The translations under genes were made by a program, and so were the position numbers. Positions 1 to 64,000 of a DNA stretch of 64,000 bases are shown here, piece after piece. The notes under the pieces were generated by a model. The model made no database searches, was not told the DNA's origin, and worked only from the letters and a program-made list of their open reading frames with translations. Source of the stretch: Mobula hypostoma (Eukaryota); NCBI RefSeq assembly GCF_963921235.1, contig NC_086097.1, positions 65,970,001-66,034,000 on the forward strand. Reading direction: 5' to 3'. Position 1 is the first letter of the stretch; each line of letters starts with the position of its first letter.

Positions 1-9
1 CAATGATCA

Positions 10-810
10 AAGGTTTCAAAGGTACATTTAATGTCAGGGATATGTGTACAATATACATCCTGAAATGATTTTCTTCACAACCATCCACGAAAACAGAGGA
101 GTGCCCCCAAAGAATGAATGACAGTTAAATGTTAGAACCTCACAGCCTCCCCCCCCCAGCTCCTCCCTCCCACACATAAGCAGCAGCAAAGCAACAATCC
201 CCCCTCTCTCACCAGGAAAAAAAAGCACCCAATACCAAGTACTCAAGCATACAGCAAAGCAACAGCAAAGGCACAGACTTGCAGTACCCCAAAGACTACT
301 TGTTCACCCAGTATTCAACATACCACAGGCTCTCTCTCTCCTTAATAAGGGAGAGAGAGGTGTCTCCATTTTACAGCAAGAAAGGAGACATAGCAAACAA
401 TTCACTGAATTATGATGTTAAAATTCCGTTGCGTTGCTTTTTCCGAGCTCTGTGCCCAAAGATCTCGGGTCTTTGGGCACACAGTCAGAGATCTTCCGTC
501 TCCCACGACACACTAATTTCCTGCCGGGACACCGACCTTCGGTCCGCCCGTCTGCAGAGCCATGAAATCCGGGAACTCTGAAGATGAGCTAATCTCTTTG
601 GCCGCATCATTGGTACATCGAATAATGACAAGTCGTGAAACCCCAAGAGCGGGTCCTATTCCCACAAAAAACCGAAGTCAGCATGTAACTCCAGGTCAGG
701 GTCTTCAAAGGAATCCTGAAAGAGAAAAATAGAGATATTAAAGATGGAAATAGAGCTATTTCTGAAGATGCAAGCAAAGGAGTCTCTGTTAGGCACCATT
801 GTCTCCTCCT
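10..810 (-). mobile_element. Unclassified non-coding interspersed repeat (possibly LINE-derived, non-autonomous)
   Basis: Its start resembles the minus-strand LINE tail at ~25300 (aaag..ttcaaag..attta). It is CpG-richer than the flanks and has no credible ORF. Confidence 0.3.
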
Positions 811-859
811 AAGCTCTTACCTTGATCACTAATTCACCTTTGGGTCTGAATGAATATGC

Positions 860-1682
860 CACAACTGTCACTGATTTAATTCAGACCTGTGTGGATAAGT
901 AGATGACTTTGAGAGCATACTGAGTGTTCCCAAACTGGAAAACTTGAATGAACCAGGAGCTACTCAGTCTGATGAGGCTAGATCTACAGTGCTCAAGACC
1001 AGTGATCCAAAACCCTATAAAAAGTCCAGGTATGACCTGCAGAAGATTAATTATAAAAGTGAAAATGCAATTCCTTACGAAGTTAGAAACACAATCAGAT
1101 GCACAACAGCTGTGGCAGGGTTTGCGTGCAATTACTTCCTGTAAGTCAAAACCTAACAGCATGAATGGCAGTGATGCTTCACTTCCCAATTAGCTCAATG
1201 CCTTTTATGCATGCTTTTAAAGGGAGAATAATACCACACCTGTGAGATAGGTTGGCTGGTTGAGTAGTGTCACAATAACAATCTCGCACTCAAAGTCAGC
1301 AAGACCAAGGAATTGATTGTGGACTTCAGGAAGGGGAAGCAGGAAGAACATACAGTACACTAGTCCTTATTGAGGGATCAGTAGTGGAAAGGGTAAGTAG
1401 CTTCAAGTTCTTCGGCACCAGCATCTCAGAGGATCTGTCCTGGGCCCAACATATTGGTGCAATGCCAGTGGCTGTGCTTCATGAGGAGTTTGAGGAGATT
1501 TAGAAGGTAACCTGACTGGTGGCAGACTATATGGTATGAAGGCCCCAGTGTACAGGATTGAAAGAAGCTCCAGAGGGTTGTACACTCAGCCAGTTCCATC
1601 TCTGACACAGCCCTCCCCACGATCAAGGACATATTCAAGAAGTGGTGACTTGGAAAGGTGGCATCCATCATTAAAGACCCTG
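860..1682 (+). mobile_element. Rex1/Babar-like LINE, decayed and internally deleted
   Basis: Translated motifs LWQGLRAIT...DASLP, KTKELIVDFRK and SISEDLSW resemble this clade's RT and C-terminal regions. Confidence 0.7.
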
Positions 1683-2283
1683 TGTTATAGCTTTGTGAGT
1701 TTAGCAGCTTATTTTTAAGCATACCTTTGTTGCAATAAGTCAAAGTCAGCATGGTTTCTGTTAAGGGAAATCTTGCCTGAAAATCTGTTAGAGTTCTTCA
1801 AGGAAGTAACAAGCAGGGTGGACAAAGAAGGGGCAGTAGATGTCATATACTTGGATTTTCAGAAAGCGTTTGATAAGGTGCCATACATGAGGCTGCTTAA
1901 CAAGATAAAATCCTATAGCGTTACAGGAGAAATACAGGCGTGGATAACGGAATGGCTGACAGGCAGGAGGCAGCGAGTGGGAATAAAAGGGGCCTTTTCT
2001 GGTTGGTTGCCAGTGACTAGTGGTGTTCCTCGGGGGTCAGTATTGGGACTATGGCTTTTCACATTGTTTGTCAATGATTTAGATAATGGAATTGATGGCT
2101 TTGTGGCAAAGTTTGTGGATGATACAAAGATGGGTAGAGGGGTAGGTAGTGCTGAAGAAGCAATACGATTGCAACAAGACTTAGACAAATTGGAAGAATG
2201 GGCAAAAAAGGGGCAGATGGAATATAGTGTTGGGAAATGTATGATAATACATTTTGGTAAAAGGAATAATAGTGCAGACTATT

Positions 2284-4284
2284 ACAAAAATAAAAGAGAA
2301 GAAGTATCACATAGCAAAGATGAGCGGGAAGCCAGAGGATTGGGAAACTTTTAAAAAGCAACAGAAGATAACTAAAAAGGCAATACGGGGAGAAAAGAAG
2401 AAGTACGAAGGTAAGCTAGCCAAGAATATAAAGGAGGATAGTAAAAGCTTCTTTAGGTATGTGAAGAGGAAAAAATTAGTTAACACCAAAGTTGGGCCCC
2501 TGAAGACAGAAACGGGTGAATTTATTATGGGGAACAAAGAAATGGCAGACAAGTTGAACAGGTACTTTGAATCTGTCTTCACTAGGGAAGACACAAACAA
2601 TCTCCCAGATATAATGGTGGCCAAAGGATCTAGGGTAATGGATGAACTGAAGGAAATTCACATTAGGCAGAAAGTGGTGTTGGATAGACTGATGGGACTG
2701 AAGCCTGATAAGTCCCCGAGACCTGATGGTCTGCATCCCAGGGTACTTAAGGAGGTGACTTGAGAAATCGTGGATGCATTGGTAATCATTTTCCAATGTT
2801 CTATAGATTCAGGATCAGTTCCTGTGGATTGGAGGGTAGCCAATGTTATCCCACTTTTTAAGAAAGGAGGGAGAGAGAAAACAAGGAATTATAGACCTGT
2901 TAGCCTGACATCAGTGGTGGGGAAGATGCTGGAGTCAATTATAAAAGATGAAATAGCGGCACATTTGGATAGCAGTAATAGGATCGGTCCGAGTCAGCAT
3001 GGATTTACGAAGGGGAAATCATGCTTGACTGATCTTCTGGAATTTTTTGAAAATGTAACTATGAAAATGGACAAGGGAGAGCAGTGGATGTAGTGTACCT
3101 GGACTTTCAGAAAGTCCTTGATAAGGTCCCACATAGGAAATTAGTGGGCAAAATTGGAGCACATGGTATTGGGGGTAGGGTACTGGCATGGATAGAAAAT
3201 TGGTTGGCAGACAGGAAACAAAGAGTAGGGATTAACAGGTCCCTTTCAGAATGGCAGGCAATGACTAGTGGAGTACCGCAAGGCTCGGTGCTGGGACCGC
3301 AGCTATTTACAATATACATTAATGATTTACATGAAGGGATTAAAAGTAACATTAGCAAATTTGCAGATGACACAAAACTGGGTGGCAGTGTGAAATGTGA
3401 GGATGTTATGAGAATACAGGGTGACTTGAACAGGTCGGTTGAGTGGGCAGATGCAGTTTAAAATGTGAGGTTAAAATGGATAAATGTGAGGTTATCCACT
3501 TTGGTGGCAAGAACAGGAAGGCAGATTACTATGTGAATGATGTCAAGTTAGGAAAAGGGGAAGTACAACGAGATCTAGGTGTCCTTATTCATCAGTCACT
3601 GAAAGTAAGCATGCAGGTACAGCAGGCAGCGAAGAAAGCTAAAGGCATGTTGGCCTTCATAACAAGTGAAGCTGAGTGTAGGAGCAAAGAGGTCCTTCTG
3701 CAGTTGTACAGGGCCCTGGTGAGATCACACCCAGAGTATTGTGTGCAGTTTTGGTCTCCAAATTTGAGGAAGGACATTCTTGCTATTGAGGGAGTGCAGC
3801 GTAGGTTCACGAGGTTAATTCCCGGGATGGTGGGACTGTCATATGTTGAAACATTGGAGCGACTGGGCTTGAATACACTAGAATTTAGAAGGATGAGAGG
3901 GGATCTGATTGAAACATGCAAGATTATTAAGGGATTGGACACACTAGAGGCAGGAAACATGTTCCTGATGTTGGGGGAGTCCAGAACCAGAGGCCACAGT
4001 TTAGGAATAAGGGGTAGGCCATTTAGAACAGAGTTGAGGAAAAACTTTTTCACCCAGAGAGTTGTGGATCTGTGGAATGCTCTGACTCAGAAGGCAGTGG
4101 AGACCAGTTCTCTGGAAGCTTTCAAGAAAGAGTTAGATAGAGCTCTTAAAGATAGTGGAGTCAAGGGATATGAGGAGAAGGCAGGAACAGGGTACTGATT
4201 GTGGATGATCAGCCATGATCACAGTGAATGGCAGTGATGGCTTGAAGGGCCGAATGGCCTATTCCTGCATCTATTGTCTGTTAC
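2284..4284 (+). mobile_element. CR1 LINE B (5'-truncated ORF2) nested in CR1 A
   Basis: ORFs at 2254-4198 carry NYRPVSLTS, GVPQGSVLGP, FADDTK and TRGHS...FFTQRVV, followed by a CR1 3' UTR. Confidence 0.9.
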
Positions 4285-4580
4285 CTAAATGGGGAGAAGG
4301 TTCAAACATCAGAGGTACAGAGGGACTTAGGAGTCCTCACGCAAGACTCCCAGAAGGTTAATTTACAGGTTGAGTCTGTGGTAAGGAAGGCAAGTACAAT
4401 GTCGGCATTTATTTCAAGGGGAATAGAATATAAAAGCAAGGAGATAATACATAGGCTTTATAAGACACTAGTCAGGCCACACTTAGAGTATTGTTAACAG
4501 TTTTGGGCCCAATATCTCAAAAAGAATGTGTTATCATTGGAGAGAGTCCAGAGGAGGTTCATGAGGATTATTCCGGGAAT

Positions 4581-5220
4581 GAGGAGGATCAGAGGGATCT
4601 TGGAGTCCGAGTCTATAGAGCACTCAAAGCTGCTACGCAGGTTGACTCTGTGGTTAAGAAGGCATACGGTACATTGGCTTTCATCAACCGTGGGATTGAG
4701 TTTAAGAGCCAAGAGGTAATGTTGCAGCTATATAGGACCCTGGTCAGACCCCACTTGGAGTACTGTGTACAAATCTGGTTGCCTCACTACAGGAAAGACA
4801 TGCAGGGGAGATTTACAAGGATGTTGCCTGGATTGGGAGCATGCCTTATGAGAATAGGTTGAGTGAACTTGGCCTTTTCTCCTTGGAGCGACGGAGGATG
4901 AGAGGTGACCTGATAGAGGTGTACAAGATAATGAGAGGCATTTTTTCATGTGGGTAGTCAGAGGCTTTTACCCAGGGCTGAAATGGCTAGCACAAGAGGG
5001 CATAGTGCTTGGAAGTAGGTATAGAGAAGATGTCAGGAGTAAGTTTTTTACGCAGAGTGATGAGTGCGTGGAATGGGCTGCCAGCAGTGGTGGTGGAGGC
5101 GGAAACGATAGGGTCTTTTAAGAGACTCCTGGATAGGTACATGGAGCTTAGAAAAATAGAGGGCTATAGGTAAGCCTAGGTAGTTCTAAGGTAAGGACAT
5201 GTTCAGTACAGCTTTGTGGG
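4581..5220 (+). mobile_element. CR1 LINE C 3' fragment nested in CR1 A
   Basis: QRDLGV...[11 protein letters not shown] motifs; its distinct 3' UTR also occurs inverted at 13793-14160. Confidence 0.8.
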
Positions 5221-6211
5221 ATGTTTCCTATGACAGTGGTATCCAGAACTAGAGGGCACAACCTCAAAATTGAAGGGCGACCCTTTAGAACGGAGGTAAG
5301 GAGGCATGTTTTTAGCTGGAGAATAGTAAATCTGTGGAATGCTCTGTCACAGACTGCAGTGGAGACCACGTCTGTGTATATATTTAAGCTGGAAGTTTAT
5401 AGTTTCCTGATTGGTCGGGGCTTCAAAAGATATGACGAGAAGGCAGGTATATGGTTTGAGTGGGATCCAGGGTCAGCCATGATGGAATAGCGGAGCAGAC
5501 TCATTGGGCTGAATGGCCTACTTCTGCTCCAATGTCTTATGCTCTTATGGTCTTCTGGCTTACACTTCTGCTTTCCTTATTGAACCAAGGCTGGTTTCCA
5601 GGCTTGTTAGTGATAAAGTGAGGGAAGTGCCGGGTCACAAGGTCACAGATTTAGAAATGTAAATGGAATACATTTCTACAGTTACTGATGGCCCACAGCC
5701 CCTAATAAATACCCTGTTCTAAGTTAATAATCTGACTGCCATGGTCTGCCACACCTTAGTTCCACACAACAGAATGGTAAGTATCCTTAATAATGAAAAC
5801 AGGGCGTCTGCAGAACCCTCTGCATCGTGATGCTTACTTCTGCAAAAACTGTTGAGCACAAATGTATCTGCAAAAGATAAGTTGATGAGGATGAAGTCAA
5901 GTAAGTTGTTCTCATGTTTTGTCATCTTTCTATACATTTAGTTTGACAGCAATGTTCTTCAGTTCTGGTCCAGATTGACCAGTACAATTGCTGTTAAGCC
6001 ACTTCTAGTAATGGACAGTATAACACCCCACCTTGATGACATGGTATACCCTAGATGCCTTTGGTGTTTCTTCTAAATGGAAGTTAACTTCATTAGCTGA
6101 GGAAGATGGCTAGAAATAATGGGAAGTTTGTTTGCTTGTATCTGACCTGATGTCATTAAACTTCATTAGTCAATGTTAAGTGTTGAGAACGCCATTTGAT
6201 TCTGTACACCA

Positions 6212-6259
6212 CCTCTAGTCTTTAGTTAAGACCTCTTTGGGCCTCTAGTCTTTAGTTAA
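6212..6259. repeat. 18-bp direct repeat CCTCTAGTCTTTAGTTAA x2 (30-bp period)
   Basis: Identical copies at 6212-6229 and 6242-6259. Confidence 0.85.
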
Positions 6260-8819
6260 ATAATTATGAAAAGCCTGATTGTCCTAAAAGTTATTTGGTT
6301 CACAAAAACACTGTCTTGAGCTAATATTTGGCTCATTTGGTTCATTGATGTCTTTCAGATGGCTGTTACTTGAATTGTATCGGTTTGTTTGTATAAATAT
6401 GATAATATGTTGCCTGATCAGTCTGTCAGACAATACTCTGAAAATTTGAAACACAATTTTAACTCCTGTAATGTAATAATATGTAGCATAAAGGGAACGA
6501 GTTGTGATTTAGCTTGCAAAGTGCAAACCACTGAGGAGTTCACCAATTCATATTGCGTGTTTATAACTTATTTTGGGTAAATTGTGCAAAATACTTTGGA
6601 ATTGTTGAAAGAAAGTAGAAGCAAATATCCTTCTAAACTGTATTTAATGTTGCAGAAAATGCAAAAACAGTGATGTGATCAAGTGGCTATTCAATCTTTT
6701 GGGGTTGCTGTAGTGATTAAGAACAAGAGATTACTGCTGTTATACTGGTTTACATTCAGTACATCAAAGTTTAAGTCTTTCCCTTTGTCTATGGGCAGGC
6801 TTGGTATCACCAATCTCTGAAAATCGTAATAAAATAATATAAATCACCAATTTATCATTTACATATTATTGACTTAAGGAATTGGTTCTCTGTCATAAAT
6901 CCTTATTTTTGCTTGTACATTGTATTCCCTTCTGACTAATAATTTAATAAATGATCTTTATTAAATTCCTAATCAATAATACTTTTAACAAAAGTCAGAA
7001 GTGTTATTGCGTGTTGCAAATAATTGGCAAATTTTAAATGAGACAAAATCAAGTTTTATAATTATCAGTCTGTTAAGCTTCCTTAACAAATTGTTTATGA
7101 TAGTTTAACACTCTGCAGCCATATTTTGTTGTAGCTGACTATCCCTTTCTTCATTTATCAACTATGCTTTATGACATGGGTAATAACTGGAGGCAGCTGA
7201 TGTTGGTTTTGGTAAATCCAATTGTCCTCCCTCCCAGCTGTTGATCATAAGAGTAGTTAAACACATCTGTTTCAACAGCTGGCAATTAAATGAATCTCAT
7301 ACCTTTGGTTAAGCAAAATTTATTCAATCCTTCAAAAGCTATGCATGCTGAATCACATTAATAATTTCTTACAGTACGCTTTCTATTGGTTAAATTTGAA
7401 AAATAGTTATTTTGAATATTGTCAAGGGGAAATGTTTTTACTTACTATTTTCATGTACAAATTAATAAAATAATCAATAAGGAAACCATCCATTGTAAAA
7501 TAAAGAATAGTTTTGATAGCAATGTAGCCAACAAAATGACAACAGAAAGGTCTCAAAGATCTACAGCCTTGGAGCACTCAACAAATTGTGTTTGTGTTCC
7601 TTTTTCATATTATCATAGAAAACAAAGGGGAATGAGTTAACATAAAAACCATGTGAATTTACATGTTTGATATAGGGATAAGCAGTACATTGCTGCTTTA
7701 ATGATAAAGAACAAGTTAAGTAGGGTTCTTATATACCATAATGTAAATTTGATGGCACATTATTTTTATAATGACATTATAATAGCATATCATGAATTAT
7801 TCTACTGCTAAGGAAGAGCCCCATAATGTCAGTCCAATTTCTATAAGCAAACACAGACTGAGGTCACCCAGAGCTTAATTGTTTGGTCCAAGAATCTTGC
7901 AGATTGACAAGAAACACCTAACATTCTCTCCCTATTTTGCATCTGTAATTGAGTGTGTCATTGGAGTGTGACATCTGTCAGAGTTTTCATATACATTTCT
8001 AAAAGATATGTTGCTGTCAATATTATTTTCTTGTTGTAAGCTGTTGCAAACATTTGAAGTCATGTTTTTCTTCTTTTTTTTGTGTGTTCTCTGTGATTTC
8101 CCCTGAACTTTCAGGGTCTTTTTCATTGATGTGTTATATCCATAAACTTGGAGACCCCAATCTTATCACTGTTGTATTTATTCTCTTCTGAAGTGCTTTC
8201 AATAGCTCATTGACTCTTGGTTTATTTTTCTATCTCTGAATTCCATTGCTTTATTGTTTAAATGCTGCACTTAGCTTGGTGTCCACTAATTGTATGGCAA
8301 TTCTGATCTTTTCAGAGGACCTGAGGGGGGAGGGCATAGTGTTTCTCAAATAGTGACTCTATGAAATACATTCATCTGTGCTGTTGCATAGTGTGAGCAA
8401 TGTGCCTCAAAAAACTGCAGAGGGATCATCTCCAGCACAGGGAAAGCTTACAACCAACAGACACTGGAATCAGTTTCATCAGTGGGTCTTTGCTTCCCAG
8501 GATACATTTTTGATTTCTGTTTTTTGAGTTTCAATACTAGGTTTTAGTAAAAACATGTATTTCTATTTTATTCTTTAACCTACTTTAGGCACCAAAGCTA
8601 AATATTCCTGGTATAGGCATAGATTTGTTCATTCATAAAGAACAAAATCAATTAGTGTTTCTTTTAGTGTAATGTGCAAAGGTAGTAGTTCATAGTGTTG
8701 TATAACATACAGTACGACAAATGTGTGCAAATCACTTTGAATTTAAGCAAACAACCAAATGATAAGTAATCAATGAGTGCATGAGGCAGTGAACCTAAAT
8801 AAATGTAATATATTTGCAG

Positions 8820-8914
8820 GCCCAACTAGTATCAATGCAGAAAGAAAGAGATATTGCATTTCAGCAATGTAAGAAACAAGATGAAGAAATTCAGACACTT
8901 AGGCTTTATTACAG
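8820..8914 (+). CDS. MIPOL1: MIPOL1 internal coding exon (95 nt, phase 0 to 2): AQLVSMQKERDIAFQQCKKQDEEIQTLRLYY(S)
   Basis: Acceptor tttgcAG at 8818-8819, donor AG|GTAAGC at 8915, open coiled-coil frame. The peptide matches the recalled vertebrate MIPOL1 segment EEIQTLRVYYS and joins the 52745 exon in frame. Confidence 0.9.
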
Positions 8915-9254
8915 GTAAGCTGCACGATTTATCTTCAATGGATTGAGCAATATTTAACATTTGTTTTCAATTTTAAATGGTTGTTTTAGGATGCAGCTAA
9001 GCTGGTCAAAGTTTTTTTTGCAATCAATCATTATTCAAGGCTACTATTTAATGTTTGAATGCATAAGGCATTTTTATTTCAAAAGTACTATACATTATCC
9101 ACAAGTAAGTTCAAATGCTGAGCAAAATTTTTGAAAAATTAATTAGTTACATGTAGGCATCCATCATTGCTTCTTATGATACTAAAAATCTTAAATGTTG
9201 TTCACATGAATAAACAACATTCATGTGGAACCAGAATAAAATAGAGCCAGACCT

Positions 9255-9660
9255 GTAAGGCTACGTAACGGCTTCTTTCTCTAGGCTGTTAGAATTGCAC
9301 CCTGCTGCTACCCAGCACACACATACACCCTGTCTGTACGCCCTGCCATTTCCCCCAACCCCAACCCCCCACTCCGCAACTCACAGACGCACCCTCATCC
9401 TGCACTGGTCACTTTTTATCTTTTATTGCTGCGCTTTCACATATTTATACGACTGTTGGTTTTATTATAATAAAACCAGTAACATTATACTGTCTTACAT
9501 AATCATGCACCTTGTAGCACTTTACTGTATGTCAACATGTCAATCTTCAGGCCATGCCCCTCAGGGACTTGTGTTAATTTATTATTTTATGGCTGCATGT
9601 GTTGGATCGTAACTATATGTGCTATGTGTAGTGTTTTTCACCTTGGTCCCAGAAGAACTT
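9255..9660 (+). mobile_element. Rex1-like LINE 3' tail fragment
   Basis: Start and UTR composition resemble the tail at 10335. Confidence 0.4.
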
Positions 9661-9798
9661 AATAAAACAAAGTTTAATGAAGGGCATAAGGAAGGATTAA
9701 AGACAGATAATAATTGAAAATTAGCAAGGAAATTTCAGAATCTGTTGCCTAGGAAGTTGAAGACACCAGCAGAAGGGAGATAAAAACCAGGAATGCAT

Positions 9799-9937
9799 CA
9801 GTCCTGGCAAGGGGTTTCAACCTGAAACATCAATTATATACTCAACTCCATAGATGCTGCCCATCTTGCTAAGTTCCTCCAGCATTTTATGTATGTTGCT
9901 CAAGGTTTCCAGCATCTGCAGAATCTCTTACGTTTTG
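9799..9937 (+). mobile_element. Old Penelope terminal-repeat fragment with a degenerate hammerhead
   Basis: gtcctggcaagggg...cctgaaacat...agatgctgcc...ccagcatctgcaga is homologous to 33445-33583. Confidence 0.7.
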
Positions 9938-10334
9938 AATCTTGAGGTTTCTAAAGTTTGGGAAGCTGGGCATGAGAGAGCTGTAATAGCTGGGAAGTAA
10001 CCGAAGCACAAATGATGATTATGAAGTAGAAAGAACTCTGAAAGAAAGAAGGTGACAGAATGTTGAAGTATGAGCATAAGAAGCAATTTATAAACAGTGT
10101 TATGCTAAAAATTTAATATACCAAGGGAGCAAAATCTGCACTTCCTTATAGCTACATTAAGAAAAATGCTCTTCCTTCTTTCAATAATGGTAAAATATGT
10201 ATCACATTTTGTTTCTTCACCTCCATCCTCCAGCCCAGAATACTTAATTTGAATAACATTTTTGAAGGTTGCATTGTGAGGAAATAGTATGATGGAGTTA
10301 ATATTTAAAAAGATACTATGATGTATAAGAACAA

Positions 10335-10629
10335 GAACAGTCAGGACAAGAAACAGTCTCTTCCCCCAGGCCATTAGGCTTCTGAACTCCTGGCCGCATC
10401 GTATTCAAAGTGTCATTGGTTAATCTGTTCCGTACCTTGCAATATTTAGTATTAATGCACTTCAGTTTATTATTTATGTGCGGTAGTAGATTTTATCCTT
10501 ACCCTTCATAAGTTATCATGTGTTATGTGTATTATGTGCTTTACACCCTGATTCGAAGAAACCGTCTCATTTCTTTATACATTATATACATGTATGTAGT
10601 TAAATGGCTATAAACTTGACTTGACTTGA
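10335..10629 (+). mobile_element. Rex1-like LINE 3' end
   Basis: RNSLFPQAIRLLN C-terminal motif and a (CTTGA)n tail. Confidence 0.6.
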
Positions 10630-11504
10630 AGTACTTGTGTTTTAGTTCTGGCATTGTCTTTCATGTATTGAAAATTTCCAACCTATTGCTCTGAGGTCAA
10701 GAAGATCACAAAGTAATTAAGATTTAATAGAAATAATGATAGGTGCAGTTCAATAAGAACTTTTTCTGGGTGATTTCCTAATGAAGGGAATGGATAAGCA
10801 TGACTAAAATATATAGAAGGTAAAATGCATGATAATTATTCAGGACACTGTCAATATTCTCACAAATTTCTCATAATATTCTCACAATATTCTGATAAAG
10901 AACATGACAATTCTGAAACAGTAATCTGAACTTTAATATTCTGAAACACAGGAATATGGAAAGGAAAGCACACTTGGGTGAGCAATTACACCATGCGGTG
11001 TTAAGATCATTTTGCAGTAGCATGGGTTAACTACTGGTTTTCTGCACATATATATTGAACATTTTCTAGTCAGGTTTACTACTTTAAAGCCTTATTTTGG
11101 TTTTCATTGACCAACTAATTTCAACAGGCATGATGACAAGCAATAAAAAAAGATCCACTATTTATAGGGGCATTACAAATGCAGCATTTTATAAATTTTA
11201 ATACGAAGAAAATGAGTTTAGATAAACCACGTCCTTCCAAGGATTACTTAATCCTGGACTCTGAGGGGTTATACAAAATCTGACAGAAAGACCAAGATAG
11301 GATAGAAGTCAAAAGCTACACAAGACATTGGGGAGACTAAACCTGGAGCATTAGATACTATTTGGTTGCCCCGTTTTAGGAAAGACATTATTAAACTGGA
11401 AAGTCTAGGGCACAGGTTAACGTAGATGTAAGTTTTTTAAAAGGAGTACTGTCCCTTGTCCATAATAGTTCATATCATTGGCTATCATAATCTACATTTA
11501 GTTT

Positions 11505-11715
11505 TTTTAAAGAGATACAGCTCAGGAACAGGCCCTGCTGACCCAGCAAGGCCACACTGCTCAGTTACACCATGTGACCAATTAACACACTAATCCACAT
11601 GTCTGTAGAATGTGGGAGGAAACATGCGCAGTAATAGGGAGAGTATACAAACTCTTTACAGACTGGAACCCCTGTCGAGGGCACTGTAATAGTGCCATGC
11701 TACCATGCTGCCCCT
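11505..11715 (-). mobile_element. Degenerate SINE (V-SINE/CR1-tail type)
   Basis: Reverse-complement similarity to 12040-12285 and 56070-56305. Confidence 0.45.
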
Positions 11716-12039
11716 TGCATGTACAAAGAGAAAAAGCCCAGTATTGTAAATTGTTTTACTTAGCTAGCTCAACAGAATCCACTTCAAGTGTTCATAGTGA
11801 AAATTATTCATCACCTGAAGCCTCAGTGTGTCTCTAGTGTTCCCATGGTGCCCACAACAATTGATGTTATCTGTTTTCATGTTAATTCCATGTTTCTTCA
11901 GTTTTTTCCATGTCCTATTCACTCATGGAAACAGATCCTGGCTTGCGATAAAATAGTTTAGTCGCTGATTTAATGCCTTTTTAATTTATTAATTGGTTAT
12001 TTATTATTTATTTTATTTATTAATTGGAAATTAGTTGGT

Positions 12040-12285
12040 TATTTAAGAGCTGCTCTACCCAACAACCCATCTATTTAACACTAACCCTATCACAGGACAG
12101 ATTACAATGACTAAGTAGCCTACTAACCAGTACGTCTTTGGACTGGAGGAGGAGCACCCAGAGGAAACCCACATGGTCATGGGGGGAAGGTACAAATTCT
12201 TTATAGATGGTGCCAGCATTGAACCCTGAACTCTGGAACACCCTGAGCTGTAATAGCATTACGTAAACCACTACACTACCATGGC
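12040..12285 (-). mobile_element. tRNA-derived SINE (V-SINE-like core)
   Basis: The minus strand has a ggtagtgtagtgg A-box, a gggttcaat B-box-like motif and the core GTGGGTTTCCTCTGGGTGCTCC. Confidence 0.65.
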
Positions 12286-12689
12286 ACTCTAATACAGTGT
12301 GGTTTATTACAGAACATTGTAGGGCACAATGGCACAATGGATATTTGCACATGTGGGTTACTCTGCCAGACCCACTGCTTCGGCAGTCAGAGGGATTCAA
12401 ACCTTTTCAGACCCACAAATTATCTCTTCACCTTAACCATTCATCACTCCTTTAACATAATCCTAGAAATTGGTCAACATGTCTTTATACTTATTCAACA
12501 AACTGTGCTGCACAATTTTTCTGTCTCCGAACTGAATAGTTTCTGCCAGTTTAAATGCAGTTGCCATACCCAGTCTTTTCCCATCCGAAATAAAAAGAGA
12601 AAATACTGAATATACTCAGCAGGAAGTGTATGGTCATACACTTAGTAGAAGGAATAAAGGCATAGGCAGTTTACTAAACAGGGATTGAA

Positions 12690-13790
12690 TTCAGAAACCA
12701 GAGATGCACAGGAATTTGGAAGTCCTAGTGCAGGATTCCCTAAGGATTAACTTGAGGGATAAGTTGGTAGTAAAGAAGGCAAATGCAATATTATCCTTCA
12801 TTTCACAAGGACTAAAATATAAAAGCAAGGATGCTATGCTGAAACATTAAAAGGTATCTGTCAGACCATATTTGGAGTATAGTAAGCAGTTTGGGGCCCC
12901 TTATCTAAGATAGAATGTATTGGCATTGGAATAGGTCCAGAGGAGGTTTACAAGAATTATCCCAGGAATGAAAGGGTTAACATATCAGAAGCTCTAAGTG
13001 GCTCTAGGCCTGTATTTGCTGGAGTTCAGAAGAATGAGGGGAATCTTATTGAAACCTTTGAAATACTGCAAGGTCTTGATGGGTGGATGTGGAGAAGGTG
13101 TTTCCATTAGTGGGAGAGTCTTGGACCAAAGGGCACATCCTCAGAATAGAAGGATGTCCCTTTAAAACAGAGATAAGGAGAAATTTCTTTAACTAGAGGG
13201 TGGTGAATCTATAAAATTCATCACCACAGACAGCTATGAAGGCCAAGTCATTGGGTATATTTAAAGCAGAAGTTGATAGGTCCTTGATTGTCAGGGCACC
13301 AGAAGTTATGGGGAGAAGGCAGAAGAATGGGATTGAGAGTGAAAATAAATCAGCCATTGTCGAATGGGTGGCAGAGTGGAGGTATGTCTCTATTAAAGAA
13401 GGTGTAATATGCTCCTGCCCTCCACTAGCCTTCAGCTGACCCTTGGGCAAGGTGTAGCACCTGCTTAGCTCCCTGATCAGGGTCACGTGAAGCTATGGGA
13501 GCAACTGGTGATGCATATCACAAGTCTTGGTTATGCAACTGCTGATGCCAGGCAGACAATCTTTGAAGAATATTGATAATGGCTGGGGTCACCATCTTGT
13601 AAAGACACTGCCCAGAAGGCAATTTCTATAGAAAAATTTGCCAAGAACGATTATGGTTATGGATAAGACCATGATCACCCATGTCAATACAACATGGCAC
13701 ATAATGATGATGATAATAGTCCAATGGTGGAGCAGACTTGATGAGCCAAAAGGCCTAATTCTGCCTCTATGTCTTGTGGATTTATGGTGT
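12690..13790 (+). mobile_element. Decayed CR1 3' region, interrupted at 13368-13715
   Basis: CR1 ORF2 C-terminal motifs; the 3' UTR resumes after the insert. Confidence 0.75.
13368..13715 (+). mobile_element. Short non-autonomous retroposon (RTE-associated-like) with an (ATG)n tail
   Basis: It interrupts a CR1 3' UTR, is flanked by an imperfect duplication GTCGAATGG/GTCCAATGG and ends in ataatgatgatgataa. Confidence 0.55.
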
Positions 13791-13792
13791 TA

Positions 13793-14160
13793 GAAACATA
13801 GGAAACATACAGCACAATACAGGCCCTTTGACCCACAAAACTGTGCGAACATGTCCTTACCTTAGAACTACCTAGGCCTACCCATAGCCCTCTATTTTCT
13901 GATCTCCATGTATCAATCCAAGAGTCTCTTAAAAGACCCTATTGTATCCGCCTCCACCACCGCCGCTGGCAGCGCATTCCACACACTCACCACTCTCTGC
14001 GTAAAAATCTTACCCCGACATCTCCTCTGTACCTACATCCAAGCACCTTAAAAATAGGCCCTCTCATGCTAGCCATTTCAGCCCTGGGAAAAAGCCTCTG
14101 ACCAACCACACGATCAATGCCTCTCATTATCTTGTACACCTCTATCAGGTCACCTCTCAC
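13793..14160 (-). mobile_element. CR1 family C 3' fragment
   Basis: [17 protein letters not shown] motif; reverse-complement homologue of ~4900-5220. Confidence 0.8.
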
Positions 14161-16411
14161 CCTCTTTTGTCTCCTTCCTAGATCTGACGTAAGTTCTTCA
14201 ACCTCTTTCTTTTCCCACAGATACAACCTGACAATTTGGTCTACTATGAAACTGCTATACAGCACTATGTATTGTCATGCATGAAACATAATAGATTGGC
14301 AAACATTTGCCCTACCATATGGAGAATTTCTCCTAAATACTGTATGTCTTCAGTGGGGCAATGCTTTTGTCAGTTATACTAACGAAATTCTGTAAATTTC
14401 TGTCCTGAATCATAATAGAGCAGTCTGCAGCCATATCAATCTTCATCTTGATATGCTTTGTAAGCTTCAGCAACTGTTTTGAAATCTTGACTCACTTGGT
14501 TTCATCATATTCACTCACATAACGCATGCCAGGCGGATCAGTTCTTGTCAGTTATCACCTAATAAAGTTTATTGTGACCTCACCGTGAGCTGCAACCAGC
14601 AAGTTACTTCAGCAAGATCCTTACCTCAGCATTTGTACCAGACGGCTTTTTGAACGTGCATTGCTATTTTGAGAGATCACTATTGCATCTTCCACATCTA
14701 GATTAGCCAGACATACACTTCTCTTTCTGGCTCTCTGTGGACAATGTGGAGCCTAAGCTTACAAACACCTTATTTCTAAGTGAATCTTTCCTGCATGGCT
14801 TTGTAATCCATCACCTCTCCAGTCATTGCTAAGCTGAATTATACCCTGTCTGCCTGGTTTTCTGTACTTATCCTTCTCAGCACATATTCTTTATGTATCT
14901 ATGAGTTCTTTCCTAAAATTCTCAATCCCTGGCATCAATCCATACACCATAAAAGTTTACCCAAGTATCTTCAGTGATTTCCTCTCTTTGTCTTTCCACG
15001 CTTTCCTCTCCTTTCTCGGTCTCTGTTCAATACGAATCCCCAATGCGTACGCACAAACTCATCCTTTATCTACCCATCCCACATGGCTTGATACAGCTAT
15101 TGTTTCAAACACTGGTAAGGCTATCTCTGATCAGTAACTTGTCTTCTTTTCTATTCACCTTCCCAGATCTTCCTCCCGGCCATACTTCCTTCTTTGTCCC
15201 TTCTTAGAAATGAATTCAATTACAACCTTATTTTAAAATTCCAACTGCTTAACCTTCAGCTTTCCTCACTTTTGCATCTGCTAATCAGTTCAGCATTTAC
15301 CTCAGCTCACTTTTGAAGTGTTCGTGCCTATTTTTTTAAAAGAATCCAGTGGAATCCCTGGTATTGCTTTCTGTGTGCTTCCTTTTGTCCACAAACAACA
15401 ACCCTGAATAGATGTGACACAAAATTCATTTAGCTACTCATTATAAATAGCATCTGGACTAAATTAACACAAAGCTGTAAAGCCTACACTTATTAATAAG
15501 TGTATGCTATTCCAAGATCATCTTTCAGAGACTATTTAAAAATTGTTATTGTGAAGAATTGAAAATGTTAAAATTGCCATTCTAATTGAATTATTTAACT
15601 GGGTTATGGATGCATTTTTGAAAAGAGAGAAAATTCACAAAATAATTTAGTTAATGTCTCTAAAAGTCCCTTTTTAATATGATTCAGTTGTTTGCTTTGC
15701 CTATACTTCATTTTGGTTTTAGAACCTATCATGCAATCTGCAGGTATATATTGACCTATAATTTATGGCATTGGGTTAATAACAGTGCTGAAGACTGAAG
15801 GATATTGTATTTGTCTTGTTTTGCTTGCTATGATGCATTTTCCAAATTCTTCTACGAAATGTGGTTAATATATATGCATATCAAGTAAAGAAGTTATGAA
15901 TTCAATAAACGTGCAAGTTTATTGCCATAAATCTTTTTTTATTTAACTTGTAATGGAAAGATTAGAAAAGTCATGTCCTCTCTAAACTATTGGAGGTGTT
16001 GAAAGCTTTTGGTGCAGATAAATAATGGATAAACTCATTAAGGAATAAAGCATGTTTGAACAGCCTTTAATTCAGCCATGCTAATTTGGGTCAGAAGTTC
16101 ACTAGTAGGCAGGGCAGCCTGTGTAAAATGTTGGACATATTTTGTAGAAATACTTGATTTATTTAGTTGCATGTTTAAAAAAAAACTTGAGGAGCAGGTT
16201 TAACCAGTCATTTATATGTTCTTTTAAGGTAAAGATGAATATTAAAAATAATGAGTTCGGAAACAAAGGCCACGTTATGTGAATTTTATATGGTTCCTCG
16301 CTCAGCCCAACCAGGCGCATTTAGGCAATAATGTGTTTTTTTTTATTTCACTCTCAATCTAATTGAAAGGCAACAGAATGAAGGAATGATTTTGAACAAC
16401 AACCTGTGGAA

Positions 16412-17368
16412 CTTCAGAAACACAAGAGATTCTACAGATGCTTGAAGTCCAGAGCAACACAGACAAAATTCTGGAGGAACTCAGCAGGATAGGCAGCAAC
16501 TATGCTAATGAATAAACTGTCAACTTTTCGAGCCAAGACCCTTCTTCAGGACTGGAAGGGAAGGGGGAAGGATGACTAGCTAGAAGGTGATAGGTGAAGC
16601 CAGATGGGAGAGAAACGTAAAGGTCTGAAAAAAAAGGAATCTGCTAGGAGATGAGAGTGAACCATAGCTGAAAGGGAAGAAGGAGGAGCACCGGGGAGAG
16701 GTGATAGGCAAGTGAGGAAAAGAGGTAAGAGGCCAGAGTGGGGAATAGAAGAAGGAGAAAAAATTACTAGAAGAAGAAATTGATGTTTATGCCATCATGT
16801 TGGAGGCTACCCAGATGGAATATGAGGTGTTTCTCTTCCACCCTAAGAATGGCTTCATCATGGCAATAGTGAAGGCCAAGGACCAACATGTTTCCTTTGG
16901 TGGGAGTATCCAGAGCTGGAGGACACAGCCTCACATTGAGGGGCAACCTTTTAGAACAGAAGTAAGGAGGGATTTTTTTTTTAGCCAAAGATTGGTGAAT
17001 CTGTGGAATGCTCTGCCACAGACTGCTATGGAGGCCAAGTACGTGGGTATATTTAAAGTGGAAGTTGATAGATTCCTGATTAGTTGGGGCATCAAGAATA
17101 GGGTGAGAGGACAGGTGTATGGGATTGAATGGGATCTGGGATCAGCCATGATGAAATGGTGGAGTAGACTCAATGGGCTGAATGGCTAATTCTGCTCCTA
17201 TGTCTTATGGTCTTATGGACATGTCAGAACAGGAGTGGGAATAGGAATTTTAATGGTTGGCCACTAGAAAATTCTGCTTTGGGGGGATGGAGCAGAGGTA
17301 CTTGGCAAAGCAGTCCCCCAATTTATCTCAGGTCTCACCGATGTGGAGGAGGGCACATCAGGAGCACA
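16412..17368 (-). mobile_element. Old Penelope-like 3' fragment with a nested CR1 3' end (16892-17218, +)
   Basis: LRVEEKHLIFHLGSLQHDGINI GIY-YIG tail and a hammerhead remnant at 16519-16553. The CR1 insert is flanked by ACATGT at 16886-16891 and 17219-17224. Confidence 0.8.
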
Positions 17369-17487
17369 AAAATGTTATTTTTAACATGGCCATAGTTGCA
17401 CTGACACGAACTTGGTAGCCAATTTGTGAACAACATTAACTTGGCTGCAACTCTGATTCTGATTTCTTAATGATTATTGATGTATTA

Positions 17488-17750
17488 TCAGAGTGCATAC
17501 CTGTTCCAATTGTCAGCTAGACTCAACTGACAATAGGTTGGCTGGTGACGCAGTGAGATCAGCGCTGGGCTCAAGAACGGAGGTTCCCAAGTTCGATCCA
17601 GTGACAGACTGCTCCCGAGCACACTCTCCATCCGTGCCAGGTTGATGTCGAGCTCGCAACTCGACCTCGTAAAGAAAACACTGCCACCTCCAGTTTAAAT
17701 TCCCACCTGGAATATTGTGGAGGATCAAATACCCAAACCCAAACCCAAAC
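17488..17750 (+). mobile_element. SINE with a 5' hairpin leader, tRNA-like A/B boxes and a (CCCAAA)n tail
   Basis: A-box-like TGACGCAGTG near 17546, B-box GTTCGATCC at 17591-17599, terminal acccaaacccaaacccaaac. Confidence 0.65.
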
Positions 17751-17929
17751 TGTTTCTTAATATTACATGAAATTACCAGCTTTATTTGTTATTTATAAAT
17801 ATGGTATGTCCCCATGAGGAGATCGGCACGTTTTCCACAGTACATTCCAAACACTTTGTGAAGCTCAGAGTGCAAAGAGTTTCACTTATGGTTTCTGCAA
17901 CAATTTTTTGGTGTTTTCCATATACCCAC

Positions 17930-18450
17930 CACTGTCTGGGTGGAAAAGTTGCTTCACAGATCTTTTTTTTAATCTTTCTCCTGTCATCTTAAACCTAGAT
18001 CCCTTAGTTTTATAACCCCCTGCCCTGGGGGAATGAAACTGTGACCATTCACCTTATCTATGCACTTCATGATTTTACAAACCTCTACATATAAGGTCAC
18101 CTCTCAGAGTGCGTACCTGTTCCAATTGTCAGCTGGACTCAGGCTAGCCAATCTTTCCTTATAATTCAAGCTCTCCAGTTGTAGTAATATCCTTGTGAAT
18201 CTTTTCTGCGCCATTTCCAGCGTAATGAAATCCTTCCTAGACCCAGGCAACCAGAACTACACACAGTTTTACAAGTGTCTCTCACCAGCGTCCTGTAGAG
18301 CTGTAAAATGATGTCCCATTGCTTGCAACCAGCTCCCTGACTGATGAAGGCAAGTGTGCTTTTGTCACCACAATGTCCACCTGTGTCTCCACTTTTAGGG
18401 AACTGCCTGCCTGTACCTCTAGGTCCCTCTATTATTCATTATCATGTGTA
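17930..18450 (-). mobile_element. Decayed CR1 fragment
   Basis: Reverse complement of CR1 C-terminal motifs (ccagaactacacacagt, aaggtcacctctc). Confidence 0.6.
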
Positions 18451-18567
18451 TTAAGATGCATGTTCTTTCCAAAAGAGAAAACCTCTGTTTTCTTCTTTTA
18501 GAAGCCATGTCCACTGCTTATACTGCTCTGACAGTGATAATTACATTCCACCTACATTATACAGTGT

Positions 18568-21500
18568 ACATAAGAACATAAGAAATAGGAGCAGGAGTAG
18601 GCCATTTGGCCTGTCAAGCCTGCTCCACCATTCAATGAGATCATGGCTGATCTGGCCATGGACTCATCTCCACCAACCAGCCTTTTCCCCACAATCCTTA
18701 ATTCCCCTACTATGCAAAAATCTATCCAACCTTGTCTTAAATATATTTACTGAGTAGCCTCCACTGCTTCATTGGGCAGAGAATTCCACAGATTCACCAC
18801 TCTCTGGGAAAAGCAGTTCCTCCTCATCTCCGTCCCAAATCTGCTCCCCTGAATCTTCAGGCTATGTCCCCTAGTTCTAGTCTCACTTAAAAGCGGAAAC
18901 AACCTGCCTCTATCTTATCTATCCCTTTCATAATTTTATATGTTTCTATGATATCTCCTCTCATTCTTCTGAATTCTAGCGAGTACAGTCCTGGGTGAAT
19001 CAACCTCTCCTCATAGTCTAACCCCCTCAACTCTGGAATCAACCTGGTGAAACTCCTCTGCACCACCTCCAAAGCTAGCATATCCTTCCTCAAGTAAGGA
19101 GATCAAAACTGCACACAGTACTCCAGGTGTGGCCTCACCAGTACCTTGTTCAGTTGCAGCATCACCTCCCTGCTCTTAAATTCAATCCGTCTAGCAATGA
19201 AGGCAACATTCCATTTGTCTTCTTGATAGCCTGTTGCATCTGCAAGTCAACCTTTTGTGAATCATGCACAAGCACTCCCAAATCCCCCTGCACAGCAGCA
19301 TGCTGCAAATTTTTACCATTGTACTCCATCTGACTTAACCTATCTATATCTCTCTGCAGACTCTCCATATCTTCTGCACAATTGTTTTTTCCACTCATTT
19401 TAGTGACATCAGCAAACCTAGATACACTACACATGGTCCTAACCTAATGTATATCGTGAACAGTTAAGGGCCCAGCACCGACCCCTGTGGCACACCACTC
19501 ACACTGATTGCCAACCAGAGTAACATCCATATATCCAACTCTCTGCTTTCTATTAGTTAACCAATCCTCTATCCATACTAATACATCACCTCCAACTCTA
19601 TGCATCCTTATCTTATAGATAAGTCTTATGTGGCACCTTATCGAACACCTTTTGGAAATCCAAGTAATGTCCATCTGTTCCCCTCTGTCCACTGCGTTCT
19701 TTATATTCTCAAAGAACTCCAGTAAGTTTGTCAAACAGGACCTGCCTTTGCTGAATCTATGCTGCGTCTGCCTGATGGATCTATTTCTTTCCAGATGCTT
19801 CGCTATTTCTCCTTTAATGATAGCCTCAAGCATTTTCTCAACTACAGATGTTAAACTAACTGGCCTATAGTTACCTGCCTTTTGCCTACATCCGTTTTTG
19901 AACAGTTGTGTGACATTCACTATCTTCCAATTCGCCAGGACCTGCCCAGAGTCCCCAGAATTTTGGTGAATTATCACCAAAGCCTCTACTGTAACTTATG
20001 CCATTTCTTTCAGTACCCTGGGATGCATACCATCAGGACCAGGGGACTTATCTATCTTCAGGCCCACAAATTTGCTCAGCACTGATTCTTTAATGATAGT
20101 TATTGTATTGAGGTCCTCACTCCCATCGCATCTATAATATCTCTCTTTGCATGCTAGACGTGTCCTCCACCATGAAGACCAACACAAAATAGTCATTCAA
20201 AGCCTTGGCCCTTTCCTCATTACCCAATATCAATTCCCCCTTCTCGTCCTCCAAGGGACCTAAGTTCACTTTAGCCATCCTTTTCTGCTTTATATAATTA
20301 TAAAAACTTTTATTTTCTGTTTTTATATTTTGTGCTAGTTTATTTTCATAATCTATCTTCCCTTTCTTTATTGTTCACTTAGTGGTTCTTTGTTGCTTTT
20401 TAAAATTTTCCCAGTCTTCCAGTTTCCCACTACTCTTGGCATGAGCTTTTAGTTTGATGCCTTTTTTTATTTCCTTAGTTATCCAAGGTTGGCTTTCCCC
20501 ACTCTTACTGTGTCTGCTTTTAACTGGAATATACTTTTGTTGAGCACCGTGAAAAATCTCTTTGAAAGTCTTCCACTGTTCCTCAACCATCCCACCATAT
20601 AGCCTGTGTTCCCAGTCTACATGAGCCAAATCCTCCCTCATTCCATTGTTTTTTAGGCATAATATACTGGTTTTAGAGTGAACTATTGCACCCTCCATTT
20701 GTATGAGAAACTCACTCATACTGTTATCACTCTTTCCAAGAGGATCCCTAACTACAAAATCACTAATTTTACCTGTCTCATTGCACAGGACCAGATCTAA
20801 GATAGTAAATTCCCTTGTAGGTTCAGTAACTTGCTGTTCAAGAAAGCCATCATGGATGCATTCTATGAAGTCCTCCTCAAGACTGCCTCGACCAACTTGA
20901 TTCACCCAATCTATGTGCAAGTTAAAGTCCCCCATGATAACTGCTGTTCCATTCTGACATGCCTCAGATTCTTGGTTTGTTGCCTTTGCCACTGTGATGT
21001 TATTACTTGGTGGCCGATAGACAACTCCCACCAGTGATTTTTTTTCCCTTTACTGTTCCTAATGTCTACCAAGATGGATTCAACATTCTGCTCCTTAGAT
21101 CTTATACCGTCTCTCACTATCACCCTGATCTCATCTTTAATTAAGAGCGTTATCCCACCTCCCTTACCTTCCTGCCTTCCTTGTTTTGAATACTATGGGC
21201 ATTCAAATAAAGTGCCCTTACGCTCATTGTGCTTTTAAAATCCTGTAATCTTTTTTTCTTTTGCACTTTTCTTCACTCCACTCTTACTTTTCTCTTTTTT
21301 ATCTTTTGCTTTTACTTTTTCTTTATCCACACTTGACTCTTTTACTTTATCCATACTTCTCCAATCCGTTGAACCCACCTCCCTACCATTTATTTTAAAG
21401 CCCTATCCACAGCCTTAGTAATGCGATTCGCTAGGATCCAGATCTCACCATGGTTAGGGTGGAGCCCATCCCATTGAAACAACTCCCTCCTTCCCCAATA

Positions 21501-22330
21501 CTGGTGCCAATTTCCTATGAATTCAAACCCACTTCTCCCACACCAATCCTTGAGCCATGCATTTAACACTCTAATCTTCTTGGCCCTCTGCCAATTTGCA
21601 TGTGGCTCAGGTTGTAATCCAAAGATCATTACCTTTTTGGTTCTGCTTTTCAATTTAGTTCCTAGCTGCTCAAATTCCCTCAGAAGAGCCTCTACTTTGT
21701 TCTACCTATGTCCTTGGTACCTAGATGGACCACGACAACTGGACCTTTCCTCTCCCACTGCAAGTTCCTTTGTCAGTCAGATAAGATGTTCTGTGCCCAG
21801 GCACGAGGCAGGCAACACAGACTTCGGGACGTTCTATCCTCACGACAGAGAACTCTGTCTACTCCCTGACTATACTATCCCCAATTACCACTACATTTCT
21901 CTTCTCTCCCCCCACCCCCCGAATGGCTCCCTGAACTACAGTGCCACAGTTAGGTTGCTCATCCTTCCTACAGCCCTCACTATCATCCACACAGGGAGCA
22001 AGCATCTCAGGTCTGTTGGATATGCTCAAGGGCTGAGGCTCCTCCAGCACTGTCTCTTGGATCCCACTACCTGCCTCACTCACAATCACACCCTCTTCTC
22101 CCTGACCACAGACCGAATTTGAGGCAGCTAATCTAATGGGTGTAACTACCTCCTGAGCGTCCAGGTAACTCTCCCCCTCCCTGATGTGCCGCAGTGTTTG
22201 AAGCTCAGATTCCAGGTCATCAACTTTGAGCCTGAGTTCCTTGAGCAGCCAATACTGGCTGCAGGTGTGGTCACCAGGAACCACAATGGGGTCCATCAGC
22301 TCCCACGTCATGCAGCTACAGCACATCACC
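18568..22330 (-). mobile_element. Near full-length decayed CR1 LINE: ORF1 (Zn-finger, coiled coil, SGNH esterase) and ORF2 (APE endonuclease, RT)
   Basis: ORF1 has CCSC...HTC, VIGDSIVR and DGLH. The endonuclease has VYRPP, MGDFN and LDLVL...SDN. The RT region has NYRPVSLTS and SPGPDG. It ends in a (TTCTTATG) tail. Confidence 0.9.
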
Positions 22331-22689
22331 TTTATTGAGGCTTGAAGATGATTTTTCATATCAGACCTCAGCACCTGTATGCCTGTGGCAAATGACTGAC
22401 AAGTCTTTTGGAAAAGGAGAGGAATACAGCACTAATACCTACAAAAGAAGTTAAAAATTTTAAAAATGTATCTTTCGGGTTAAATCTACACTTTTGATGG
22501 CATTGCAATATTCAACTTAAACCCTCCCCCCTCATTTACTCCAGCCTCTTAAAGTACAGGCTATGTAGCACTAATTCAAATAATTATGCACAGTGGTATG
22601 AGATATTATGAAAATTACAATGTACATCATCAAAATAAAGCCTTAGTGTCCACGGTTGACAAGGTATTGGTCGGTCCTAATCCTGCCAT

Positions 22690-25170
22690 ATGAATGATGG
22701 CCTTTGCTTGTGTGAAACATCACTAGAAGAGTACTGAAACTAGCACTGGTGGTTTGTAATACTGGAAGGGCATTGCAAGTTACTGCATCTAATGAATCAT
22801 GAAATCTTCCGTCCATCAAAAAAGGATGTGGACTTGGGAAATGTGATTAGCTGTTTTGGAAATATAAGCACAAATGAATCTCTTTCCAAAAGGTGTGCCA
22901 CAGATCAGTGCTGGAGGCTCAGCTTTTTGTAGTGTACATAAATGACTTGGATGATGGCACCAAAGGCATAGTTTTCATTAGGAAAACAGTATCAAATCAG
23001 GAACAAAGGGATATTGCTACGAAATAACCAGCTAGTCATTTATAACTGAAGTGTGTAGAAATCTTTCTATGAATCTCTGGAAATCTTTGCCCCTGGGGGT
23101 GGTGGAGGCCAAATCATTCAATATATTTAAAGATTGTGGAATTGAGAGTTGTAGGAGAGAAATTGAGACCAGCATAGATTAACCGTGTTCATTTTGAATT
23201 CTGGGGCAAGCTTGAGAGGTCTGGTAGCCTATTCCTATTTTATTGTGTGAAATTGCTGAGTGCATACTGTAGGCTGCTAAGAAAGTAAGAAGCAAAGAGA
23301 ATGTAAGGGGGTTACAAATGAGAAAATTAAATATGCAAATATATGGCAAATGTCATACTATGGTGGAAGTGTGAGGTAGTAATTTTGGTCAGGATAAATT
23401 TCTTTAAAAGCACTGTATAAAAGCGACTAGAAATGACAGAGCTCTAAGAAGCATTTGGATCTGGGAGTCAAACTGCATGATTTTCAAAAGGCTAATAGGC
23501 AAATACAGCAAGTACTTATTTCCAAAAGCTAACATAAACTACTATAAGTATTGGAGGCACAAGGTCTTTCATCTCCCTCCCCCACCCCCAGCAAATCAAG
23601 TGACTTAGATGATAGACAAGGCTTTAAACTAAATGGTAAGAAAGAGAGTTCAAATAAGTAATGTCAGCAGAGATTGAGTCAATACTGGGCGCTGCAAACA
23701 CTTCGATTTTAGCTTGAAAAGAGAGCAAAATCCAGGAATTTTGTGAGGTTAGATATATAAAGAGAGAAGGCAAGCTAATTATTAAGAATTATTAAGACTG
23801 CAATAGAAGCAAAGCTTGGCAGGAGGGAAACTGCTAATTAATACTGATAAGTCATGAGTAATCAGTCAAATTGAGGAAAAATAGTTCAAAAAGGATATTT
23901 ATCTAAATACATAAAATATTATTAACAAGATGTAAATTTGTGGCACAAGAAGAAAGAAATGTGCTTGGTGTAACTGCTATTAAAGGCATTTGTTACAAGG
24001 TGATCAAGGCTTAAAGCAGAATATTCTGCAGATATTCATGTATGGAAAAGGATGGAATGTAGTTCTGATAATGAGTGATTTCAGGACGATGTGAAGAAGG
24101 GTCATAGCTCAGATCAGGAAGAATCAATTTGAATGAAGATAAGGAATAAGGAGGAGCAGAAAGCATGAGTAGGTGTTACTGTTTATACTGTTGAATAGAT
24201 TATTAAGAAATGTAATCAACTGATTATGGGTGATTTTAATCTCCATGTAGACTGGACAAATGAAATCTCAGTTAATAAAATCCATCTCAGACTTCTGTGG
24301 AAAGCTGAAGAACAATTTAATTTTGATGTTGTGTTATTAGAGAGAACAAAAGATCAGAAATCACTTCAGTAAATGGTTTAAGGGATATGGAGATAGTGCA
24401 GGAAATTGGCATTGAAGTAAAAGATCAGCCATAGTTTAATTAAATAGTTGAAGGGCTGATTACCCTCTTCATGTGTTTTTTTAAAAAATATATTATATAG
24501 TAATCTTAAGGGAAAGGATATGTTGGGGAAGAGTGATCATAATTTGATAAGAATTTACATTCAGTCTAAAAGTGATAAACACAATTTTTATAACATAAAG
24601 TGGGCCATTCAGTTCATCATACCTATGCTGACTCTCCTGTAACCTGTTTTCTCTCTCAGATGGCCATTAACACTTCTGTAATTTTCCCGCCAGCCGCCAG
24701 CATCAGGATAAATAGCCAATTAATGCCATGTCTTTGGATTGTGAGTGGGAAGTATGAAAATGCTGCATTACCTATAGCATACTGTGTTTGCAGACTCAGT
24801 CTCAAATTTAACAAAAGGTTAAATTATATGTGTTTGAGTGATGATTTGGCTAAAGTACATTAGGAAATTAGATTAAAAGATCTGATGGTGATTGAGTGTT
24901 GAAAAACCTTTAAGAAAATATTCTGCAATTGATAGTAAATGCTTAATGGAAAAAATAATTAACCTATGGCTAATTTAAGTTACAGATGGAATTAGATTGG
25001 AAGAAAATACTTATAGGATTGAAGAGTATTGCATACACCCTGCAGAAAGAAAGAATTTAACAAACCGGCAAAAGATCAGAAAGGATTCATAATGAGGAGA
25101 TAATAAAATTTGAGGGTAAATTTGTTGCAAGGAATATAAAAGCAGATTCTAAAAATCGTGCAAGTCTATT
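22690..25170 (+). mobile_element. Patchwork of very old CR1 fragments (plus a SINE remnant near 24600-24760)
   Basis: Scattered motifs: ggtgtgccacagatcagtgctgg, ataaatgacttggatga, atgggtgattttaatctccatgtagactgg. Confidence 0.5.
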
Positions 25171-28100
25171 TGATGTTTATTTCTGGTTGTAAACAACCCA
25201 ATTGCTGTTTTATGTTGAATTTCAGCCAATTTTGCAAATGTATTCAGTGGTAGCCCAATTTGTAATTTGCACGAAGCACAATATTTTAGTGAACACTGGT
25301 GAAAGTTCAAAGCAAATTTATTATCAGAATACATAAATGTCACCATATACAAACCTGAGATTCAACTTCTTGTGACCAATCACAGTAAATACAAAGAAAC
25401 ATAATAGAATCATTAAAAAGCACACATGTACACAAGATGGACAAATAACCAACATGCAAAGGCTCATAAACTGTGCAATGACAAAAAGAAGAAAAATAAC
25501 AAACAAAATAAAAATAATAAATAAATAAGCAATAAATATTATGTCATGAGATGAAGAACTTTTGAAAGTGAGTCCATAGGTTGAGTGACGTTCAGTGTTG
25601 GGGTAAGTGAACTTCTCCCCTCTGTTTCAAGAGCCTGATGGTTGAGGGTTATTAACTGTTCCTCAACTGGTGGTGTGGTCCTGAGACTCCCATACCTTCT
25701 CCCTGATGGCAGCAGTGAGAAGAAAGCATGGTCTGGATGGTGACGGTCCCTGAAGATGGATGCTGCTTTCCTGCAACAGTGTTCCTTGTAGATACAGTGG
25801 CATGCAAAAGTTTGGGCACCCCTGGTCAAAATTTCTGTTACTGTGAATAACTAAGCGAGTAAAAGATGTGCTGATCTCCAAAAGGCATAAAGTTAAAGAT
25901 AACACATTTCTTTAATGTTTTAAGCAAGATTACTTTTTTTAATTCCATCTTTTCAAGCTTCAAAATAACAAAAAAGGAAAAGGGCCCGAAGCAAAAGTTT
26001 GGGCACCCTGCATGGCAGTACTTAGTAACACCCCCTTTGGCAAGTATCACAGCTTATAAACACTTTTTGTAGCCAGCTAAGAGTCTTTCAATTCTCATTT
26101 GAGAGATTTTCGCCCATTCTTCCTTGCAAAAGTCTTCTAGTGCTGTGAGATTCTTGGGCCGTCTTGCATGCACTGCTCTTTTGAGGTCTATCCACAGATT
26201 TTCAATGGTGTTTAGGTCAGGGGACTTTGTGGGCCAAGGCAAAACCTTCAGCTTCTGCCTCTTGAGGTGGTCCATTATGGATTTTGAGGTGTGTTTAGGT
26301 TCATTGTCCTGTTGTAGAAGCCAGCCTGTATTCATCTTTGCCTTTTTTACAGACGGTGTGATGTTTGCTTCCAGAAATTGCTGGTATTTCCTTTTCCTTT
26401 TTCAGTATTTTTATTGATTTGATTTCTATATATACAAGAATACAGAGTTCAAGAGAATACATATTAAAAAACAAAAGCAAAATATAATAATACCAGATAC
26501 AGTATATTGAATCACATTAATGAACTCCTTACTCTATATTCATATGGATTAGATTTGTTCATATATTGGAATATAAACAATTTTATTAAGAGAAAAAAAG
26601 ATCTATACCCACTATGAAAGCCGAAGCTGTTTGGGGAAAAAAAGAAAAAAGAAATTTATCAGATAATAAAATATACTATTAACCACCTTCTGTACTTTAA
26701 CAAGAAATCAAAGATTATGAAAATAATTTAAAATGGCCCCCACAAATTTTGAAAATCTAGGTTAGATTCAGAAATTGAACAATGAATCTTTTCTAAATTT
26801 AGGCATGCCATAACATCCTGTAACCACTAAGCATGATTAGGCGGAACAGCGTCCTTCCATTTAAACAAAAGTGCCCTTCCAGCTATAAGAGACATAAAAG
26901 CCAGAATGTGCAAATCAGATGTCTTCAGAATTATATCTTTGCTTCCAACAATACCAAATAGCGCAGTCAAAGGACTAGGCTTAAAATTTACTTTAAAGTG
27001 TACAGAAAAAGTTTGGAATACTTCCTTCCAATATTTTCCAAGACTTGGGCAAGTCCAAAACATATGAATAAGTGAAACTTCTCCATTGTTACATCTATCA
27101 CAATAGGGAGATATCTCTATAAAAACGAGATAATTTATCCTTGGTCATATAAGCCCTATGAACCACTTTAAATTGTAGGAGGGAATGACGAGCACATAGC
27201 AATGAAGTATTAACCAATTTAAAAATCTCATTCCAAGTTTCTTCAGAAATTGAGGTCTGTAAATCTTGTTCCCAAAGATTTTTAATCTTGTCTAAAGAAT
27301 CATTTCTCATTCCCAACAACATATCATAAATATTGGATATCGAACCATTATAGAATGGATTCATAGTAAGAATTACATCTAATATGTTCTTATCAGGTCT
27401 ATTGGGAAATGTATATAACTGAGATCGCAGAAAAACTCTAATTTGTAAGTACTGAAAAAAATGGGTTTTTGGTCAACTATATTTAGTTGGCAATTGTTCA
27501 AACAAAGAAAGACTTCCTCCCACAAACAGATCCCGGAAACGTGTAATGCCCAATCCTTCCCAATGTTTAAAGACTACATCAGTCATAGAAGGCTTAAAAA
27601 AATAATTTGAAAAAAAGGACTAGAAAGGGAGAATCTCAATAAACCAAAGTGTTTTCTAAATTGTATCCAAATCCTTAAAGTATGTTTGACTACCACATTT
27701 TCAGTTATCGTACTTCAGGATAAAGGAAGTGAAGATCCCAACAAGGAGATCATAGAAAATGTATTAACCGAGTTAGCTTCTAAAGAAACCCACCCGGGAC
27801 AGTCCTCGTGGTTAATATAGTATGACCACAACGTGAGATTCCATATATTAGCTGCCCAGTAATAAAACATAAAATTTGATAAAGCTAAACCTCCATTCTT
27901 TTTAACTTTCTGGAGATGGACTTTATTCAGTCGAGGATGTTTATTTTTCAATATCTAGGAGGATAAAATAGAGTCCAGAGAGTCAAAAAAGGATTTAGGA
28001 ATAAAAACAGGTAATGCCTGAAAGAGGTATATGAATTTAGGTAAAACATTCATTTTAATAGAATTAATTTGGCCAATCAATGATAACAAAAGGAGCCACC

Positions 28101-31047
28101 AATTTGATAATGTTCTTTTTATATAATTTAATAAAGTAAGAAAATTTTCTTTAAGTAAGTATTTATAATTCTTGGTAATTGTTACACCCAAATAAGTGAA
28201 TTGGTTTCTTATGATTTTACAAGGATGGTTACTATCAGTTAATGGCAAATTATTCAAAGGAAGAAGTTCAGTCTTGTGTAGGTTCAGTTTATATCCAGAA
28301 AATTGACTAAGGCAAGATAGTAAAGAAAGCACAGAAGGTAGTGAAGATTCGACATTAGAAATGTAAAGCAGGAAGTCATCCGCATAAAATGAAACTTTGT
28401 GGATAGTACCTTTCCGTAAAATACCAGTGATATCGTTAGATTCTCGGAAAGCAATAGCTAAAGGTTCTAAAGCCAGGTCGAAGAACAAAAGACTCAAAGG
28501 GCAACTTTGTCTGGTTCCACGTTGAAGTTTAAATGGTTTAGAATTCTGAGAGTTAGTAAGAACCCCAGCAAAAGGGGATAAATACAGTAATTTAATTTAT
28601 TGAATAAACTTGGACTCAAAATTAAATTTTTCTAAAATTTTAAATAAATACTGCCATTCAACCTGATCAAAAACCTTCTCAGCATCTAAGGATATTACAC
28701 ACTCCGATATCTCTTTAGAAGGAGAATAAGTAACATTTAGTAATTGGCAAATATTAAAATGAGAATATCGATTTTTAATAAAGCCACTCTGATCGTCAGA
28801 AATGACAGATGGTAAGATATTTTCCATCCTATGGGCCAGAACATTAGATAAAGTTTTAGCATCAATATTAAGTAAAGAAATTGGTCTATATGAAGAACGT
28901 TCAGTTGGATTCTTATTCTTTTTAAGGATAAGCGAAATAGATTGCAGTAACCTACCTAACTTAAAAGAATCTGAAAAAACTGAACATAAATGGGGTCTGA
29001 GCAAGGAAAAAAAAGCCTTATAAAATTCTTCAGAAAATCCGTCAGGACCTGGAGCTTTCCCTGAATGCAACGAATGTACAGCTTCGGCTATTTCTTCGTG
29101 AGAAATATATAGATCCAACTGTTTTCGGTCATCAACAGGAAGCGTAGGGATATTTATTTGGTCTAAAAAATTATCCATTATAGTATTATCTTTAAGAAGA
29201 TCAGAGCTATAAAGTTTAGAATAATATTCTCTAAAAGTATCATTTATTTCTAAATGATCAGTTGTCCTAGTACCATTAGGTTTATAAATTTCTTTAATCT
29301 GTCATTTAGCACTAGAAGTTTTAATTTGGTTAGCCAATAATTTACCTGTTTTATCCCCATGGATATAAAATTGACTTTTATCCTTTAAAAGTTGAGTTTC
29401 AATGGAGTGTGTTAATACAAAATCATATTTAGCTTTAATTTCAGCCCATCTTTTATATACAGCAGGATCTGAGGTCAAATCGTATTCTTCATCTAATTGT
29501 TTCAGCTGGTTGGCTAAATTAATTCTCTCTTTATTAGCTTTTTCTTAACACTTGCAGTATAAGAAATGATTTGTCCTCGAATATATGCTTTAAAGGCATC
29601 CCATATGACAAGGCTAGAAGTCTCCTCCACCATATTCTCTTAAAAAAAGAGTGATTTGCAGCTCCAAAAACTTTTAAAAATCCTTGTCAGATAACAGAGT
29701 TAAATTAAAACACCAGAATCTGTTTGTCTGAGGAAAACCAGGAAGATTTATGGATAAAAGCACAGGAGCATGGTAAGAGATAGCAATCTCTTTATATTCA
29801 CAAGATCAAACAAATGGAATCATTTGGTTATCAATTAAAAAAATAGTCAATTTTGGAATACATATGATGAACATGGGAGAAATACAAGTATTCTCTATCT
29901 GTTGGATGTAAGAAACGCCATATATCAACAATACCACATTTTCGTTAAAAAAGAATGGATAAACGAAGCTGATTAATTAAGTGTCACTGGTTTAGAAGAA
30001 GACCGATCTAAGACTGGGTCTAACTAGCAATTAAAGTCTCCTGCCAACACCAGTGAATACACACTCAAATCAGGCAAAAATGGAAGAAAATCGTTCAAAG
30101 AATCCTGGATCATCTATATTTGGGGCATAAACATTGGCAAATACCAACAATTTATCCTCTAGTTTCCCTGATACTATAACAAATCATCCATTAGTATCAG
30201 AAACAACCTTGTGTTGAACAAAAGGAACTGTATTTTCTATAAAAATCAAGACACCTCTAGTTTTGGCCTGAAAACTTGAGAGAAAGTGCCATCCTTGCCA
30301 TCGGCTAAAAAGGCGTGAATTATCAGAATTACGTACGTGTGTTTCTTGTAAGAAAATAATTGGGACCTTAAGTTTTTTAATATAGGCAAAAATCTTATTT
30401 TGTTTAAAAGGATGATTTAATCCTTTGACGATAAGACTAAGTAATTTAGTATTATAATCCATTTTATTATTTTAAAAATAAATTTAAAGGATAATCCTTA
30501 AGAAGGTTAATAAAACTAAGCAATGACCTATGAGATGAGAAAACCAAACAACAGGTTTGGCTAAAATTCCCAAGCAGCTTCCAAGAAAAAAAGCTCAACA
30601 CCCTCCCCCCTCCCAAAGAGAGAAAGTCGACGCCTACAGCTAATGACGACACCCCCCAAAAAATACTGTTGGCTTAGCTCCAGATAAATTACAAGGTTAG
30701 AATATTCCAATCTACTCGAAACAGCAGATAGTAAAGAGACAATTAATTCTGGTATCAAAAAAAAACTCTTGAAAAATAAATATAATATGTAATAATATAC
30801 AAATGTTTGTAGACACACAGAATATTGACTCATTAAAATCTTAATTTCAAAGTAAGACCTTAAGAGCTTCTTAAAAGAAAATTGACTACAAGATTCACCA
30901 GAGGCACAATACACAATTATTTATGTAAATTTTGTTAAACAGCTCTAACATGACACTTCTAAACTTAACAAAATAACAGCACATTAAAGTTTTATTCTCA
31001 AAATAAATCCTTGAAAAGTCCAAAAGGAAAGAGTTAAGTACAAAGTT

Positions 31048-31428
31048 AAGATCCTAAAGGGATTGGACAGGCTAGATGCAGGAAGATTGTTCCCGATGTT
31101 GGGGAAGTCCAGAACGAGGGGTCACAGTTTGAGGATAGAGGGGAAGCCTTTTAGGACCGAGATTAGGAAAAACTTCTTCACACAGAGAGTGGTGAATCTG
31201 TGGAATTCTCTGCCACAGGAAACTGTTGAGGCCAGTTCATTGGCTATGTTTAAGAGGGAGTTAGATATGGCCCTTGTGGCTACAGGGGTCAGGGGGTATG
31301 GAGGGAAGACTGGGGCGGGGTTCTGAGTTGGATGATCAGCCATGATCATAATAAATGGCGGTGCAGGCTCGAAGGGCCGAATGGCCTACTCCTGCACCTG
31401 TTTTCTATGTTTCTATGTTTCTATGTTT
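31048..31428 (+). mobile_element. Young CR1 3' fragment in the L1 inter-ORF spacer
   Basis: SRTRGHSL...FFTQRVVNLWNSLP, retained CpGs, (TTTCTATG)3 tail. Confidence 0.88.
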
Positions 31429-32312
31429 AGCAAAGGTGAAATAAACAGTTATTCATGTAGCAACTAATAAGCAGTCATTTTACTGACTCTAAATATTCCT
31501 GAGACTGGAGACTGGAATGGAACCATTTTTGCGATCCATCTTGCAGAGTAATTCTGCGCTTCGCTGGGGACCATAGTGAAGGTTTAAAATCTTTTTTGTA
31601 GAATTATGACATGATATTTTTGAACTTAGCACATTCCCTCATAGTATCTGGTGAGAAATCTTCAACGATTCTAATCTTTTTTCCATTAAAGTCAATCATA
31701 CCTTTCTGACGAGATTCACGAATTATATGATCCTTTGTTTGAAACTCATGAAAAGTAATTAGCACTGAATGAGGTTTGCTTGTAAACATATTGTTTGCAG
31801 GTGTCAATTTTAAAATATCAGGAAATAGCTGAACCAGAAGGTTTGCAAAAAATTCCATAGGACAATCACCTTCAGTTAACTCTTCAAGACCAAGAATTCG
31901 TATGTTATTCCTTCTACTTCTGTTTTCTAAATCAATAATCTTCTGTCTTAGTTCATCATTAACCTTGGATTGTTTTCCAAAACGGTTTTGCAGGTCATCC
32001 ATTTTCTCATCCAGAATCGACAGGATTTCTTCATTCTCTTTTATCCATTTATCGTGCTCAGTTAGAGTTTCTTGAATAGAATCCAGTTTTGTGCTTAATT
32101 TCGAAGCCAAGTTGTTGAAACTCTTCAGAGAATTCATTGCTGAATCACTGAAATTCCTCGGAGGATTCTTTTCTGAATCGCTGCAATTCCTCGGACACTT
32201 TCTTTCTGTGGTTTTGCATCAATTCAACAATAGAATACAAAGAGGTAGAAGAATCTCACATCAAATTTGCTGGTGAACGCAGCAGGCCAGGCAGCATCTC
32301 CAGGAAGAGGTA

Positions 32313-32354
32313 CAGTCAACGTTTCGGGCCGAGACCCTTCATCAGGACTAACTG
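32313..32354 (-). ncRNA. Minimal type I hammerhead ribozyme motif (Penelope)
   Basis: Minus strand reads AGTC-CTGATGA-A-GGGTCTCGGCCC-GAAAC-GTT-GACT. Confidence 0.75.
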
Positions 32355-33444
32355 AAAGAAGAGCTAGTAAGAGATTTGAAAGTGGAAGGGGGCAGCACTG
32401 GACGCAGTATATCACCCCAGCCGACTCACAGATGAAGTGTCGCCTCGCCTGGAAGGACTGTCTCAAACACATCTCCCCCATTTCATGCACATCTGCTCTC
32501 ACTCCATCCTCCCGCCACCCCACTAGGAATAGTGTTCCCCTTGTCCTCACCTATCTCCCCACCAGCCTCCGGGTCCAACATATTATTCTCCGTAACTTCC
32601 GCCACCTCCAACGGGATCCCACCACTAAGTACATCTTTCCCTCCCCCCCCCCCCGCTTTTGGCAGGGATCACTCCCTATGCGACTCCCTTGTCCATTCGT
32701 CCCCCCCCATCCCTCCCCACCGATCTCCCTCCTGGAACTTATCCTTGTAAGCGGAACAAGTGCGACACGTGCACTTACACTTCCTCCCTTACCACTATTC
32801 AGGGCCCCAGACAGTCCTTCCAGGTGAGGCGACACTTCACCTGTGAGTTGGCTGGGGTGATGTACTGCGTCCGGTGCTCCCGATGTGGCCTTCTATATAT
32901 TGGCGAGACCCAACGCAGACTGGGAGACCGTTTTGCTGAACACCTACGCTCTGTCCGCCAGAGAAAGCAGGATCTCCCAGTGGCCACACATTTTAATTCC
33001 ACATCCCATTCCCATTCTGACATGACTATCCACGGCCTCCTCTACTGTAAAGATGAAGCCACACTCAGGTTGGAGGAACGACACCTTATATTCCGTCTGG
33101 GTACCCTGCAACCTGATGGCGTGAACATTGACTTCTCAAACTTACGCTAATGCCCCACCTCCCCCTCGTACCCCATCCTTTATTTATTTTTATACACACG
33201 TTCTTTCTCTCTCTCTCCTTTTTCTCCCTCTGTCCCTCTCACTATACCCCTTGCCCATCCTCTGAGTTTTCCCCCCCTTCCCCTTTTCTTTCTCCCTGGG
33301 CCTCCTGTCCCATGATCCTCTCGTATCCCTTTTGCCAATCAACTGTCCAGCTCTTGGCTCCATCCCTCCCCCTCCTGTCTTCTCCTATGTTTTTGGATCT
33401 CCCCCTCCCCCTCCCACTTTCAAATCTCTTACTAGCTCTTCTTT

Positions 33445-33486
33445 CAGTTACTCCTGACGAAGGGTCTTGGCCCGAAACGTCGACTG
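33445..33486 (+). ncRNA. Minimal type I hammerhead ribozyme motif
   Basis: CTGACGA-A-GGGTCTTGGCCC-GAAAC-GTC-GACTG, with one stem I mismatch. Confidence 0.7.
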
Positions 33487-34917
33487 TACCTCTTCCTAGA
33501 GATGCTGCCTGGCCTGCTGCGTTCACCAGCAACTTTGATGTGTGTTGCTTGAATTTCCAGCATCTGCAGAATTCCTTGTGTTTGAGGTAGAAGAATCTTC
33601 TTCTTTTTTACCTTTAGCAGTTCTTGTTGTCATAGTGCCAGATGAGGTTGGAAAGTAGAAAAAGTAAAGTAAACTAGGAGCGGCTGTAAAATGCTGTTAT
33701 TCCATCCACCACCAACAGGAAGTCTCCACTGGTATTTAATTGAATTCATTCTTCCCTCTACCAGTAAATGTTCCCCTTGCCACTGGCTCCAACACAAGCC
33801 CAAAGCATGATCTGTGCTTAACAGTTGGAGAGGGGTTATTTTCATGAAACTCTGCACCCTTTTTTTTCCAAACATACCATTGCTCATTGCGGCCAAGAAG
33901 TTCTATTTTAACTTCATCAGTCCACGGGACTTGTTTCCAAAATGCATCAGGCTTGTTTAGATGTTCCTTTGAACCTTTTGAATAGAACTTTTTGGCCACA
34001 ATGAGCAAAGGTATGTTTGGAGAGAAAAGGGTGCAGAATTTCATGAAAAGAACACCTCTCCAACTATAAAGCACAGGAGTGGATTGATCATGCTTTGGGC
34101 TTGTGTTGCAGCCAGTGGCATGGGGACCATGTACTGGTAGATGGAAGAATGAAGTCAATTAACTACCAGCAAATTCGGGAAGCAAACATCACACCATCTG
34201 TAAAAAAGCCAAAGATGAAAAGAGGATGACTTCTACAACAGGATAATGAACCTAAACACACCTCAAAATCCACAATGGACTACCTCAAGAGGCGCAAGCT
34301 GAAGGTTTTGCCATGGCCCTCACAGTCTCCCGACCTAAACATCATCGAGAATCTGTGGATAGACCTCAAAAGAGCAGTGCATGTAAGACGGGCCAAGAAT
34401 CTCACAGAACTAGAAGCCTTTTGCAAGGAAGAATGCGCGAAAATCCCCCAAACAAGAATTGAAAGACTCTTAGCTGGCTACAAAAGGCATTTGCAAGCTG
34501 TGATACTTCCCAAAGGGGGTGTTACTAAGTACTGCCATGCAGGGTGCCCAAACTTTTGCTTCTGGCCCTTTTCCTTATTTGTTATTTTGAAACTGTAAAA
34601 GATGGAAATAAAGAAGTTTTCTTGCTTAAAATATTAAAGAAATGTGTCATCTTTAGCTTTATGCCTTTTGGAAATCAGTTCATCTTTTACTCACTTAGCT
34701 ATTCACAGTAACAGAAATTTTGACCAGGGGTGCCCAAACTTCTTCATGCCACTGTATGTTCAATGGTGGGGATGGTTTAACCGTGATGGACTCAGCTGTA
34801 TCCACTACTTTTTGTAGGTTTTTCCAGTCAAGAGCATTGGTGTTTCCATACTAAGATGTGATGCAAACATTCAGTATAGTCCCCACTGCGCATCTATAGA
34901 ATTCTGTTAAAGTTTTA

Positions 34918-35859
34918 GGCTACGTCCACACTAGACCGGATAAATCCGTAACCAAAGCTTTTTCTTTTCATTTTGACCCTCTGTCCACACTGAAATGGCA
35001 TTTTCCTCCCCCGAAAATGAAGATTTTCTAAAACGCCCTCCAGAGTGTGTAAATTTGAAACGCCGATTATGCAGAGCAGTGTGGATGGGGTAAACGGATA
35101 TTTTTAAAAACGCTGTCATGACGTGCCGGAACAGGACACTGACGAAGGGTCTCGGCCCGAAACGTCGACTGTACCTCTTCCCAGAGATGCTGCGTGGCCT
35201 GCTGCGTTCACCAGCAACTTTTATGTGTGTTGCTTGAAACTCCAGCATCTGCAGATTACCTCATGTTTGCGTTTTTAAATACTTTGACCCATAGTTTACT
35301 GAATAAGTAAGTATACAGTACTCACTTTGTCCCGTTTTCTGTCCTTGCTTGTCTGAAGGTGGTTTACCTATTTATGCAAAAGTACTTCTCTGACAATAGA
35401 TGTGTAACAGCCTAATGTAACTTTGTATGGAAATACAAGATAACGCTGATGCTGACATGTTTTATACATTTAACAAGGTGCTTTATTTATGCAACAGAGT
35501 TAGTCACTTTTTCAATGTTCGTCGTCAGCCGGGTCATACTGTTCATGAACTACCTGTCGGTTGCCTCCATACGCTCCAGTATTTGTTTTTTTTTTCAGTT
35601 TTAAGTCCTCCTGCACAAGAGCCAACAGCAATTCCTTTTAAGTTTCCCTAGTCTGTAACTGCTCAAACATGTACCAAGTATACCGTTTCCTCTTCGCTTG
35701 TTTTCTGTGTGTCCTGCGCATGCTCAGTAGGAGGAAATTCACCCAAATAACCGTTCTAATGTGGACGAAGATATTTTTTAAATCGCCTGGTGTGGACGCC
35801 TATCGTTTTGGCATGAAACCAGTGTTTTCAAAATTATCCGGTCTAGTGTGGACGTAGCC
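34918..35859. mobile_element. PIF/Harbinger-type MITE
   Basis: Perfect 26-bp TIR GGCTACGTCCACACTAGACCGGATAA at 34918-34943 and 35834-35859. TTA TSD at 34915-34917 and 35860-35862. No coding capacity. Confidence 0.9.
35139..35272 (+). mobile_element. Penelope terminal fragment starting at the hammerhead core, inside the MITE
   Basis: CTGACGAAGGGTCTCGGCCCGAAACGTCGACTG...ccagcatctgcaga...tgtttgc. Confidence 0.85.
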
Positions 35860-36499
35860 TTAGATGACATGCTGAATTTTCACAAACTTCTAAGAAAGAA
35901 GAGGCACTGCCATGCCTTCTTTGTAATGGCATTTACATACTGGACCCAGGACAGATCCTCTGAAATGATAATGCCAAACAATTTAAAGTTGCTGATCCTC
36001 TCCTCCTCTGATCCCCTGATGAAGACTGGCTCATGACTTCCAGTTTCCTGTTGATGGTGTCATCAACAAACTTAAATATGGCATTGGCGCTGTGCTTAGC
36101 CTCACAATCATAAGTATAAAGCAAATAGAGCAGCGGCCTGAACACAGAGCCTTCCTTTGCAAAAGTTTCTGCACAGTGACGTAGTCAGGTTAAGTGACTT
36201 TGGCAGAAAATAGCAAATGGAATATAAAGAGGAAAATGTAAGTGCCTCAACTGTGATAGCAAGATTAGAAATGTAGAATATTCCTCAAATGGTGTTAGGT
36301 AATCGCACCATGATCTTAGGAGAGATGTTAGTGTTCTTGTATCAAAAATGATGAAGTTTTTACTCCATCCTGCTCACCTTTATTATAAGGGGAATGGAGT
36401 ACAACCTTAAGGAACTCTTGCCTTGTTGAAGTTCCCTCATTATAAGGAATACATAGATTGCCTTAGAAGAAGTGTTATAAGAACTCTACACTTTCAGAA

Positions 36500-37648
36500 C
36501 TAGATAACTATGGCAACACTGGTGGCAATCGTCATGAAGTGCTTTGAACAGCAAGTAATACATATCAAAAACTCCATTCCTGCCATACTGGACACTCCCC
36601 AATATGGTTATCGACAAAAGTACTCTACAACAGATGCCATGGCATCTGTCACACTTAGAAAACAAGGATGCCATGGCATCTGGTCGTGACACACCTAGAA
36701 AACAAGGACACTTATGTCAGAATACGGTTTCTGGATTTCAGTTCAGCATTCAACACTGTTGTACCACAGACCTTGGCGAACAAACTCCTTGGACTTCTGA
36801 GGCAACAGACCTCAGATGGTCAAGGATGCACAACCACTCCTCCATCCCCATTGGGTGCCTCAACACATGGGTGCCCCCCAGGGCTGTGTGTTGAGTCCAT
36901 TATTATACACTCCGCTCACACATGACTGTATGGCCAAACAGCTGAGTAATCACATTGTTAACTTCACCAATGACCATGACTCATCACAACAACAATGAGT
37001 TGGCCTACAGAGAGGAGGTGGAACAGCTCGAGGCCTCTTTCTCAATATCAACAAAACAAAGGAGATGATTATCGACTTCAGGAGAATTCACACGTCTCTT
37101 TACATCGGCACAGCAGTGGAAACTGTGAGTGCACATCTTGCACAACCTCTCATTTTCCCAGAACATATTCTACACAATCAGGAAAGCTCACAAATGTCTC
37201 TACTTTCTGAGGAAGCTGAAAAGAGCTGGACTATGCATATCTATACTCACGTCTTTCTACAGGTGTGCAGTAGAGAGCTTCCTATCATGCTGCATCATTG
37301 CAGGGTACAGGAACTGCACTGTGGCTGACAGGAAGGTTCTACAGTGGGTAGTCAAAACTGCCCAATGCATCTCTGGCAGCAGCCTACCTGCCATCAAGGA
37401 CAGATAGGCTGAAAGGTGTCAGGAAAAGGGCAGGTAACATCATGAAGGATCCCAACCACCCTGCACTTGAACTGTTGGTCCCACTCTCAAAAGGAAGGAC
37501 TCAAAAACAGTTACTTTGCCCAGGCAATAAGGCTGATCAACACCTCCAGCCAATAACCCACCCCTACATGGGCCCACCTCCACTACTTTATCATTTCCTG
37601 TCAGAGTCCCTTTATGTAAAGACACTCCTGTACCCAGTGTCACTTTAT
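36500..37648 (+). mobile_element. Rex1/Babar-like LINE, decayed
   Basis: [31 protein letters not shown] and CLYFLRKLKR...ILTSFYRCAVES. Small tandem duplication near 36633-36708. Confidence 0.85.
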
Positions 37649-37649
37649 T

Positions 37650-39113
37650 AGATTAGATTCAACTTTATTGTCATTGTGCCAAGTACAGATACAAAGCCAA
37701 TGAAATGCAATTAGCATCTGACCAGAAGTGCAAAAGAACAGTATTTATTTACAAAATAACTGCAAATAAAAAGTAAGTGCTACAGCATACAAATATAAAA
37801 GTACTGAGACAGTCCAATATGGGTGCAATACTGCTTAGCGCTGTGATGTGAGGTTCAGCAGGGTCACAGCCTCAGGGAAGAAGCTCTTCCTGTGCCTGCT
37901 GGTGGGGAAGAAGCTCTTCCTGTGCCTGCTGGTGCGGGAGCAGAGGCTCCTGTAGCACCTACTGGATGGGAGGAGAGTGAAAAGTCCATGGTTAGGGTGA
38001 GATGCATTCTTGATAATGCTTTTTGCCCTGCCCAGGCAGTGTTTATATTAGATGTTCTCAATGGTGGGCAATTGGGTGCCAATAATCCACTGGGCAGTTT
38101 TCACCACCCGCTAGAGTGCTTTGCGGTCTGATACGGGACAATTGCCATACCACACTGAGATGCAGTTGGTGAGTATGCTCTCAATGGTACAGTGATAAAA
38201 GTCCATCAGTATCCTGTGACAGAGGTGAGCTTTCTTGATGCTCCACAGGAAATAAAAGTGCTGTTGCACCTTTTTGATCAGGATGGAGGAGTTCAGGGAC
38301 CAGGTGAGATTCTCGGAAATGTGGACACCAAAGAATTTGAAGCTTGATACACACTCCACTACAGCTCCATTGATGTAGATGGGGACATGAGTATGGCTCC
38401 TAGCATGCCTGAAGTCCACAATAATCTCCTTGGTCTTCTGGGTGTTAAGGGCCAGGTTGTTATCAGCACACCACGCGGCCAGGTGCTGGACCTCGTCCCT
38501 GCAGGTCGTCTCGTCATCCTCTCTGATGAGGCCAACCACCGTGGTGTTGTCTGTGAACTTGATTATGGAGTTAGAACCATGCACAGCAACGCAGTCATAG
38601 GTGAAAAGGGAGTACAGAAGAGGGCTCAGCACACAGCCTTGAGGCACACCGGTATTCAGGGTGAGAATGGAGGAGAGGTTGTCTAACTTAACTGATTGAG
38701 GTCTGTTAGTCAGAAAGTCCAAGGTCCAATTGCAGAGCGATGAGCTGATACCAAGCTGGCAAAGTTTGGCGATCAGCTTGAAGGGGATCACAGTATTGAA
38801 TGCCGAACTAATCAAAGAACAGCATTCTGACGTAAGAGTTGGGGCTGTCCAGGTGGGTCAGAGCAGAATGAAGTGCCATGGAGATGGCATCCTCTGTAGA
38901 GCTGTTGGTGCGATAGGCAAATTGATGGGGGTCCAGGGTAGTGGGCAGACAGGATTTCAGATGTGATAGAACCAGTCTCTCAAAGCACTTTGCAATGATG
39001 AGGGTGAGTGCAACTGGGCAGAAGTCATTCAGGCCCGTGGCAGTGGAATACTTCAGACTGGCACATTGGTGGCAATCTTGAAGCTTGTAGGGACAACTGC
39101 CTGTGCCAGGGAC
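37650..39113 (-). mobile_element. Rex1/Babar-like LINE RT fragment, tail-to-tail with the previous copy
   Basis: [36 protein letters not shown] and [10 protein letters not shown]. 30-bp tandem duplication at 37875-37934. Confidence 0.88.
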
Positions 39114-41449
39114 AGATTGAAAATGATTATCCAGATACAATCAATCTTTGTACAGTATATAAGCTATACTATGTATTTATATTTATTCTGTTTTTATTAT
39201 TGTGATCTTTATTTTATTGTGTTTTGTTTTATGCTCCAGATCTGGAGTAACAATTATTTTGTATTCCTTTACACTTGTGTACTGGAAATGACATTAAACA
39301 CCGTTGAATCTTGAATAAAGTTTCAGTGGATTAACTCCTTAGTTAAGGGATTTGTCTTAATGATGAAATCTTATAGAAGATTGACCTACAGTATACTCTT
39401 CAAAGTTCAGGAAAACAAGGAGTTATCTTAATGAAACACACAATTGTGAGGGGTGATGCTGTTGGAATGTCGGGAATGCCTAGTATGAAGGATCAACTAC
39501 TTACAATTGTGAGGAATTCTGGCACATAGTGCTGCAATGGAGAGAATAGAATTGCGTATACAGTATACTTGGTCCACTTCAACATTCTGCTGACCGTGGG
39601 TGTGTATCCCTGTCAATCTTTTAAAAAGGCTGTCCCACATGTACTTATTAACTTGTTGAGGTGTGCAAGGTATGCTATACTTAGAGTGGCAGCCTGATGC
39701 TCCACAGACATCAGAACATCATGTGATAACATTTGGATAGATTGTGCTCTAAAAATTGATTTGAGACAAGTTGAAACCCTCCTGTGTAAATGGAACAATG
39801 AATTATGTACATTTTTGAAGAACTATCCACAAGAAAAAATAACTCTGGATAATCTATCTGCACATCTGAGAGCAATCACTGGGGTGCATAGGAATTGAAG
39901 TACAGTCTTTAAAAGGTCAGCAATGAGAAGATTGCAGCAGAAGCTTGGGGATGAGTGGGGAGACAAAAGACATTCAATTCCATATATGGCTTTGATGCGT
40001 ACCATTTGTTGAGAGAGTTTTTTTAAATAAAATTGCTTTTAAACACACAGCTTGATAAAGGGTAAAAACACCTTTGTTGTGAGTAAATATTTGTCAAGTC
40101 ATTGATTTTTAGACTGAGCTCAGTTCAATGTGGAATCTTGGTTTTTTGTGCAGTGTCATTGATTAGCTATCAGATGAAAAATGTTAATCAGTAACTTTGG
40201 CTGTAACTGATCAGTCAAAATGCATTTAGCTTGCTTCAGAAATGATTTAGAACCTACCCTTTCAAACTGGAATGTGTGATAAAGTTAGAAGGAGGAACAA
40301 TTAGGTTTGAGAACATTTGATCCAAAGTGAAACAGTTCGTAATGCAAAAATTAGAGAAGTAGTACTGCAAGAAGAAAATGTGCAGATACTGTACATAATT
40401 AATTTGTTTCCTTTAGTCTTTTTCTCATTATTACTGGATTGTCACATGCCTTTTGTATGCATTTAATTCATTTTCAGCTATCAAAATTGAATATAACTGT
40501 TTTTTCTTTGATAAAAATGAATTTGGATAGAGTGACAATGTGTATGATAGCATCATTGGCGAGAAGCTAACAAAGGAAATAACATCAAGTAAATTTGCAA
40601 CTTAGAATGTTGCAGGATGATATTAACAAATAGCATATGCTACCAAGGGTAGAAGTTAAGATTGCCAAATTTATGTTTCAAAGAACAATTAATATGTTCA
40701 GCAAAGTAAAAAGAAAAGGTTTATTATAATGAAATTATTGAAAATAATTATCTAATGCTGCTAGGTAAGAATGCAAAACGACTCCATTGAGACAATACTT
40801 AGTTTATACTGTTTCTGTCTAATTTAAATTCAGTCTTCTACAGGAGATAAATCGCTGAAGTTAATGTTTTGAGAGGCTAATGGTGACACAGTCTTGTTAC
40901 GTTTATGTATTTAAATATGGTTTTTAAAAAGTGCTTTGGGTATCCAAAGGACCCTGAGCACATATTAAGCATCAGTTAACTTCGCACCGGAACTGGGCAG
41001 TGTGAAACAACCTTTGCAGTATTTCTTCTTTCCATAATGAAAAGAAACCAACTACCCTTGTATTATACCTTGTGATTACTTTTAGTCTTTACAGTGACAA
41101 CACAGATTATTTTAAAGTTATTCCAAATAGGGCAAGAATTAATTACAGAACTGAAAGTAGATTCACTGGAATTATTTTTGAAGTATTTGTGAATTCAGAT
41201 TGGTATCTTCAAAATGAAATAGCCCAATGGTTAAATGTAGTTTTTGAGCAATTTAAACTGGGTCATCCTTGCACTTTTGTTTTTAATTTCTTTTCTTTTT
41301 TTCCTTTCCACAAGATTGCAACAGGCTAGATAACATTCTTCAGATGCTGGCAGCTATCTAAAATCACTATTTGAAGTGCTGGGACAATGGTTCTCAACAG
41401 CCAATTCTAATCACAGTTTGGGCTTAGTCTGTATTATTGGTTGATCTTT

Positions 41450-42920
41450 TACCTAGTCATCACTTTCTTCCACTGACTCCATGTAAAATGATTCTTTCAA
41501 TATTCAAACATCTATTGATTTTCTGAATACACACAGCCCTCACATCTGTCTCGGGTAGAGATTTCCATCTTCCTGTCTCTGTGTTGAGTGGTTGTTCTTG
41601 CATGGTGAAACTGTGATGCCTGGACTTAGAAACCCCAGTTAGTGTAAATATCATCCCTGCATTTACTGTTCCAACCGCTATATGATCCAGTGAGATTACC
41701 TCTCAATCTTGTAAACTCTAATATACAGTGGCATGCAAAAGTTTGGGCACTGCTGTGCCTCTTGAGGTAGTCCATTGTGGATTTTGAGGTGTGTTTAGGA
41801 TCATTATCCTGTTGTAGAAGCCATCCTCTTTTCATCTTTGGCTTTTTTACAGACGGTGTGATGTTTGCTTCCAGAATTTGCTGGTATTTAATTGAATTTA
41901 TTCTTCCCTCTACCAGTAAATGTTCCCCGTGTTCAACAAAATGTTCAACAAAAGCCCAAAGCATGATTGATCCACCCCCGTGCTTAACAGTTGGAGAGGG
42001 GTTCTTTTCATGAAATTCTGCACCCTTTTTTCTCCAAACATACCTTTGCTCATTGCAGCCAAAAAATTCTATTCAAAAGGTTCAAAGGAACATCTAAACA
42101 AACATGGTGCATTTTGGAAACAAGCCCTGTGGACTGATGAAGTTAAAATTGAACTTTTTGTTCTACTTCAAAATCCACAATGGACTACCTCAAGAGGCAC
42201 AAGCTGAAGGTTTTGCCATGGCCCTCACAGTCCCCTGACCTAAACATCATTGAGAATCTGTGGATAGACCTCAAAAGAGCAGTGCATGCAAGACGGCCTA
42301 AGAATCTCACAGAACTCTTAGCTGGCTGCAAAAAGCATTTACAAGCTGTGATACTTGCCAAAGGGGGTGTTACTAAGTACTGCCATGCAGGGTGCCCAAA
42401 CTTTTGCTTCAAGCCCTTTTCCTTCGTTGGTATTTTGAAACTGTAAAAGATTTAAATAAAAAAGTTTCTTGCTTAAAATATTAAAGAAATGTGTCATCTT
42501 TAGCTTTATGCCTTTTGGAAATCAGTTCATTTTTTACTCACTTAGCTATTCACAGTAACAGAAATTTTGACCAGGGGTGTCCAAACTTTGCATGCCACTG
42601 TACGTATGCCTGGTCTACTTAATATCCCTTCAGTACAATACACCCTTCTGCATCCTCTACTTTCTGGAAATTATTCTCGTAAACCTTTGTTGAACTTCCT
42701 CAATCGCATGTACATATTCATTCTTATATAGGGAGATCAAACCTGTACATGTTATTCCAAGTGTGGTCTCACCAGAGCTCTATGTAATTGCAGTTTTTAC
42801 TCTTGTACTTAAATCCTCTAGCAATGAAAGCCAACATACTGTTTACCTTTCTTATTGCTTGCCATACTTGAATATTAACTTTCAGAGATTCATGTACAAG
42901 AGCGCACAGGTCCCGTGAAC
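41450..42920 (-). mobile_element. Decayed CR1 3' region, interrupted by a Tc1
   Basis: Reverse complement of LVRPHLE-type motifs (tccaagtgtggtctcacc); the text continues across the TA site. Confidence 0.7.
41726..42600. mobile_element. Second fold-back Tc1 copy, internally deleted
   Basis: TA|CAGTGGCATGCAAAAG...CATGCCACTG|TA. It has the same inversion junction as the first copy, in the opposite orientation. Confidence 0.9.
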
Positions 42921-42924
42921 ACTT

Positions 42925-43870
42925 TTTAGGCAATCCCTTGTGATTGAGGATGACTTATTTCCACTCTATTCAGTGAATTCTGAGATGACTGATGAGGCTA
43001 ATTTGGGAAGCACAGATTCTTCCACAAATGGTGCCTGATTCCCATCAGCACAACATCATTAACATCCATCTGCAGCAGGGCTTCATCTCCAGTCATTTTG
43101 TTATCCTTTGTTCTGATAGTCACTCCACAATAGAGCATTAAATGCCAAGACTCTCGTGACTGTCCCAACAGTGATACAGCCAAACACCCTTCCCTTTCAT
43201 AGCTCAGGAACTCAGATGCTTTGACATCGATGTCACTAGTCTGAAAAGGATATAGCAGACAAAAGATGGCCAGTTTATTGAAAAGGCAATGAATACGTGA
43301 ATGGGGGGACAGGTTGGAGAAGGAACATTTTCCTCGTGGACTGAGTTTTGCATTGAAGCTCATTCGTCGTCGCAAAGGTCCTACAAAGGAATTGACGAAT
43401 GACTCATAATCCTGCAGTTCACTGAAACATAAAACCAAAACAATGTGGTCATCGCAATACACCCCAACCCTGAAAACAAGAAACAAGGCCAAGGAACACG
43501 ACCTTGAAATGATGCTGGTCCATGGTCCAAAAGGCAGCAAATTGGTCTTCCTGAAGGGCATCCATGCCAGGGAAAAATGACAGCTCTTTAGCAAGGCATG
43601 ATGATTAAACAAACAATTGAGAAAGTTAACTTTAGTAGAGGTGTTTTCTTCACAAAATGCTTGGATCAAAATTAGGTCATTTAGCAATATCCTGTTTTCA
43701 TTGGAGAAACGAGCATGGGACTTCAAGGCAATGCACCTGTTAGATCTATTATTATCTAAAGGATGTCTTCATCACTTGCAGTGTGATAGATCCTGTTGAC
43801 TGCTGAACTGATAGCCACATGGTCCACTCTGATCCCAAAGCAACTTCATCAACAAAGATGTTGCCACATT
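42925..43870 (-). mobile_element. Decayed RTE-like LINE 3' fragment
   Basis: Weak C-terminal RTE-like motifs (FSEL; DIDVKA..LSY.R) in the 242-aa frame. Confidence 0.35.
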
Positions 43871-45019
43871 CCTTGTTTTAATGGAGATTTTTATTTTTTC
43901 CTTTACACATATTTGATTTGTTTTTGTATTTGCTATTTTAATTTACATTGTCTTTGGATTATTGCATATTTTCACTTGTAATACTGTATTTAAATCTCAC
44001 TGATTAAGGAAATATATAAATACCTGCACTCAACTGAGATCTCAGATTCTCTGTAGCAGGTGCCAATGCACTTTTTCCTATTTATATTACCAAATATTTT
44101 GTACACTAAACAGGTTAAAATCATTATTTGTTGTTTCCTGCCACAGAAACCTTTCCTACTGCAGGAAATAATTATAAATATAATTCCAATCACAGTACTT
44201 GTGCCCATTTTAATATGAATTAATAGATGCACAAAATGTCATCTAGTTAAGCTACTGTATTTTAAATCTTTTATAAAACAGTGAAATATCCTTAAACTGT
44301 ATATATACTGCTATCCAATTGACTTCAAATATGGTTCACAAATGATGAGAGAGCGAGTATCAATATTAATCCAAAGGAGCAATATTATTCTCCAAAACAG
44401 CAAAAACAATTTGGTTCTATAGTGTCAACCGTCTTTTTTTGCTTGCCCACTGTAAAATTTTGATATCATTCTAATAATTCGGGGTAAGATGTACTTGCTA
44501 GGACAAATCAGCCTGTGATCTGTCGTGGTGAAATAATAATGCAATCGTGTTTGTTAGAAGATAATTTCAAAAGGGTTGGTCAAAAATGTGTTCCTCAGCT
44601 ACATCAGAACAAGAACAGCTGCAAATTGAAATTAAAGGATGATTCAACATCCCTGATAAAAATGAAGTCAAGTTTGTTTCAGTCCTGTTTGTTGCAGATC
44701 TAAAGAGAATTTGAAAGGGAAGTTAAATTGTTTCATTCTGCAAATTGGGTGCATTAAAATAATTTCAGTCCCCATTGCACTTCCCTGGTTGGAAGAAGCC
44801 TAATGAAAGGAGCAGAGAATATTAGAATCTAAAGCTGTAGATCAACTACTTCTTTATTTGAATATGTCTGAATTTCTGTAGCCAAAGAAGGCAGCTATGA
44901 TGGCCATACAGAGGCTCTCATGATCGAAGTAGTGTGAAGGAGGTGTGCCTTCTGCTTGTTAGCTGGGAACTATCCCCTAGGCTGCGTTGTAGTCATCCAT
45001 CAGAGCATGATTAATAGCC

Positions 45020-45840
45020 ATACAACATAGAGCAGAGCACACTACAGCACAGTGTGGGCCCTTCAGCCCACAATGTTGTGATGACCTATATAAACATTTT
45101 CAATTATCAATCTCATCCTACACAGCCCAATAAACCTCAATTTTCTTATGTCCATGTGCCTGTTTAAGAGTCTTTTAAATGTTGCTATTGTATCAGCCTC
45201 TGCTACCAACCTGGCAGTGCATTCCAGCTACCAATCACTCTCTGTGTAAAAAACTTACCTCTGAAATCTCCCCTAAACTTTACTCCACTCACTTTAAACA
45301 GATGTCCTCTGATATTAGCAATGCTACCCTGGGAAAAAGTGCTAACTGTTCACACTTGTCCAGGCCTCTCTTAACCTTAAACACTTCTATCAAGTGCCTC
45401 TTATCATTCTTTTCAGCAAAGGAAAAAGCTCTAGCTTGCTCAGACTTATGTCCTCATAAGACATGTTTTGTAATGCAGGCAACATCCTGCAAATCTCCTC
45501 TGCATCCTCTCTGTAGCTGCTACATCCTTCCTGTAATGAGGCGACCAGACTGAACGCAACTAGCTAAGCATAATCTAACTGGAGTTTTATAGAGCTGCAA
45601 CATAACCTCGTTCTCCTTTAGTCTGGCTACCCCTAACATAAGACTCACTAGTCTATAATTCCCAGGACTGTCCCTATTATCTTTCTTGAACAACAGAACA
45701 TTTGCCACCTCATGCCACTCTGGAGGGTGTAAGTATCATCATTAACACCCCAGCAATTTCTTCCATCACTTCCCATAGCAAACTGAGATATATCCCGTCC
45801 AGCATCGGGGACTTAATTTATCTTAATGTTCCCTTTCATG
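45020..45840 (-). mobile_element. Decayed CR1 fragments
   Basis: ANVLLFKK...PGNYRLVSL joined to VMLQLYKTPVR, plus a CR1 3' tail. Confidence 0.7.
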
Positions 45841-45913
45841 GCTAAAACCTCTAGTGGTAGGTAGATTTACATGAATTTGATGATACTCATCAACTTAATG
45901 CCAGCACAAAGAT

Positions 45914-48768
45914 GCAAACAACAGGAATTCTGCAGATGCTGGAAATTCAAGCAACACACATCAAAGTTGCTGGTGAACGCAGCAGGCCAGGTAGCATCTC
46001 TAGGAAGAGGTACAGTCGACATTTCAGGCCGAGACCCTTTGTCAGGACTAACTGAAAGAAGAGCTAGTAAGAGATTTGAAAGTGGGAGGGGGAGGGGGAG
46101 ATCCAAAATGATAGGAGAAGACAGGAGGGGGAGGGATGGAGCCAAGAGCTGGACAGGTGATTGGCAAAGGGGATATGAGAGGATCATGGGACAGGAGGCC
46201 CGGGAGAAAGACAAGTGGGGGGGAACCTAGAGGGGGCAAGGGGTATAGTCAGAGGGACAGAGGGAGAAAAAGGAGAGTGAGAGAAAGAATGTGTGTGTAA
46301 AAATAAATAATGGATGGGGTACGAGGGGGAGGTGGGGCATTAGCGGAAGTTAGAGAAGTCAATGTTCATGCCATCAGGTTGGAGGCTACCCAGACAGAAT
46401 ACAAAGTGTTGTTCCTCCAACAAAGAAGGCATCTCTTCTGCCTGCTCTGGATCTCTTTATTGCTAACTGCCGACAGGACATCAACCGTCTCGACTTCACC
46501 GCACCTTGTTCCCATTCCAACTTCACTCCTTCGGAACGCTCTGCTCTCCACTCCCTCCGCACTAATCCTAACCTTACTATTAAACCCGCCGATAAGGAGG
46601 GTGCTGTTGTAGTCTGGCGTACTGACCTCTACCTTGCCGAGGCACAGCGACAACTCGCGGATACCTCCTCTTATTTACCCCTCGATCGTGACCCCACTTA
46701 GGAGCACCAGGTCATTGACTCCCACACCATCACCAACTTTATCCGCTCGGGGGATCTCCCATCCACTGCTACCAACCTTATAGTTCCCACACCTCGTACT
46801 TCCCCTTTCTACCTCCTACCCAAGATCCACAAACCTGCCTGACCGGGCAGACCTATTGTCTCAGCTTGCTCCTGCCCCACCGAACTCGTTTCTGCATACC
46901 TCGACATGGTTTTATCCTCCCTTGTTCAATCCCTTCCTACCTATGTTCATGACACTTCTCACGCTCTTAAACTTTTCGATGATTTTAAGTTCCCTGGCCC
47001 CTACCACTTTATTTTCACCATGGATGTCCAGTCCCTATATACTTCCATCCCCCATCAGGAAGGTCTCAAAGCTCTCCGCTTCTTTTTGGATTCCAGACCT
47101 AATCAGTTCCCCTCTACCACCACTCTGCTCCGTCTAGTGGAATTAGTCCTTACTCTTAATAATTTCTCCTTTGGCTCCTCCCACTTCCTCCAAACTAAAG
47201 GTGTAGCTATGGGCACCCGTGTGGGTCCCAGCTATGCCTGCCTTTTTGTTGGCTTTGTGGAACAATCTATGTTCCGTACCTATTCTGGTATCTGTCCCCC
47301 ACTTTTCCTTCGCTACATCGACGACTGCATTAGTGCTGCTTCCTGCACGCATGCTGAGCTCGTTGACTTTATTAACTTTGCCTCCAACCTTCACCCTGCC
47401 CTCAAGTTTACCTGGTCCATTTCCGACACCTCCCTCCCCTTTCTAGATCTTTCTGTCTCTATCTCTGGAGACAGCTTGTCCACTGATGTCTACTATAAGC
47501 CTACTGACTCTCACAGCTATCTGGACTATTCCTCTTCTCACCCTGTCTCTTGCAAAAATGCCATCCCCTTCTCGCAATTCCTCCGTCTCCGCTGCATCTG
47601 CTCTCAGGATGAGGCTTTTCATTCCAGGATGAGGGAGATGACCTTTCTTAAAGAAAGGGGCTTCCCTTCCTCCACCATCAACTCTGCTCTCAAATGCATC
47701 TCCCCCATTTCACGCACATCTGCTCTCACTCCATCTTCCCGCCACCCCACTAGGAATAGGGTTCCTCTGGTCCTCACCTACCACCCCACCAGCCTCCGGG
47801 TCCAACATATTATTCTCCGTAACTTCCACCACCTCCAACGGTATCCCACCACTAAGCACATCTTTCCCCCCCTCCCTCTCTCTGCTTTCTGCGGGGATCG
47901 CTCCCTACGCGACTCCCTTGTCCATTCGTCTCCCCCATCCCTCCCCACTGATCTCCCTCCTGGCACTTATCCTTGCAAGTGGAACAAGTGCTACACATGC
48001 ACTTAGACTTCCTCCCTTACCACCATTCAGGGCCCCAAACAGTCCTTCCAGGTGAGGGAACACTTCACCTGTGAGTCGGCTGGGGTGATATACTGCATCC
48101 GGTGTTCCCAATGTGGCCTTCTATACATTGGCGAGACCCGACGCAGACTGGGAGACCGCTTTGCTGAACACCTACGCTCTGTCTGCCAGAGAAAGCAGTA
48201 TCTCCCAGTGGCCACACATTTTAATTCCACATCCCATTCCCATTCTGACATGTCTATCCACGGCCTCCTCTACTGTAAAGATGAAGCCACACTCAGGTTG
48301 GAGGAACAACACCTTATATTCTGTCTGGGTAGCCTCCAACCTGATGGCATGAACATTGACTTCTCCAACTTCCGCTAATACCCCACCTCCCCCTCGTACC
48401 CCATCCGTTATTTATTTTTACACACACATTCTTTCTCTCACTCTCCTTTTTCTCCCTCTGTCCCTCTGACTATACCCCTTGCCTATCCTCTAGGTTCCCA
48501 TCCTCCTTGTCTTTCTCTCCGGGCATCCTGTCCCATGATCCTCTCATATCCCCTTTGCCAATCATCTGTCCAGCTCTTGGCTCCATCCCTCCCCCTCCTG
48601 TCTTCTCCTATCATCTTGAATCTCCCCTTCCCCCTCCAATTTTCAAATCTCTTACTAACTCTTCCTTCAATTAGTCCTGACGAAGGGTCTCGGCCTGAAA
48701 TGTCGACTGTACCTCTTCCTAGAGATGCTGCCTGGCCTGCTGTGTTCACCAGCAACTTTGATGTGTGT
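45914..48768 (+). mobile_element. Penelope-like element: RT + GIY-YIG, with a ~500-bp inverted copy of its own 3' end at the 5' side
   Basis: TSD (TG)CCAGCACAAAGAT at 45899-45913 and 48769-48783. RT motifs TMDVQSLYTSIP, GVAMG, LRYIDD and PFLD; GIY-YIG motif GVIYCIRC..CGLLYIGET. A few stops. Confidence 0.93.
48668..48709 (+). ncRNA. Hammerhead motif, partly CpG-decayed
   Basis: AGTC-CTGACGA-A-GGGTCTCGGCCT-GAAAT-GTC-GACT. Confidence 0.55.
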
Positions 48769-50707
48769 TGCCAGCACAAAGATAGTGGCTATATGTATTG
48801 TTGGCCAGTGGAACAGCTGTATATTTAGTTCTCAGGAGGTTTTCGGATGTGTAGCTAATTCTTTGTGTTCTTTGCCAGATAGCTACTTCCAGGTCCACAC
48901 AGTATGATTACTAGTTTTATCGACGGTACAGATAATCAGTCTCTTCTGACTTTTGATCACCCTGTCATTCTTGCTTTTATCCAATTGTAAAATAATAAAA
49001 CAATTTGACTGGGGTACTTTAAATATATAACACAGTAGCTGTGTTCGTGAAGTTTAAATTTGTTAACATTTTGAGAGTCTAATTTGAGAAAAAGCACAAT
49101 TATTACTTGTTTTCTTCCAGGAAAGTAATTTTTTTTTGTACTGTGCTAAAAAGTTTAGTAGCCACCTTGATACATTGATGTTCTGGAGATCAGTTTGTGT
49201 TCCGCTGGAAGCATGGAATGAGCCTGAGACATAAGAGCAGGGAGCTGAAGTGAACTTGCCACCCATTGGCAATGTGTGTTTGTGGTAGAGTTCGGCTGAA
49301 GGTCAGACTACAGAGAGTACTCATATTTGTAGTTCTCCGTGTGAATCATCACTTTTGCACATTCCTGAGCAGGAATTCTCAAATTTGCTACCCATTATGT
49401 GTACCCACTAGGTGGAACCAGGCCGTATTCTAAGACTTGGAAATGATTGTTGTACATCCTATTATTTGGCAGTCTGCAAAATTGTAAAATTGGAAATCAT
49501 TATGCATGGACATTGATTAAAATGTGATCCTTTGAATAAAATCCAAAAAAGAACCTCAATTCTGCACCAGTGAAAATTCTAGTTTAATACAGCCTTTCTC
49601 TAATTTCACCCTTCCTCATTAGAAACTAGATAATTACTTAATTTGTTAATGTCAGAGCACATTCTTGCAGCAGCTAGAAGTCTGTTCCCATCGCAATTAT
49701 ATTGACATTATGACCAGGTAAGAAAATTTAGACTAAAAGCATTTTTGGTGTTCTGATTGAGTTTTTTGTTATTTTCTTTTCTGTAGCTCTCTAGCAATTC
49801 TGAATACACTTTTATTAATTGCAAGTGTATAGCAGTTCACATTCTACATAAATGTTGGGAAACTGCAAGAATATCTAATAATCACCATCTCCCTCTCTTC
49901 CCCCACCCCAAGAGTATTAAAATGAAGCTCAAAACATACAATAATAAAAAAGCACTCTGATTAGGTTTAAATTCAGGCACTAACGAGCTCTGCTCTTATT
50001 TTAAAACTAGTAAAGTCTGGTTATAATTCTTTGTAATGAGCAAAAGTACAATAAAGTCTTATCAATTCATGAAACTATTCTAAACATGACAAAACCTAAC
50101 CTTTCTCAGAAGAAAGTCTTGGAGGAACCTCTTTTGTATCCTTCTGTTGTTTTTGCCTATGTCCTGAAAAATGCTGATCTGTGAATTACTCTCAGTCTCC
50201 CTGCCCTTCACCCCATCCAGGTGAAATCTTTGTTCATGAATGTAAGTATGTGCAAGATTCTCTTTATATCTATTTAGTGTTTTAACTTGTACTTATCTCA
50301 TAACTGGCTCATCAGGAAGTTTAACAAGTGGCTAAGTGATCCAATAGATTATAAACACACTCCTCACCAGAACTGGCCAGTTCTGTTGAAAGCTTATCAA
50401 TCTGCTACATTAATTCACTTTCTTTCTCATCACAGGTTATTTCCAGGATAGTCTTTTATTTTGGATTTCTAACAACTGCAGTTCCAGCATTGAATTTTAG
50501 TTGTCTCTAGCATTCAGCTTTCTCTATGTGCATGTCCAGATGGATTAGCTGTGAGTAACAAACTTCATTGCCCTCTCTGAACTGCCCCACAACCTTGGGA
50601 CATTCTAGTGGCATTCAATCTCTCTTGGTCTTCACCCTAAGCATTCTCTTTGGTTTTTCATTCAGTTCTCTGAAATTTAAAACATGCATCTTTTCTGAGT
50701 TCCCCTT

Positions 50708-50742
50708 GTTCTGATGAAAGGTTGTCTACCTGAAATGCAAAC
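50708..50742 (+). ncRNA. Older divergent hammerhead-like motif from another Penelope-derived family
   Basis: GTT-CTGATGA-A-AGGT-tgtct-ACCT-GAAA-tgca-AAC. Confidence 0.4.
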
Positions 50743-51297
50743 ACAGTTTCTCACCTCAGATCATCCTGATACATGACTTTCAACAATATTTTCCATTTTC
50801 ATTTTAGCAATGAGAGTAGTATGAGCATCCATTAAATGTGGGCTACATTTTTAGAGTTATGTCTTTTGTCTTGCAAAATATCGAAACAAACAAACCCAGG
50901 AATAAAACAAGGTTTATTGCACGTCTCATGTGATCCTTATCTGAGGATTTAATGTTGTACAAACGACAAAAACTTAAATTTATTCAAAATACAAATTCTG
51001 CCTATGTAATAAAGAGGCTAATGGAGATGCATATGACATTTCAACCTGTATCCAAATGAGTATAACTTAGGTTATCTAAATTTCTCATTTAGTTATCTTT
51101 AAATTACTTTATGGCAAAATGAATAAGCAAAGTTCATAACTACCACCTTATCATGCTTCATGATATGTTTCATGTTCAGTTCTACCATAAGAAGCTTCAT
51201 TTAACCACAATTTATGTATATAGACTTCTGTACTCTTATATTAAGTGAAATATCTCAGTAGATATCTGATTAAATATATTTAACAAAGAAAAAAATA

Positions 51298-52714
51298 GAA
51301 CTCGTTGACTTTATTAACTTTGCCTCCAACTTTTACCCTGCCCTCAAGTTTACCTGGTCCATTTCCGACACCTCCCTCCCCTTTCTAGATCTTTCTGTCT
51401 CTGTCTCTGGAGACAGCTTATCCACTGATGTCTACTATAAGCCTACTGACTCTCACAGCTATCTGGACTATTCCTCTTCTCACCCTGTCTCTTGCAAAAA
51501 CGCCATCCCCTTCTCGCAATTCCTCCGTCTCCACCGCATCTGCTCTCAGGATGAGGCTTTTCATTCTAGGACGAGGGAGATGTCTTCATTTTTTAAAGAA
51601 AGGGGCTTCCCTTCCTCCACTATCAACTCTGCTCTTAAACGCATCTCCCCCATTTCACGTACATCTGCTCTCACTCCATCCTCCCACCACCCCACTAGGA
51701 ATAGGGTTCCCCTGGTCCTCACCTACCACCCCACCAGCCTCCGGGTCCAACATATTATTCTCCGTAACTTCCGCCACCTCCAACGGGATCCCACCACTAA
51801 GCACATCTTTCCCTCCCCCCCCCTGCATTCCGCAGGGATCGCTCCCTACACAACTCCCTTGTCCATTCGTCCCCCCCATCCCTCCCCACTGATCTCCCTC
51901 CTGGCACTTATCCGTGTAAGCGGAACAAGTGCTACACATGCCCTTACACTTCCTCCCTTACCACCATTCAGGGCCCCAAACAGTCCTTCCAGGTGAGGCA
52001 TCACTTCACCTGTGAGTCGACTGGGGTGATATACTGCGTCTGGTGCTCCCGATGTGGCCTTTTATATATTGGTGAGACCCGACGCAGACTGGGAGACCGC
52101 TTTGCTGAACATCTATGTTCTGTCCGCCAGAGAAAGCAGGATCTCCCAGTGGCCACACATTTTAATTCCACGTCCCAGTCCCATTCTGACATGTCTATCC
52201 ACGGCCTCCTCTACTGTAAAGATGAAGCCACACTCAGGTTGGAGGAACAACACCTTATATTCCGTCTGGGTAGCCTCCAACCTGATGGCATGAACATTGA
52301 CTTCTCTAACTTCCGCTAAGGCCCCACCTCCCCCTCATACCCCATCTGTTACTCATTTTTATGCACACATTCTTTCTCTCACTCTCCTTTTTCTCCCTCT
52401 GTCCCTCTGAATATACCTCTTGCCCATCCTCTGGGTCACCCCCCGCCCCGTCTTTCTTCCCGGACCTCCTGTCCCATGATCCTCTCGTATCCCCTTTTGC
52501 CTATCACCTGTCCAGTTCTCGGCTCTATCCCTCCCCCTCCTGTCTTCTCCTATCATTTTGCATCTCCCCCTCCCCCTCCAGCTTTCAAATCCCTTACTCA
52601 CTCTTCCTTCAGTTAGTCCTGACGAAGGGTCTCGGCCTGAAACGTCGACTGCACCTCTTCCTGTAGATGCTGCTTGGCCTGCTGCGTTCACCAGCAACTT
52701 TGATGTATGTTGCT
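51298..52714 (+). mobile_element. 5'-truncated Penelope-like element ending 30 nt before a MIPOL1 exon
   Basis: Highly similar to ~47357-48771; GIY-YIG ORF at 51993-52319. Confidence 0.92.
52610..52651 (+). ncRNA. Minimal type I hammerhead ribozyme motif with an intact core
   Basis: AGTC-CTGACGA-A-GGGTCTCGGCCT-GAAAC-GTC-GACT; predicted cleavage after C52646. Confidence 0.7.
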
Positions 52715-52744
52715 AACATTTTAAATATGTTCATGTTGTTTCAG

Positions 52745-52975
52745 CTTACACAAGTCATTATCTCAAGAGGCTACACTCACAGACCAATTAAACCTTACCC
52801 TAGGCACTTACGACAATGCTTTACGTGTCAGTAAAGACATGATATCAACCACACACCACCGAAATGAAGATCTTGCAAGCCAGTTACAATTAGCCATGAC
52901 TGAACACGCAGATATGGAAATGAAACTACAACAAGCATTGGGAGAGAAAAATGAATTAATTGAAAAAGTTCAGAA
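52745..52975 (+). CDS. MIPOL1: MIPOL1 coding exon, probably the penultimate one (231 nt, phase 2 to 2): (S)LHKSLSQEATLTDQLNLTLGTYDNALRVSKDMISTTHHRNEDLASQLQLAMTEHADMEMKLQQALGEKNELIEKVQ(K)
   Basis: Acceptor ttgtttcAG at 52743-52744, donor AA|GTGAGT at 52976, no stops. Matches recalled MIPOL1 SLHKSLSQE...NEELATQLQQA...EKVQK. Phase is compatible with the 8820 exon. Confidence 0.92.
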
Positions 52976-53119
52976 GTGAGTACTTTGACAATCTTTTTTT
53001 AAAGTTGGAAGTATACTTCTGTAATTCTTCAGCTCTCCTTCTGACCATGATCAACACAGGTTAAAAGTAAAATACTGTTATTTGCATACAATATATTTTC
53101 TAAATGTCTTCAAATTACT

Positions 53120-54800
53120 TAAAGAACTTAAATGGGGAACCAGGGAGGCTAAAAAGTTCCATGAAATATGTTTGGCAAGTAGGGTTAAAAAGAATCCCAA
53201 GGCACTTCATCCATAACATTAAAAAGGGGAGTAGATAGGGAAAGAGTAGAACCAATGAGGACTAAAGAGGGAATTTATGTTTGGAGCCAGAGGAACTAGG
53301 CAAGAGGCAAACTAAGTATGTTGCATCAGTGTTTACCAAGAAGGACATAGTGAGAGCTGGAAGGGCTATGCTGATATTCTAGGGCACAATGATAACAAAA
53401 AGAGGTATTGGGTCTTTTAGAGAGCGTTAAGGTGGATGTCCTCAGGGCCTGATGGGCTCTTTGCAGGTTATTGAGAGAGACAACAGAGGAAATACCCAAT
53501 GTTGTTCCTTTGTTTAAGAAGGACAATATGGACAGACCAGGAAATTATAGGCCAGTGTGATATAGGTAGAGAAATTATTGGAGAAGATTCTTGGGTGTAG
53601 GACTTACTCACATCTAGAAAAGCATAGACTTATATGGGATAGTCAATATGCCTTTGTGCCAGGAAGGTCATGTCTTACAAATATGATTGATTTTTTTGAG
53701 AGGTGACAAGATGGTTGAGGAGGGTAGGGCTGTGGATATTGCATTGGTCAAAGTCCCTCATGATAAGCTGACAAGGGATCCTTAAAGACTTCATAGATTG
53801 CATTCAAAATTGGCCTGTTCTTAGAGGACAGAGGGTATTGGTAGATGGGTATTATGTTGACTCAAAGTCTGTGACCCCAAGGGTCAGTGCTAGGACGTCT
53901 GTTGTTTGTAATCTGTGTAAATAATTTGGATGAAAATGTAGGTCGGATAATTAGTAAGTTTGTAAATGGTATGAAAATTGGTGCGTTGTGGATAGTGAGG
54001 AACGTTATCAAAGAATGCCACAGGACATAGATCAAATGGAAATATGAGTGGGAAATGGCAGAATGAGTTTAGTTTGGACAAATGTGAAGCATGGCACATT
54101 TGGGAGATCAAATGAAAGATGGAAGTGTACAGTAAATGACTGATTCTTTCAGAAAAATTAATATACAAAGGGATCTTGGGGTGCAAATCCATAGATCCCT
54201 GAAAGTGGCTTCACAAGTAGAAAAGGTGTGAAGAAGGTGTAGGCCATATTTGCCTTCATAGGCCAGGTAATTAAACATAGAAAGTGGGAAGTTATGTTGC
54301 AGCATATAGATCTTTGGTGAGGCACCATTTGGACTGTAGTGTGCAGTTCTGGTTGTTGAATTGCAGAAAGGATGTGGAGGCTTTGGAGAGAGTGCAGAAA
54401 AGATTAGAGAACATTAGCTGTAAGAAGAGGTGGACAAGGTTAGACTGTTTCTCTGGAGCTTCGGAGGCTGAGGGTCAACCTGATTGAAGTGTATAAAATC
54501 ATACAAGGCATAGGGAGTTGTTTGTCTTCTTCTTAAAGTGAAAATGTCAAATACTGGAGGTCATAGATTCAAGACGAAAGGAGGAAAGTTTAAAAGAAAT
54601 TTACAAGGCAAGATTTTTTTTACATACAGGGGGTGCTAGTGGTGTGGACTGAGCTGCCAGGGCATGTGTTGTATGATAGCCAGTACATTAACAATATTTG
54701 AATGGAGGAATATGCAGGCAGCTACAATTAATTCAAATTGCCATTGTGGTCAGCACAGGTGTCATGAGCCTTCAGGCCTGTTTCTGAGCTGTTTTTCTGC
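53120..54800 (+). mobile_element. Old decayed CR1 ORF2
   Basis: ccaggaaattataggccagtg, LVRHHLDCSVQFW and a CR1 3' UTR remnant. Confidence 0.75.
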
Positions 54801-54869
54801 AATGAAGGGCAAGTTAGAAAAATTATACTTCCAAAATACTACTTGGTTGAGCTTCCCACTAACTCAAAA

Positions 54870-54960
54870 GTTATGCACTTGAGCAGTAGGTCTGGATTTA
54901 AAACACAATCTAGGCTGACACTGCATTATGATACAATGAGTTTGCTGCATTGTTAGGTGA
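54870..54960 (+). mobile_element. Possible ancient DeuSINE-like remnant
   Basis: aatctaggctgacactgca...tgctgcattgttagg resembles recalled SacSINE1/AmnSINE1-type sequence; not verified. Confidence 0.3.
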
Positions 54961-56069
54961 TGAGTAGCTGTAAATTGCTTTTGGATATCTTGTGTTTATT
55001 TTTCACAACATCATTCACAAGCATCTTAAACATTAGCCTTTTTAAGAGTTTCTCATCAGCAGATAATCATTTAAATACAACTAAATGTAATAAAGATGAG
55101 AAGATGAAGGGCACTGGTAAAATACAAGTTTGTTTTTGCATACTATCTCCTGTAAAAGGATGTAAAAATGAGGTTTTTGATTGTTGCAATAGCTATGTAA
55201 ATAATAGTAAGGCATCATGTAAAGAGTAAGGAGCTAGTGGGCCTCCTCCAATATAACTGGTGAACATCATTTCAATTAGCATCCCCAGTTCAACTTAGTC
55301 ATTACTGTTTGATAATTTTGAAGTGTTTAATTTGATCCACATCTGTCTATGTAACAGCCAATTACCAAGTAAACTAATATATGTGAAGTAATATAGATTT
55401 TTGGAATATATATAGTGAGAACTACTTTCTTGGAAATCACTGTTTTGTCAATATTTCTTAAAAATTAATTGGAAAATACTAGTTGGACCTTTCTCACTCT
55501 AGTGAACAGTATAACATAAATAAGTCAGAGAAAGTGGGATTTTCTTACATTGTTATCTTTACGATCTCAGAGAGTAAGAGGCAATTGAAAATTTGGTGGT
55601 GAGGGGTTTGTGATTATGGGGAAAGGAAATAATCATCCCTATACTAACATTGCACAGCAGTCCAGAACTCATTTGTAGTTTCTAGCAACCTTTGTGCTTA
55701 AAAGGAAATCCCTATCATTTGGGAAGTTATTGTGTGATGAGGTGCATTTTCACCACATTGTAGCTGCACCTGTAATTTTTATCACACATGTTAAATATGA
55801 GAACATGTCGGAGTGCATATAGTGATGCTGCTAGGATGTAATTAAAGCAATTGCTAATGTGGAGCAACAGCACAGGAGAGCCAGATTCACAAGACTTGAT
55901 CTCCCTCTGCACCAAGGGTAATTAACAAAGTGTTAACAGGTGTATCGGTTGCCAACATTAACAGAGACAGACAGGAGTGTTATACATGCAGCTCGAAGAA
56001 ACTTTGTGGAGTGAATTCTAAAAATCCAAACGAGCTTATGAAGCTTATATTTGTCGGCAGCCCTTAATG

Positions 56070-56305
56070 AAGATGGTCTCATCTGTAAGGAATTTCTGTA
56101 CGTCCTTCCCATGGAATGTGTGGGGTTTCGCCAGGTGCTCCGGTTTCCTCCCACAGTCCAAGATGTACTGGGTAGGTTAATTGGTCATTGTAAGTTGTCC
56201 TGTGATTATGTTAGGGTTAATCAGGTTTGTGGAGTTACAATGGCAGCATGGCTCGAAGGGTCAGAAGGGCCTACTCCGAGCTGAGCCACTAAATAAATAA
56301 ATAAA
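56070..56305 (+). mobile_element. V-SINE-like SINE with a (TAAA)n tail, followed by (TG)n at 56309-56326
   Basis: Core GGTGCTCCGGTTTCCTCCCACAGTCCAA and a CR1-like tail gaagggcctactcc. Confidence 0.7.
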
Positions 56306-56332
56306 TGGTGTGTGTGTGTGTGTGTGTTCTCC

Positions 56333-58130
56333 TACATAAGAACATAAGAAATAGGAGTACGAGTAGGCCATCAGGCCCATCGAGTCTGCCCCGCCATTCA
56401 ATAAGTTCATGGCTGATCTGTGCATAAACTCAGCTCCATCTACCTGCCTTTTCCCCATAGCCCTTAATCCCCCTTCTATGTAAAAATCTATCTAACTGTA
56501 TCTTAAATATATTTAGTGAAGAAGCCTCAACTGCTCCCTGGAGAGAGAATTCCACAGAGTCACTACTCTCTGGGAAAAACGGTTTCTCCTCATCTCCGTC
56601 CTAAATCTTCTCCCTGAATCTTGAGGCAATGTTCCATAGTTCTAGTCTCACCTTCCAATGGAAGCAACTTTCCTACTATCTTATCGATCCCTTTCAAAAT
56701 TTTGTACGTTTCTATAAGATCCCTTCTCATTCTTCTGAATTCCAGAGAGTATAGTCCCAGGTGACTCAATCTCTCCTCATAGTTAACCCCTTCATCGCTG
56801 GAGTCAACCTGGTGAACCTCCTCTGCACTGCCTCCAAAGCTAGTATATCCTTCTTCAAGTATGGAGACCAGAACTGCACACAGTACTCCAGGTGCGGCCT
56901 CACCAGTACCCTGTATAGTTGCAGCATGACCTCCCTGCTCTTGAATTCAATCCCTCTAGCAATGAAGGCCAACATTCCGTTTGCCTTCTTGATAGTCTGC
57001 TGCACCTGCAAGCCAACTTTTTGCGATTCATGCACAAACACTCCCAAGTCCCTCTGCACAACTGCATGCTGCAATCTTCCATCATTTAAATAATAATCTG
57101 CTCTTCTATTATTCCTTCCAAAGTGGATGATCTCGCATTTACCAACATTGTATTCCATCTGCCAGACCTTGTCCCAATAACTTAACCTATCTATATCCCT
57201 CTGCAGACTCTCCACATCCTCGGTACACTATGCTTTTCCACTTAGTTTAATGTCATCAGCAAATTTTGTTATGCTACACTCAGTCCCCTCTGTCCAAATC
57301 ATCAATGTAAATGGTAAACAGCTGCGGGCCCAGCACCGACCCCTGCAGCACCCCACTCACCACTGACTGCCAACCGGAGAAATACCCATTTATACCAACT
57401 CTCTGTCTTCTATTGGTTAACCAATCCACTATCCATGCCAATACACTTCCTCCAACTCCATGCATCCGTATCTTATTTATAAGTCTCTTGTTTGGCACCT
57501 TATTGAACGCCTTCTGGAAATCCAAGTATACGACATCCACCTGTTCCCCTCTATCCACTGCACTCATTATGTCCTCAAAGAACTCCAATAAGTTTATCAA
57601 ACAGGACCTCCCTTTCTGAATCCATGCTGCGTCTGTCTAATGGAACCACTCCTTTCTAAATGTTTAGATATTTCTTCCTTAATGACAGCTTCAAGCATTT
57701 TCCCAACTACAGATGTATAGGCAACTGGCCTATAGTTGCCCATCTTTTGCCTACATCCTTTTTTAAAAAGCGGCGTGACATTTGCTGTCTTCCAATCAAC
57801 CGGGACCTGCCCAGAGTCTAGAGAATTTCGGTAAAGCGTGTACTATAACCTCTGCCAATTCCCTCAGCACCCTGGGATGCATCCCATCAGGACCAGGGGA
57901 CTATCTACCTTCAGGCCCTCTAGTTTGCTCATCACTATCTCTTTAGTGACAGTGATTTTATCGAGGTCCTCACCTCCCATTTCATCCATAACATTGTTCT
58001 TTGACATATTAGACGTGTCTTCCACCCTGAAGACCGACACAAAATAGTCGTTCAATGCCTCAGCCATTTCCTTATCACCCAATATCAATTTCCCCTTCTC
58101 GTCTTCCAAGGGACCTATGTTGACTTTAGC
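56333..58130 (-). mobile_element. CR1 ORF2 3' portion (same family as 18568-22330)
   Basis: [19 protein letters not shown] and [15 protein letters not shown]; same tail. Confidence 0.9.
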
Positions 58131-58259
58131 TATATTTGAACACAACATTTTTCATAACCCAAACATAGAACATTCACTAGATTTTCAGCTCTCTCCCTCA
58201 ACTTTGCAAGGAAGATGGTAAAGACAGAAATAAGAATAGCTACATTTTATTTTTGAGGT

Positions 58260-58450
58260 GACGTGCCTTTTATTTTTCATCCCTAAATGGCTTTGAACTC
58301 AATGGTTGGCAGACCATTCATTTAGACTGCTCAGAGTCGCTTATATTGCTAACACTCTAGAGTGACCTGAGACTGCAGAGCTCCTTCCTCAAAGGATGTT
58401 AGTGAACCAGATGGATTTTTAAAATGATGTCATAGTATTGTGACCACCAT
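58260..58450 (-). mobile_element. Old interspersed-repeat remnant
   Basis: catccctaaatggctttgaac...ccttcctcaaaggatgttagtgaaccagatgg resembles a recalled common chondrichthyan repeat. Confidence 0.35.
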
Positions 58451-58694
58451 TGCTTATACTATGGTTTCATTGAATTCATTTCATATTTTCTTCAAATAAA
58501 GTGGGTTGAAGCTCTGAAGAAGGGTTAGAATTTATGCTCCTGAATCATTGCCCCAGGCCAGCCCATTCCAATGGTTTATGTACATGGTGATAGGCCTTTT
58601 CCTTGCTGTCATGGGTTAATGTCCATTAAATTTTCAGATTATTACAAGTTTATTTATTGTTTCCTTCTATAGATTTGCACAGTTAGAGCACTAG

Positions 58695-61600
58695 GGATGC
58701 CAGGCAGGATAGTTGAATGCTCATTTAGTGGGATGTGGGAAGACACCTCCAGTGTCCCTGACAGCTACACTTGCAAGAAATGCATCCAGCTGCAGCTTCT
58801 GACACTCATCTTCAAGGAGTTGGAGCTGGAATTGGATGAACTCCGGATCAGCGGATGATAAGACAGGATGTTTAGAACGTTTAGAGAGGTAGTTGCACTG
58901 GGTGACAGTCAGAAGGGTGAAAGAGTGAAAGCCAGTGCAGAGTACCCCTGTGCCATCCCCCTCAACAACAGGAATACTGTACCACTTTGGATTTTGTTGG
59001 GGGGAATGATCTAGCAGGGGAAAGTTACAGCAGTCAGGTATCCAGCACTGAGTTTGGCTCTGTGGCTCAGAAGGGAAGGGGGGAAAAGTGGTGATAGGGG
59101 ATTCATTAGTTAGGGGAACAAAAAGGAGCTTCTGTGGACTAGAACGAGATTCCCAGATGGTGTGTTGCCTCCTGGGTGCCAGGGTCCATGTTATCTCAGA
59201 TTGAATCTTCACCATTCTTAAGTGGGAAGGTGAATAGCCAGAGGCCATGGTCCATATAGGCACCACTGACATAGGTAGGAAAAGGAAGAGGGTCTGCAAA
59301 GTGAGGGTAGGGAGTTAGAGGCAAAATTAAAGGACAGAACATCCAGGGTTGTGATCTCAGTACTGCAATCCATGCCATGAGCTAGTGAGGCCAGAAATAG
59401 GAAGATCATACAATTTAACACATGGCTAAGGAGTTGGTGTAGAAGGGAGGGCTTCAGATTTTTGGATCATTGTGTTCTCTTTCTGGGAAGCTGGGACCTG
59501 TACGGAAGAGACCATTTGCACCTAAACTGGAGAGGGACTAATATCCTAGCTGGAAGGTTTGCTAGTAGTACTACACAGGGGGTGGGAAGAGGTTAAACTA
59601 GAGTTGCAGGTGGTGGGGTGGGAACCAGAGTGCCAGAACAGATAGTGGAGAGGTTGTGGAGACAAATGTTAAGACCACAGACAAAGTCAGGAATCAAAAG
59701 ATTGAGCATAGTGGGACTAATGTTCTGAATTGTGTATATTTCAATGCAAGAAGTATTGTAGGAAATTACAGATGAGCTCAGGACATGGATCAACACATGG
59801 AATTATGAAATTCTAGCCTTTAGTGAGACTTGGTTGCAGGAGGGTCAGGACTGGCAGCTCAATGTTCTGATGTTTTAGACATGATACAGTTGGTGGGGGG
59901 AGGGGTAGTTAAAGAGCGAGAGTTAGCATTACTAGTCAGGGATAATTCAAGACAGTACTCAGTCAGGACAGACTAGAGAACTCATGTACTGAGGCTTTAT
60001 GGGTGGAACTGAAGAATAAGAAATGTATGACCACGTTAAAGGGGCTATATTATATACCACCCAAAAGTCCACAGGATTTAGAGGAACAAATTTCTAAAGA
60101 GATTGCAGATTGTTGAAAGAAACATAGGTTTATGATTGTTAGTGATTTTAACTTTCTACATATTGACCAGGACTCCTATCCTGCAAAAGGACTAGATGGG
60201 ATTGACTTTGTCAAATGTGTTCAGTAAAGTTACCTTAATCAGTACATAGAAGTCCAAACGAGAGAGTGTGCAATACTTGGTCTCCTATTAGGGAATGAGA
60301 CAGGGCAGGTGACAGAAATTTGTGCGGTGAAACACTTTGCATCTAGTGATCATAATGTCATTAGTTTCAAAGTAAATATAGAACAGGATAGGCCTGGTCC
60401 TCGAGCTGAGATTCTAAATTGGAGAAAGGCCAATTTTGATGGTATCAAAAGAGATCTGGCAGGTGTGGATTGGGACAAGCTGCTTTCTGGCAAAGGTGTA
60501 CTTGGTAAGTGGGAGGCCTTCAAAAGTGAAATTTTGAAAGTACAAAGCTTGTATGTGCCTGTCAGAATAAAAGGTAAAGATAACAGGTTTAGGGAATCTT
60601 GGTTTTCAGGAGATGTTGAGGCGATGGCTAAGAAAAAAGGGATGTGCACAGCAGTTATAGGCAGGTAGAAACAAATTAGGTAATTATGGAGTATAAAAAA
60701 TGCAAGTGAACACAGGACAGAAGTCAGGAGTGCTAAAAGAAGGCATGAGGTTGCTGTAGCAGACAAAATGAAGGAGGATCCTAAGGGATTCTACAGATAA
60801 GGATCGCAAGGGACAAAATTGGAACACTGGAAGATCTGAATGATAATCAATGCATAGAGCCAAAAGAGATGGGAGAGATCTTAAGTGGATTTTTTGCATC
60901 AGTATTTACTTGGGAGATGGACCCAGAATCTATAGAAGCTGCATGGACCCTATACAGACTACACAGGAGAAGGTGTTTGCCATCTTGAGGCAAATTAGGA
61001 TGGATAAATTCTAGGGCCTAACAAGGTGTTCCCTTGTCCCCTTGGGAGGTGTGCAGAAATTGCAGGGGACCTAGCCTTAATGATGGGAGAGGTGCTGGAG
61101 GATTGGAGGGTAGCTAATGTTGTTATGCTGTTTAAGAAGTACTCATAGAATAAACCAGGAAATTATAGGGCAGTGAGCCTGACATCAATGGTGGGAAGGT
61201 TACTGGAAGGATTTCTAAGGGACTGGATATTTTAATATATGGATAGACAAGGACTGATTAGGAGTAGTCAGCATGGCTTTGTGTGAAGTGGGTTGTGTCT
61301 GACCAATCTTACAGAGTTTTTTGAGGAAATTACCAGGAAAGTTGATGAAGATAAGACAGTGGATGTCATCTACATGGACTTCAGCAAGGCATATGACAAG
61401 GTCCTGTTTAGGAGGTTGGTTAAGAAGGTTCAGTTACTTGGCATTCAAGATGAGGTAGTAAATTGGATTTGTGGGAGAAGGCAGAGAGTGGTAGTAGCTG
61501 ATTGCCTGTCTGACTGGAGGCCTGTGACTAGTGAAGTGTTGCAGGGGTCAGTGCTCCATTATTGTATGTCAAAGATCTGGATAATAATGTGGGTAACAGG

Positions 61601-62485
61601 ATCAGCAAATTTGCCAATGACACCAAGATTGGGAGTATAGTGAACTGCGACTATCAAAGCTTGCAATGGGATCTGGACCAGCTGGAAAAATAGGCTGAAA
61701 AGTGACAGATGGAACTTAATGCAGACAAATGTGAAGTGTTTGAAAGGACCAACCAGGGTACATCTTACACAGTGAGCAGTAGGGCACTGAAGAGTGTGGT
61801 AGAACAAAGGGATCTGGGAATATAGGTCCATAGTTCATTGAAAGGGGCGTCACAGGTAGATAGAGTTGTAAAGAAAGCTTTGGCACTTGGGCCTTCATAA
61901 GTTTAGTACAGTATTGAGTACAGGAATTGGAGATGTTATATTGAAGTTGTATAAGATGTTGGTGAGGCCTAATTTGGAGTATTGTGTGCAGTTCTGGTCA
62001 TCTACATATAGGAACAATGTAAATAAGATTGAAAGAGTACAGAGAAAATTTACAACAATGTTGCCAGGATTGGAGGACCTGAGTTATAAGGAAAGATTGA
62101 ATAGGTTAGAAGTTTATTCCCTAGAACATAGAAGATTGAGGGGAGACAATAGAGGTATACAAAATTATGAGGGATATAGAGATGGTAAATGCAAGCAGGC
62201 TTACCCCACTGAAATTGGATGAGACTACAACTAGAGGTCATGGGTTAAGGGTGAAAGGTGAAATGTTTAAGAGGAACATGAGGGGAAACTTCTTCACTCA
62301 GAAAGTGGTGAGAGTGTGGAATAAACTGCCATCACAAGTGGTAGATACAATTTAAATTCAAGGAATAAGAGAAGTTTGGATGGGAAGGGTTTGGAGTGCT
62401 ATGGTCCGTGTGCAGTTTAAATGGTTTGGCACAGACTAGATTGGCCAAGTAGCTTGTTTCTGTACCGTAGTTTTCTATAACACTA
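58695..62485 (+). mobile_element. Near full-length decayed CR1 (ORF1 Zn-finger/esterase and ORF2 EN-RT)
   Basis: CKKCIQLQLL, IGDS, FNARSI, SETWL, SDHNVISF, YMDFSKAYDKV and LVRPNLEYCVQFW, with many stops and frameshifts. Confidence 0.88.
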
Positions 62486-63835
62486 ACCTATCAGAATTAC
62501 AATAAGGGCATTGGATACCTTCATTGCCTGAAAGATGAAGGAAATCTTATATGCTCCAGATCATTTGTCCCAAGTTGCAGTTTACAGTGTTCAAGATAAC
62601 TTTGGTATTCAGAAAGGACCTTCCTTGGAGAGTGACTCTTGTCTTTCAGAAGCCCTTTAACTGGCAAAGAAGCACAAAGAAGACCATCTTTTAAATTACT
62701 CCTCAGACACTGCTACAGGGATTCCTCGATTATCAACCAGATGCTTTTTTTTTCTAATCTGTTCAAAACTGTTTTTACATTTTAATTCTTATTTCCCATT
62801 TTCAAGTAAGTGAGAAATTGATCAGTCTATTATCTACCCACCATGCCCACTACATGAAGAACCCTTTGCAGTGTGTGACCACCAATGTGAACGAATAAAT
62901 GGACATGACATAATTAGCTTTTCTGAATGACTATAAGCTCCATCATTAGATAACCATGAAAAATCTATTCTTTTTACTGTAAAACCTAATCTGAACTCAT
63001 AGTGTCTTTTCCCTAAATTTTAAGCATATTGTTCTTTCCCTAGTATCACACAAATTGATTGGCGTTTGCAACTGCACAAAACAGATCAGGCAAAAGTGGG
63101 TATTCCTATGCTCATTTAAAGCTAGAAGAGAGCCACAGCTCACTGGGTCTCTGGTGTTTCTTCAGGACAGACTGATTACATCTACAAATTCCACAAATGA
63201 AGACAAGCACCAGAGAAAGTTCACAGATATGATTAGGGTAGTTAGAAGGCAACATACTGCCCCTTCTTTCGTTTATTGCTTGGATAATGTTATGTTAGAG
63301 CATAATGTGAATGATTATCACTCTCGTCACTGCTCCTCCTTAGCAAGTGTACAGAAAGCTCCTCAGTTGCAGTGTAGCTATGGGTTCTCTATCTCAGTAA
63401 CCAATGCTAAGAATTTCCAACTCCTTGACCTGAATTGTTGGTATGCAGAATCCCTTCAAAGCTATTCCTTCAGCTTAGCACGGTAGAAATACCAATACAT
63501 TTTGTTTAAAAATAGTTATATTTTGTAAAGCAAGGGCAATTGAACTAAGTTGTGAATCTGTTGAAAACCTTCAGCCTGGGCCAATTTTATTTAAAATTCA
63601 ACAAGGTAACTTTCAGACCAAATCAGTCTATTAGTTTGAATTAACAAAAGATAATTCCACCATGGTCACTTACCTATTTAAAAAAGATTGGTCCTTTTTT
63701 TCAGAAGCTTTGGTTTTGAACCATTCTGTAGATGGTTTAACATACCAATACAGTTCTCCCAGTGATGATAGTTCAATCTGTAAAGAGTACTATAATGGAT
63801 ATAAAGAGTACTTTCTACAAACTCAGCTGCTTGAT

Positions 63836-64000
63836 CTATCATTTTGGATCTCTCCCTCTCCCTCCCACTTTCAAATCTCTTACTAGCTCTTCCTTCAGTT
63901 AGTCCTGACAAAGGGTCTCGGCCCAAAATGTCAACTGTACCTCTTCCTAGAGATGCTGCCTGGCCCGCTGTGTTCACCAGCAACTTTGATGTGTGTTGCT
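63836..64000 (+). mobile_element. Penelope terminal fragment with a decayed hammerhead, running to the window end
   Basis: Homologous to ~33385-33549; the core is mutated (CTGACAA, CAAAA). Confidence 0.85.

Follow-up and report, generated by a model that had tools for sequence, protein, structure and literature searches.

What becomes of an exon when a retroelement carrying a self-cleaving ribozyme motif lands directly in front of its splice acceptor? This question is raised by a copy of a Penelope-like element in the MIPOL1 gene of Mobula hypostoma, which lies in the 64-kb stretch of DNA that was analysed as a whole (the window). According to the original prediction, the insertion had preserved or rebuilt the branch point of the downstream exon and its hammerhead ribozyme could alter the inclusion of this exon by self-cleavage, i.e., the locus would be a case of transposon-derived splicing control. 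We consider it likely that the insertion displaced the probable branch site of the intron and rebuilt a stronger predicted one at its own 3' end, with the hammerhead being an inactive passenger.

The insertion site in MIPOL1

The assignment of the exon to MIPOL1 was borne out by its translation, which is identical at 76 of 76 residues to RefSeq isoform X1 of Mobula hypostoma and shares 97% identity with the MIPOL1 proteins of Hypanus sabinus and Mobula birostris. It is the penultimate coding exon (the last one lies outside the window) and, as claimed, preserves the reading frame, with phase 2 on both sides. The preceding intron (8915-52744) spans 43.8 kb and ends in a tract with 11 pyrimidines among the 17 bases of 52725-52741.

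8820..8914, + strand: upstream exon of MIPOL1 (95 nt) with the donor of the intron, found by tblastn; a probable-RNA contig connects its final 30 nt with 52745
52715..52744, + strand: host intron end kept after the insertion, with a weak pyrimidine tract and the acceptor AG at 52743-52744; covered by contigs of runs X9 and X13 with no difference listed
52745..52975, + strand: penultimate coding exon of MIPOL1, a frame-preserving cassette of 231 nt

Directly upstream of this intron end lies the insertion, and its identity as a Penelope-like element is supported by a GIY-YIG endonuclease match above the Pfam cut-off and by a neighbouring copy (47356-48771; 92.5% identity across 1420 nt) that has both RVT_1 (E 1.5e-5, below the Pfam cut-off) and GIY-YIG domains.

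51298..52714, + strand: 5'-truncated copy of a Penelope-like element, sense to MIPOL1, with a tail-less 3' end and a duplication of 1-2 bp (A or TA)
51801..52319, + strand: GIY-YIG endonuclease frame of the element (PF01541, E 5.1e-5, 23.9 bits with a cut-off of 22.6)

The reverse transcriptase (RT)-side fragment of the acceptor-adjacent copy gave no Pfam match, and its GIY-YIG frame is not in frame with the upstream RT-side frame (51274-51996 in the list of open reading frames). Judged from the sequence, the copy appears to follow the order of RT and then GIY-YIG that is typical of Penelope-like elements. It also appears to carry the pseudo-LTR of this group, i.e., a hammerhead, an optional tail of 30-40 nt and, in some copies, inverted 5' partners; tailed ends, tail-less ends and two composites with inverted arms are all seen among the copies in the window.

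Seven hammerhead-bearing element ends are present in the window (five sense and two antisense). Six copies have readable 3' ends, of which three are tailed (ca. 35 nt), one stops ca. 8 nt earlier than the tail-less form and two stop at TGTTGC(T), namely the acceptor-adjacent copy and the one at 48.8k. With two of six readable copies stopping there, the end next to the acceptor is typical of the family. Its placement at 52714 was right, since TGTTGCT occupies 52708-52714 and the agreement with other window copies stops at this point, with T52714 assignable to either the element or the host (an ambiguity of 1 nt). This picture resembles the insertion of Poseidon-type Penelope elements described by Frangieh et al. 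2024 (PMC11167929), where two RT start sites give an optional tail of 30-40 bp and hence two preferred 3' ends ca. 35 nt apart, the target is AT-rich, and the hammerhead lies upstream of the ends. Unlike the insertions described there, the acceptor-adjacent copy has a duplication of only 1-2 bp, compared to 13 and 15 bp at two of its composite neighbours.

The first of these composites (45901-48783) is a single insertion made of an inverted tailed end (45951-46421, minus strand) and a long sense copy ending at 48771, flanked by the 13-bp duplication CCAGCACAAAGAT. The second one (32243-33597) joins a short inverted arm to a tailed sense copy and has the 15-bp duplication GAGGTAGAAGAATCT on both sides. 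A tiny element copy at 35139-35276 has its 5' end precisely where CTGACGA, the hammerhead core, begins, so that the 5' strand of helix I is gone. A small hairpin (TGCTG-CGTTCAC-CAGCA, 52680-52696) lies 18 nt before the tail-less end, is mostly retained in the window copies, and may by analogy be the counterpart of the stem-loop region where RT initiation has been described in the anole element.

Empty sites in two close relatives

Comparison with the empty site was possible because, among contigs of four runs (chosen from 24 listed) that were compared with the region 52688-53130, those of relatives C (run X9) and F (run X13) both lack the insertion and have the left flank joined to 52714/52715. 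Their alignments start at 52714 (C) and 52715 (F), and the 30 unaligned letters before the junction match the left flank of the window at ca. 51266-51297. A third DNA-like run (X10, organism D) yielded 0 contigs over this region and counts as evidence in neither direction. With 7 and 11 differing letters over ca. 416 bases, plus small indels, these relatives are close kin. Both being empty, the insertion postdates the split from them, barring a precise loss, and the duplication of 1-2 bp favours insertion over such a loss. Both relatives also have 17 extra bases at 53077-53078, which points to a 17-bp deletion in the downstream intron of the window lineage, and both lack one base near 52994.

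Displacement and rebuilding of a predicted branch point

Two predicted branch sites frame the element:

51278..51284, + strand: displaced ancestral branch-point candidate ATTTAAC (A 51283), a match to yUnAy; the loose ends of the X9 and X13 contigs match from 51266
52711..52717, + strand: hybrid predicted branch point TGCTAAC (A 52716, at -29), with TGC(T) from the element and (T)AAC from the host

In both empty alleles, ATTTAAC lies at -43, from where its TTTAAC was shifted 1.4 kb upstream by the insertion. GCTAAC does span the junction of element and host at 52712-52717, as the original prediction had it, with A52716 at -29. Around this adenosine, the empty alleles read AAATAAC (C) and AAGCAAC (F). 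Between preservation and rebuilding of the branch point, which had been left open, rebuilding is shown at the sequence level, where a weak site at -29 became TGCTAAC, and the use of A52716 is a prediction. Simple preservation was rejected because relative F lacks the T at -2 and relative C the pyrimidine at -3 of the motif. The lack of the -2 T in F also indicates that the -29 site was not the indispensable ancestral branch point.

TGCTAAC matches the TACTAAC consensus at six of seven positions and ranks best of the 14 adenosines scored from -60 to -9. In a crude calculation of pairing with the well-known U2 motif it reaches -4.5 kcal/mol, compared to +0.3, -0.6 and -0.1 kcal/mol for three ancestral candidates. 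Kralovicova et al. 2021 (PMC7969005) name UACUAAC as the preferred branch site. The motif is weaker or absent in the empty alleles, was finished by element bases and lies 19-37 nt from the acceptor, as expected of a transposon-derived branch point, and we infer that U2 uses A52716.

Transposons that introduce or remove branch points have been demonstrated experimentally (PMC7969005). A close parallel in the same source are MIR insertions in intron 4a of OGDH, which likewise place a retroelement between branch point and acceptor, put the old branch point out of range and supply a new candidate. The MIPOL1 event differs in being natural, in having a motif that is a hybrid at the junction and not internal to the element, and in its site being predicted.

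How unusual is this arrangement? We derived chance figures from the seven window copies, using trinucleotide frequencies of the window for the junction motif. An element end in ...GCT that meets random window sequence gives CTRAY in 6.7% and CTAAC in 1.6% of cases. At the density seen in the window (five sense cores per 64 kb) and ignoring selection, a sense core would be expected no more than 130 nt from ca. 1% of acceptors, and a tail-less sense end at a distance of 18-40 nt from 0.07% of them. A vertebrate genome has roughly 200,000 acceptors, so that these rates correspond to ca. 2,000 and ca. 140 cases, respectively, with a handful having a branch motif made at the junction. This outcome is probably enriched, as selection would tend to remove insertions after which no branch point remains. 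The configuration is uncommon but expected, and the junction motif would have arisen by chance when the usual tail-less ...TGTTGC(T) end met an AT-rich target, to survive as splicing kept working.

The strongest rival to this reading is a fully neutral insertion, in which the branch forms at a different adenosine (in the TTTAA of the host at -22/-21 or the element-supplied TTGAT at -42), or at several of them redundantly, and TGCTAAC is an unused coincidence. The zone free of AG from -52 to -2 indeed holds several candidates, a junction CTRAY is expected by chance in 6.7% of cases, and selection on the branch point may be weak for a frame-preserving cassette. Against this, TGCTAAC matches far better than any other candidate and sits inside the usual zone of 19-37 nt, and a UACUAAC placed at -28 competed most strongly in a minigene (PMC7969005). 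On balance, we regard neutrality of this kind as unlikely, if still worth keeping in mind, and favour a sequence of events in which a 5'-truncated Penelope-like copy landed 30 bases ahead of the MIPOL1 exon and pushed the likely ancestral branch site TTTAAC (-43) away by 1.4 kb. By contributing its terminal bases, it would have created a stronger predicted branch point at -29, which likely let the insertion be tolerated.

Use and skipping of the exon

One 291-nt contig of run X15 (same organism; its RNA status is a guess, none of the listed runs being on record as RNA) spans the exon with 0 differences and extends 30 nt into both the upstream and the next exon. The acceptor is used despite the insertion, as observed in this one probable-RNA contig. 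The overhangs of 30 letters are one short of the 31-letter bridge rule, and ends at this distance in both neighbours would fit a 31-mer graph at an include/skip bubble; unspliced reads could give the same. Run X15 has no contig over 52728-52741 or the downstream intron and is thus no proof against exonisation of the element or intron retention.

Among 151 MIPOL1 proteins, the exon is present in 119 by motif spacing and skipped in four (YYRLERLVD), while 28 lack the motif pair and include one that skips by eye. The resulting five skip isoforms, all of them predicted RefSeq models, come from Mobula hypostoma, Hypanus sabinus, Hemitrygon akajei, Narcine bancroftii and Cetorhinus maximus. With an exon identity to the window of 75% in the electric ray Narcine bancroftii and 70% in the shark Cetorhinus maximus, the latter two are far more distant than the empty-site relatives, and their skip models make it likely that skipping predates the element. 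As the original prediction implied, the exon is alternative, but this alternative use likely did not originate with the element. Skipping caused by the element was rejected for the same reason, and skipping is likely an old elasmobranch trait as judged from these models. If the insertion has any effect on skipping, the expected direction is more inclusion via a better branch point.

No skip models were seen in bony-vertebrate proteins that have the motif pair; the five models range from rays to the basking shark and possibly reflect a conserved elasmobranch isoform of MIPOL1 without 77 residues. Isoforms X3 and X4 of Mobula hypostoma MIPOL1 diverge upstream of the 8915-52744 intron and do not use the element. 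Among the matches listed in our literature search, no paper was by its title about the splicing of this MIPOL1 exon.

The hammerhead of the element

52614..52651, + strand: minimal type I hammerhead with core CTGACGA (52619-52625), bulged A and GAAACGTC; no helix III; helix I TAGTC/GACTG, helix II GGGT-CTCG-GCCT
48672..48709, + strand: closest hammerhead copy in sense orientation, 3,942 nt upstream within the same intron; palindrome decayed to AUGU

Read as RNA, the motif next to the acceptor consists of helix I (UAGUC/GACUG), CUGACGA, a bulged A, helix II (GGGU-CUCG-GCCU) and GAAACGUC, with a predicted cut after C52646. The distance of 98 nt to the exon proved accurate, with GAAACGTC ending at 52646 and the exon starting at 52745. 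The description of the core as intact holds for its 13 invariant nucleotides (CUGANGA / GAAA / UH), but helix III is absent, with only CG (2 nucleotides) between A15.1 and U16.1, and the closing pair of helix II is G-U instead of G-C. The sequence would thus qualify as a minimal type I hammerhead of the dimer type, with a helix I of 5 bp and a helix II of 4 bp that can form and a palindromic, unstable helix III (ACGU), yet it lacks the conserved G10.1-C11.1 pair of this type as well as the stable helix III of canonical hammerheads that are active as monomers. Rfam found no hammerhead in the window at the gathering score, nor around the motif at E values up to 10, where it gave two chance matches (E 2.5 and 8.2).

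Metazoan Penelope-like elements are known to carry minimal type I hammerheads in their pseudo-LTRs (Cervera and De la Pena 2014, PMC4209133). The same study reports no detectable cleavage for a single minimal motif and little activity for dimers and trimers, and describes G10.1-C11.1 as highly conserved, in contrast to the G10.1-U11.1 of the MIPOL1-adjacent copy; helix II has 7-8 bp in the Schistosoma families but 4 bp here. For an anole Penelope hammerhead, cleavage was seen only with the element protein and no RNA-seq reads ended at its site (PMC11167929). Among dimer elements of Xenopus, cleavage was found in one of nine, and these elements are depleted from introns (preprint 10.64898/2026.07.22.740005, July 2026).

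Across the seven window copies, the 10.1/11.1 pair is G-C in four and G-U in three (the acceptor-adjacent copy and two others), a CpG-type change that makes helix II less stable (-2.0 instead of -3.7 kcal/mol). Lunse et al. 2016 reportedly described cleavage by dimers of such hammerheads and may give faster dimer rates than PMC4209133. The acceptor-adjacent copy is among the least damaged of the seven, with all 13 invariant nucleotides, a helix I that has all its 5 bp and the palindrome ACGU. We found no sign of selection on this core, since private changes of the copy (33 of 975 non-CpG columns, 3.4%; 12 of 98 CpG columns, 12%) are similar to those of its neighbours, an intact 13-nt core is expected by chance with 58%, and five of the seven copies have one. 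The insertion with its hammerhead is also absent from both relatives covering the site.

In its context, the core is predicted to fold onto upstream element sequence, and helices I and II with a free core lie ca. 10 kcal/mol above the ensemble. The 48672..48709 copy would be the only plausible dimer partner in cis, and the modelled double hammerhead with it lies 19-28 kcal/mol above the free ensemble. These energies were calculated without a known-active control and with multiloops penalised, and weigh little as evidence.

Sense ribozyme motifs in introns of protein-coding genes have precedents in the HDV-like ribozyme of CPEB3 (PMC10919898) and in intronic hammerheads of amniotes (PMC6765202), which are single-copy, deeply conserved and self-sufficient. 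The CPEB3 ribozyme has a half-life of 2-3 min and lies 9.9 kb from the exon (PMC10919898). By contrast, the MIPOL1-adjacent hammerhead is one young and neutrally drifting copy of a very abundant repeat without the helix for activity as a monomer. Slow intronic ribozymes had no effect on splicing (Fong et al. 2009, as cited in PMC10919898). At 3.8 kb/min (rate from the same source), the polymerase reaches the acceptor ca. 1.5 s after the cut site, so that nearness gives the ribozyme less time, not more, and we infer that the hammerhead is too slow on pre-mRNA to matter.

Could the hammerhead still tune exon inclusion by cutting at 52646, whether in a dimer with its partner 3.9 kb upstream or with the help of Penelope protein? 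Its invariant nucleotides, helix I and palindrome are all retained, a dimer with the 48.7k copy is formally allowed by its geometry, protein-assisted cleavage is documented for the anole element (PMC11167929), and the intronic ribozyme of CPEB3 modulates its own mRNA (PMC10919898). The ends of the X15 contig 30 nt into both neighbour exons would look like a bubble of skipping and inclusion, and deep X15 contigs at the element end suggest that RNA or protein of the family could be available in trans: over 52688-52717, the summed word depth of these contigs is ca. 8,900 compared to 6.6 for the exon contig. The element family may thus be heavily transcribed, with contig depth being a poor measure of expression. 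An exact 29-nt pattern of the element had 0 matches in JGI metagenome contigs.

On the other side stand the missing helix III and the G-U closing pair, the energetic cost of the active dimer in a model that had no positive control, the low published cleavage rates (PMC4209133), a core without sign of selection, the annotation of skipping in lineages older than the insertion, and the short time until the polymerase is at the acceptor. Ribozyme control of this exon is therefore very improbable in our view. Both the proposed effect of self-cleavage on inclusion, which would depend on a dimer-type motif with a predicted sequestered core and no unusual conservation, and the broader idea of ribozyme-based splicing control, for an acceptor that is used in the carrier, found no support. 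A two-part switch, in which the strong branch point drives inclusion and the hammerhead 70 nt upstream cuts only with Penelope protein or a partner copy, is a similarly long shot. If true, it would couple the choice of MIPOL1 isoforms to transposon activity in devil rays, and the literature that we searched has no earlier case of a Penelope hammerhead controlling the splicing of its host.

Significance and a related insertion in the gene

With the rebuilt branch point as the preferred reading and the hammerhead likely a passenger, the locus is a tidy example of an already known kind of event. It is a clean natural one with the empty allele in hand, in which a retroelement would have displaced a branch point and rebuilt one at its junction, and it may be useful for teaching or as a test case for the survival of insertions next to acceptors. 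Its weight would be greater if the fixed ...TGTTGCT end and the preference for AT-rich targets create branch points at many ray acceptors, or if the element protein switches on cleavage of intronic copies. Our literature search, with subscription papers largely outside its coverage, returned no paper in which a hammerhead or end of a Penelope element governs splicing of the host, none on Penelope in a shark or ray, and none on a new branch point via retrotransposon insertion.

A second contact between MIPOL1 and this family lies near the other end of the intron, where 9800-9928 is an antisense, diverged (73%) piece of a Penelope element end. This piece is 72% like the alternative C-terminus found in isoform X4 of Mobula hypostoma MIPOL1, which suggests that the model of this isoform ends in an exonised antisense Penelope end located elsewhere in the gene.
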